Below, piece by piece: positions 1 to 47,670 of a stretch of 47,670 nt of DNA (the first letter of the stretch is position 1; each line of letters starts with the position of its first letter). The stretch lies in the IMG/VR virus record IMGVR_UViG_3300011403_000017, positions 1 through 47,670 of that record. The stretch is one strand, 5' to 3'. The translations under genes and the position numbers were made by a program. This DNA is from a virus. Its lineage: Duplodnaviria; Caudoviricetes. The notes under the pieces are model-generated. The model had not been told where the DNA came from. It ran no database searches and was given only the letters and a program-made list of their open reading frames with translations.

Positions 1-11
1 GTAAGTACGAA
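1..11. repeat. Terminal overlap (identical to 47660-47670), indicating a circular assembly or circularly permuted genome
   Basis: gtaagtacgaa occurs at both ends. Joining the ends gives a continuous UDG reading frame (..SNVCKYE|VPPNVGAKR..). Confidence 0.85.
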
Positions 12-2369
12 GTCCCTCCCAACGTAGGGGCCAAGCGTCAGTCGTTCTACGGGCGTGCCGTAGCCCACGGTATCAACGTAGACCAACAACTTGCCGAACT
101 TCAAGTAGAGATAAATGACATTAAACCCAACTGCATACTCGCTCTCGGTGGTACTGCTCTATGGGCACTCTCTGGAAAGTCCAAGATTAGTAAACACAGA
201 GGGTCCATCATGTGGGGAATGGGTACGAAGTTTGTGTCTACCTATCATCCCGCGCACTTGTTACATTCTGCTGCTGGTGGGGAAATCAAGGGATATTATA
301 ATCGACAAATAATGATCTTTGACTTCAAGCGGGCGTGGGAGGAGTCGGCCTCTCCAACACTCGAACTCCCCTCACGGACGTGTCAGATAGCCAACAACTC
401 ATGGGAGTTACACGAGTTCCTAGAACGTCACAAACGTGACCGCAAGCTCGCAGTAGATATAGAAGCTGGTGGTCATTGTCTCCCCGTCTGCATTGGACTA
501 GCCTTCAATAGACATAGCGGCATGACAGTTCCCTTATGGAACCGGGAAGGTATCTCCACGATACCCGACTCGGACTTGGTGAACATGTGGATCATGCTGA
601 TGCAAGTCTTATGGGAGAAAGATATTGTCGGACATAACTTTAATTATGATCGCGACAAGATCAAGCGGCTTGGATTTGCAATCCGAAGAATTAGTTCGGA
701 CACAATGCTCAAGGCATTCGCAATTAACCCTGAACTCCCAAAAGGGCTTGCATTTAATACAAGTATCTATACAAGAGAACCCTTCTATAAAGATGAGGGT
801 ATGTATGAAGGGAGCTATCGAGATTTATTGCTCGGATGCGCGCGTGATGCTTGTGTCACGTATGAAGTAAATGATGCAATGGATGCGGACTTAGACGAAC
901 TAGGCATGAGGAAGTTCTACGAGAATTTCCTAATGAAACTGCCTGACTTCTATCTCGAAATAGAGAACAATGGATTCCGTGTAGACGAGGCTAAGAGAGA
1001 AGAACTGATTCACAAGTATGTCGAGTGGGACGAACGTCTTGGTTATGAGATGTTCCAACTCGCTGGTGATGACGTAAATCCCTCGTCCCCCAAACAAGTC
1101 TCAGAACTCCTGTTCGATACGTGGCGTCTACCTAAACGTCAAGGGACGGGAGAGGAAGAACTTACCGCGCTTCTGAACTTGCAGAACGGAGTGCGTAATC
1201 CCCAACAGAGGGAGTGGGTAGAGAAGTGTCTTGAGCGTCGGCGAGTCAGGAAGACCTTGAGTACTTATCTCATGGCTATCCCAGACTATGACAACAGGAT
1301 GCGCACTACCTGTTTCATGTGTCTGGAGACTGGTCGGACGAGTACGTCCCAACAGAATCCCCCCATACGTCCTCTCGTAGATACCAAAGGCAAGGGCCGA
1401 CAAGTAGACATGAAGCCTATGGGTACGGCCTTTCAGGTGTTCACCAAGCATGGAGACATTGGGGCTGACGTTCGGTCTATGTACTTACCGGACGAAGGGT
1501 GCGTGTTTGTCCAACTGGACTCCAGTCAAGCGGAAGCGCGTGTAGTCTTCAACTTAGCAACTGACGAGCAAGCATTAAAGGACATAGACGAACATGACTA
1601 TCATGCACTTACTGCGTCGTGGTTCTTTGGTGGTGTGGAGGATGATTACTCCAAAAAGATACTCGGATATGAAAGCCCCATTAGATTTGCAGGGAAGACT
1701 CTACGCCATGCGGGGCATCTTGGCGCACAAAAACGTAGAGCCTCGACAGAACTTAATACGCAAGCCCGCAAATATAAAATTCCCCTCACCATTACAGAAG
1801 CACAGGCAGAACGTGCGCTGAAGATATTCCACCAGAAGCAGCCAAAGATTCAAGGAGTGTTTCACCATGAAGTCATCGAATGTCTCAAACGAGACAGAAG
1901 ACTTATCGCACCCCTCCCCTACGGAATTGACGCGGAACGTGGAGGTATACGTATTTTCTATGAACGATGGGGGGATGACCTTTTCAGAGAAGCTCTTGCT
2001 TACTTACCCCAACGAGCTGTCACTGATAATACCAAAGCAGCTGGTATTAGAATTAAGAAGCAATTCTCAGAAGCGAGAATTATTCTTGAAGCACATGACG
2101 CGCTTCTGTTCAGTGTGCGAACTGAGTATCTCGGAGAGTTTCTCCCAATTGCTCGAAAAGAAATGGAACGACCTATAAACTTCACGGCGTGTAGTCTACC
2201 GCGTCGATTTCTGAAGATACCCTGTGACGTAGAAATTGGAGAGAATTATAGGGACTTGAAGAAGTTCAAGTTCGAGGACGAGGACGGACCTGGATGGGAC
2301 AAACAAACTATGGACTTGTCCCAACTAAAGAAAACTATGACTGAGTTTCTGGTACAGGACGTGGAATGA
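3..2369 (+). CDS. polA: 3' part of a UDG-family-A DNA polymerase fusion (gene begins at 47476 across the junction; ~850 aa total)
   Basis: Frame is open from nt 3. It contains the UDG C-half (ILALGGTA, STYHPA), ExoI AVDIE, ExoII GHNFNYD, motif A QLDSSQAEARV, motif B RFAGKTLRHAGHLG and motif C EAHDA. Confidence 0.93.
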   Translation, partial: KYEVPPNVGAKRQSFYGRAVAHGINVDQQLAELQVEINDIKPNCILALGGTALWALSGKSKISKHRGSIMWGMGTKFVSTYHPAHLLHSAAGGEIKGYYNRQIMIFDFKRAWEESASPTLELPSRTCQIANNSWELHEFLERHKRDRKLAVDIEAGGHCLPVCIGLAFNRHSGMTVPLWNREGISTIPDSDLVNMWIMLMQVLWEKDIVGHNFNYDRDKIKRLGFAIRRISSDTMLKAFAINPELPKGLAFNTSIYTREPFYKDEGMYEGSYRDLLLGCARDACVTYEVNDAMDADLDELGMRKFYENFLMKLPDFYLEIENNGFRVDEAKREELIHKYVEWDERLGYEMFQLAGDDVNPSSPKQVSELLFDTWRLPKRQGTGEEELTALLNLQNGVRNPQQREWVEKCLERRRVRKTLSTYLMAIPDYDNRMRTTCFMCLETGRTSTSQQNPPIRPLVDTKGKGRQVDMKPMGTAFQVFTKHGDIGADVRSMYLPDEGCVFVQLDSSQAEARVVFNLATDEQALKDIDEHDYHALTASWFFGGVEDDYSKKILGYESPIRFAGKTLRHAGHLGAQKRRASTELNTQARKYKIPLTITEAQAERALKIFHQKQPKIQGVFHHEVIECLKRDRRLIAPLPYGIDAERGGIRIFYERWGDDLFREALAYLPQRAVTDNTKAAGIRIKKQFSEARIILEAHDALLFSVRTEYLGEFLPIARKEMERPINFTACSLPRRFLKIPCDVEIGENYRDLKKFKFEDEDGPGWDKQTMDLSQLKKTMTEFLVQDVE

Positions 2370-2370
2370 C

Positions 2371-2571
2371 ATGGATGATATAAAATTATTGTTATGGACA
2401 ATAGATAACATCTACACTATTGCTCGTAGGGAGAGTCGTCGCACAGAATTACGACCTGAAATGTGGGCGCACGTTATACGATTATGTGAGAAGGTAGGGG
2501 CAAAATCTCGCACCGTTGGTGTATTAAGGGAGAAAACAAATGACCAAATGGAAGGACGTGATAAGAAGTGA
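2371..2571 (+). CDS. Hypothetical protein (66 aa)
   Basis: ATG 1 nt after the pol stop; operon-like packing. Confidence 0.6.
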   Translation: MDDIKLLLWTIDNIYTIARRESRRTELRPEMWAHVIRLCEKVGAKSRTVGVLREKTNDQMEGRDKK

Positions 2572-2683
2572 TAAGCCTTTTGATTGGAAGAAGGCTTTGG
2601 ATAGAGTTGTAATGACTCCAGAAAGATTAAATGCTCATTTAGAGAAGTTACTAAAGGATAAAGAAAAGACTAATAAGGAGTGA
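2540..2683 (+). CDS. Small basic hypothetical protein (47 aa, MTKWKDVIRS..)
   Basis: Read by hand. GGGAG lies upstream, and the ORF fills the gap ending 1 nt before the ATG at 2685. Confidence 0.55.
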   Translation: MTKWKDVIRSDKPFDWKKALDRVVMTPERLNAHLEKLLKDKEKTNKE

Positions 2684-2684
2684 A

Positions 2685-3962
2685 ATGACGTGGCTCGAAA
2701 AACTATTGAGTCAGCACAATGAACTAGAGTCGCCTACTAACTTTTGGCTGTGGGGTGGGTTAGCGGCAATCTCTGCTGTTGTAAAGGACAACATATGGCT
2801 GGATAGGCAAATCTACAATCTCTATCCGAACATCTACGTGATGTTTCATGCGGACTCTGGGCTGAAAAAGGGTCCACCTATTTCGATGGCGAAACAGTTA
2901 GTCAGAGGTGTCGGCGGAGTGCGCACTATCTCAGGTCGAAGCTCCATCCAAGGCATACTCAAGGAGATGGGTACAGCGCAGACTCAGCCAGGTGGTAAAG
3001 TAAACAACAAGTCTGCTGTATTCATTGCGAGTTCTGAATTGACTTCCTCCATAGTCAGTGACCCAGTAGCTATGGACATCTTGACTGACCTATATGACAG
3101 GCAATACAATATAGGTGAGTGGAGAAGTCTCCTGAAGATGGAGCAATTCAATCTCAAAGACCCTACAGTAACGATGTTGACCGCAACCAATGAGGCGCAC
3201 TCGAATGATTTCTTCGCTAAAAAAGATATTCATGGGGGTTACTTCGCTCGTACTTTCGTTGTTTCTGAAAACCAAAGAAATAGAGCAAACTCACTCTCAG
3301 TTCCGTTGAAGAACCCACCCAAGTATCCAGAGTACGTAGAGTATCTAAAGACTCTAGGCGCACTCAAAGGCCCATTCGAGCCTCTCGGAAGCATCGAGCC
3401 GACAGAGAAGTGTATCTTCCCTCACGTAGACCATACGACCGGAGACACCGCGTATTTCACAGAGGCAGGTCTACACTACGAGAAGTGGTATGAGAACTTC
3501 ATAGACACGACTCTAACTCAAGACTTACGGGACGATACAGGGACGTTGAATCGTTTTGGAGACTCCGTGTTGAAGGTGGCTATGCTGTTGAGTCTTGCGC
3601 GTAGTCCAGAGCTATACATCGACACAGAGAGTATGACTTTAGCTATCTCTTACTGTGAGAAGTTGATAGGAAATGTGAGAGAAATGACTCACGGTAAGAA
3701 GGGACTGTCTGACGCAAAGAGTATCAAGGGTCTGATAATAGCTGAGTTCATGGCCCTAGAAACTCATTCTATCAGTCGGACTCGATTACTCAAGCGAATG
3801 TGGGCGCACTACAAAGAGGCGGGTGAGCTAGACGAGATAATGCTATCGTTCGACCAAGCAGGTATGATTAAGACTCAAACTATAGGTAATCAGATAGTCT
3901 TCGTCATGCCTGATGGTCAAGTGCAAGAATACAAGAGACTATTTTCTGGGAAAGGCAAGTGA
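2685..3962 (+). CDS. DUF3987/YfjI-like P-loop ATPase (candidate replicative helicase) with C-terminal winged-helix-like domain
   Basis: SD aaggag. Motifs ESPTNFWLWGGLAAISA, YPNIYVMFHADSGLKKG (degenerate Walker A), SELTS and GGYFARTFVV. Follows the polymerase gene. Confidence 0.7.
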   Translation: MTWLEKLLSQHNELESPTNFWLWGGLAAISAVVKDNIWLDRQIYNLYPNIYVMFHADSGLKKGPPISMAKQLVRGVGGVRTISGRSSIQGILKEMGTAQTQPGGKVNNKSAVFIASSELTSSIVSDPVAMDILTDLYDRQYNIGEWRSLLKMEQFNLKDPTVTMLTATNEAHSNDFFAKKDIHGGYFARTFVVSENQRNRANSLSVPLKNPPKYPEYVEYLKTLGALKGPFEPLGSIEPTEKCIFPHVDHTTGDTAYFTEAGLHYEKWYENFIDTTLTQDLRDDTGTLNRFGDSVLKVAMLLSLARSPELYIDTESMTLAISYCEKLIGNVREMTHGKKGLSDAKSIKGLIIAEFMALETHSISRTRLLKRMWAHYKEAGELDEIMLSFDQAGMIKTQTIGNQIVFVMPDGQVQEYKRLFSGKGK

Positions 3963-4165
3963 TAATCCCACCACCAAGGTATGAGGAACCAGAAGTACCA
4001 GTCATAGCTGTTACAGAGCACAAGGAAGCAGCTAGGATACGCGCTTACCTCGACGTACCGAACTGGAAGTGCTCGGCGTGTGGCGCCATCATGTTCGGTA
4101 GATGCAAGTTCTGTGCGTACTGCAAGTTCAAGTTGGGGGTAGACACGTGGAAGGAAAAGACATAG
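3959..4165 (+). CDS. Small zinc-ribbon protein
   Basis: WKCSACG..CKFCAYC; GTGA overlap with the upstream stop. Confidence 0.65.
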   Translation: MIIPPPRYEEPEVPVIAVTEHKEAARIRAYLDVPNWKCSACGAIMFGRCKFCAYCKFKLGVDTWKEKT

Positions 4166-4224
4166 ACCTACTAAGAGAGATTTTTGGGGCAGAAAATGTC
4201 GTTGTGATTGATGAGGTGATTCAG

Positions 4225-4449
4225 ATGGAAGGAACTGTCGTACGGCTGTTCTCAGACAAGAAGTTTGGATTCATTCAGGACGCGAACGGAAAGGACTATT
4301 TCTTTCATGCGTCGGACGTGAATGGATTCTTTGACGACCTCGTGGAAGACCTTCAAAGTGGAGAAAAGATTCGTGTGACCTTTGACGTGGTTCAATCTCC
4401 CAAAGGTACGCGTGCAGGTAACGTAACTCGTGTAGATGGAGGTGTATAG
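4225..4449 (+). CDS. Cold-shock domain (CSD) protein
   Basis: MEGTVVRLFSDKKFGFI (RNP1), DYFFHAS (RNP2), KGTRAGNV. SD gaggtg precedes ATG 4225; an in-frame GTG at 4147 is possible. Confidence 0.9.
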   Translation: MEGTVVRLFSDKKFGFIQDANGKDYFFHASDVNGFFDDLVEDLQSGEKIRVTFDVVQSPKGTRAGNVTRVDGGV

Positions 4450-4685
4450 TGGGTGATTATGACGAGAAAGAACAGTACGCACTGCAACAGGTACTTGGTG
4501 GTGGAGCAAATGCAGTTCCAATGCCATCAGGTATGTACATGCGTCGCTCCAAGTTGGAAAGACTGCATGACGCACGGAAAGGACTGGAAGGTAAGTTGGC
4601 AGAAGTGAATAAGGCTATTTCCCTTCTTGAAGCCAATCCTCAAATTAACGAGATTATAGAGGCGTTGGAAAAAGCAGGCGTGTAA
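4449..4685 (+). CDS. Hypothetical coiled-coil protein
   Basis: Overlaps the CSD stop; amphipathic helical C-half. Confidence 0.65.
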   Translation: MGDYDEKEQYALQQVLGGGANAVPMPSGMYMRRSKLERLHDARKGLEGKLAEVNKAISLLEANPQINEIIEALEKAGV

Positions 4686-7600
4686 CTACTCGTCAGGACT
4701 CCATGGGAAGGGGCGTGATACTTGACCAGGATCATTGCCCCAATTCCACGGCATAAGGTCACGCACTCCCCCACCCGTAGTCAACCAATCATTTTCCTCT
4801 GGTATCAGCTTGGCTACAGACTCACCCTTAGAGTAAATCTGTGTACCCCCTCCAAGCATTGCAGCCCCACCAAATATTGGTAGGAGATCAGGATTTTCTT
4901 TGTAAATCTCATTCAAGTCTTGAATGAACAAGGGAACAAACAACTGAGCTGTCCTGTCTCCTACATGGAATGGATTGTATTCCGATGCACTGAATACATC
5001 CCATGCGAATTTAGTTACAGGATTGAGCTTGTTTACAAGAAAGCGTTCCATCATGTCTTCTTGTGTCTGGGCCTGATATCCTGACCCAAAGCGATGGAAC
5101 TCTCCACTGGATGAGGAAGTAGACCCACCCATGTACATACGCCCATACGCCACGGCGAATTGCAGAAACCCACCGCCAAGATCCAACCGCGCATCTCCAA
5201 CACGTACCTTACCGAAGTCTGCAGAAGTAATGTCATCACTCACTTCTGCATCTTCACCAGCAGCATTCTTTACCAACTGACTAGATATGAACCACGCGGC
5301 GGCTGTAGACAGAGCAGCCTTAGCGTACTGTTGTCTGACGAATGGACTAGCCATGACGTAAGTAGCAGGATTCATCATCCTAATTCTACTGTTCAATAGA
5401 CCAGGAGAGAATAGGAATGGTCCAATCTTACTGACTGCATTCTCTAGTGACAATCCACCCTTTGCAGTCGCGTGTCCTGTAGCTGCATTCACAAACTCTG
5501 CAATCTCTTTGGCGAGTACGAGATTATGGTATGGATTCATGTTCATGGCATCTTCATGCCCAATCTTCCGACTGAATCCAATGTTCTCTCCACCCTTAAG
5601 ATGCACGCCTCCCAATAGACCAGGCATAGCAGTCCTACCTGTATCGACTCCTCTGACTGACATATCCTTTGCGAGATTCAATAGCTTCTCAGTCCTGTTG
5701 ACATTCAAGTGATTGAGGAACGTAATGAATGCGCGGTTAGTCGCTCTGATAGGTACGCCAGCAGTGTTACGCCACACCTTAGAGCCTATCCCCTCACCGA
5801 TACCCATCTCCAACCATTTACTCGCAGTCGCCTCAGCCCTTGGCCCTACGCCCTCACTCGCAGGACTAAACATCTTTACGCCAATTTCCTCACCGAATGA
5901 CGGCATAACCCTACCGTCTGAACTTATCCTTCGACGCATAAGAGGCTTGGCCCGTAAGTCCGCGTCTATCTGCTTATAACTGTCATAAGATAGTCCCTTG
6001 AACATTGCCCAAGACGCCTTCCAAAACTCAGGCGTAGCTATCATAGACAAGCCTTGTCTACCTGGAGCAGACAAGTCAAGCATAGTCGTAGCATTAGTGG
6101 GTACTGCAAGAGCCTCTTTAACCCAACTAAATTCTTTTGCCTTTTTAGCTACTCCTTGTTGTGTAGGAGTTCCCCCTCCAGCTGTTGGAGTATTGCTAGG
6201 AACAGTTGTCGGCCCTCCTCCTCTGGCACCTGCTGACTTAACTCCCGTTGGTGAGAGAATGTCTTCGCTAGTAGCTGGTCGCCCCCTTGACTCTGTATAG
6301 ATATGAAGTAATTCCTGAATTTCTGGACTGTAGCTCCCAGACTTTCGTCCTCCGGGGGTAACGAGGTTTGTTCCCCGTCCTGCACCCTTCCCCCTAAGGA
6401 CTGCTTCGAGGGCATCCGCATGTTGGAAGGCGGTTCCTGTCCCTGTTTTGGCATATATATCACCTAGTCTCTTAATCCAGTCTGTACCATGACCCACGAG
6501 TCCCAGTTGACCGGATACCTGACGCAGATACGTCGCTAGATAACGTCCTACACGCGGGTCATTCATGTCCTTTGGACTAATGACGATATCATACGAAGTT
6601 GGACTATCCTTTCCAATATGCGCAGCCTCGTGGAGTAGAGTCTCTACGGCTGACAACGCAGCAGTTTTGGGGTCATTCGGATTATCCAATATATGTGCAA
6701 AGAGATTTAACAGAATCCCAGATTCAGCTTTGGGCGCGCTAGGATTAGGTATGTGATGCCCATACAGATACCTGTCATCAGGCATATAGATGCCTGACCT
6801 GACTAGTTTCATCTGGTCATATGAGATACCCCGTGCAACTAGAACATCATCAAGAAGTTTGTCGATGATTTGCTGAACAGAACGAATAGCAGGACTATTC
6901 TTGATGAAATCCAATTCATGAGGAAGTAGTCTATCTCCATTGTCAAAGAATACTGTCTCTCGCATGGTTCCACCACGCGGAGCTGAAACAGTACCCATCT
7001 GACCCCACAACTTAGCCAAATCCTTCTGCTTATTACTAGCCATAGGATCGGCTACATACTGATTGACACCTTGTGTTACTTGACTCCAGATATGATCCTT
7101 TACGGACTCACGTTGTACAGGAAATGGATATTCAGGAGACAGTTCTTCGACTTGTGGCTTCAAATCTACTACTACCTCACTTGGTACTCCATTTTTCTCC
7201 TCTCCATAACTGTGCCACTGCTCGAACTGCCACATGCCATTATTTAGTACTTGAATAGTAGTTCCAGTAAATGTACCCGTTCTAGCCTTTTCAGGTATAA
7301 TTATATCTGCTTTAACATTTCCATTATCAAGTGTTATATCAGTAGCTACTATTTTGTCATTTGGATTTCCTGTCAACGTATGTTCTTTAACTGATTCCCA
7401 TGGATTTCTTTTGTAAGAAATCTTACCAGTTCTATTTCTGCTATAGTCAAGAATACTTGTCATGGAATTTTTTCCATCCCATGCATCTTGATCTTCTTTA
7501 AGTAGAGTTTCAAATTTAGTCCCCGTGGGCGTGTCATCTGGAACCACTTCAGGTTTAATATCAAATCCCTCTGGATTCAGTATGTCTTCAGGTTTACCCG

Positions 7601-10295
7601 CAAAACTAGATTTAACCTTAGTTCCATCAGGCATTAACGCTACAGTCTCTATCTTGAAGTGCTGACCACCCAAGATGTACGTAACACTGCCTACACCCTT
7701 ACCACCCGTCGCGCTGGTATCAGAAACTTTCCCAGATTCATGTAGAGTCGTGAAGACTGTGTAAAGATCGTCTTCAGTCATTCCCTTACCATTGTCTTCT
7801 ATTATAATAGAAGCGGGTTTCTTTGTAGTAGAATTAGCATCTGTAATAGTTACTTTAATCTCACCACTCATACCAAGAGTATTGATTGCATCAAGGGCAT
7901 TCTGCATCCCCTCACGCACCATTACAAATGGAAGTGGTTTGCTATATCCACCCGTCAACTCTTTGATAGAGTTCAAGGGATTGACGGTAAAGACCGCCTT
8001 ACCCGTCAATGCATTACGACCCATCGCTAGGGGTTCTTCGGGAGGTACACGTACTTTGGATTCACCTATACCAATATGATGATATCCAGGTGCATCACCT
8101 GAATTATAGGTGGGATCAGTTAAAGGATTCTTACCTGTACGTACTGCTTCTTGCGCAACCCTACGTGCAATAGCCCATTGCAATTCACCTAGATTGTCGA
8201 AATCTTCAGGATTCAATCCAAGTAATCTTGCTTCATTAATAGCTACTGCAACAGGATCATCCATTCCTTTAGTGGTAAGTGCATCTTTAATATTTAATGG
8301 TCTACCCCTCATAGGCAATAAATCATCAGGCCCATATTCAGATAAGTCTCTCATCTCAGGAGGTACTGGGCCTTCCCTAGTCCTATCCTGTATCTCAGCG
8401 TCAATTAAATCATCTATCATGGAGGGCTGAGTAGGCTCTTGTCGAAGCATACCTACGTTAGTCGAAATATCTTGATTTCCTGCGTTAGCAATATTCTCTA
8501 GTCTATTCCTCTCCACTACTCCAGGAAGTAGATTTCCCTGTCCCTCTGGTGGAGGTGGAGCAGGTATATCGTATCCCTCTACCGGACTACGTGGTCCCAA
8601 CGGTGCAGGAAATGCGCCCGCTATACGTTCTCCTGTTTCTTCACCACCAATTCGAGGCTCACCATATGGAGCGCGTGGTGGAGGGAGGGGCGTCAGCGGC
8701 GCGTTTGGATCATCTTCTCCCATTCCTAGTCTGTTTTCTGTAGACGCACGTAATCCCGTAGCAAATTGCTGTAATTTAGCAGGATCTACGGGTGGTAAAC
8801 CAGCAGGATTTTGGTTTTCTTCTGGTTCAAATCCTCTATCAAATTGGGCTACTCTACCAGTCTGTTCTCCTGGCCTAACCTGACGAGATAGGACTAACGC
8901 CATTTCTTCTTCAGTAGGCTCACGTCCTAACATCCTTGTAAAGTTAGCACGTACTTCCTCTGGACTCATAGCTCCGCCACTACCGTCATCAGCATGAGCT
9001 AAAGGAACTTCTCTAAAGGTAGTGTGGGTAGCAGTCCTACCAGCTACTCCATATCCACCCCTCTCCATGTTTTCCCTATAACCTGCTTGGTCTGCTACCT
9101 GATTAGGAACTACATGATCTTCACCCGGAGCAATACCTGTTTGACCCTGACTAATGGGTCCGGGTGCTGGTGTTGGAGGTTGTGGAGGAGGTGCAGTAGG
9201 TCTTTTATCCCCCGTTACAAACAAAGGAGCTACATCACCACGCACCATCTGTGGATGACCTTCAGAGTCAACTAGACCCTGCACAGACACGTATCCCCTA
9301 GCACGCCAAAATGCCACGTTATTTTGATCGGGGGCTGTTATTGTAACTACTTGCTGATTATCAGATAAATGCGTCCCTGGAGGTATGACATTGGGATTTG
9401 TCATATCTATATTGATACCTCCAGAGGGAGATGGAGGTGTACCTAGAGGACCAGCAGGAGGAGGTGGAGGCTTGGGCGGAGGAGGCGTTGGACCCGCGTC
9501 GTCAAACAACATCCCCTGTCCTTGGGGATCAATATTGAAAGGTAGTTTTCCTTGATTTTCGTTAGGTATACCGTATGGTCCAATTTCCGGACCGTGCATT
9601 GGCCCTTCGTGCTCTAATCCAGACGGAGGCTGATACCATTCAGGCTCACGTAAGCCCGCATATGGCAAGTCCTGTTGTGTAGCCCCTCCCATATCCCCTA
9701 CGTTTAGAGGCTTACTCCTACCCTTATACCCTTGATATCCTCCAAACGCACCACCCAATATGCCACCCATTAGACCGCCACCAGCCGTCTGACCAGCGAC
9801 TTCCTCTAATGAGGGCATCTCGTACTTAGATGGACTCCACAGATTTCCTTTGTCAGCCTGATGACGTGGGAACGCGCCGACGGCCCCTTGGACCGCACCA
9901 TGACCCGCAGACCGAGCCGCGTATTTAGCTATTTCTCCCAAGCCCGTCCGCTCTAATTTACCCGCACCAGGAAGGTAGTTTAACCCACCCTCTAGAGCCA
10001 TAATAGAGGGGTCAAATTCCTTTCCCTCCATCCAACGGCCTATACCCTCACCCACAGCCCCACCAATGAATGGGCTAGTTCCAAAGGTAAACGGTGCAGC
10101 AAGGTCGCCTATGGTAGATAGACCGAACCTAACCGCATTAGGTGCGGTAAACATACTCCCAAGGAATCCAGGCTGTTCTTCTTCCTCGTCTTGGTCTAGA
10201 GGACGTAATCCTAGATTGTATGGATCATCATTCGTACCAGAATCTAGAGGACGTAGGCCCAATCCGTAAGGATCATCAGGATTTTGTGGCATCAC
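4686..10295 (-). CDS. Large putative internal virion/ejection (polyvalent-type) protein with GHKL ATPase and HExxH zincin domains
   Basis: 1869 aa; last gene of the virion operon. GHKL motifs REGMQNALDA, IEDNGKGM, GGKGVG and GT; zincin TLLHEAAH..GHGTDW; Pro-rich linkers; C-terminal DFGKVRVG..LDLGGG region typical of large phage internal proteins. Confidence 0.85.
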   Translation of the reverse strand: MMPQNPDDPYGLGLRPLDSGTNDDPYNLGLRPLDQDEEEEQPGFLGSMFTAPNAVRFGLSTIGDLAAPFTFGTSPFIGGAVGEGIGRWMEGKEFDPSIMALEGGLNYLPGAGKLERTGLGEIAKYAARSAGHGAVQGAVGAFPRHQADKGNLWSPSKYEMPSLEEVAGQTAGGGLMGGILGGAFGGYQGYKGRSKPLNVGDMGGATQQDLPYAGLREPEWYQPPSGLEHEGPMHGPEIGPYGIPNENQGKLPFNIDPQGQGMLFDDAGPTPPPPKPPPPPAGPLGTPPSPSGGINIDMTNPNVIPPGTHLSDNQQVVTITAPDQNNVAFWRARGYVSVQGLVDSEGHPQMVRGDVAPLFVTGDKRPTAPPPQPPTPAPGPISQGQTGIAPGEDHVVPNQVADQAGYRENMERGGYGVAGRTATHTTFREVPLAHADDGSGGAMSPEEVRANFTRMLGREPTEEEMALVLSRQVRPGEQTGRVAQFDRGFEPEENQNPAGLPPVDPAKLQQFATGLRASTENRLGMGEDDPNAPLTPLPPPRAPYGEPRIGGEETGERIAGAFPAPLGPRSPVEGYDIPAPPPPEGQGNLLPGVVERNRLENIANAGNQDISTNVGMLRQEPTQPSMIDDLIDAEIQDRTREGPVPPEMRDLSEYGPDDLLPMRGRPLNIKDALTTKGMDDPVAVAINEARLLGLNPEDFDNLGELQWAIARRVAQEAVRTGKNPLTDPTYNSGDAPGYHHIGIGESKVRVPPEEPLAMGRNALTGKAVFTVNPLNSIKELTGGYSKPLPFVMVREGMQNALDAINTLGMSGEIKVTITDANSTTKKPASIIIEDNGKGMTEDDLYTVFTTLHESGKVSDTSATGGKGVGSVTYILGGQHFKIETVALMPDGTKVKSSFAGKPEDILNPEGFDIKPEVVPDDTPTGTKFETLLKEDQDAWDGKNSMTSILDYSRNRTGKISYKRNPWESVKEHTLTGNPNDKIVATDITLDNGNVKADIIIPEKARTGTFTGTTIQVLNNGMWQFEQWHSYGEEKNGVPSEVVVDLKPQVEELSPEYPFPVQRESVKDHIWSQVTQGVNQYVADPMASNKQKDLAKLWGQMGTVSAPRGGTMRETVFFDNGDRLLPHELDFIKNSPAIRSVQQIIDKLLDDVLVARGISYDQMKLVRSGIYMPDDRYLYGHHIPNPSAPKAESGILLNLFAHILDNPNDPKTAALSAVETLLHEAAHIGKDSPTSYDIVISPKDMNDPRVGRYLATYLRQVSGQLGLVGHGTDWIKRLGDIYAKTGTGTAFQHADALEAVLRGKGAGRGTNLVTPGGRKSGSYSPEIQELLHIYTESRGRPATSEDILSPTGVKSAGARGGGPTTVPSNTPTAGGGTPTQQGVAKKAKEFSWVKEALAVPTNATTMLDLSAPGRQGLSMIATPEFWKASWAMFKGLSYDSYKQIDADLRAKPLMRRRISSDGRVMPSFGEEIGVKMFSPASEGVGPRAEATASKWLEMGIGEGIGSKVWRNTAGVPIRATNRAFITFLNHLNVNRTEKLLNLAKDMSVRGVDTGRTAMPGLLGGVHLKGGENIGFSRKIGHEDAMNMNPYHNLVLAKEIAEFVNAATGHATAKGGLSLENAVSKIGPFLFSPGLLNSRIRMMNPATYVMASPFVRQQYAKAALSTAAAWFISSQLVKNAAGEDAEVSDDITSADFGKVRVGDARLDLGGGFLQFAVAYGRMYMGGSTSSSSGEFHRFGSGYQAQTQEDMMERFLVNKLNPVTKFAWDVFSASEYNPFHVGDRTAQLFVPLFIQDLNEIYKENPDLLPIFGGAAMLGGGTQIYSKGESVAKLIPEENDWLTTGGGVRDLMPWNWGNDPGQVSRPFPWSPDE
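10195..10277 (-). repeat. Duplicated N-terminal peptide DDPY(G/N)LGLRPLD in the large protein
   Basis: Two imperfect ~35-nt copies, tctagaggacgt..ggatcatc. Confidence 0.75.
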
Positions 10296-11878
10296 TTCAC
10301 CTGTTCATACAATCCAGTATCAAGTGCCTTCTTCAGATTTTCCTTACGCATTGCGAATTCTTTACCAGTCTTCTTGTCTCTAACTACAACTTCACCCGAT
10401 CCAACGGCAGTCGGAGCAGCTTCTTTCGCCTTGAACTTTTCAGGCAATAGGGGGCCGTATTTGGGCTTTCCTGCAGGCGTAAATCCACCCGGTCCAGTAC
10501 CCGCAGCAGCAGGAGTATTAGAAGGCCCAATTCCCTGTGGTTTAGCCTCTACTGGCTTCGTAGTACCCGTAGGTCCAATACCTGCTGATCCAGGCTTATA
10601 GGTTGGGTCTATTTTAGCCTTTACAGCATCCCATTCCTTTACGTCTTCTTCAGTTACCCCTTCACCCCAAATACCAAAGGTCTTACCTGTTCCTACCTCT
10701 GGCCTATTCTTCATCTCGAACTTACCATCAGTTTTCCTTCTAATCCACTTCCTAGCTGTCTTGTCATACGTGTACAGGTCTTCATATCTTGCCTGTTCCT
10801 GACGTATATCCTCTAATGTATTAGTTCTTGATGCTGCTCCGGGTGTTCCTGGCCTCTGTATTGAACCTCCCGCACCCGGAACCTCGACCATCGAATTTGT
10901 AGCAGGATCAAATCTGTACTGTTTTCCATCTCTTTGGAAAATTCCAGTTCCACCTGCTTCCAATCGATTTAATGCTGCTTCTCCGGTAGCCTTAGCAGTC
11001 TCTACTTTACCTGTATTCCGTAGAAGTTCCAATTCTCTCTGATCCATCATCCCAGAATCACCCAAATCAATCATTTGACCTGGAGGATTGGGATTAACTG
11101 CTACGATTCTGTCACCTGCAACTTTGACGATCCAACCGCTATTTTTGGCTGCATACGCGGCTGACCGGACACGCGTACTTTCAGCGTTTTTCTCTGCTAC
11201 AGCCTGTTTCCCTTCGTCGCGTATTCTTTGAGCCTCTGTCCTATCTATTTGGACTGCTGCGGAGGCTACATTACCCGCCAAAGTACGCTCATTGACATTA
11301 GCTCGACCCTCTAAATCTGCGGTCTTACTGAATGGCTCGGCCTTAGTTTTCCAGTCGTCCATTGCACGGTGATGTAGCGCATACATCACCTTTTCCATGT
11401 CTTCAATGGGCGTCTTGGACCCTATTCCTATGCCTCCAGCAACAATCCGACGCATGATACTAGGTTCTTCACGCTCAGGAGCCGCATCCATCAATTTACG
11501 TAGTCTATCCCTATCTATAGTCTCAGGCGTATATTGCTTGTTTATAAGGTCAATTATCTCTTGCGCAGTAGTCCCACTAGTTCTCAATGGAGAGGCTCCT
11601 GCTGGCGTGCGTGTAGGATCTGCAGGTATCTGATTCGGCAGAATAGTTTCCTCTTGGAACGTAGGACTAGTGGCTGGTTGTTGTCCTATCTGCTCCAATG
11701 GACCCTGTGAGCGTGGTGGAAGTGCAGCTTCCTCAGGACGTATGGAGGGCACGGGCGTGTAATTCATCCCTCCCCCACCCATACCCATCCCATACTGTTC
11801 CCCCATACCCGACATATCCTCGTAGGGCTGAGGTTGGAATATCTGCTGCTGGCGGAGTCGCTGAATGTCGTATGCCAT
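10292..11878 (-). CDS. Putative internal virion/ejection protein (528 aa)
   Basis: Lies between the tail genes and the large protein; helical and low-complexity composition. Confidence 0.6.
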   Translation of the reverse strand: MAYDIQRLRQQQIFQPQPYEDMSGMGEQYGMGMGGGGMNYTPVPSIRPEEAALPPRSQGPLEQIGQQPATSPTFQEETILPNQIPADPTRTPAGASPLRTSGTTAQEIIDLINKQYTPETIDRDRLRKLMDAAPEREEPSIMRRIVAGGIGIGSKTPIEDMEKVMYALHHRAMDDWKTKAEPFSKTADLEGRANVNERTLAGNVASAAVQIDRTEAQRIRDEGKQAVAEKNAESTRVRSAAYAAKNSGWIVKVAGDRIVAVNPNPPGQMIDLGDSGMMDQRELELLRNTGKVETAKATGEAALNRLEAGGTGIFQRDGKQYRFDPATNSMVEVPGAGGSIQRPGTPGAASRTNTLEDIRQEQARYEDLYTYDKTARKWIRRKTDGKFEMKNRPEVGTGKTFGIWGEGVTEEDVKEWDAVKAKIDPTYKPGSAGIGPTGTTKPVEAKPQGIGPSNTPAAAGTGPGGFTPAGKPKYGPLLPEKFKAKEAAPTAVGSGEVVVRDKKTGKEFAMRKENLKKALDTGLYEQVK

Positions 11879-11879
11879 G

Positions 11880-12866
11880 TTACATTTCGTCCGGATTCAT
11901 AGTGTTAGCTTGAACCTGTCCGCCCCCACCTTGTCTCTTTTTCCAAGCATCAATGAATGGATAGGCTACTTGGGCACCAGTATTGTAGATATCCTTGAAT
12001 CTACCCATATTCTGCTCGTATGCACCTGGCAACTGTTGACCTTCGTTCTGTCTACCCATCAATCCAAGGCCAAAAGTACCACCCTGACCGACTCCCTGAA
12101 GAAGTTGATTTCCAAACATATTAGACATGCCAGGAGTCGTTCCATACAGACTAGTCATGCCCTGTAATGCTCTAAGTTGATCAGTTCTACTTGCTGCTCC
12201 AGCAGCAGATGCAGACGCGCCCGCCGACATGTTCGCAGAGGCATTGAATTTGGCTACTTCAAGGTCCGCTGCGAGTCTCTGCTTCTCAATGTCAGACATT
12301 CCACCTAGACCGCTGAGTCTCCCCTTATTCCGGGCCTCTGCAAGTCCTGCCTCGACGTTTTGAGTGGCATCTGCACCCAATTGACCCTGTTCTCTAGCCA
12401 TCTTTGCTTGCGCTGCAAAGGCGTTAGGACTGTATCCACCCTGAAGTGACCTCTGACGACCCATTTCACGTTCAGCATTGGCGTATGAAGCGCGTATAGG
12501 ACTGACTCCACGCGACCTCATATTAGCTATGTCATCTCTCGAATAACCCCCTGTCTTAGAGAATTCTTCGTATCCTCCATAAGACTTAAAGGGGTCATTA
12601 TAGCCAATATGTGACGCTGCAAAGCCTCCCCCACCACCTCCCCCACCCGGTCCACCCGCGCCTGACGCAATGTTTCGATATTGGTTCATTATGTCGGCTC
12701 TATCGCCGAAATCCATCTCTGAACCACGTCCATAGTTATGCGCGAACGCATTGACCATTGGACCCTGTTGACTCTCATACCTTTGCTGTTGGTATCCACC
12801 CTGATTCTGAGCGCGTCCGCGTGGATCTCCCCCAGAAGTCTGCTGATAGGGATTATAGGCTGGCAT
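11880..12866 (-). CDS. Putative DNA pilot/ejection protein (328 aa, Gly/Gln/Ala-rich)
   Basis: First of three ejection-type genes, analogous in order to P22 gp7/gp20/gp16 and T7 gp14-16. Confidence 0.6.
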   Translation of the reverse strand: MPAYNPYQQTSGGDPRGRAQNQGGYQQQRYESQQGPMVNAFAHNYGRGSEMDFGDRADIMNQYRNIASGAGGPGGGGGGGGFAASHIGYNDPFKSYGGYEEFSKTGGYSRDDIANMRSRGVSPIRASYANAEREMGRQRSLQGGYSPNAFAAQAKMAREQGQLGADATQNVEAGLAEARNKGRLSGLGGMSDIEKQRLAADLEVAKFNASANMSAGASASAAGAASRTDQLRALQGMTSLYGTTPGMSNMFGNQLLQGVGQGGTFGLGLMGRQNEGQQLPGAYEQNMGRFKDIYNTGAQVAYPFIDAWKKRQGGGGQVQANTMNPDEM

Positions 12867-12874
12867 ACATCACC

Positions 12875-13648
12875 TCAAGGCATGATAATCATGAACTGCG
12901 TCTTCTCAGTCACAGTTGGTGGAACTATACTCGTATTTATCAGAACTTCAATTGCAAGCTGAGATAACCTAAAACTAACTGGAACACTGTCTAATATTCC
13001 AACTTCAACAGGTAGTTGCGATAGTCTGGCTATTGCTGTTCCAGGTATCTCAGCAAATACTGCTACTGCCGCCGCTACATTTGTAGATCCAGTCCATGTC
13101 CATTGTGGATTAATCGCAGCAGCAGTAGTTTGAATTTGGTATGCCCCAACCGCATATACCGAAACTGCACCAATACCTGTAACTTGTATTAATCCAGTAA
13201 ATCCAGATGGAGTACTGAAAGTAGCTGCTATTCCTCCAGCAGTTGTACCAGTAATAACTAATGCACCATTAACTGATGGCGTTACACTTCCAGCATTTAA
13301 GGGGGATGATGTTCCAGACGCCCCATTTTGCCGTGAATCATAATTAATTGCACCTGAAAATGCATATGCAGTAGCAGCACAATAAATACCAGATCCACTA
13401 AGCGTTATTACGTGTCCAGATCCAACAACAGGTGTTAGAACATAATGAAATCTGAAAGTAGCTGAATCTGCTTGTGTATATCCCGTTAATGGTGTATAAC
13501 TATTTCCCTTATTATCAGAAATAGTTACAGTACCAAATCCTCCCACCCCAACGATAATAGCTGTTGCACCAGTAGTATTAATGGCATCTAATGATCCGCC
13601 ATTGATTCCAACTGATTTACCAGTCGATGCAACTAAAGCAATAGCCAC
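12875..13648 (-). CDS. Tail fibre/receptor-binding-associated beta protein
   Basis: Thr/Gly/Ala-rich beta composition (ISDNKGNSYT, AGSVTPSVNGALVI); in the tail module. Confidence 0.6.
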   Translation of the reverse strand: MAIALVASTGKSVGINGGSLDAINTTGATAIIVGVGGFGTVTISDNKGNSYTPLTGYTQADSATFRFHYVLTPVVGSGHVITLSGSGIYCAATAYAFSGAINYDSRQNGASGTSSPLNAGSVTPSVNGALVITGTTAGGIAATFSTPSGFTGLIQVTGIGAVSVYAVGAYQIQTTAAAINPQWTWTGSTNVAAAVAVFAEIPGTAIARLSQLPVEVGILDSVPVSFRLSQLAIEVLINTSIVPPTVTEKTQFMIIMP

Positions 13649-14703
13649 TACGAAGTCACTTTCATCCCGAATTGAGCAGCATTAACCGCAGCAACAGTCC
13701 ATTCAATAGGACTTCCTGCATTCGGATCTTGCGCACGCACTTCACTAAAATAAGCCCAACTAGTCAATGGACTAACATTAGCTCCATCACTATCAGTACT
13801 AGCTGATCTAGTTACTGTACATACAGTTCTAGCAGTTGCATCAGTTTTCTGCATGTACAAATTAGCTTGAACACCAAGTACAGTTCCAGCTAATGCCATT
13901 GCTGGATAGTTGTATGTATCCTTTACTCCTACAGTTGAACCAGAGTTATAATCTGATGTGTTTGGAGTTGTCTCATCAACCAATGCACCATGATCAGTTC
14001 CAGTAGAACAAGTTAATCCAGCATTTGATCCAGCAGCGACAGCATCAGTCTGAGGATAGAGTGTTTCGATTTTCACTGCGCCAAGAAAGTCATTACGTGG
14101 AGCAGATCCACTTGTGTCACATATATAAAAATCTTCTACATATGCAACAGTATTAGCAAGATAAGGATTGATAAGACATACACGATCCCATTGTCCAGTT
14201 GTTCCTCCATTTCGCGTATCTGTTGGTCCAGCATTAGTTAATGCAGCTTCAGTTACAGTATCAATCTTCACTTCATATGAACCAGTCGTGTCATGAATAA
14301 TACCCTTAAATTCTAAATAAGTCCAAGAATTAAGAACAATTGCTGTAGTACCAGTAGCCAACGTAGTAGTACCACGTCTAACAAGAAAAACTCCAGCAGC
14401 ACTTACAGATAAAGTAAGATGAACAGTTGTACCTTCACGAATTTGGATGAGATCATTCGTTCCAGTAAATGCAATAGTAGGATTAAAGGCTAACCCAACT
14501 ACAAAACCAGTACTAGCTGGTGATAATGGTTTGGAAATTGCATGACCTGGATTATTTCCATATAATCGAAGTGAATGTGATCCGGTACGAACAGGTGATG
14601 TAGCTGCAATGGCATCAGCTGCGCCACTTGCCCATTTACCAAGAGTGTATATAATACCACTAGTACCGTAGTGATCAAATCCATCCATGAACAATAGAGC
14701 CAT
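13648..14703 (-). CDS. Tail-associated lectin-like (concanavalin/LamG-like) protein
   Basis: MALLFMDGFDHY start, WTYLEFK, YVEDFYICD and WTVAAVNAAQFG, a pattern typical of phage tail beta-sandwich proteins. Confidence 0.6.
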   Translation of the reverse strand: MALLFMDGFDHYGTSGIIYTLGKWASGAADAIAATSPVRTGSHSLRLYGNNPGHAISKPLSPASTGFVVGLAFNPTIAFTGTNDLIQIREGTTVHLTLSVSAAGVFLVRRGTTTLATGTTAIVLNSWTYLEFKGIIHDTTGSYEVKIDTVTEAALTNAGPTDTRNGGTTGQWDRVCLINPYLANTVAYVEDFYICDTSGSAPRNDFLGAVKIETLYPQTDAVAAGSNAGLTCSTGTDHGALVDETTPNTSDYNSGSTVGVKDTYNYPAMALAGTVLGVQANLYMQKTDATARTVCTVTRSASTDSDGANVSPLTSWAYFSEVRAQDPNAGSPIEWTVAAVNAAQFGMKVTS

Positions 14704-14726
14704 AATTCACCCTAACGAAACTGAAA

Positions 14727-16538
14727 CTAGGCTTGTACTGTCAGACTTATGGTGACCTTCGTAATCGTAGTCACAGAGTTCACATTGAATGCTAGAATAT
14801 CACCAGCCGTAATTGAAGTCGTCCAACCAGTTAAAGTGGTGCTTTGATTCTTCAATGCTGTAGTAATGGTTGGCTTGGCTGAAGCAGTAATCACATCACC
14901 CACTACTGGAGGATAGTTAGCATACGTATCCTTCCAAATATCAACAACTATCGAACCGCTAACATCTGCAAGCAAAGTCCATGCAGTAATCGTACAAGCA
15001 AAAGGAATCTCTAAATATCCCTTCAGTCCAGTAGTCACAGCAGAACCACCACCATCAACTATCATGGTGATAGTTCCAGTTCTAGTTGCTGATGTACCGT
15101 TAAGAGTAGTACCAGACATTGATAGTCCAGTACCTAACGTAATCTCCTGAGTATCTCCACTGCCGCTGTCACCGCGACCAAGCAATTTAGACGCAGCAGA
15201 CACATTCTGCATCTTTGCATATGTAACTGCATCATTTGCAATAGTTGCAGCTTGACTACCAGAGCCAGGACCAGCAGTTACATCACCAGTTAATTGATCT
15301 AATCCACTTCCACCCGCGCTCCCATTAGCAGCTAAAGTTATCCTACCATCAGCATCAACTGTCAGGTCAGTATTCGTATACGAACCAGGAGTTACTGCAG
15401 TCGAAGCTAATTCTGCTGGCCCCACAGTAGAGAGAGTAGCAAGAGCACCAAGACCCAAATTGGTACGAGCAGTAGGTATAGAAGTAAGATCCGAAAGATT
15501 GTTGGCTCTTTGCGCATAACGTGCATCAGCCTGATCCTGTGTTACACCAGACTGACTAATGTTACCACCCTGAAACTCTATCGCATCAAGATAGAATCCA
15601 TGACCCGCGCCAAACGCTGCAATCCGAATCTGATTGACCGTACTTCCCGAAGGAATAGCAAAAGTCGTAACAGGAATTGCAACTAACTGATAATCTGCGG
15701 TGATTGACGAATCAAACCCGAACGTACCAGTTCTATTGATAGTGACTGGATTGCCAATTTGAACTCCTGCATTTCTAAGGGTGATTGACAATCCTCTGCC
15801 ACTTGACCAAGTAGCTTTGGATCGGATATACAAGATAAGATTGTTGAAGTTATAAGGGATAATAGTTGTTGTTCCATGCTGTCCTTGTGCATAACTGCCA
15901 TTCGTAACTGCCGTAGCCTCGATATCCTTCGTAGACGGAGCCTTAGGATTAGTGGTTGAATTGACGTTAAATCCACTCCCTGACGTACTCCAATTCCACT
16001 CCGCAGGACTTCCTGCATTGTCTGCATACAATACTTCAGTGTCTATCGTTGGTTCAGTAGATGCAGCCTGAACCAGCACTATTCCTAACTTTAGCTGCGT
16101 CCCAGGGTCTATATCTGGCTCAGATGGATTGACGTTTGGGACACCAGTAACCTTGAATACTGTCCCTGTATTGTCTACTCCAATCAAATCTAGGCGTGGA
16201 TTCGTAGGATGCGCGGCGTCGAGAGTAATAGTCTGTTCTGCACTAGAATACAGGATATTCTGAATTCTGTAAGTAGCCGCAGAGACAAGAAAGTCGTAAT
16301 CAACAATCCAAGTGACTACACCACCACTAATCAGAAAGTTTCCACTCCCTGTACCCCCGCCTCCGCTACCCAAGCCCGCGTCACTAAAATCTTCCCACGC
16401 AGTTCCATCATTCGAACATCGTTCTGTAACTAGCGTATCAGTTGAGTAATACAATGTACCAGGAGGTACGTCCCCCGGTAGAGGTTTACTTGCAGATAAT
16501 CCCCGAAGAATTACGTCCTGTAAGCGACTACTAGGCAT
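14727..16538 (-). CDS. Tail fibre protein
   Basis: Fibre repeats NNLSDL..ARTNLGLG, VTPGSYT..TVDADGRIT and ANDAVTYAKMQNV; central carbohydrate-binding-like segment. Confidence 0.8.
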   Translation of the reverse strand: MPSSRLQDVILRGLSASKPLPGDVPPGTLYYSTDTLVTERCSNDGTAWEDFSDAGLGSGGGGTGSGNFLISGGVVTWIVDYDFLVSAATYRIQNILYSSAEQTITLDAAHPTNPRLDLIGVDNTGTVFKVTGVPNVNPSEPDIDPGTQLKLGIVLVQAASTEPTIDTEVLYADNAGSPAEWNWSTSGSGFNVNSTTNPKAPSTKDIEATAVTNGSYAQGQHGTTTIIPYNFNNLILYIRSKATWSSGRGLSITLRNAGVQIGNPVTINRTGTFGFDSSITADYQLVAIPVTTFAIPSGSTVNQIRIAAFGAGHGFYLDAIEFQGGNISQSGVTQDQADARYAQRANNLSDLTSIPTARTNLGLGALATLSTVGPAELASTAVTPGSYTNTDLTVDADGRITLAANGSAGGSGLDQLTGDVTAGPGSGSQAATIANDAVTYAKMQNVSAASKLLGRGDSGSGDTQEITLGTGLSMSGTTLNGTSATRTGTITMIVDGGGSAVTTGLKGYLEIPFACTITAWTLLADVSGSIVVDIWKDTYANYPPVVGDVITASAKPTITTALKNQSTTLTGWTTSITAGDILAFNVNSVTTITKVTISLTVQA

Positions 16539-16974
16539 TAGGCACCTGAACTATAATACATTCGCCCAATCCGAATATGAATCCCGTGTCGAGTACGTTT
16601 CCATCAGTCAACGGCGCATCGTAGTACCTGCAATTTCCCAAGCTATTGATTGTCCTCTTATTTGGAATCGTATCATCGAATTCTATTCCTTCACCTGCCA
16701 ACAATTGCCAGGAATTAGGTAATTTAGCCCTTTCGTCATTCTTTGTGTGATATGTAGCCGTCTTATCTGCTGCAATATTCAGGATAGTTTCAGAATTATT
16801 GATGCTATTGTTGATATCTGCTACTGTTTCGAGTGTAACAGTCTGAAACTGTGTCAATCGCTCAATTAACACCTGAACAGTCTGATACAGAGGATTCTCA
16901 GTGTCTCTAGTCTGAGCTAGAATCCCCTTCAGATCCGCAAATTCTGGCTGTTTCTTAGGAGGACGAAATGCCAT
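16531..16974 (-). CDS. Tail/fibre-attachment structural protein
   Basis: Position in the tail module; N-terminal coiled coil; LPNSWQLLAGEGI. Confidence 0.55.
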   Translation of the reverse strand: MAFRPPKKQPEFADLKGILAQTRDTENPLYQTVQVLIERLTQFQTVTLETVADINNSINNSETILNIAADKTATYHTKNDERAKLPNSWQLLAGEGIEFDDTIPNKRTINSLGNCRYYDAPLTDGNVLDTGFIFGLGECIIVQVPNA

Positions 16975-16975
16975 C

Positions 16976-17287
16976 TTACGACCCCGGATACGACGTGAAA
17001 GTTTCCTTCATAAACACTACAATTCGATTGATTCTGAAGTGTTCATCTATTTCAGTCGTCTTCAACTCGAAACTCGCTCTCTGTTCCATGAAATTCACGA
17101 GTCTAGTCTGTATAATCCTGTTCGCAGCAATCATGGAAAATGGCACGAGAGTTTTAGTCTTCAAATCATCCAATGACGAGACAGCCATCTTCAAATTACC
17201 AGAACCAGTCACACGCACGCGTATAGCCGCGAAATGACTGATATTCTCGCCTGAACTAACTTCACTTAATGCTGCACCCTTCGGCAT
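16976..17287 (-). CDS. Structural protein resembling the C-terminal beta domain of a tail nozzle/stabilisation protein
   Basis: HFAAIRVRVTGSG..RASFELKT..FRINRIVVF beta-strand pattern. Confidence 0.5.
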   Translation of the reverse strand: MPKGAALSEVSSGENISHFAAIRVRVTGSGNLKMAVSSLDDLKTKTLVPFSMIAANRIIQTRLVNFMEQRASFELKTTEIDEHFRINRIVVFMKETFTSYPGS

Positions 17288-17289
17288 GT

Positions 17290-18435
17290 TTACTCTCCAA
17301 ACAATGCAGTCTTAATCGTCGGATTCGGTATCTTCTTTGTCACTAGTCCATAATACGTATCATGTCTCGGTGGCCCAGTAGGTGGAGCCGCAATGCCCAC
17401 ACCTGGTACTACAAATATTCCTGGCAAATTTGGTATATCTGGATCTGGTTCAGGATCAGGAGATGGATCAGGAGGTGGATCACCCTCATACCACGGTGGA
17501 TATACGTAATTTACGAATACCTTGAATTTATTAATCCGACCTTCATTAATGATAGTTCTCGAATATACACCATATACAGGTATTAAGTCTGACGTATCAT
17601 CATTTACTGATGCCCACCAAGCAAATCCCCACTTATAAGCCAACAAATTAGCGCGTGTCCAAGCTGTTTGATCAGGATATGTTCCCGTATCAGGATCTAA
17701 ACCAGCACTAGCCTGTCGCCATGTAATTTCATCATCTATGAAATCATTGTTATAGGTATCACCGACCCACCCATCTGGCGGTCCAATCAAAGAATTCCAT
17801 TCTCCACTCGCATGACCACCATTAACTGTAATTGATGAAAATTTAACGCCAACACTCCAATCTGGTGTATGTCCTACCGGTCGTCCAAATAGATGAATAC
17901 TTGGTTGACGTTTAGCATCCCATCCCTCACCATCTGTATGAGCAATAACTCTATATCGTATAGCTGTGTTTAATGCCGTTGGAATAGCTGTTGCTGGTAA
18001 GAAATCTGAGGGTAAAGTAAAATCACCAATATGACTAATTTCCTGTTCGCACAAGAAATGATGTGATCCATCTATCGGTAAATCATGCTTCGCCCAAGTA
18101 TACTCTGTTCCATCAAAGAATGTATGAGAAACTGTATGTCCAGTTGAAAAATAAGCCTTCCTACTTGCTACATGACCTGACAATGATAATGCAGTTACTT
18201 GTGCTGTGTAGTCCGTATCATCTTGTAAATCTTCTGCTCCCATTATATTCTGCGGCACAAGAAATTCACGTAGAGCAGTGTTGTAATACTGGTTACTAAC
18301 CAGAAAATGAGTCGGATTGTCAGTTTCCCAAAGTTGAATATACCAACCGAAAATATCACTACCACTATGAGTCCATGTCAAAGTGTAATGGTAACTAAAA
18401 GCCCACGCAGCAGTCAGAAAAGGTACATCAGTCAT
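17290..18435 (-). CDS. Tail-associated protein (Trp/Tyr/Asp-rich, FN3-like N-terminus, PD-repeat linker)
   Basis: LTWTHSG..DDTDYTAQVTAL; DPPPDPSPDPEPDPD linker; AT-richer than its neighbours. Confidence 0.55.
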   Translation of the reverse strand: MTDVPFLTAAWAFSYHYTLTWTHSGSDIFGWYIQLWETDNPTHFLVSNQYYNTALREFLVPQNIMGAEDLQDDTDYTAQVTALSLSGHVASRKAYFSTGHTVSHTFFDGTEYTWAKHDLPIDGSHHFLCEQEISHIGDFTLPSDFLPATAIPTALNTAIRYRVIAHTDGEGWDAKRQPSIHLFGRPVGHTPDWSVGVKFSSITVNGGHASGEWNSLIGPPDGWVGDTYNNDFIDDEITWRQASAGLDPDTGTYPDQTAWTRANLLAYKWGFAWWASVNDDTSDLIPVYGVYSRTIINEGRINKFKVFVNYVYPPWYEGDPPPDPSPDPEPDPDIPNLPGIFVVPGVGIAAPPTGPPRHDTYYGLVTKKIPNPTIKTALFGE

Positions 18436-20393
18436 GGTAGGGAAGCAGCTTCTAACGCACCAAGTACTAGCTTATTCGTTTCAATTAACGTCGCAGCACT
18501 CATCTTCGCATCAAATATCCACCTGGCCCATCTAACATTCTTTGCATCCAATCCATTTGCATAGTCACAATGCAACATATGATGCCTTACAGGTGGGGGA
18601 AGCGTCATCCAGATTTTCTTCGATAGGCTATCATTCACCAGTTGGATATAACGAAAGTCATTCCTAGTCATACCCATCCAGTAGTCTTCAATCTTCCAAC
18701 TCAACTCTGGACGCGCATATGTACCATTGAAAATCATCAAACCTGACCAATCCGCGACTAACAGAAAGTCAGTATTCACTCCACCTGAGTCCAGAACTGT
18801 AGCGATTCCATGAACAGGAGCACCAACTCCTTGATCCAATGTCTCAGAAGTCCAAGTAGCCGGTTCATCGCTATTATCCGAATACGCGTACGTTCTAGTC
18901 TTCTTAAACAGGTATAACACGTCCCTAAATTCTTGGCAATTAGTCAATGGATTGCCATCTAGAGGCGCTATCAGCAGTCCGTCTACTTTACTAAACGCCT
19001 CCGGTTCACCAGGAAACGACACTCTAGCCACTGAACGATTATCAGGCTTCGTAGTGTCTGGCGTACCATCATCCTTCTCAGGATACGTAGGATCACCCAC
19101 AAGAACCATCCTACTATGGTACGTGTTGAGATTTACACCAGCTGGAATCTGACTAAAATTGTCAGTAAGATGACTAGCATCAGATAAAAGATCAGAATCG
19201 TAATAATCGACAATCTTGAAGGTAGTTGTGTTATCTTCAAGAGTCCCCTTCGGAATGAAGAAGAACTGATATCCTTTTTGATCTCCATTGTACTCAGGAA
19301 TCCACTTCGTACTCACCAAGTGACGCTTCTTGACGTGCGCGTCTGGACTGACTGGAATATTCGATACTTTGATTGACTTACGCGTATCTACGTACGTCTG
19401 TCCACCAAAATTCTCCGGTCCCGGAGCACTAAGATAGCCAGTATCAGTCTCGTATACAACTCCCACAAGATGAAATCCAAAGTCACAGAATCCTGGTGGG
19501 TCAGTCTCTACCTGCTGTACTAGTAATCCATCAGTCACAGGAGCAGCTGTACCACCTGGCACGTATGCAGTGACTAGATTATCATCAGCCTTGTTGATTT
19601 TCTTGTCTTTCGTCGTATTATCTGGAATAGTCTCTACAAAGTAGTATGTGTACGTAGTCTGATCAATCTTCCATTCCTCGTACGGAATGACTTTCGTCAT
19701 CACGATAGTTCGGCTCACCGTCCCCACAGGACCGATAGGAATATTGTGAAGTTCTATCTGCTTGTCTCCCGGCGCGTCTACAATCGGAAAGACTTCTGTA
19801 CCCAAAATCCCGTCGTTAAACGACACGGCAACTACATGAAGGCCCTTAGTAACTTCCCCATCATTCTTAGCATTATAAGCAAGAAAAGGTAGCTTACCGC
19901 TATTAATAGGAGGATTGCCAGCAGCTTTCCTAGCTGGAGTACCATCTCCTTTATAGACGTATACAAACTCATTGGCTAATCCAAGTTCGTAATTGATTCC
20001 TTGCGCGTTCACGTAGGACTTGAATGGGGTAATGTACGCATATCCAGCAATAGCCACGAATCCAAAGTCTTCCATCGTAGCTATTTCTAATATTGGCCCA
20101 TGCACCACCGTTGCACTGACTACGTGATAAATCTTTCCTCCCGTAGTCAGGACTAGCAGAGTTTGACCAGTCTGCGTCACATAGTTATAGACCCGTAGAA
20201 TCGAGACTAAGTGCGTAGCCTCATTCTGATACGTGTCAATTGCACTACGAGTCTCTACTCCCGAGTGAAAGTATTGTACGTTGTCAGCTACAGTAAAGTG
20301 GTCACTAGGAGCCGATTCTGGATCTCCACGTTTCCACCACCCCTCAAATTGTTCAATGACTAATGGCTCGTGATCTCTAACACCAGGCATCAA
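18432..20393 (-). CDS. Tail nozzle/DNA stabilisation protein (P22 gp10 / T7 gp12-like)
   Basis: Follows the adaptor. Beta-propeller-type motifs ADNVQY, YHSRMVLVG, SFPGEPEAF, LYLFKK and GLMIFNG. Confidence 0.7.
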   Translation of the reverse strand: MMPGVRDHEPLVIEQFEGWWKRGDPESAPSDHFTVADNVQYFHSGVETRSAIDTYQNEATHLVSILRVYNYVTQTGQTLLVLTTGGKIYHVVSATVVHGPILEIATMEDFGFVAIAGYAYITPFKSYVNAQGINYELGLANEFVYVYKGDGTPARKAAGNPPINSGKLPFLAYNAKNDGEVTKGLHVVAVSFNDGILGTEVFPIVDAPGDKQIELHNIPIGPVGTVSRTIVMTKVIPYEEWKIDQTTYTYYFVETIPDNTTKDKKINKADDNLVTAYVPGGTAAPVTDGLLVQQVETDPPGFCDFGFHLVGVVYETDTGYLSAPGPENFGGQTYVDTRKSIKVSNIPVSPDAHVKKRHLVSTKWIPEYNGDQKGYQFFFIPKGTLEDNTTTFKIVDYYDSDLLSDASHLTDNFSQIPAGVNLNTYHSRMVLVGDPTYPEKDDGTPDTTKPDNRSVARVSFPGEPEAFSKVDGLLIAPLDGNPLTNCQEFRDVLYLFKKTRTYAYSDNSDEPATWTSETLDQGVGAPVHGIATVLDSGGVNTDFLLVADWSGLMIFNGTYARPELSWKIEDYWMGMTRNDFRYIQLVNDSLSKKIWMTLPPPVRHHMLHCDYANGLDAKNVRWARWIFDAKMSAATLIETNKLVLGALEAASLP

Positions 20394-21088
20394 TACCCCC
20401 TAGACTTCCATCCCGCTCTAAAGGGACGATGACGCGTCATAATCTGCTGTTTTCCCTTGTTGTTAATGCCCGTCAATCGCTCCAATGCTCTCTCTGCCTC
20501 TGTAGCCAAAATCCCCGCCCTTGTTTCATTCTCTCCAATGTACATGGCGCAGAGACTAGCAGTCTTATACGCCAAGTAAGACCGCGCATTAATTGCCCCT
20601 ATGACCGACGCGTCATCTGCCGCCTGACTAATGGCTTGTCTGATATACCTCAATTGGATATCACGATCAGACAACGCGCCGTTTGGATTGAACTTGATTT
20701 GCTGGTCTTCCCAACACCAAAAGAGAAGTGACTGACTAGCAGGAAAAGCCTGTAGAAACTCTTTCCTACCCAACATTAGAAAGGGGTCACTACTTCCCGA
20801 GGGTCTTTCTCCTACTTCTTGGAGTTCTACGAGGTCTACAGGATAGTGAGGCAAGTCCGCATGTTCTAGTGGGGTGATTTTATTCATCCCCGCTGTAACA
20901 GTTATGACTGCTGACGTTTGGTTAGTTGGACTGGCATTACTTTCTTCCAGTGACTCCACCAATTCATCAATAGCCATATTCAAGTATGGTAGTTGCGCCG
21001 TGTAAGTATAGTCTGTCTTGGCAGGGTCATTCATTAACGCTGCAGCCCTATCCATGACTTCACCAGCAGTTAATGACGTAGTGCTCAT
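20390..21088 (-). CDS. Head-tail adaptor/tail tubular protein A-like
   Basis: TAGEVMDRAAALMND..YLNMAIDEL..IQLRY..YLAYKTASL pattern; position in the operon. Confidence 0.7.
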   Translation of the reverse strand: MSTTSLTAGEVMDRAAALMNDPAKTDYTYTAQLPYLNMAIDELVESLEESNASPTNQTSAVITVTAGMNKITPLEHADLPHYPVDLVELQEVGERPSGSSDPFLMLGRKEFLQAFPASQSLLFWCWEDQQIKFNPNGALSDRDIQLRYIRQAISQAADDASVIGAINARSYLAYKTASLCAMYIGENETRAGILATEAERALERLTGINNKGKQQIMTRHRPFRAGWKSRGY

Positions 21089-21423
21089 AACGCAGCCAAT
21101 TCTCTTTCCAAAGCCAAAATCTGATTCTTCGTGAACCAGTAATCATTCGTATACGGAATATCTGGCTCTCTACGACCAAAAGCTAATAGAGTAGCTCTAT
21201 TCTGAGTACGCAATTGAGCTAGTTTAGCCTGAATCTGTCCAGGCGTTCCACTAGGAGGTGCCTTAGTCTCTGCCGTTGGCCTGACATACACCCGTTCGGG
21301 CGCGTCTACTACACCCGCTCGATGTAAGGTCAGCAATTCCCAATAGGGATGATTCCACGGAATATTGGATTCTAATCCCCCATACGTCTGTAGAATCTCT
21401 GTGACCTGACTTATCGTACTCAT
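21085..21423 (-). CDS. Hypothetical protein with internal duplication
   Basis: YGGLESNIPWNHPYW and FGRREPDIPYTNDYW. Confidence 0.65.
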   Translation of the reverse strand: MSTISQVTEILQTYGGLESNIPWNHPYWELLTLHRAGVVDAPERVYVRPTAETKAPPSGTPGQIQAKLAQLRTQNRATLLAFGRREPDIPYTNDYWFTKNQILALERELAAL

Positions 21424-21602
21424 TTCGCTTCTTTCACCTTCTTCTCAGCTTCTTCCGCATCTTCCTTCAGAAATTTCTTTCCTAGCTCGTCATGTGCTTT
21501 TGAAGCATCTTCTGCCTGCTTCCTAACTGCATCTCTCTCCTTTCCCCTTCTTTCTTCCTTCTCCTTCAATTTCTGTTCTTCTGGTTTTGTAACTTCAGTC
21601 AT
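21420..21602 (-). CDS. Small charged coiled-coil protein
   Basis: SD ggagga; K/E-rich. Confidence 0.65.
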   Translation of the reverse strand: MTEVTKPEEQKLKEKEERRGKERDAVRKQAEDASKAHDELGKKFLKEDAEEAEKKVKEAK

Positions 21603-21611
21603 TGTATCCTC

Positions 21612-21839
21612 CTATGAAAGTACAAATGCAATCACGCCAGACGTAACAGATGCGGTAATGGTGGTAACACCAGTCAGATCATATTCCTTGATGTTGTCAC
21701 CTACACCAGTTTGAGTCTGAATTTGAAGTGATGGCTGCATCAAATCAAAATTCACTGCTTGCACATTACTTACGACCAGAGCAGTATTCGTCCTGTCTGG
21801 ACCCGTCTTTGCGGTAACTGTAACTTGACCTAGTGGCAT
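21612..21839 (-). CDS. Small beta-rich virion protein
   Basis: SD gagga; V/T-rich; in the structural operon. Confidence 0.65.
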   Translation of the reverse strand: MPLGQVTVTAKTGPDRTNTALVVSNVQAVNFDLMQPSLQIQTQTGVGDNIKEYDLTGVTTITASVTSGVIAFVLS

Positions 21840-21854
21840 TTTCTTCCTCTTTTC

Positions 21855-22547
21855 CTACTGAGCGAACGTAATTCCGAGTTCTTTGGCTCTAACAGGGTCA
21901 GCAATTGCCTTACACGTCTGACAGATTGGAAACAACTGATTTCTCAGGCTTCCACATGCTACACATCGAACCAGTTCTGCAGTCTGCAAGTCTCCAAGCC
22001 ACGGCTTTTGTGTAATATTCAACTGCTTACACGCGAGTCGCGCGTCGTCACTAATCGAAAGAGGATTCCCATTACTTCTCGACCACAGAATGTCTGCAAT
22101 ACGTACAAGTTCGAGAAACCACTTCTTTTGACCTGCCTGAGCTTTCAGCAAGAGTGGAGAATGTTCAGCTTTCAGCTTTGCAACTGTCCATTCACCAGGA
22201 ATATAGAAAATACCAGGCATTTGGTCTGCCATATTACACGCGAGTAGTCCATTTGCGTAATCCCTGACTATTGAGTCCGCAACTTGAATACTGGAGACAG
22301 GAATTTCCAACAAAGGCTGATTCTCGTCTACTTCACGCCACCAACTACTTGGTCCAATGACTAGAAGGGACGGATTTTCAAAGCTCCCCGGAGGAATTTC
22401 AAAGAATCCTGGCGTAATCGTGGCTTTACGCTCTGAAATCGTCTTTGGAAGAATACTAACGACTGTAGACTTGTCCAACGGGTTAATTGGAGCGCGTATA
22501 GTTCTTCTGTTAGTCTGTTGTAACCCAGGAAACTCTCCTACCTGCAT
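21855..22547 (-). CDS. Hypothetical protein with C-terminal zinc ribbon
   Basis: RCVACG..ICQTCK. Confidence 0.7.
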   Translation of the reverse strand: MQVGEFPGLQQTNRRTIRAPINPLDKSTVVSILPKTISERKATITPGFFEIPPGSFENPSLLVIGPSSWWREVDENQPLLEIPVSSIQVADSIVRDYANGLLACNMADQMPGIFYIPGEWTVAKLKAEHSPLLLKAQAGQKKWFLELVRIADILWSRSNGNPLSISDDARLACKQLNITQKPWLGDLQTAELVRCVACGSLRNQLFPICQTCKAIADPVRAKELGITFAQ

Positions 22548-22548
22548 C

Positions 22549-23091
22549 TCAAGACTCCCTTTCGTAGTTTCTCGGCACGACTATAGCCTCTCCGTAAGCT
22601 AATGCGTCACCTGTTTCAGTTTCATCTCCAAAAAGTTCCTCTGCAATCTTGTCTATTCTCTGCTCACGACCCTCTTTCGTAGTGTTTTCTTCACTGTCCG
22701 TGTATTTTCTGAGACTTTTCTTCCCAAGAGCAGCATATAACACATCCACTACGAGCTTTGTGGCGTCCCAAATAGGGGGTAGAGGATTGCCGTGCGCATC
22801 TCTGTAAGCCCAAACAGGCTCGTATGACAATTTCGTGGCTGGCAACTCACGCTGATTTACGTCTGGAACTACGACTAGACGCTCAAGCACGTACAAGTGA
22901 AGAAGATACGGGTATTTCTTTACTTCACGTACTTCTGGGTAAAGCAAGTGAATACCCGTATCCAAAGTAGCAATCAATCTCATCTCTGTCTCGTCGTCAG
23001 CCCACACGATACGGAATATGGGTTGTCCACTAGAAGTGTCCAATCCAAAATGATCGACTAGACGCGCATTCAGAGTTTCGATTGATTCCAA
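22549..23091 (-). CDS. Hypothetical phage protein (~180 aa)
   Basis: TTG start after ggag..agga avoids a 90-nt overlap; FRIVWADDE and YVLERLV. Confidence 0.65.
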   Translation of the reverse strand: MESIETLNARLVDHFGLDTSSGQPIFRIVWADDETEMRLIATLDTGIHLLYPEVREVKKYPYLLHLYVLERLVVVPDVNQRELPATKLSYEPVWAYRDAHGNPLPPIWDATKLVVDVLYAALGKKSLRKYTDSEENTTKEGREQRIDKIAEELFGDETETGDALAYGEAIVVPRNYERES

Positions 23092-23095
23092 TTTC

Positions 23096-23386
23096 CTAAA
23101 CTCCCGAGTTGATGTACCACTTAGCTGTAGCTCTGGAGTACACCATGAAAACAACTCGATTGACAACAGCAGTGATGCCAATCAAGATGTTTCCAGATGT
23201 ACCCAAAACTACAGATCCATCCACAGGAATCAGCATCAAGAATTGACTCTGACCCGGCCCAATACCCGGCACGATGGTATTGATTCCTGTAGTTCCAGTC
23301 ACTTTCACCACGTCTGCTGTAGCACGAATAGACGCAGCACTAGCAACTGTAGTCTCCGATACTTTCGAGATACTTCCTGGAATCAT
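23096..23386 (-). CDS. Putative capsid decoration protein (paralog 2)
   Basis: SD ggaggagg; similar to 23488-23781. Confidence 0.6.
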   Translation of the reverse strand: MIPGSISKVSETTVASAASIRATADVVKVTGTTGINTIVPGIGPGQSQFLMLIPVDGSVVLGTSGNILIGITAVVNRVVFMVYSRATAKWYINSGV

Positions 23387-23487
23387 CTCGCCTCCTCCAC
23401 CATGAGATGAATTATTCGTCTCTCCGAATTGTCACGTCTGATTTCGTCCACGACGTTCTGGAGCAAGGCCCAAATCCCTTGCGTAGA

Positions 23488-23781
23488 TTAACCGACCGCG
23501 TGATACTTCGACGTGATCGTGTTATACACAAGCAACATCGCTTCAGCAGCCACCGATGCCTTGGTGTTGGCGATGTTGTTACCAGCCGTAATACCCGCAG
23601 TTCCCGCAAACACGAGACAAATCATGTGCGGACTCGTCATAGGCGGCGTAATCGTAGTGATTGCCGTGTTACCCGTAAGTACTGTCAATCCAGGTCCGGG
23701 TGCAAGTGTTGCAGCCGATGCCATAGTTGACGTAGGTGCTCCCCAAGGTGTATACCGCTGCCAATCAGATTCTGCAGCCAT
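23488..23781 (-). CDS. Putative capsid decoration protein (paralog 1)
   Basis: Downstream of the MCP and HNH genes; ASAA..TG.T.I.TI.P..NI..VY...T.K pattern. Confidence 0.6.
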   Translation of the reverse strand: MAAESDWQRYTPWGAPTSTMASAATLAPGPGLTVLTGNTAITTITPPMTSPHMICLVFAGTAGITAGNNIANTKASVAAEAMLLVYNTITSKYHAVG

Positions 23782-23783
23782 GT

Positions 23784-24308
23784 CTATCCAACCTTTCCAA
23801 ATTTCAACAAAGCCCTCTTTGCCTTGTATTCCTTATCCTTAATTGCCTTACATTCTCTACATTGTCTCCGTATCTTACCATCAGACTTTGTGTACCAATA
23901 AGTATTCTGTTCGGTGAACTCATGACCATTTATACATTGAGTTACATCAGAATACTTACCACGTGCATTGCCAGCCTCCATTTTATCTTGGATATTTTGG
24001 TTATTATCTCCAAGATAAATATGTGCGGGATTCCAGCAACATCTATTGTTACACGTATGGAGAACATGCAGATAAGTCATTTCAGGAGTGTAATCATGAT
24101 ACATCATGGCCGATAACCGGTGGACATAGTAAAATACATGATCAATCATGATTTGACCATATCCACCGGAATTGGTCCCTGAATATTCCCAACAACCCGT
24201 TTCCAAGTTAATGGAAGTTCTTTCATCTAGAAGTCTTTTTACTTTCTTTCCCCAATCACTATCAGGCTCAGGACTTCCAGATTCAGGTGTTGGAATCATC
24301 ATTTTCAA
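23784..24308 (-). CDS. HNH homing endonuclease with C-terminal Zn-binding module
   Basis: GCWEY..GYG..VHRLS..VLHTCNNRCCWNPAHI..N; CINGHEFTEQNT..CREC; AT-rich. Confidence 0.88.
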   Translation of the reverse strand: MKMMIPTPESGSPEPDSDWGKKVKRLLDERTSINLETGCWEYSGTNSGGYGQIMIDHVFYYVHRLSAMMYHDYTPEMTYLHVLHTCNNRCCWNPAHIYLGDNNQNIQDKMEAGNARGKYSDVTQCINGHEFTEQNTYWYTKSDGKIRRQCRECKAIKDKEYKAKRALLKFGKVG

Positions 24309-24323
24309 ACTCTCCCTAAATCA

Positions 24324-25589
24324 CTAATAACCCGTTGGCACGGCAAGAGAATCTATATAGGAGCAGGCTGCAGGGTTTGAGACGAACGTCTGCATGCCTA
24401 CCACCATGTAGAAGATCTCAGCAGCCGCAACGCCACCACTCGCACCGCGGATTTCGAAAATCTTCCGTCCGTCAGTCGTGTAGAATCCGATGGGGAGAAT
24501 CTCTCCGCGTCCCCACACCTCGTCTACCACGAAGTCAATGCGCGTCTTGTCCCAATTGTACGACGGCTTGACTCCTGCACCTGCCAACTGCATACCTGCC
24601 GACTGCATGTTGTTTCCAAAATACATATTCAGCCCTTCTTCCTTGGCTGTTTTCTGAATAATGGAAACGAGCTGCCCAATTTCCTCATACGCCTGCATCT
24701 GACACGGATGGGTCCACGCGGTAGGATTGAAGCTGTTCTCCATTCCTACACGATTCCCAATCTTGTTGATTGCAAGACGAGGGAGAGGAAGTGTCAATCC
24801 CGCACTCCCGCCATTGACGCGGTTTGCACGAATCTCTGGAGTTGTGCTACGAGAGAATCCGAGCCACGTTCCTGCAGACGCATTACTGTGATGATACGGA
24901 ACTCCAAACAATGCAGGAAGACTAGCAGGAGAAGTCAATCCCGCCGTGACAATCTTATCGCCAGTCAACACGCCAGCGATCTGTGGAGTAATGGAAATAG
25001 TCTTGTTTTCCACGTCCCACAGAGTAATCGTACCCTCACCACGCTTTGTGGCAAGAGTCGTGTCATAGATCTGGACCGTCTGTCCAAAACGGACAAGACG
25101 TGCTCCAAATCCGTCCGTCGTCAGAGTGATGACATTTGCACCACCTGCAGGCGTATCCGTAGTCACAACGCCCAACACGCCGTCACCCGTCTGCATCATC
25201 TGACTGTCCAACTGCCTACGCATCTCGTCGAGAGCCGTAGCAGTCAGCCTTCTCACAGAGTTGACGATGGCTTTACGCGCATCATCAGTAGCCCACTGAG
25301 TAAGTTTCGTATACTCAATGTTCTCGGACAAGAAAACGCAGTTCAGAACTGCCTTGTCAAACGTCGGCCCACCACCTCTACCCAGATCGCCACCGTCTGG
25401 ATTGAAGTACTGGAATGAACCACCGGGACGCAGTTCCAGCGGAACGCGCATCTGCCTGTGACTGATCTTCTCTACGTCACGCTTCTTGATGTTGGCGTAG
25501 AACTTGTCGTCACGCTCAAAAAGTACGCGTACTTTCGGAATGACTTTTTCAAGTTCTAGAGCCGCTACCTGGGACTCTACAACTGCCAT
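24324..25589 (-). CDS. Major capsid protein
   Basis: 421 aa after the scaffold; HK97-type pattern (MRRQLDSQMMQTGDG; C-terminal MQTFVSNPAACSYIDSL). Confidence 0.8.
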   Translation of the reverse strand: MAVVESQVAALELEKVIPKVRVLFERDDKFYANIKKRDVEKISHRQMRVPLELRPGGSFQYFNPDGGDLGRGGGPTFDKAVLNCVFLSENIEYTKLTQWATDDARKAIVNSVRRLTATALDEMRRQLDSQMMQTGDGVLGVVTTDTPAGGANVITLTTDGFGARLVRFGQTVQIYDTTLATKRGEGTITLWDVENKTISITPQIAGVLTGDKIVTAGLTSPASLPALFGVPYHHSNASAGTWLGFSRSTTPEIRANRVNGGSAGLTLPLPRLAINKIGNRVGMENSFNPTAWTHPCQMQAYEEIGQLVSIIQKTAKEEGLNMYFGNNMQSAGMQLAGAGVKPSYNWDKTRIDFVVDEVWGRGEILPIGFYTTDGRKIFEIRGASGGVAAAEIFYMVVGMQTFVSNPAACSYIDSLAVPTGY

Positions 25590-25605
25590 GGTTTCTACCC
25601 TCTTT

Positions 25606-26859
25606 TCAGTCTTTCATCAGGTAATCTAACGTAGTTACGCCCTTTGGAACTTCTTTTCCTGACTTGTATTTTCCACTAGAGGGGGAAGTGGATTTCCCAG
25701 GTGTAATTGGGCCTTTTTTCTCGGCCTTTGTTTCCAACAAATCTTCACTATCTTCCGTCCGTCTACCCTTCATCGCGTCAATTCGTGCCTTTTTGATTAC
25801 GCTAGGCAACAGCGTCTTTGCTTTGCTCAGGTATGCGGACTTTATCCTATCCGTGCTTTCCTTGTCGAAATCCGACTGAAACGCCTTCTCCCACAGCTTG
25901 TCCAACAGCGACCTAAAACGCGCGTCCTTCGATATAAGCGTTTCCAGATTCTCAAATGCCTCTTTCGTCGCGTGAGTCTTCACGTAATCAGACATAGACC
26001 CTTTGGGATCAATATGTCCGTCTATCGTGGATTTCAGGACGTTATCTGCCTTAGTCTGCAAATCGTCCTTTACACCCTCGAACTTCGTGTAGACTAACTG
26101 CTGACGCTGACTCTGTATTTCCTGCTCACGATTCTGTTCTCTTGGGTCTACCTGACGTGCCAACGGTTGATGTGGCTGAAAATTCTGTGACCCAAAGACA
26201 AATTGATTCAGGACGTTTGCCGCTGCTTGGAGAGGCGCACCCTGATCCCCAAGAGCGCGTCCCTCACGCACCATCGTGATTATCGTATCTTTTATGACTC
26301 CACCAAGTACGTGGTAATAAGCCTGTTGATCAACTTTCCGCAGTGTAGGCAAGTAGTTGTCGGCTATCTTGTTGAAAGCCTCTTGACTCTCCTGCTTCGC
26401 CGCGTGTAGAACGATGCTGATATCCCCATTCATTACCTGACGTTCAGTTTGATCAAGAATATTCGCCTTTTCAGCGGCAACCTTAGCGTCTGCAACAGTA
26501 GGAAATGTTTCAGTGAACTGCTGTTCTCTGTAATACGCTTTTTCAAGGTATGGAAAGTCCTTGAACAGCTTTGGGTACTTTGCTAGAATCTCTTTCCTAC
26601 GTACAGGAGTAGTGATTTCTAGTAGGTCTTCTTCCGAGGGAGTAACGAGTTCTTCTTCGATTTCTTTGAGTTCGTCGTCGTCTTCGTCTTCGGTTTTAGC
26701 TGACCCTTCTTCCTCATCTTTTTCCCCCGCCTCAGTCTTACCTATTTCTAGTATTTCTGGCGTTTCTTCCGCATTCAATAGCTCGAAAGTTTCTGTTTCT
26801 TCGCCCGAGCCACTTCCAGCGTCTTCTGGAGCATACAAGTTATTGAATAGTAGGTTCAC
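25606..26859 (-). CDS. Capsid scaffolding protein
   Basis: Acidic N-terminus, helical body, basic C-terminus; between portal and MCP. Confidence 0.7.
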   Translation of the reverse strand: MNLLFNNLYAPEDAGSGSGEETETFELLNAEETPEILEIGKTEAGEKDEEEGSAKTEDEDDDELKEIEEELVTPSEEDLLEITTPVRRKEILAKYPKLFKDFPYLEKAYYREQQFTETFPTVADAKVAAEKANILDQTERQVMNGDISIVLHAAKQESQEAFNKIADNYLPTLRKVDQQAYYHVLGGVIKDTIITMVREGRALGDQGAPLQAAANVLNQFVFGSQNFQPHQPLARQVDPREQNREQEIQSQRQQLVYTKFEGVKDDLQTKADNVLKSTIDGHIDPKGSMSDYVKTHATKEAFENLETLISKDARFRSLLDKLWEKAFQSDFDKESTDRIKSAYLSKAKTLLPSVIKKARIDAMKGRRTEDSEDLLETKAEKKGPITPGKSTSPSSGKYKSGKEVPKGVTTLDYLMKD

Positions 26860-29179
26860 TTTGTCCTTCTCCTAATGGTTCTCCAGTACTTTGAGGCGCT
26901 GGAGCACCTTGTTGGGGCGGGGCCATCATTCCGCCTTGGGCCATCATCTGCTGTTGTGCCATCTCCATCTGCTTCTGCATATCCATATCTTTATGCATCT
27001 TCATGTGGAGTAACACGTTCTCGTATCCCGCTGGATTTTCTAGTTTACACAGGCGTCCCGCATCACTTACCAGCCATCTCCTGTCAATGTCCGCAGCCAC
27101 CATATGATTATCTACGTCATAGTCCGCCTGAACTGACGGTGTTCTAATTGGAGGAGGTGGTGGCATTCCCATCATAGCTGCCTCCTGTTCCATCATAGGA
27201 TCTGGAGGTTCTTCTATCGGCTCGCTATTGATGAGCAATTGAATTTCTTCGTATTCCTTCTGTTTGTCGTCACCATCTGGAATAACGAAGTCATTCAGTC
27301 CTATAGCCCTTTTCAAATAAGGAATATTCTCTGGTGTCATCAGCATAGCCATAATTGGATCACTATTCATCTTGAATAGCTCCATAATGGAGTCTTTCTG
27401 CTGATTCCACGTTATTGGGAGATTCTCGTTAGCCTCTAGTTCGATATTCCCTATCTTCCCCTCAAGTTCTGATCTACGAATGAAGATATTGACGAAGTTT
27501 CCAAACTCGTCCTTCTTGACCTGTTTCTCGTCATCCTTCATTTCCTTTATGTACATGGGGATGACTTTTCCGAATATCGTCTTCCACCACATGGTCAACA
27601 TCTTCCATGTAGTCTGGAGTCTCTGCAACGCCTGCGCGCGTGACATGGAGTATTCTGACGCAGTTCTACTACCCGCCATTTGCCCACCGAATAATGACGG
27701 AAGTGCTCCACTAACCAACTGACCCGTCTGTTGGATCTTCTCTGCGAATGGTAACACCTCCGCTGAAAGAGTAGCAGTTTTTACCTCGTAGAATCCCTCT
27801 CCCAACGGTTTCCCAGACTTAGGAGTAGCAGGGTATATTCCACCTGGAATTACCTCACTATTACGGTAGGCATTAAAGTTCAGAACTTTGGGGTCTGCAA
27901 AAGTCTGTGGAATCCCGTGTTCTACAGTCTGAAGGACGAGAGAAATTAGATCGTTCGTAATATCTTGAACTGACGTTAGCAGAAGCCCAAGAGGATCAAA
28001 ATGAATGTAATCAGACAGAGGATTGTAGGTAAGAGTCCAACAGTCATCCAAGGCTTCATTTTCTGCATGGGCTACTAGATCATTGACGATGCAGACCTTC
28101 ACGCCGTCAGGAAACTGCTTTTTCAGCTGTTCCACTTCACCTTCGTCATGAAGTACGTTATAAGCGCAAGGACGAAGCCAACAATTACGTACAGTAACGT
28201 TATTAACAGGATGTTCTCCCCTGTATTGGGGGCTGGTTCTTCCCCACTGCTCGTACAAGTCATACGTCGCTCCCCCACGTTGAATTTTATCCTTGAGATG
28301 AGGGTACTTCTCAAGTACGTTCGAGAAGTGCGTTTCATACGAGTAGATCAGGTACGAACATTCTTTCTGAGTACGCGCCCAGACGGGTACTTTAACGAAC
28401 AAACCCCCATAAACTTCCATGCAAATACGAGTCTTTGGGTGCTTAGTGACTCCTACGAGCCGAGTAACCGTGACTGACTGATTCCTCTTGTCGGGGATGA
28501 CCTGCTGCGCGCACGTAGGGCACATTTCTACGCCCTCGTCAATCGCCATGTTGATCGTTACGTCTTCCTCCCCCGGCATAAACTTGTCTGACTGCGTATC
28601 CGTAATATCTTTATCCGCCATCTCCGTTCCACAAAACGGACAGACAGACATTTGGTGCAGTTCAGAACTCTCGTCGTATTTCTTAGTTTCGTACGTTCCG
28701 TAGGATTCATCCTCTTTCGGATACGCGTAACACGCGGTCATGCCCTCAGTACAGAAGACGAATAACGCATGAAGCCAGAATAACGGCGCGTCATTGTGCC
28801 TGAAGACTAATTCTGCAATCTTATCGCCAGCCTTAGCCGTAATAACGTCTAGGGGATTGTCCGCGTCGTCAGGATAGCAAGTAATAGGAGGAACTGTAAC
28901 AGACAAAGCAGCAATAATAGACTCAAGGTAAGCTCGAAAGACATTGACCGGCTTGTCGTAATAACCCTGGTCAGAATCTTCTCCACTCCGTTCGGACTCT
29001 GGGATACGCCAGTCATGTGCAACCTCACTGTAGTACGTGTGCTGAACATTTTCCCACAGGAGCTTCAGTCTACGCCACTGCCTGATCTGCCGATCGCGCA
29101 CACCTCTATCTTCCTCGTCGAAATGATCGACAATTTGCTTTAGTAAATTACTCGTGGCGTCATCTATTTCAGGAGTCAT
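26840..29179 (-). CDS. Portal protein (with CxxC..CxxC insertion)
   Basis: 779 aa after TerL; LLTSVQDITND, LVSGALPSLFGG..SRTASE (P22-like portal pattern); Q/M/P-rich tail. Confidence 0.85.
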   Translation of the reverse strand: MTPEIDDATSNLLKQIVDHFDEEDRGVRDRQIRQWRRLKLLWENVQHTYYSEVAHDWRIPESERSGEDSDQGYYDKPVNVFRAYLESIIAALSVTVPPITCYPDDADNPLDVITAKAGDKIAELVFRHNDAPLFWLHALFVFCTEGMTACYAYPKEDESYGTYETKKYDESSELHQMSVCPFCGTEMADKDITDTQSDKFMPGEEDVTINMAIDEGVEMCPTCAQQVIPDKRNQSVTVTRLVGVTKHPKTRICMEVYGGLFVKVPVWARTQKECSYLIYSYETHFSNVLEKYPHLKDKIQRGGATYDLYEQWGRTSPQYRGEHPVNNVTVRNCWLRPCAYNVLHDEGEVEQLKKQFPDGVKVCIVNDLVAHAENEALDDCWTLTYNPLSDYIHFDPLGLLLTSVQDITNDLISLVLQTVEHGIPQTFADPKVLNFNAYRNSEVIPGGIYPATPKSGKPLGEGFYEVKTATLSAEVLPFAEKIQQTGQLVSGALPSLFGGQMAGSRTASEYSMSRAQALQRLQTTWKMLTMWWKTIFGKVIPMYIKEMKDDEKQVKKDEFGNFVNIFIRRSELEGKIGNIELEANENLPITWNQQKDSIMELFKMNSDPIMAMLMTPENIPYLKRAIGLNDFVIPDGDDKQKEYEEIQLLINSEPIEEPPDPMMEQEAAMMGMPPPPPIRTPSVQADYDVDNHMVAADIDRRWLVSDAGRLCKLENPAGYENVLLHMKMHKDMDMQKQMEMAQQQMMAQGGMMAPPQQGAPAPQSTGEPLGEGQSEPTIQ

Positions 29180-29955
29180 TGCACAGCCTGTCTACGCCGA
29201 CCACCCGAGGGGTAAAATGGAGGCATTCTACTAGTCGTCACGGAGTCATCTTCGTTCGCAGTATTTATGTCGTATCCCTGACGCCAAGGCTGATTACGAA
29301 TTGCTTCCATACGACCCGCGCCGATACTGTCTGCGAGATTTGGATTATTCTGGTCCGAATTACCCATGACTGGACCGAGCTGACGACGCATCTGCTGATG
29401 AAATCTACTCAGTCCTTGACCCCCTCTATCTGTAGCTCCACCCGTCCCCTGATATAAGGAAGTCCTTCCCGGATTAAATCCACCTCTTTCCTCTATATAT
29501 GGAGGGGTTCCAAATTGTCCTCGTCCACCTTGACCCAAAATTCCACCTAACGCCTCTTGCCACCCTCCACCCTGACCTATTCCACCACCTATACCACCAC
29601 CTACACCACCCGGCATCCTCTGACCCGGTGCTTGGTTACTTCCACCCATCCCACCAAGTATCCTACTCAACGAATCTTTCCATCCACCACCACCAAGACT
29701 ACTATTCACACTTCCTACGTCATTACGTAAGAAGTCTGTATTCTTGGGGCCTAATCCTTTAACTAATCCACCTGTAAGTCCGCTGGTAATTCCAGATTTC
29801 AGGGCATCTCCCCACGAGCCACCCTGATTGAATTTCGTATCAAGTGCGCCCACACCTGCATTTATGAACTGTCCACCAGGGACAAAGTTCAATGCTGGCG
29901 CGGCCATCTTACCGACCTTCAACAATCCTTTACCGAGATTTCCTAGGAAACTCAT
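29176..29955 (-). CDS. Gly-rich protein with N-terminal amphipathic helix (pilot/internal protein-like)
   Basis: SD gaggt before MSFLGNLGKGLLKVGKMAAPALNFVPG. Confidence 0.6.
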   Translation of the reverse strand: MSFLGNLGKGLLKVGKMAAPALNFVPGGQFINAGVGALDTKFNQGGSWGDALKSGITSGLTGGLVKGLGPKNTDFLRNDVGSVNSSLGGGGWKDSLSRILGGMGGSNQAPGQRMPGGVGGGIGGGIGQGGGWQEALGGILGQGGRGQFGTPPYIEERGGFNPGRTSLYQGTGGATDRGGQGLSRFHQQMRRQLGPVMGNSDQNNPNLADSIGAGRMEAIRNQPWRQGYDINTANEDDSVTTSRMPPFYPSGGRRRQAVQ

Positions 29956-29956
29956 G

Positions 29957-30130
29957 TCAACCTCGGACTGGAATGTCAGCGATACCAAGGACGCGCATCA
30001 AATACAGAATCACGATGATTGCCACAATTACGTAGATAACAGTCTTAAAGATAGGGGGCATTGGAATGTAAGTCGTGATGAGATATACCAAAAATCCCAC
30101 AACAGCAAGCGTGAGAATTAGCATAATCAT
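29957..30130 (-). CDS. Small two-TM membrane protein (Thivi_2564-like; holin candidate), 57 aa
   Basis: Read by hand: MIMLILTLAVVGFLVYLITTYIPMPPIFKTVIYVIVAIIVILYLMRVLG. Confidence 0.7.
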   Translation of the reverse strand: MIMLILTLAVVGFLVYLITTYIPMPPIFKTVIYVIVAIIVILYLMRVLGIADIPVRG

Positions 30131-30285
30131 ATTCTTTTTCCGTTCTTTTCGCCCCTGTAGTCTTTCGACCCATGTGACAGGAATTTCTGGGCAACCTCTT
30201 TCGACGGACCTAACCCACCTTTAGGTTTGGCTCCATGCGCTATTGCCTCAAAGAATCGACGCTGTTTCTCAGACTTTACTGGCAT
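30127..30285 (-). CDS. Small basic phage protein (52 aa, MPVKSEKQRRFFEAIAHG..)
   Basis: Read by hand; ATGA overlap; MPxKSxxQxxF pattern frequently seen near phage packaging genes. Confidence 0.65.
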   Translation of the reverse strand: MPVKSEKQRRFFEAIAHGAKPKGGLGPSKEVAQKFLSHGSKDYRGEKNGKRI

Positions 30286-30598
30286 TAGCTACGCCCAATT
30301 CCTTTTCTAATTCACTAATTTCTTGTGCCTTAGATTTCATTAAGGCTGCGGCTTTTCTATCCTCAGCCTCAAGCATCTGTTGCCTTACGCGCCAAGGCGT
30401 AAACTGTGGCTTAAAAGGACGGAGTTCCTCTTGTGGACTAACAGGTGGTTCGACCTTATCCTTATCCAATAGACGGTTCAGAAGTTCTCTACGTTCTCTA
30501 TTGCTCTCATCGAGCTGAGAACGAAGAACTTCACACGTATCACATGGCATATCGGATAGGCCGAACCATTTATAACACAGCTGCTTTACGATGCTCAT
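30269..30598 (-). CDS. Hypothetical coiled-coil protein with CxxC
   Basis: CDTCEVLRSQL; packed within the operon. Confidence 0.65.
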   Translation of the reverse strand: MSIVKQLCYKWFGLSDMPCDTCEVLRSQLDESNRERRELLNRLLDKDKVEPPVSPQEELRPFKPQFTPWRVRQQMLEAEDRKAAALMKSKAQEISELEKELGVANASKV

Positions 30599-31037
30599 TG
30601 GTCAGATACTCAATAACTTTAGAAATACGTTCTATATCTTCGTCTAGGAGACCAATTGCAACATTACATTTATGACATAAAATTCCACGAATTACACCTG
30701 TTCCATGATGATGATCTACACTCAGTTTTTCCATGCTGCCACAAATCATGCAACCATTTTGGGCAAGTTTGTCGAATTCTTCTTTAGTTAAACCATATTT
30801 AGTCCGTAATACATAAATACGATTAGTTTGGAGTATTTTTTCTTTATTTTGTTCGTAATAACTGCCCTTTCTATCTCTAGCTGCTGCTCGCTCGCACTCT
30901 AAACATTCAGCAATAGTACCCAAATGTTTTCCAACTCGTTGTCTATATGCAGCCAAAGGTTTAAATTCATCACAAGTAGTACACTTTCTTTCTATTTGAC
31001 CTTCAATATTAACACGAGTCTCTGCATATTTAGGCAT
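30570..31037 (-). CDS. Endonuclease VII-family (homing-type) endonuclease
   Basis: CTTC..CLEC; KYGLT..CMICG..LSVDHHH..IRGILCHKCNVAIG; AT-rich. Confidence 0.88.
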   Translation of the reverse strand: MPKYAETRVNIEGQIERKCTTCDEFKPLAAYRQRVGKHLGTIAECLECERAAARDRKGSYYEQNKEKILQTNRIYVLRTKYGLTKEEFDKLAQNGCMICGSMEKLSVDHHHGTGVIRGILCHKCNVAIGLLDEDIERISKVIEYLTNEHRKAAVL

Positions 31038-31039
31038 AA

Positions 31040-32674
31040 TTAGTGTCTGTACCTTCCTACAGGTTTTATAAAATCATCTGATTCCACTTTACGCATATTT
31101 CTATAAAAAGCTGTCCAATCATTTGAAGTACTTAGCTGATTTACAAGTGCTTCTTGTGCCTGAATCTTCTTAAATTCCATATTAGCATCGTCAAAGAACC
31201 CCTCAGCTGCATCCACAAGGTATCTCAAGCCATCTATTGGGTCGTCACCCTCGAATTCTGCTATGTCTTCAGCAGGCTTGTTTCCCTTCGGTTTATCATA
31301 GCTACACGCCTTAATTGCTTCCACTAAAACCGGAGCTGCATCCTTAAAAATCTGCAATTTGGGTAGATTTTTCTCAGGTTCTTGTGGAAGAAATGAATTC
31401 ATATAGGCTTTGTATTCCGCGAGTCCCCTATTTCTGTGAATCCACATCGCATATTCTTCGTTGTATGTTCCCATTTCCTGTTCATTTATCAGTTTAGGCT
31501 GCCACCGTAGGTACTCGTGTATAAGAAGTTTTCCAGCAATGCGTGAACCGGGAGTATTATTAGACAATTCGACTGACTGTCCAAGTTCGTCTTCAATTTG
31601 TTGCTGGATTGTGTGTTCCTGTCCTCGTTCTTGTCCTGCGGACTTACAGAATCTAATGAGGCGCGGACTTTCTTTGTCGATGTAGAGTTTGACATGAGGT
31701 GCCCACTCTGCAATTTTAGTCTTTACCCAATATTGTTCACGATAGATATATACGCGCTTTGAAGGGCTGATAGCCGCATAACCAATCCATGTCATAGCTG
31801 CAAATCCCCAGTCTCCAATGACCATTCTAGGCCACCACTGTGGGATTTCAAATGGCTCCACTACATGTAACGCGTTAGATGGTTCATCTTCAAACTTACG
31901 ATCCCGAAACTCGTCGAAGACTTGTCCTTGGTAAGCGTCCCAATTACCAAACAGTTTGGCTTTTCGCTCAGCTTCAATAGTAATACCTTGAAGGCTTTGC
32001 TTGTACGTGGGATCGATGTGCGAGTTGTCTTCGAGCGTAGAATGGATGTAGATCCTTTTGTTCCCACCCTTGCCGACAATTATTTTCCCGCCTTTAGGGT
32101 AAGGTTTAATAAAGCGTTTATAAGTCCAAGTATGACCAATGCCCCCAGGCATACCAGCAGCACGAGTAATACTAGGAAGTCCCGAATCCTTTGGAGCACG
32201 ATTGCGTTGAAAAGTTATGTAGGTGTATATCCACTCGGTGATGCTAGTCAACTCGTCTGGAGTGTACAGACATATCTGCATAGTGTCGTACTGATGTACG
32301 TCATCTTCATTCTCACAATGACCCAAAAAGATCATTGCACCCTCATTAGTTCCACCCGTACCGCCATATTGATCAGTTCTGGGGAAGGTCCAACACATTT
32401 CAGTCTTGTTAAGAGTTGCTCCGAACTTCCTATACAGTTCACGGCTTCTCGGAATAATCTCATTGCGCAGCTCTGGATATGTTCTGCGCATGAATACTTG
32501 CTTAAATTTAGGATGTTCATGCCATCGATGGACAATTCCATAGAGAAGAAGTACGTCGGACTTTCCGCTACCGGCTCCTCCGCCATAAAAAGCCTCTTTC
32601 ACCGTCGTAGGAATAGACAGGAAAAGCTCCTGCTTAGGCTCCGGCCTCCACTCATTAGGAAGTGATAGAGCCAT
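31040..32674 (-). CDS. terL: Terminase large subunit
   Basis: Walker A GGGAGSGKS, Walker B YTPDELT, nuclease GDWGF..YIYRE..DDPIDGLRY. Confidence 0.93.
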   Translation of the reverse strand: MALSLPNEWRPEPKQELFLSIPTTVKEAFYGGGAGSGKSDVLLLYGIVHRWHEHPKFKQVFMRRTYPELRNEIIPRSRELYRKFGATLNKTEMCWTFPRTDQYGGTGGTNEGAMIFLGHCENEDDVHQYDTMQICLYTPDELTSITEWIYTYITFQRNRAPKDSGLPSITRAAGMPGGIGHTWTYKRFIKPYPKGGKIIVGKGGNKRIYIHSTLEDNSHIDPTYKQSLQGITIEAERKAKLFGNWDAYQGQVFDEFRDRKFEDEPSNALHVVEPFEIPQWWPRMVIGDWGFAAMTWIGYAAISPSKRVYIYREQYWVKTKIAEWAPHVKLYIDKESPRLIRFCKSAGQERGQEHTIQQQIEDELGQSVELSNNTPGSRIAGKLLIHEYLRWQPKLINEQEMGTYNEEYAMWIHRNRGLAEYKAYMNSFLPQEPEKNLPKLQIFKDAAPVLVEAIKACSYDKPKGNKPAEDIAEFEGDDPIDGLRYLVDAAEGFFDDANMEFKKIQAQEALVNQLSTSNDWTAFYRNMRKVESDDFIKPVGRYRH

Positions 32675-32677
32675 AGA

Positions 32678-33292
32678 CTAAGCTACCGCTCCACTACGTC
32701 TAAATGCTTCTGCTTCTTCTCTTGGTATCATCTTACCCCAACCATTGTTTACCATTGCTGGTGGTTGATATCCACCCTGTCCACCCCACCTTTGCATCAT
32801 CTGTTGCAACTTACTCTGTTGTGGACTCATTCCACCCTGCATAGATTGCATCCAAGGCGGAGCTTCTCCACCCTGCATTGCAGGCTTCTGTCCTTGTAGT
32901 TCTTGCACAGCTTCAGGATTCTCTTGTGGCATCTGTTGCTGTTGTCCATACATTGGACCCATACTCTGCCCACCCATCTGCCCCATCTTCTGCTGCATAA
33001 ACTGAGGGAGCATTCCACGCATCTGACCCATCTGTTGGCCGAATCTACCTTGAGGGGCCATTGGGCCTTGCCTCATACCCCCACCAAAAGGAGTATTAGC
33101 TTGTGGTTGACCGTATGGATTACCCGGTCTAGGTGATTGTGTTCCACCACCCATCCCAGGATTCTGTCCAAACATTGCGCCCTGTTGTTGCATAGCTGTT
33201 CTGGGTGTACCGTTGTATGGAATTTGAGCGGAACTCATTCCACCGCCTCCACCCATACCCATAGCACCGCGCATAGCTTGACCGAAGGGCAT
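32678..33292 (-). CDS. Gln/Gly/Met/Pro-rich low-complexity protein
   Basis: Composition; SD ggag; between the fascin-repeat gene and terL. Confidence 0.65.
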   Translation of the reverse strand: MPFGQAMRGAMGMGGGGGMSSAQIPYNGTPRTAMQQQGAMFGQNPGMGGGTQSPRPGNPYGQPQANTPFGGGMRQGPMAPQGRFGQQMGQMRGMLPQFMQQKMGQMGGQSMGPMYGQQQQMPQENPEAVQELQGQKPAMQGGEAPPWMQSMQGGMSPQQSKLQQMMQRWGGQGGYQPPAMVNNGWGKMIPREEAEAFRRSGAVA

Positions 33293-33300
33293 AACTACTC

Positions 33301-33936
33301 CTACTGTCCTCTACGCATTCTGAAAGATTCCCACGGGCCTACGTTACTACGAGCCGTAAAGTCATAGGGCGCACTGTCTTCTATAGGACCGCCACCCTCT
33401 GCACAGATAATCTTTCCATTCGCACTCTCCAAGGCAATCTTATCGTCTACCTTGAAGTAATCTGCGAGTATTGCGTAGACTTCCTCTCTAGAGATTCCAC
33501 TAGAGGGAGGAATTGGTTGTGACCCATTGGCAGGAACTACAGGGGAATATTCGTTACCCGCCACGTAGTACCATGCCCACACGAGTCCACTCTGAACTGA
33601 CCTGAAATCCTGTTGTGGGTCTGACTTAGCACTGTACGTGCCGGGTGCATCATCCAAGTATTGGATACATCTCGTGTAGTATCCATTCTCGTCTGGTGTG
33701 TTAGACGGCAGGAATATCCGACCTTTGGGCGCACCTGAGAACTGTTGCGTAAACGCAAAGAAAGGCATCGACGCGTTGGGTACTACACCAGGCCCGTATC
33801 CCGGAGGTAATCCACATCCAGTCATTATGGTTTCCCAGTTATTCGCTGGTGCTCCCAACGACTGACCAATTCCCGCGTAGAACCACGCTTTAGCTTCTTC
33901 TTCATTCTGCGGGCAACGACTCATATCGAATGACAT
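33301..33936 (-). CDS. Protein with C-terminal fascin/beta-trefoil-like repeat
   Basis: KIALESANGKIICAEGGG..ARSNVGPWESF; N-terminal domain not recognised. Confidence 0.6.
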   Translation of the reverse strand: MSFDMSRCPQNEEEAKAWFYAGIGQSLGAPANNWETIMTGCGLPPGYGPGVVPNASMPFFAFTQQFSGAPKGRIFLPSNTPDENGYYTRCIQYLDDAPGTYSAKSDPQQDFRSVQSGLVWAWYYVAGNEYSPVVPANGSQPIPPSSGISREEVYAILADYFKVDDKIALESANGKIICAEGGGPIEDSAPYDFTARSNVGPWESFRMRRGQ

Positions 33937-33944
33937 ATTTTCTC

Positions 33945-34184
33945 TCAATCTCGCTTCAAGACGACAAGTGCGTTACCTGCGGCCTTGATAAATCCACCCG
34001 TAACCGTCGCCTGACCACCCGTCAACGTAACAGCTACGTTAGCAGTAAACGCCTGCGTATTACTCTGCGTAATCGTTGGAGTAGTCGCGTCCGTAAACAG
34101 GGTGGCCTTGACCGCCGGGAGCGCATAAGAGACTCCCGCAAGCATTGTGACTGGAGTACCTAGAGGGAGAAGTTCTGTGGGCAC
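33945..34184 (-). CDS. Small beta-rich virion protein
   Basis: T/A/V-rich; GTG start. Confidence 0.6.
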   Translation of the reverse strand: MPTELLPLGTPVTMLAGVSYALPAVKATLFTDATTPTITQSNTQAFTANVAVTLTGGQATVTGGFIKAAGNALVVLKRD

Positions 34185-34185
34185 T

Positions 34186-34746
34186 TTACTTTACTCCCTT
34201 TGGGTTAGACTGAGGGAGGGGATCGACTGACTTGACTGACGCCTTGGGATATTCTGGAGGGAGCGACTTGACTGGAGCAGACTTAGCAACTAGACCAGAT
34301 ACTCCATCTTGAATCACGAAGGTAGAAGCCTCTGACATTACGCCGTCAGAGTTCAATACAGCTACAGGAATATTCACTGCAACTACAGCAGTAGACATGT
34401 CTACCCCTGTAGTCAATTCCGTCGCACTGACGTAAGTCGTGGGTTCTTCTGAGCCATTCCACACAATGAGACTCTCCGAGTTGAATCCCGTTCCGAGAAC
34501 GTGTAGAGTAAATGACGGATCACCTATTGTGGCAGACCCAGGATTTAGACTCGACACGACGGGTTCCTCGACTGACCCCACAGTCAACACGCGCCAAATG
34601 GCTACGTATGCTTTCTCTGCAAAGCGCGAGTCACTACTCGATATGTCTAGGATCTCTTTGATCAAAGACCTCTGTTCCTCAGATACCGCGAGAGGCTCGG
34701 AATTCAGGAGTACCGCATTGAACGGATCTGTACGCAATAGGGGCAT
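34186..34746 (-). CDS. IPT/TIG (Ig-like) domain protein
   Basis: PVVSSLNPGS..FTLHVLGTGF..IVWNG..TTYVSATELT. Confidence 0.75.
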   Translation of the reverse strand: MPLLRTDPFNAVLLNSEPLAVSEEQRSLIKEILDISSSDSRFAEKAYVAIWRVLTVGSVEEPVVSSLNPGSATIGDPSFTLHVLGTGFNSESLIVWNGSEEPTTYVSATELTTGVDMSTAVVAVNIPVAVLNSDGVMSEASTFVIQDGVSGLVAKSAPVKSLPPEYPKASVKSVDPLPQSNPKGVK

Positions 34747-34749
34747 GAT

Positions 34750-35325
34750 TTACTCCGCTACATTGATAACTTCAAATGTTTTTTCTTCACGGAATTGAGG
34801 AGCAAAGATTACGAACTGAGGGGAATTACTGACTGACTCGACTGACTCTTTGGGCGGTTCCAAATTCTTGATGACCACCGTCATATCTTTTGCGATAGAC
34901 GCCAAGTCTTTGGGATCTGCGTAGTCCAGCTTTTCCTGCGTGATGGCTCCAAGTGCGCCATTCAATGTTTTCTGCGCTCTCTTGACTGCGCGTTCTCTGC
35001 TCTTGTTTATGTGCTGGATGATTGACGAGGAGGGATTATTGTAGCTCGTCGTGGATGTAGCGCCTTTGGCATACGCGCTTACTGAGGAAGGACTTACGCC
35101 AAATTCTTTTGCAAGGGAGAGAGCAGAGGATCTACCGTTTAGAAGCGCGTCTTCTGCTATGACTTTCCTCAAACTGTCAGGTACGTTTACGTCACCTTCA
35201 GACCGCCCACGTTTAGGAATGTCTTCTATCTCAATCTCAGGATGAGACTCTTTTTTCTTTGGAGTTCCAGACAAGGATTCTAACTCTTTCTGAAACTCTA
35301 TATCGTCTACGATTCCAATAGGCAT
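34750..35325 (-). CDS. HTH protein, candidate terminase small subunit
   Basis: SALSLAKEFGVSPSSVSAYAKG HTH, helical oligomerisation region, C-terminal PQFVIFAP strand; first gene of the late arm. Confidence 0.6.
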   Translation of the reverse strand: MPIGIVDDIEFQKELESLSGTPKKKESHPEIEIEDIPKRGRSEGDVNVPDSLRKVIAEDALLNGRSSALSLAKEFGVSPSSVSAYAKGATSTTSYNNPSSSIIQHINKSRERAVKRAQKTLNGALGAITQEKLDYADPKDLASIAKDMTVVIKNLEPPKESVESVSNSPQFVIFAPQFREEKTFEVINVAE

Positions 35326-35786
35326 GGCATCCGCCCTCACTAATGTTTAGATTGTACATATGGCAGAATGTAGTTGGACGGATGCCCCGTCAAGAAAGGA
35401 TAGCACGGCTGTCAAATTCACCCTGCCGCTAAACCACTGATTTGATTCGACTTCCGTCTATTTTTCGTGTTCGGTTTTACTACACTTTTTCTGATTATGT
35501 ATATTCTTTATACCTCCTTATATATTTTATGAGACTCTATATTCCTTTGTGAATAAATTGGACGATTGTAATCAAGCCCCCTACCAGGTTGTGAGGAGGC
35601 TCACTCCACATGGGTATACCCCCCTACCACGCGTAGGCCCAAGAGTCAAGAAAAAAAAAAGATTGACACAAAGATTTATTTGTGAAGCTCGCTCCCTTAT
35701 ACGTAAGACCCATCGTCCCCGACTACGCGTGGCGACGACGGCTGACGACGGGCCGAAAAAAAGATGGCTCGGCCTGTCGATTGTTG

Positions 35787-35814
35787 TTGCGGCGGACTCG
35801 TCCCGTGATACACT
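35787..35814 (+). promoter_or_regulatory. Putative sigma70 promoter with extended -10
   Basis: TTGCGG-16 nt-TACACT with TG at 35806-35807; upstream of the first early gene. Confidence 0.45.
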
Positions 35815-35969
35815 TCTCCTTGTCGGACCCTAGGCCAGCCGAAAGGCATAAGCGCCAGTCAGGAACCCGACCAAAGTTCAGGGTCGAGCGCGCAAGTTGC
35901 CTCCCCTCCCAAGCGTGAAAGACGTAAGACCGCAGCGGCGGTTCCCGCTATGACCTGAGACTAGACGTT

Positions 35970-36350
35970 ATGAAACAAGAGACAGGCAAGTCCACCGCGA
36001 ACACGGCATTCGGCAAAAAGCTCGAATCGCCGCTGACCTACTCCTACGCCTACAGCACGTATGAGTCCACCGATGAACTCGTCGCGGCCAAGGACGAAAT
36101 GACGCTGGACGAGCAGATGAAATCGCGTAACAGCGACCGTGCCAACAATGCTCGTCAAAAGGCATACGCCGCCGCGTTGGATGCTGCTGGAATCGTGAAG
36201 CCCACCGCTGAGAATGACCCTCAGATTGGACTGCGCGATATGTTCAAGACCCTCCAGACGGCGAAGCTCCCCGATGGTAGCCGCCGCTACACTGACGAGC
36301 AGGCGAAAGAAATCGCCTCGACAAACCTCGGCGTCGAATGGGCTGAGTAG
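35970..36350 (+). CDS. Early hypothetical protein (126 aa)
   Basis: Clean ORF with GC3-biased codons, followed by a hairpin. Confidence 0.8.
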   Translation: MKQETGKSTANTAFGKKLESPLTYSYAYSTYESTDELVAAKDEMTLDEQMKSRNSDRANNARQKAYAAALDAAGIVKPTAENDPQIGLRDMFKTLQTAKLPDGSRRYTDEQAKEIASTNLGVEWAE

Positions 36351-36357
36351 TTCTACT

Positions 36358-36384
36358 GGCCCGGAGGTTGTCTACTTCCGGGCC
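36358..36384 (+). terminator. GC-rich hairpin after the first early gene (terminator or processing site)
   Basis: ggcccgga..tccgggcc stem; no good U-tract. Confidence 0.45.
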
Positions 36385-36399
36385 ATCCCTCAAACATCC

Positions 36400-36528
36400 A
36401 TGAGTAAATGTCCGAAAGGCCATCCACTCACCCGCACAATAGCTGGCAAGCTCTACTGCGTTACATGTAAGATTTCAGACCGCCATCCACGTTTGAAAGA
36501 ACGCCCACGGACGCGAACCAAACGTTAG
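36400..36528 (+). CDS. Tiny basic Zn-finger protein (42 aa)
   Basis: MSKCPKGH..LYCVTC; resembles the CxxGH..CxxC module of the HNH genes. Confidence 0.45.
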   Translation: MSKCPKGHPLTRTIAGKLYCVTCKISDRHPRLKERPRTRTKR

Positions 36529-36585
36529 ACCCAAGGCCCGGAGGACAGCCACTCCGGGCTTTCGCATGTCTACCCCACCACTCGA

Positions 36586-36892
36586 CCGCTCCCCCTCCCC
36601 GCTCCCCCTCCCGACACGCGAGCTGGCCTCCCCTGTGCGCTCCCTGTGCATAACTCGACCGTCCACGCGATACGCGTGCTACACGTCCTGTGCGCTCGTC
36701 CTGTGCAGGTAAGACCCTATGAGAGTTCGCTGGCGCGGCCCACGCGTGTCCTGTGCGCCCACACGCATAATAGGGGAGAGAGACAGTAGGAGAGACAGTG
36801 AGAGTCTCCCACCCCCAATCATGAGCCCCCACCACTCAACCTCCCAAATCCTTATCCCTTTTTCTTATGTTTTTTTTATTTTTTTTTTTTTT
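36586..36892. repeat. Repeat-rich non-coding block, candidate replication origin
   Basis: Tandem ccgctccccctccc; five CCTGTGC copies (36632, 36643, 36687, 36700, 36750); gagagacagt twice; long T-tract at ~36860-36892. Confidence 0.55.
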
Positions 36893-36930
36893 ACACATAG
36901 GAAAAATGCATAATGCGGCGGCACGGGGTC

Positions 36931-36959
36931 TTGACACGGGACGCGGACTGTGGTAGACT
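36931..36959 (+). promoter_or_regulatory. Sigma70-type early promoter
   Basis: TTGACA-17 nt-TAGACT with extended -10 TG. Confidence 0.75.
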
Positions 36960-37034
36960 CCCTCTGTCTCTACCACGTTCTCTCTCCCCCCGTCTGACGG
37001 CATCGAGACTGCCCCTTATACACAAGGAGTATAC

Positions 37035-37484
37035 ATGGCAAGAAAGACAGGAAGTGTCAATCACATTCACCAGTATTTCAAACGCGATGACGGCTTATGG
37101 GCGTGCTCAGGTCTGGACGGATGCACGCACTACATGCCACGTAACATGAGTCCAGCTCCGGTCGGTCTGTATTCTAAATGTTGGGGAGGTTGCAATAAGG
37201 CATTTCAGCTCACGCCATACGCGATGCAGAAAGATAAACCTATGTGTGACGACTGTCAGGAGGCACTGGACAGATTCATCGAATTTAATGAGATGAATGA
37301 GAAAAAGGCTCCAAAGCTTACAGGACTCGCGGCCTTCGGAGCACGCAATTACGCACCTCCAGAACCTCCCTCGAAAACGATGGCTGACATTGAAGAGGAC
37401 CAAATCGAAGTATACGAGCCGGACGAGCTGCAGCACTCTATCAGCTGTGATTCAAACTTTGGAGGAGAATGCTCATGCAAATGA
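37035..37484 (+). CDS. Cys/His-rich Zn-binding hypothetical protein
   Basis: SD aaggag; HIH..C..CTH..CWGGC..CDDC. Confidence 0.75.
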   Translation: MARKTGSVNHIHQYFKRDDGLWACSGLDGCTHYMPRNMSPAPVGLYSKCWGGCNKAFQLTPYAMQKDKPMCDDCQEALDRFIEFNEMNEKKAPKLTGLAAFGARNYAPPEPPSKTMADIEEDQIEVYEPDELQHSISCDSNFGGECSCK

Positions 37485-37714
37485 AGAGTGAACTCAAAAG
37501 TCAAATTATTCTAGAATTTCTTGCAAATCATAGAGTGACTAGGACAAAATTACTGAAAAGACTCTGGTCACGCTATAAAAACGCTAAAGAACTTGATGAT
37601 GTATTGAAACAATTTGAAGATGCAGGCATCATCACGTTTGTGCATTCACTGAATCTCTACGTGATGCCCAAATCACAACGTGACGAATATATAAAGTTCC
37701 GTAAAAACACATAA
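37469..37714 (+). CDS. Stand-alone paralog of the C-terminal winged-helix-like domain of the 2685-3962 protein
   Basis: VTRTKLLKRLWSRYKNAKELDDVL..F..AG.I..YVMP aligns with ISRTRLLKRMWAHYKEAGELDEIM..F..AG.I..FVMP. Confidence 0.8.
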   Translation: MLMQMKSELKSQIILEFLANHRVTRTKLLKRLWSRYKNAKELDDVLKQFEDAGIITFVHSLNLYVMPKSQRDEYIKFRKNT

Positions 37715-37910
37715 TCCGCCGCTCCCGTCTGTTCCGTTTCGAGACACCCCTACAGGTTGGGGTCTGGAGGTCGTTCCGGGCCTTCGGACCCCAACATCTT
37801 GGGGTTGACAGCCTCCCCCCGGTCGGGCGACAATGGGGCTGGACACGACCGGCCCGGCTTATACGTAATCCCTACGCATAATCCCGGCCCTCTCCGAGAG
37901 GACGTGAAAC

Positions 37911-38024
37911 GTGAAAATCGCCCGGCCAGACGCACTCCAACACTTCAAAGACAATCACCCACACTGCGAGCTATCAGACACGGTGGCACTGGAGAACATC
38001 TGCGCCGTGGATGGCCTGCGATGA
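37911..38024 (+). CDS. Tiny hypothetical protein (37 aa)
   Basis: SD gagagga, GTG start, ATGA overlap with the next ORF. Confidence 0.45.
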   Translation: MKIARPDALQHFKDNHPHCELSDTVALENICAVDGLR

Positions 38025-38221
38025 CGCATACCCGTCAGATGGCGGACAGCAAAGGCGACTTCGGCGGGTGGAAGCCCGACGCGGTGCCGTGTCCGAAATG
38101 CGGCGGACACGTCGAGGCGCGGCTGTGGGAGTCGAGCGACGGGGCGTACGAAGACTGGCAATTCCGCTGCGTCGAGTCGGAGTGTCGGCATACGTGGTGG
38201 GTGGACGGAATTGACTCATGA
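38021..38221 (+). CDS. Zinc-ribbon protein (66 aa)
   Basis: CPKCGG..WESSDGAYEDWQFRC..CRHTW; GC-rich. Confidence 0.65.
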   Translation: MTHTRQMADSKGDFGGWKPDAVPCPKCGGHVEARLWESSDGAYEDWQFRCVESECRHTWWVDGIDS

Positions 38222-38543
38222 TGTTTCCTGTGTATCAGGCACGCATAATTCCGGCCCTGCGTTGGTGAACGGGACGACGACTAGACGCGCGTGGTAGGCA
38301 CATCTTACGACCACGGCTCCGCCATCCATCATTTTGCAGAATTTCGCATTGTCCCAAAGGGTGACAAGTAATGAAAAGATTCTTTTGCACCGTCTGTCAG
38401 AAGATTAAGCACGTAAGAGTCATGCCTGCCTCAGTAGACACGCCCAACGCTCCCAATCCTTATAAGCGTGTAGGCGAATGCAGGCGTCACTCCAGTCAGT
38501 CAGTCTATCCCGTCCGTCAGTCTATCCGAAAGGTAAGCGCATA

Positions 38544-39227
38544 ATGTTCCAAAACTCTCTCAAAACTAAGCGTGGGGAATGTGATTGTTGCGGTAAAGTG
38601 GATATCGACATTTACCCCACGCACCACAATATGTCGATGTGCGCGGTCTGTCGGGACGCAGAGATGGCGGCTATTGACGCGGCGTCAAAAGTAAAGGCTC
38701 TCGCCAACGTGTCAGTCGTAGAGGCTAGTCGTAAGATTGACACGCTGGTAGAACTAAAGGCAGACATCTACAACGCAGAGACAGTCCCCTTTATCGCACT
38801 TCAGGCGTCTATTGAGTCAGACGAGTCTATCCCCTCGGCACGTAAGAGACTCGCCCTAGCAGACGAAGTAAAGGCACGGCTCGACGCGTTCAATAAGGCG
38901 ATATTTGACGATGAAGCGGCCCTCATGGTCAAGCGTAATCAGCGTCAGGCATGGCTTGTCCACATGCAGAACGTGGCCGCTGGACTACACGAGTCAGAGC
39001 GTGCCAAGTATAAGCAGCACGACGTTAATTACAAGCCCACAGTCGTCAAGTCAGTCAAGCCAAAGGTCGTAAAGCCTTCTCCCAAGAAGTTCTCCAAGGC
39101 CGAGCTATACGCGGCGGCGACGAAGTATGGCGTCCCGGCACCCGCGGTCCAAGCGTGGGTCACAGCGCGTGGCATCTCCTGCGAGGACGCGGCCCGGACG
39201 TTGGCCGAACAGATGGGCCTGATTTAG
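38544..39227 (+). CDS. Zn-finger/coiled-coil hypothetical protein
   Basis: CDCC..CAVC N-terminus, long helices, possible C-terminal HTH; SD aaggt. Confidence 0.75.
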   Translation: MFQNSLKTKRGECDCCGKVDIDIYPTHHNMSMCAVCRDAEMAAIDAASKVKALANVSVVEASRKIDTLVELKADIYNAETVPFIALQASIESDESIPSARKRLALADEVKARLDAFNKAIFDDEAALMVKRNQRQAWLVHMQNVAAGLHESERAKYKQHDVNYKPTVVKSVKPKVVKPSPKKFSKAELYAAATKYGVPAPAVQAWVTARGISCEDAARTLAEQMGLI

Positions 39228-39254
39228 TTTATCCGTTTCCGAAAGGACGGAACT

Positions 39255-41378
39255 ATGGACAGAAAAACTGCATCAGAACTACTTCATCAAGAGATGAAGA
39301 AAAACGGCCTCACAGGATGGACTGTCAGACTCAATCAGAACGCGGACTCACACTTTCTCGGACTCTGCTCATACAAGGACAAGTGCATCATCTTGTCCGC
39401 TCACCATATCGACATTCACCCTGACCCGGACGTAATCAACACGATTCGTCACGAGATAGCCCACGCGCTCTGCCCCGGCCACGGGCACGACGACGTATGG
39501 GCTGCCAAGGCCAAAGAAATTGGCTGTGACAACACTCTCCCGTGCTCCAATCTCAGTCTCTCACCTCATGTCATAGACGCTATCCGTAGCGGCGCGACGG
39601 TCGAGGTGACATTTGACGAGCACGTAATCCGCACCCCTAAATACACGATTACCCGTCTACAGGACAAGTGCGAAGTCTGCGGTAAAGTCGCAAAGGAACA
39701 GTCCTCCAAGACAATCGTCACGCCGGGTGACACGACTCCAGATATGAAATACACAATTCTGGAGTGTGGTCACGTCGTCTTCAAGAAGATACCCAAAGGG
39801 ACGCCTTTCCACACGTTCCAAGCGTTCGGTGACCCCTCCTGCAAGCATGAATGGGACAAGAATAATTGTCTACTCTGCGGACGTAAGCGCCTCTACAAGT
39901 ATCAGGTCGAGGGAGCCGCCTTTTTAGAAGCGGGCTTGTCCGTAAACATGGGCGCGGCCTGCTTTGATGAAATGGGTTTGGGCAAGACGCAACAGGCAAT
40001 GGCCGTCCTGTATTTCCACGCCGAGTGGAGTCCTACCCTATGGATTGTCAAGTCTGCCCTGAAGTATCAGACAGCCTCGGCCATCATGAATTGGATGGAC
40101 CAGAACGGTAAGTCTGAACACATTCCACAGATTGTCCTTACGTCTAAGGACTACCTGCTCCCTGGCCTGAAGCATTACATCGTGGGTTACGACATGCTCG
40201 TGCCTAAGTCACGCACGTTGAAGAACGGGACTATCGTCAACAGCGGATTCAACATCGAGCAGTTCAATCGTGTGGGCATTAAGTCAGTCGTGCTGGACGA
40301 ATGTCAGCAGATTAAGAACGTGGATTCGAGCCGCACTCAGATGGTCCGTCGAGTCGTCAAGGGCCGTAAAGTAATTCCCCTCTCAGGCACGCCATGGAAC
40401 AACAGGGGGAGCGAGTTATTCCCCGTGTTCAACATGATGGACCCCATGAAATTCCATTCGGAGGAGGGGTTCAAGAACCGTTGGGTAGACTTCGTATGGC
40501 AGGGTAGATTCCGTAAGGAAGCTGGTATCCGTAACATCGTGGCGTTCAAGGAATACACAAAAGACTTGTATATCCGCAGAGAACGCGCAGAGGTGATGCC
40601 AGAACTACCCACGACCAACAGGACGAAGCTGAACGTCGTAATGACCCCTCAAGAGGAGGAGAATTACGACATTGCAGTAGACGAATTCGTTAAGTGGTAT
40701 GAAGAACAGATAGACCACCTGGACGGCGCGTCAATCATCGCGGCAATGTCCAAGATGCGTCACCTCGTGGCCGTCGCAAAGATTCCTGCTACGCTCGAAT
40801 ACGTAGACGAGTTCATCGAGGACACGGACAGGAAAATCTGCGTATTCGCGCACCACAAGGACGTGCAAGAGATTCTCTACGAGGAACTCAAGCAGAAATA
40901 CGACAGTGAAAAGAGCGAGCCACGTATTCCGGTCTTTCAATTCAAGGCTGGTGGGGACGTAAACGAAACGCAGTCCAAGTTCAATCAGGCCAAGCGTTGT
41001 ATCTTGGTCGCCTCACAATTGGCCGCAGGTGAGGGACTGAACCTCCAGACATGCTGCGATTGTGTAATGCACGAGCGTCAGTGGAACCCAGGTAAAGAGG
41101 AACAGTGTGAGGGACGTTTCGTGCGTATAGGCTCAGTCGTTGCCGCAACGAAGGATGCGCCCGCAGGATTCGTGTCAGCCGTATACACGCACCTCGAAGG
41201 GCTGACGACTACGGACCCGAAATTGGACGCAATCGTCGAGCGTAAGCGTCGGCAGTTCCACGCGGTCCACAACAAGGGTGAAGCCGTTAAGTGGAGTGAG
41301 GACAGCATTATGAAGGAACTGGCCGAGTCCATCGTAAACGCCCACAAGCGTAAGAAGACACAGCAGAAGGCGTCGTAA
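39255..41378 (+). CDS. SprT-like metalloprotease-Zn-ribbon-SNF2 family helicase/translocase fusion
   Basis: LGLCSY..IILS..NTIRHEIAH..GHDDVW; CxxC motifs; SNF2 YQVEG, DEMGLGKT, LDECQ, LSGTP, GEGLNLQ and WNPGKEEQCEGRFVRIG. Confidence 0.9.
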   Translation: MDRKTASELLHQEMKKNGLTGWTVRLNQNADSHFLGLCSYKDKCIILSAHHIDIHPDPDVINTIRHEIAHALCPGHGHDDVWAAKAKEIGCDNTLPCSNLSLSPHVIDAIRSGATVEVTFDEHVIRTPKYTITRLQDKCEVCGKVAKEQSSKTIVTPGDTTPDMKYTILECGHVVFKKIPKGTPFHTFQAFGDPSCKHEWDKNNCLLCGRKRLYKYQVEGAAFLEAGLSVNMGAACFDEMGLGKTQQAMAVLYFHAEWSPTLWIVKSALKYQTASAIMNWMDQNGKSEHIPQIVLTSKDYLLPGLKHYIVGYDMLVPKSRTLKNGTIVNSGFNIEQFNRVGIKSVVLDECQQIKNVDSSRTQMVRRVVKGRKVIPLSGTPWNNRGSELFPVFNMMDPMKFHSEEGFKNRWVDFVWQGRFRKEAGIRNIVAFKEYTKDLYIRRERAEVMPELPTTNRTKLNVVMTPQEEENYDIAVDEFVKWYEEQIDHLDGASIIAAMSKMRHLVAVAKIPATLEYVDEFIEDTDRKICVFAHHKDVQEILYEELKQKYDSEKSEPRIPVFQFKAGGDVNETQSKFNQAKRCILVASQLAAGEGLNLQTCCDCVMHERQWNPGKEEQCEGRFVRIGSVVAATKDAPAGFVSAVYTHLEGLTTTDPKLDAIVERKRRQFHAVHNKGEAVKWSEDSIMKELAESIVNAHKRKKTQQKAS

Positions 41379-41390
41379 AACACGTAAGGG

Positions 41391-41420
41391 GAGAGGCTGC
41401 ACACAAACGTGTGGCCTCTC
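41391..41420 (+). terminator. Hairpin after the SNF2 gene
   Basis: gagaggc..gcctctc stem; weak U-tract. Confidence 0.4.
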
Positions 41421-41474
41421 ACAATTCTTATATGTTCCGACCTCCATCAGTTCTGTGCGTCTAAAGGGAGACTA

Positions 41475-41585
41475 ATGCAAGCCACATGCGCCGAAATAGC
41501 CTGTCACAGCGGAGGAACGGTCATTGGATTTATCCTCCTTGTTCTACTATTCGTTCTGATACTGAATTCAAAGGAGACTGAATAA
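41475..41585 (+). CDS. Tiny single-TM membrane protein (36 aa)
   Basis: SD gggag; VIGFILLVLLFVLIL; TAATG overlap with the next gene. Confidence 0.55.
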   Translation: MQATCAEIACHSGGTVIGFILLVLLFVLILNSKETE

Positions 41586-41845
41586 TGGAAATCGATATCA
41601 GCAAGTTCAAGGAAGAACTGAAGAAGCAGAGTCCTCAGACATACGCCAAGCTCTATCCTGAGTCTGTAGAGGCCGAGGCAGAGAAAATCGTAGACCCCAT
41701 CATTCAAGCCTTTGAAGCTCTAGCCAAAGGCACCGTCGAGAATGACAGAGTTCTCTTGGAACTGATTCAAACGGTTATGAATCGTCTAATCCAACTGGAA
41801 GACAAGGTAGACCTCCTACTGATGAAAACTCACGGAGAGAACTAA
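41585..41845 (+). CDS. Hypothetical coiled-coil protein
   Basis: SD aaggag; operon packing. Confidence 0.7.
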   Translation: MEIDISKFKEELKKQSPQTYAKLYPESVEAEAEKIVDPIIQAFEALAKGTVENDRVLLELIQTVMNRLIQLEDKVDLLLMKTHGEN

Positions 41846-42075
41846 TGGAGAATGAATTCTCAGTATGTCAGTTCTTTGAGGACGGGACATACGAATACGT
41901 CCGTCGCATGGTGTCGGCGGAAGATGCAATGACTGCCGTCAAGCACTACACGAACAACGTCGCCACACGTATGGGTCTAGTAACACGCGTCATCATTACG
42001 GACGGCGGTGACTCCACATGCTTCGAGTGGGTCAACGGACAGGGCGTCGTCTATCCTCCAAAGGAGTCTAACTAA
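41845..42075 (+). CDS. Hypothetical protein (76 aa)
   Basis: SD ggag; RVIITDGGDSTCFEW. Confidence 0.75.
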   Translation: MENEFSVCQFFEDGTYEYVRRMVSAEDAMTAVKHYTNNVATRMGLVTRVIITDGGDSTCFEWVNGQGVVYPPKESN

Positions 42076-42239
42076 TGACCCCAACGTATCACATCGAATC
42101 CACGGGGCCAAAGGACAAATGTTATGAGTGTGGAGAAGAAGCTACCATCATGCTGGTGGCCGACGTGTCAGAACGTGGGACAGGTTATGTGGACGAAGTT
42201 CCACTGTGTGAACTGTGTGCCCAGAAACGGTCAGTTTGA
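42075..42239 (+). CDS. Small Zn-finger protein (54 aa)
   Basis: Read by hand: SD aaggag; CYECG..LCELC. Confidence 0.6.
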   Translation: MTPTYHIESTGPKDKCYECGEEATIMLVADVSERGTGYVDEVPLCELCAQKRSV

Positions 42240-42345
42240 CGCGGACGGCAAGTCACTAACACGCGCTAAGTTAGACGTAGGTCTAATGAGGCGCATACTA
42301 CACGGAGAAGGCATTACTTACTCTGGACTAGGAGATGGAGTCACT

Positions 42346-43089
42346 ATGACAACTGACAAACCTCTAACACCGCTCACACATGGCAATATCCTTATCGTTG
42401 GAGCTAAGGCGAGTAACTTCGACGAGGAACTACGGACGCATCCACGCATCATAATGTGGGACAGTCAGAACGAGAATTGGACAGACAAGGACTTGCCCCA
42501 CAACACGCAAGCGATATTCTTTACGCGTTTCATTGGTCACTCTGCATTCTCCAAGATAGTTTCAGAAGCCCGGAAGCGTAAGCTGACGGTGTTCAATCCC
42601 GAAGGGACTGGACAGATTATTCGTCAAGTCAAGGAGCTGTTGAATATGCCCAAGCCTGTCTCTTTCGTGCCTGCTTCTCCACCTGTATTCGTAGAGAAAC
42701 CTGTAATCAAACGTGGTGGACCCACAGTCAAGGGACATAGCAAGCTGAATCCCTTGATGCAGTTTGTAGACCCGAGTAAAACTGTCATCGCCAACGCGCA
42801 CGTCTTGTTCGAGAAAGCAAAGGAAATGGGCATCGAGACTACGGTCCTGTCCATCGCTAACAAGGTGAGCGCAGCCAATCGTAAGCGCGCATACATGAAG
42901 CGTCCGGGGAACATCGTCAAGCCCTCAGAGACTCCCCAGAGACTACACAAGCACGTAGACGTAGTAGTCGAGATTCTCGACAACATGGTGAAAGAGCTTC
43001 AGGACATGAGGGATTTCCTCGTGGCGACTACGGAAGAAAACAGAGAGCTGAAGGCGCGTTTCGAGATGTTCAAGAAAGCGTTGGGCTAG
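42346..43089 (+). CDS. DUF2325-like N-terminal domain plus C-terminal coiled coil
   Basis: SD ggag; ILIVGAK..IFFTRFIGHS..ARKRKLTV. Confidence 0.6.
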   Translation: MTTDKPLTPLTHGNILIVGAKASNFDEELRTHPRIIMWDSQNENWTDKDLPHNTQAIFFTRFIGHSAFSKIVSEARKRKLTVFNPEGTGQIIRQVKELLNMPKPVSFVPASPPVFVEKPVIKRGGPTVKGHSKLNPLMQFVDPSKTVIANAHVLFEKAKEMGIETTVLSIANKVSAANRKRAYMKRPGNIVKPSETPQRLHKHVDVVVEILDNMVKELQDMRDFLVATTEENRELKARFEMFKKALG

Positions 43090-43524
43090 ATGAATAGAAA
43101 TTATTCACCCTTTCAAGTAATAATTTCTTTACCTGAGGGGGACCATAAAATCTGTTCGATATGTAATGAAATGAAACCTCTAGAAGAATTCTCACCAGAG
43201 AAAAGAAGAACAACAGGAAGACAAGCTCAGTGTAAAATCTGTATTCAACGTCTAAGACTTGAAACACGAACTCCTGAAATTACACGTCGCAATAACTTGA
43301 AATGGAATTACAATATTTCACCAGAAGATTATCAGAAGATGTATAAGAGTCAGGAAGGTAAATGTGCAATTTGTAAAAAACCATTTGAACTCTTGCATAT
43401 TGACCATTGCCATAATTCAAACAGAATACGAGGATTACTTTGTACCAATTGCAATTTGGGAATAGGAAATATGCAAGATGATATCCAAATTCTGCAAAAT
43501 GCAATTGATTACTTAAAGAGGTAA
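43090..43524 (+). CDS. Endonuclease VII-family endonuclease
   Basis: CSIC..CKIC; QEGKCAICK..LHIDHCH..IRGLLCTNCNLGIG; AT-rich. Confidence 0.88.
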   Translation: MNRNYSPFQVIISLPEGDHKICSICNEMKPLEEFSPEKRRTTGRQAQCKICIQRLRLETRTPEITRRNNLKWNYNISPEDYQKMYKSQEGKCAICKKPFELLHIDHCHNSNRIRGLLCTNCNLGIGNMQDDIQILQNAIDYLKR

Positions 43525-43529
43525 AAAGA

Positions 43530-44483
43530 GTGGATATTATACAAGCTCCGAAAAAGAATGTTATATTCGATGCTACGATTTTATCATCATTGATGGGATG
43601 TGCGCGCTTCACTGATATACGTTTCAATCATCGTCTAGTCGCTCTAAAGGGAAAGTCAAACTCCCTTGAGGTAGGCAGTCTCATTCACAAGGTGTTTGAG
43701 GTCTTCTACAAGCACAGGATAGATGGATTTCCTGCTTCTGTATGCATAGGGAACGCGCTGACTGCGGGGCAATTGTTCGTCATGGGTTGTCCTACGTGCT
43801 CGAATCATGTCGCAGATACTCCCCCCTCCTGCGGGCACGACGCAGAAGAATATCCGGGTATGCAGAATACGCCCGAGCATTCCCAAGGATTTACGGTGGG
43901 ATGGCGCTTTGCGTTGGAAACATGTGAGGCATACTTCGCGCACTACAAGAACGACTCTTGGATTCCCCTCGCTGCGGAATGGGTCAAGGGTGACGTAATC
44001 TACCAGGACGATGAAATACGCGTCATGTGGAAGGCGAAGTTCGACTTGACCATAGACCATGAACAGCTAGGCATTATGTCTATGGACCACAAGACGTTCA
44101 AGCAGAATCGTGACAAAACGACTCTCAGTAATCAATTCTCTGGTCACTGCGTCTTGTTGAAGGCTCGTCAGGTCATGGTCAACAAGATTGGCTTGCAGAC
44201 TACCAAGAAGATTCCTGAGCGTCTGACACGCGAACTCGTCCACTTCTCGGCGGCGCGTATACACGAGTGGCAGTCAGAGATTGTCCCTTACTACGCATAC
44301 AAGTATATCCAGTTCAAGGAGTCGGGCTATTGGCCTCCCAACTACACGCATTGTGACAACGTGTTCGGTGCGTGTCCATACAAGCAGGTATGCGAGGGCG
44401 ACCCTGACATGAGAGAAGAAATTCTCCGTAACAACTATCAACTGGCTCCTGTATGGGATCCCCGTAATAAGGAGGTTGAATGA
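43530..44483 (+). CDS. PD-(D/E)XK (Cas4/RecB-like) exonuclease
   Basis: GSLIHKVFE, AKFDL..MDHKT, C-terminal C..CPYKQVC. Confidence 0.8.
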   Translation: MDIIQAPKKNVIFDATILSSLMGCARFTDIRFNHRLVALKGKSNSLEVGSLIHKVFEVFYKHRIDGFPASVCIGNALTAGQLFVMGCPTCSNHVADTPPSCGHDAEEYPGMQNTPEHSQGFTVGWRFALETCEAYFAHYKNDSWIPLAAEWVKGDVIYQDDEIRVMWKAKFDLTIDHEQLGIMSMDHKTFKQNRDKTTLSNQFSGHCVLLKARQVMVNKIGLQTTKKIPERLTRELVHFSAARIHEWQSEIVPYYAYKYIQFKESGYWPPNYTHCDNVFGACPYKQVCEGDPDMREEILRNNYQLAPVWDPRNKEVE

Positions 44484-44689
44484 TTCGTGAAATAGAACTG
44501 GTAATTGCATTAAAGCAAACAGTCAATGAAATTGAACAAGTAGCAAGGGAAATATATTATGCTTTATCCTTTCTTGAAGAAACACATCCATCAAGAGCTA
44601 ATCTCGTTGCAGCATTAAGAATCATCGGTGTAAATAAACCTGCTGACGTGGGATTAAGTAATTCAGTTCTCTACAGGAACGTAAAATGA
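44480..44689 (+). CDS. Hypothetical protein (69 aa, AT-rich)
   Basis: SD aaggagg; ATGA overlap. Confidence 0.65.
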   Translation: MIREIELVIALKQTVNEIEQVAREIYYALSFLEETHPSRANLVAALRIIGVNKPADVGLSNSVLYRNVK

Positions 44690-44808
44690 AAAAGTGTCAG
44701 GTCTGTATGGACGGACATGGCAAGCACGTAATCGAGGAAACAAACGTCTGTGACTTCTGTCGTGCAATCATTCTGAAGTTCCTGAAACTCATTAGGAGTT
44801 CTAAGTAA
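44686..44808 (+). CDS. Tiny Zn-finger protein (40 aa)
   Basis: Read by hand: MKKCQVC..VCDFC; fills the gap exactly. Confidence 0.55.
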   Translation: MKKCQVCMDGHGKHVIEETNVCDFCRAIILKFLKLIRSSK

Positions 44809-45621
44809 ATGCCTACTATGTCGAGTGTCAACTTTGACGCACTTTACTGCATGTTCAAGGGCGAGCCGGGGACGCGTAAGTCTACTCAGGCTCTTAGTTT
44901 TCCGGGGCCACAGTTCTGGTTTTCATGGGACCGTAAGATGAACGGTATTTTCTTGCCCATGAAGAAGTGGAACATCGACCCCTCCACTATCTCATACGAG
45001 GACTATGACGATTGGACTAAGCCCAAGCAGAAGTTAGAACAGCTTCAGACCAACTGCCCCTATAAGACTATCGTTCTGGATTCGATAACCTCATGCGCGG
45101 ATATGACTCTGCGTCAAACGACTAAACTCAAATACGGGCAGAAGAGAGCAAGTGGAGCGCAGGCAGGCAAGCTAGTTGCGGGTATTGCAGTCAACGAAAT
45201 AGAAGACTACAACGCTGAGTCAGCCGCACTCCAAGAGCTTATCGCCCTGACGAAAGACATTCATTCGTATCACAGGGTCAACATCATTTTGATTGCACAC
45301 GTCGTCAAAGCAGAATACCGCGACACGACGAAGAACGTGACACATATTTCCCGTCAAATCGTTACGGCGGGAAAGAACGTGGCGGCGAAACTCCCTGCGT
45401 ATTGTGGTGAAGTCTATCACTTCAATATCAAGAGAGGATTCGACGCTACACAAGGAGGTGACTATAGTCTATTGACAGAGCACACAGGGGACGATTTTGC
45501 ACGCACTGCATTAGGACTTGACAAAGAAATTGTGTTTGGTGATAAACCCTTCTACGATACTTGGATTAAACCAGCTATTGCAAAGTTGGGAGCAATGGAT
45601 GCACCCGCAACCAAGTTCTGA
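44809..45621 (+). CDS. AAA_24/Sak4-like P-loop ATPase (recombination/annealing)
   Basis: GEPGTRKST, TIVLDSIT and NIILIAH; lies between the nuclease and SSB-like genes. Confidence 0.8.
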   Translation: MPTMSSVNFDALYCMFKGEPGTRKSTQALSFPGPQFWFSWDRKMNGIFLPMKKWNIDPSTISYEDYDDWTKPKQKLEQLQTNCPYKTIVLDSITSCADMTLRQTTKLKYGQKRASGAQAGKLVAGIAVNEIEDYNAESAALQELIALTKDIHSYHRVNIILIAHVVKAEYRDTTKNVTHISRQIVTAGKNVAAKLPAYCGEVYHFNIKRGFDATQGGDYSLLTEHTGDDFARTALGLDKEIVFGDKPFYDTWIKPAIAKLGAMDAPATKF

Positions 45622-46051
45622 TGATTTGATTCGTCTTGAAGCTAAGACAATAAAGGATGTTTGTTGGTTGTGGCAAGGCTCTAAGAGTGGTGATGGATAC
45701 GGGCGTATCAGATTTATGGGCAGGCTTGTAGGAACACACAGACTCTCAGCAGCTATTTATCTTGGCTACAATATATTTGATGAAACTTATCAGGTATTAC
45801 ATAACGCTGAATGTCCAAACAGACACTGTTGGAATCCTGACCATCTTCATATAGGAACCAACGTGGACAATCATGCAGAGAGACAACCAAAATCTCATTG
45901 TGTTAATGGACATGAGTTCACTCCAGATAACACGTTCATTAATCCAAGGGGTAGGAAGGAATGCAGAACATGTCGCCGTAACGCCACACAACACTACAAA
46001 CGACAGTTAGCAGAAGCAATACGCAAGTACAACGACACAACGAAGTTCTAA
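45599..46051 (+). CDS. HNH homing endonuclease with Zn-binding module
   Basis: CWLWQG..GYG..THRLS..VLH..CWNPDHL..N; CVNGHEFTPDNT..CRTC. Confidence 0.88.
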   Translation: MHPQPSSDDLIRLEAKTIKDVCWLWQGSKSGDGYGRIRFMGRLVGTHRLSAAIYLGYNIFDETYQVLHNAECPNRHCWNPDHLHIGTNVDNHAERQPKSHCVNGHEFTPDNTFINPRGRKECRTCRRNATQHYKRQLAEAIRKYNDTTKF

Positions 46052-46065
46052 TAGGAGAAACGCTT

Positions 46066-46464
46066 GTGACTATCATCAGCTTTACGGATTCGGACCTCCA
46101 GCGCAATCGTGTGGTGGAGCCTGCGTACTACGTGTTGAGCATCGAGGGACACCGCACCTGGACGCCGACCAAGGATGGGCAGAGCAACAACTGCCATATG
46201 GATTGCATCATCGAGAAGAACGCGGACAACGGGTCCACAGACTTCTCAGGCGTACCCATCATCCTCCAGTTCAACGATAAGCCCGGAGCCAAGGGCTTTA
46301 TCGAGGGATTCCTGCGCGCAATGGGCGTAGACATTCAGGCCAACACGCGCTACGACCTCCAGAGCGCCGTTGGGAAGAAGATTGAAGCGTTCGTCGAGAA
46401 CGACACCTACAATGGTCGGCTCGTGAACAAGGTCAACCACAAGTATCGCGTGTTGCGCGGCTAG
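46066..46464 (+). CDS. Putative single-stranded DNA-binding protein (DUF669-like OB fold)
   Basis: VEPAYY..; VGKKIEAFVENDTYNGRLVNKV; follows the Sak4-like gene; SD aggag. Confidence 0.65.
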   Translation: MTIISFTDSDLQRNRVVEPAYYVLSIEGHRTWTPTKDGQSNNCHMDCIIEKNADNGSTDFSGVPIILQFNDKPGAKGFIEGFLRAMGVDIQANTRYDLQSAVGKKIEAFVENDTYNGRLVNKVNHKYRVLRG

Positions 46465-46467
46465 TCT

Positions 46468-46599
46468 TGATTGGTGGTTCTCGGCAGCTTCGATTTATGA
46501 AGAAGGGACGCGTCGGAATAATCCCAGTTATTTCCTTTAGTGGAACCCTGAACTGGATTAGAGCTGCGTGCCAAAATATCCCGGCCACCAATCATTTTT
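46468..46599 (+). ncRNA. Candidate structured RNA (unknown family)
   Basis: Nested stems TGATTGGTGG/CCACCAATCA, GCAGCT/AGCTGC and AATCC(C)AGTT/AACTGGATT, followed by T5. Confidence 0.45.
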
Positions 46600-46603
46600 A
46601 TGA

Positions 46604-46645
46604 CCCACCGGAACATATGGCCTTACGTGTTCCGGTGGGACTTTT
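46604..46645 (+). terminator. 12-bp hairpin followed by a short T-run
   Basis: CCCACCGGAACA/TGTTCCGGTGGG then actttt. Confidence 0.55.
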
Positions 46646-46671
46646 CTACAGGCCCAACTACAGAGGACGCA

Positions 46672-46839
46672 ATGGAACACTACGAGACAGCGGACGAGGA
46701 ACAGCAGGAATTGCCTTTCGAGGAGACAGATGATGTTGTCATTCTAGACGACAAGGACGACCTCTTGAAAGAAGATGAGGACGACGACGAATACGAGGAC
46801 GAAGACGAACCTGAAGATGAGGATTCATTGGACGAGTAG
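46672..46839 (+). CDS. Highly acidic mini-protein (55 aa, 32 D/E)
   Basis: SD gagga; composition counted by hand. Confidence 0.7.
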   Translation: MEHYETADEEQQELPFEETDDVVILDDKDDLLKEDEDDDEYEDEDEPEDEDSLDE

Positions 46840-46857
46840 GCCACTCGCCTGATGATA

Positions 46858-46903
46858 GGGGGCGTGTCTAATACTGACACAATCAGATTACAGACACGCC
46901 CCC
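46858..46903 (+). other. Long hairpin upstream of the second CSD gene
   Basis: GGGGGCGTGTCT/AGACACGCCCCC plus inner aat-ctga/tcag-att. Confidence 0.65.
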
Positions 46904-46911
46904 GCTCTTAA

Positions 46912-47205
46912 ATGAGAACACGAATGCAGGACACTAACAAAATAATTGGACGTATCATCAAAGTAAGCAAATCTGGTTGGGGGTTTATCTCCTCCAGAGA
47001 CATCGAATTTACGCGCATTTTCTTTCATTGGACTGCCATAAGACAAGACTCTTTACCATTTCTAGAGTTACGGACTGGCATGTTAGTAGAGTTTACCCCG
47101 CTCCAAATACCTGGTAAGGGTTGGCGTGCTGTGCATGTACGGGTAGTCGAAAGAGAGAAGCCTGATGAACCACCCACCTCTGAAATGCCCGCACTGTCAG
47201 AATGA
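46912..47205 (+). CDS. Cold-shock domain protein (second copy)
   Basis: GRIIKV..GWGFIS (RNP1), IFFHWTAI (RNP2), LRTGMLVEF..GKGWRAVHV. Confidence 0.85.
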   Translation: MRTRMQDTNKIIGRIIKVSKSGWGFISSRDIEFTRIFFHWTAIRQDSLPFLELRTGMLVEFTPLQIPGKGWRAVHVRVVEREKPDEPPTSEMPALSE

Positions 47206-47305
47206 CGATGAGGACTTAATCGAAGTAGTCCAAACTCGCAAGCATTATCTCATGTGCGTGTGTGAAGTTTGCGCTAAAATGTTTGAGGTGAGACTAGATG
47301 GATGA
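47165..47305 (+). CDS. Small zinc-ribbon protein (46 aa)
   Basis: Read by hand: KCPHCQN..CEVCAKMF. Confidence 0.6.
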   Translation: MNHPPLKCPHCQNDDEDLIEVVQTRKHYLMCVCEVCAKMFEVRLDG

Positions 47306-47483
47306 TTTCCAGAAGGAACTAGTGACTGACCTGATTAAGAACTGGAGTGATGCAGAATTGGAGGCATACGTTGCCGAACTAAATACACGCGCTGTCCAAC
47401 TCGACAATTGGATTAGACACGTCAAGACTCTCCGTAAGAAGAAGCGCAAGAGGCCAATGGACACGGGGGTGCGTGGTGGATAG
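47298..47483 (+). CDS. Hypothetical protein (61 aa)
   Basis: SD gaggtg; helical with a basic tail. Confidence 0.7.
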   Translation: MDDFQKELVTDLIKNWSDAELEAYVAELNTRAVQLDNWIRHVKTLRKKKRKRPMDTGVRGG

Positions 47484-47670
47484 GAAATACGTCCCTGGTT
47501 GTGGCCCCGTTGGAGCCAAGCTCATGATTCTGGGCGAAGCCCCTGCGCGTGAGGAAACATTTGCAGGACGCCCCTTCGTCGGGGCAAGTGGACGCGAATT
47601 GGATAGGATTCTTGCGGACGCAGGGATTAACAGGTCGGATTGTTGGATAAGTAACGTCTGTAAGTACGAA
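47476..47670 (+). CDS. polA: 5' part of the UDG-PolA fusion: family-4-like uracil-DNA glycosylase domain (continues at nt 12)
   Basis: VPGCGP..LMILGEAPAREE..GRPFVGASGRELDRIL..CWISNVCK. Confidence 0.9.
   Translation, partial: MDRKYVPGCGPVGAKLMILGEAPAREETFAGRPFVGASGRELDRILADAGINRSDCWISNVCKYE

Follow-up and report, generated by a model that had tools for sequence, protein, structure and literature searches.

The window analysed here, that is, the whole stretch of 47,670 nucleotides, is a near-complete, circularly permuted phage genome (47.7 kb). Genes for a terminase, an SU10-type portal and an adaptor lie on its minus strand, and genes for an exonuclease, a Sak4-like protein, a UDG-PolA protein and a primase-like product on its plus strand. 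The gene of interest (39255..41378, +) sits among early recombination and replication genes. A PD-(D/E)xK exonuclease (43530-44483, +) and a Sak4-like annealing protein (44809-45621, +) are encoded in the same early arm, and a UDG-PolA fusion gene, coding for a Family A DNA polymerase with an N-terminal family-4-like UDG domain, starts at 47473..47670 and, the window being circularly permuted, continues at 1-2369 (+). On the other side the gene has a conserved neighbour (38478..39227, +) for a 249-aa protein with a Cys-rich N-terminus and a helical body, which was the nearest upstream ORF of at least 100 aa in 57 of 62 loci. Searches in Pfam, PHROG and NCBIfam and at the level of structure found no family or fold match for this protein.

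Positions 39255-41378 (+) form a single uninterrupted frame of 707 aa; its ATG is preceded, at a distance of 7 nt, by a ribosome-binding site (AAGGA, 39243-39247). Three Pfam domains, all above their curated cut-offs, were recognized in the product: SprT-like (PF10263) at residues 11-92 (E 1.7e-9; 37.9 bits against a cut-off of 25.6), SNF2-rel_dom at 216-502 and Helicase_C at 515-626. The gene thus encodes, as an earlier note on this DNA had it, a SprT protease and an SNF2 motor in one chain. The order of parts is supported by homologues and by an AlphaFold2 model of the full-length protein (mean pLDDT 84.6, pTM 0.81), which matches SNF2 motors.

The SprT-like zinc metalloprotease domain spans residues 1-99 (39255..39551, +), as judged from Pfam, conservation and fold, and PF10263 was matched by all of 78 N-terminal sequences. 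The N-terminal signature pointed out in the earlier note is present at residues 35-82: LGLCSY at 35-40, HEIAH at 66-70 (the H66/E67/H70 codons are at 39450-39464), the third His at 78 and W82. Further conserved residues of the domain are C38, H51, D53, H55, C91 and C97, from which we infer a putative second metal site. The protease is followed by a conserved family-specific linker (residues 100-131; 39552..39647, +), made of a DAIRSG helix and a beta hairpin. Confidence of the model is low at residues 121-135.

Next come two zinc modules, the first with C139, C142, C171 and H173 (39669..39773, +; 105 of 105 relatives), the second with C196, H198, C205 and C208 (39840..39878, +; 102 of 105). 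The Cys/His ligands had been noticed before and described as interleaved. The ligands are there, but as two consecutive modules that belong to the motor. We also considered, from stand-alone SprTs, that the modules could be part of the protease; the profile alignment was ambiguous and protease-less motors retain the modules, so that this assignment was dropped. The modules are ascribed to the motor, and the first to its ancestral part, because they persist in forms that have lost the protease and because 80 of 150 distant representatives consist of a zinc module and a motor with no protease.

The motor itself is complete, in agreement with the earlier reading. SNF2 ATPase lobe 1, with its helical insert, occupies 39900..40760 (+; Walker A at 39966-39989, Walker B at 40296-40307), and lobe 2 (Helicase_C, with motif VI) occupies 40797..41132 (+). 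All the motifs are in place (Walker A DEMGLGKT at 238-245, DECQ at 348-351, SGTP at 377-380 and QxExRxxRxG at 617-626), and so are the features that define the SNF2 family, namely two RecA lobes, motifs I, II, III and VI and the helical insert. By analogy with the family, the motor would possess DNA-stimulated ATPase activity and translocate on duplex DNA. Intein-like inserts with a homing endonuclease were seen at the motor Walker A of three relatives (L149, 8573-11374; P0325; P0387).

Could the fusion be a sequencing artefact, the possibility that the earlier note had named as fatal to its claim? The identical protein occurs in three IMG/VR contigs, which may be the window's own source, and the whole gene is found with zero differences in one contig of one public run (X1), again possibly that source. 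An unrelated soil run (X22, record 25), however, spans the region from the linker to Walker A, and hundreds of distinct relatives show the same domain order. We therefore rejected the artefact explanation; the architecture is real, widespread and apparently undescribed.

When the N-terminal model was compared with known structures, the best match was the SPRTN protease domain (6mdx; Z 11.0, rmsd 2.4, 98 residues aligned, 1-99 against 40-155), bearing out the SPRTN-like character proposed for the domain, with projannalysin (Z 10.6) tied within 1 Z; proabylysin (9.2), selecase (8.9) and Wss1 (5xbn, 7.6) came next. We know of no selecase-type protease that is a DNA enzyme. A cysteine switch like that of projannalysin was also considered and put aside, as no paper describing it was found. 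The fold match stops at residue 99 (SPRTN 155), and beyond that point the profile alignment is of low confidence. The DNA-binding zinc subdomain of SPRTN lies further on, at 167-214 according to the accessible text of PMC9240642.

Other parts of the window deserve a brief description. The structural arm ends with a gene for an 1869-aa protein (4686-10295, -), whose C-terminus is conserved and whose cargo is variable (a GHKL ATPase plus an HExxH domain, in only 3 of 22 genomes); it is likely a polyvalent ejection protein. In the same arm, the product of 13648-14703 (-) matches phrog_2448 and, weakly and below the cut-off, a Pfam aerolysin family (E 7.6e-4). A 204-aa low-complexity protein rich in Gly, Gln and Met is encoded immediately before the terminase (32678-33292, -). 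A cold-shock-domain gene (46912-47205, +) and a gene that clusters with it (4102-4449, +) flank the polymerase-primase block. Endonuclease VII-like and HNH genes (43090-43524, 45518-46051 and 23784-24308) are patchy among relatives and likely mobile. A scan of the window gave no Rfam or tRNA matches, and predicted promoters did not exceed chance (7 vs 4.8 ± 1.8).

The window phage was detected in groundwater and freshwater-sediment runs, and among the runs listed as carrying it there was no RNA run from which expression could be read. Matches in bacterial and archaeal genomes were confined to two MAG contigs, which we treated as binned phage DNA and discarded as evidence for a host; one of them (L097) contains genes of the phage itself.

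A search with residues 1-212 retrieved 603 clusters at 90% identity, and full-length fusions accounted for 117 of the best 120. Since such a set is biased toward the protease, we repeated the search with a protease-less relative (L096). Its best 120 matches comprised 105 proteins with an N-terminal HExxH, 13 full-length proteins devoid of the domain and two fragments. The domain-architecture search proposed in the earlier note has thus located the fusion in most of the closest relatives, whether these were chosen by the protease region or by the motor. Among the 105 fusions picked by the motor alone, H66, E67, H70, H78, W82 and zinc module 1 are invariant. Together, these invariant positions indicate a protease that is intact and under selection, as far as alignments can tell. 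Conservation of the protease (mean identity 0.55) equals that of the motor (0.52-0.62 across its windows), and the linker, usually lost together with the protease, is conserved to the same degree. As a sign of co-evolution, rank correlation did not set the protease (0.19) apart from the last motor window (0.23).

Other samplings gave a similar picture. In the ESM Atlas the family falls into two all-viral clusters, 95% and 81% SprT-positive. In a set anchored on Sak4 (51 of 80 loci examined, picked for upstream sequence and with some redundancy), the motor was present in 49 of 51 loci, making it a core early gene, and 34 of the 38 loci with the N-terminal region covered were fused, the other 4 being protease-less. 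A set of 80 metagenome loci anchored on SprT contained 59 fusions, 12 genes cut by a contig end, one multiply frameshifted gene, five distant stand-alone SprTs and three loci with no SprT match. Within the window's family, the loci from which 99 distinct motor frames were drawn contained no SprT frame apart from a motor. The joining of a zinc protease to an SNF2-type DNA motor is thus a feature of a large group of uncultured phages from soil and sediment. A few relatives bear names, assigned automatically by JGI, that hint at SMARCAL1/ZRANB3. Among cultured phages, none of 1019 matching records covers 80% of the fusion protein and the SprT matches shown are stand-alone genes, in keeping with the earlier remark that phages usually encode SprT and SNF2 separately. 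In a single case, an unrelated phage (L362, 1371-3600), a bare 439-aa SNF2 gene is followed by a stand-alone SprT gene.

The fusion is real, but the protease is an optional part that has repeatedly been lost, a point that escaped the earlier reading. In a motor tree of 131 rows, a sample enriched for protease-less forms, 21 rows had no protease; Fitch parsimony placed a fused protein at the root and counted 14 changes, mostly on single tips, of which about 13-14 are losses (two of the loss groups lack supported separation). SprT was absent from the entire genome in four 100% complete genomes and in one 91% complete genome. Losses usually take the protease and the linker and spare the zinc modules; protease-less forms begin near the ITRLQ-C boundary. 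They are nearly always clean deletions, and partial remnants are few: an apparent first protease helix in P0175, the linker in L149 and one degenerate half domain in L121. The protease is therefore dispensable for these phages, and the motor is the core. The available part of PMC7213743 cautions that conservation of a protease need not make it necessary for a phenotype.

Across the 22 genomes compared, six of which are protease-less, the presence of the protease was not tracked by any core gene. We had considered a crosslink-forming phage gene as a partner; none emerged from these 22 genomes, and the UDG domain was matched in all of 32 genomes, with or without protease.

A profile search at 50%-identity clustering took the comparison further back. 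It showed the ancestral protein to be a zinc-ribbon SNF2 of about 520-550 aa. Among the best 150 representatives, 116 lack a SprT/HExxH domain, 17 (three of them fragments) carry one before Walker A, and 17 have a SprT domain inserted in ATPase lobe 1, between Walker B and motif III. All 17 inserted forms retain HExxH...H and the four motor motifs, and for one of them (L368) the insertion was verified at the DNA level, in a phage whose early genes are the same. In a FastTree phylogeny of the protease (102 columns, deep nodes weak), the inserted domains form their own clade (support 0.988), which also includes a protein whose domain sits N-terminally (P0459), and the window's family forms a separate one (support 0.835). 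Inserted and window-family proteases share 28% identity on average, less than the 35% that the window family shares with stand-alone SprTs. Two separate protease clades at different sites imply that SprT joined the motor lineage at least twice. Four additional N-terminal SprT fusions fall outside both clades, and two representatives have a divergent HExxH domain.

Two more representatives (P0357 and P0395) carry phrog_3754 instead, and one stand-alone homologue of this family is annotated as 'putative peptidase'. The family has no Pfam match; judging by eye, we take its Cys...His pattern to be like that of a papain-like cysteine peptidase. A stand-alone phrog_3754 gene was seen upstream of the motor in one locus (L411, 5900-6289). 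In the wider group (76 loci, with up to 10 kb fetched on each side), 69 loci showed no such peptidase, four had it fused and three as a separate upstream gene. Because stand-alone peptidases lie upstream of the motor in these 3 of 76 loci, some of the N-terminal fusions could be accidents of neighbourhood. Simple fusion of neighbours is possible for the N-terminal forms, but not for the insertion. A similar short helical C-terminal tail was seen by eye in the 249-aa upstream protein and in two stand-alone peptidases (L392, 8513-9040; L384, 5063-5677); in these proteins it is possibly a shared targeting module.

The repeated, independent joining of a protease to one motor lineage favours a real coupling. 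Our preferred reading, which we hold at slightly better than even, is that the protein is an SNF2 DNA motor with a SprT zinc protease at its front, and that the protease cuts proteins that the motor meets on phage DNA. In its favour are the catalytic residues H66/E67/H70/H78, kept in all 105 fusions among the motor-chosen relatives, the lack of fission in the window's family, the 17 insertions among 150 representatives and a fold that matches SPRTN best. Against it stand the 116 distant representatives and the complete genomes that do without a protease, the lack of a co-varying core gene and the nearly equal fold scores of selecase-type proteases. On balance, comparison of the sequences gives good support to, and suggests, a protease and a motor that work together.

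Going by its family, the motor would track DNA in recombination and replication. The zinc-ribbon motor would serve as a double-strand translocase for recombination and fork remodelling, and would do so with no protease. A bound protein in its path would be pushed or unfolded by the motor, leaving it to be cut by the tethered protease. Tethering would also keep a small, possibly promiscuous protease on the DNA. The blocking proteins are probably host-derived, and tightly bound or crosslinked. The benefit would then depend on the host, and most lineages would be expected to keep the protease and some to drop it.

Of the single-chain DNA-tracking protease proposed earlier, the intact protease and its repeated joining to the motor hold up. 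None of the substrates named there is supported, and covalent crosslinks in particular are not, given that no core gene co-varies with the protease and that UDG is found in all 32 genomes; crosslinks are a possibility within the motor-coupled reading, one option among others. A bolder version would have a one-chain 'proteo-translocase', built several times, that unfolds and cuts roadblocks, perhaps to counter clamping or crosslinking host defence proteins, and that would give prokaryotic viruses their first dedicated equivalent of crosslink repair by FANCJ and SPRTN. We mention it tentatively, as it is rather doubtful. FANCJ is a single-strand helicase and SNF2 motors track duplex DNA, so the analogy is a loose one.

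The motor might instead be a mere carrier. The protease would be an early anti-host effector with one host target, such as a repressor or a defence protein, and the motor would provide early expression and a location on DNA, with translocation unneeded. Phage SprTs are patchy and have been proposed, in the accessible text of PMC7824862, to target host proteins. The frequent gain and loss of the protease would suit such a role, as would the stand-alone peptidases of the same early region, the bare SNF2 adjoining a stand-alone SprT in L362 and the fold shared with IrrE/PprI. Yet the protease is not fast-evolving, no fission is seen in the window's family, and the insertion into an ATPase lobe in 17 representatives is hard to ascribe to co-expression alone. 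We consider this explanation unlikely, though worth keeping in mind.

Self-processing is an improbable alternative. The protease would cut its own chain, for example at the low-confidence linker, and so release, time or destroy the motor. The starting point of the protease-less forms near the ITRLQ-C boundary and the cleanness of the deletions are consistent with this, and, as far as the accessible parts of these papers go, autoproteolysis has been demonstrated for SPRTN (PMC9240642) and suggested for the peptidases of polyvalent proteins (PMC5512222). However, the product would be the common protease-less motor, leaving little reason to retain the domain, and the internally inserted forms could not free an intact motor. 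That the SprT fold is a DNA- or protein-binding module, its proteolysis being incidental, seems very improbable: inactive Wss1-like folds are described for Tiamat (bioRxiv 10.64898/2026.09.30.754977, available in part), but here every one of the 105 fusions, and of the 17 inserted forms, retains the catalytic glutamate.

SprT proteases are frequent in phages, none with a substrate known so far, and here one is tied by evolution to a DNA motor. The system offers at least two independent geometries, together with natural pairs with and without protease at up to 69% identity. It provides a small single-chain enzyme for asking whether prokaryotic SprTs are DNA-linked proteases, and a model for how motor-driven unfolding feeds a protease. 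The fusion may also give a lead to a new class of host proteins by which phage DNA is obstructed.

How does the protein compare with known systems? We found no description of a SprT-SNF2 fusion in the literature, subscription journals being thinly covered and the supplements of PMC5512222 and PMC7824862 lying outside the scope of the search. Among phage proteins, the closest kin of the protease are the stand-alone SprT-like proteins (PF10263; phrog_1006 and kin), which share the domain (probability of the profile match, 99.96); the N-terminal region of the fusion has matches in 1000 cultured-phage records. Those are solo genes of ~150-200 aa, whereas in the window protein the domain is part of a fusion, with an HHIDIHP segment and a DAIRSG linker peculiar to the family. 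ArdC and IrrE/PprI also join a zincin fold to DNA binding, but without an ATP motor. The motor shares its motifs and fold with prokaryotic and phage SNF2 translocases (SsoRad54, 1z63; phrog_62; ZorD; DrmD; DpdE), and its NCBIfam scores are all far below the cut-offs. To our knowledge, no motor of these types carries SprT. In jumbo phages, SNF2 proteins have been proposed as stand-ins for UvsW, according to the available text of PMC7824862.

Polyvalent proteins such as P1 DarB/DdrB also combine a zincin and an SNF2 domain in one polypeptide (Iyer et al. 2017, PMC5512222). As described in the main text of that paper, where the term 'SprT' is absent, their SNF2 domain is coupled to an adenine methylase, Glu serves as the third zinc ligand, and delivery of the protein takes place at invasion. 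The window protein, in contrast, has no methylase (its 707 residues are filled by protease, zinc modules and motor), has His78 as the third ligand and is encoded in the early replication arm.

SPRTN and Wss1 share with the window protein the protease fold, HExxH and a third His. The window protein differs from them in being a single chain with SNF2, in having an optional protease and in that the zinc subdomain of SPRTN was not aligned; by Pfam it has no ubiquitin- or PCNA-binding domains. Access assisted by a motor is documented for SPRTN, with FANCJ as the partner that unfolds the crosslinked protein before SPRTN cuts it, in the accessible part of bioRxiv 10.1101/2024.11.26.625192. We file the fusion as a SprT-like member joined to an SNF2 family member and not as a crosslink protease; by analogy, it may work as SPRTN does with FANCJ.
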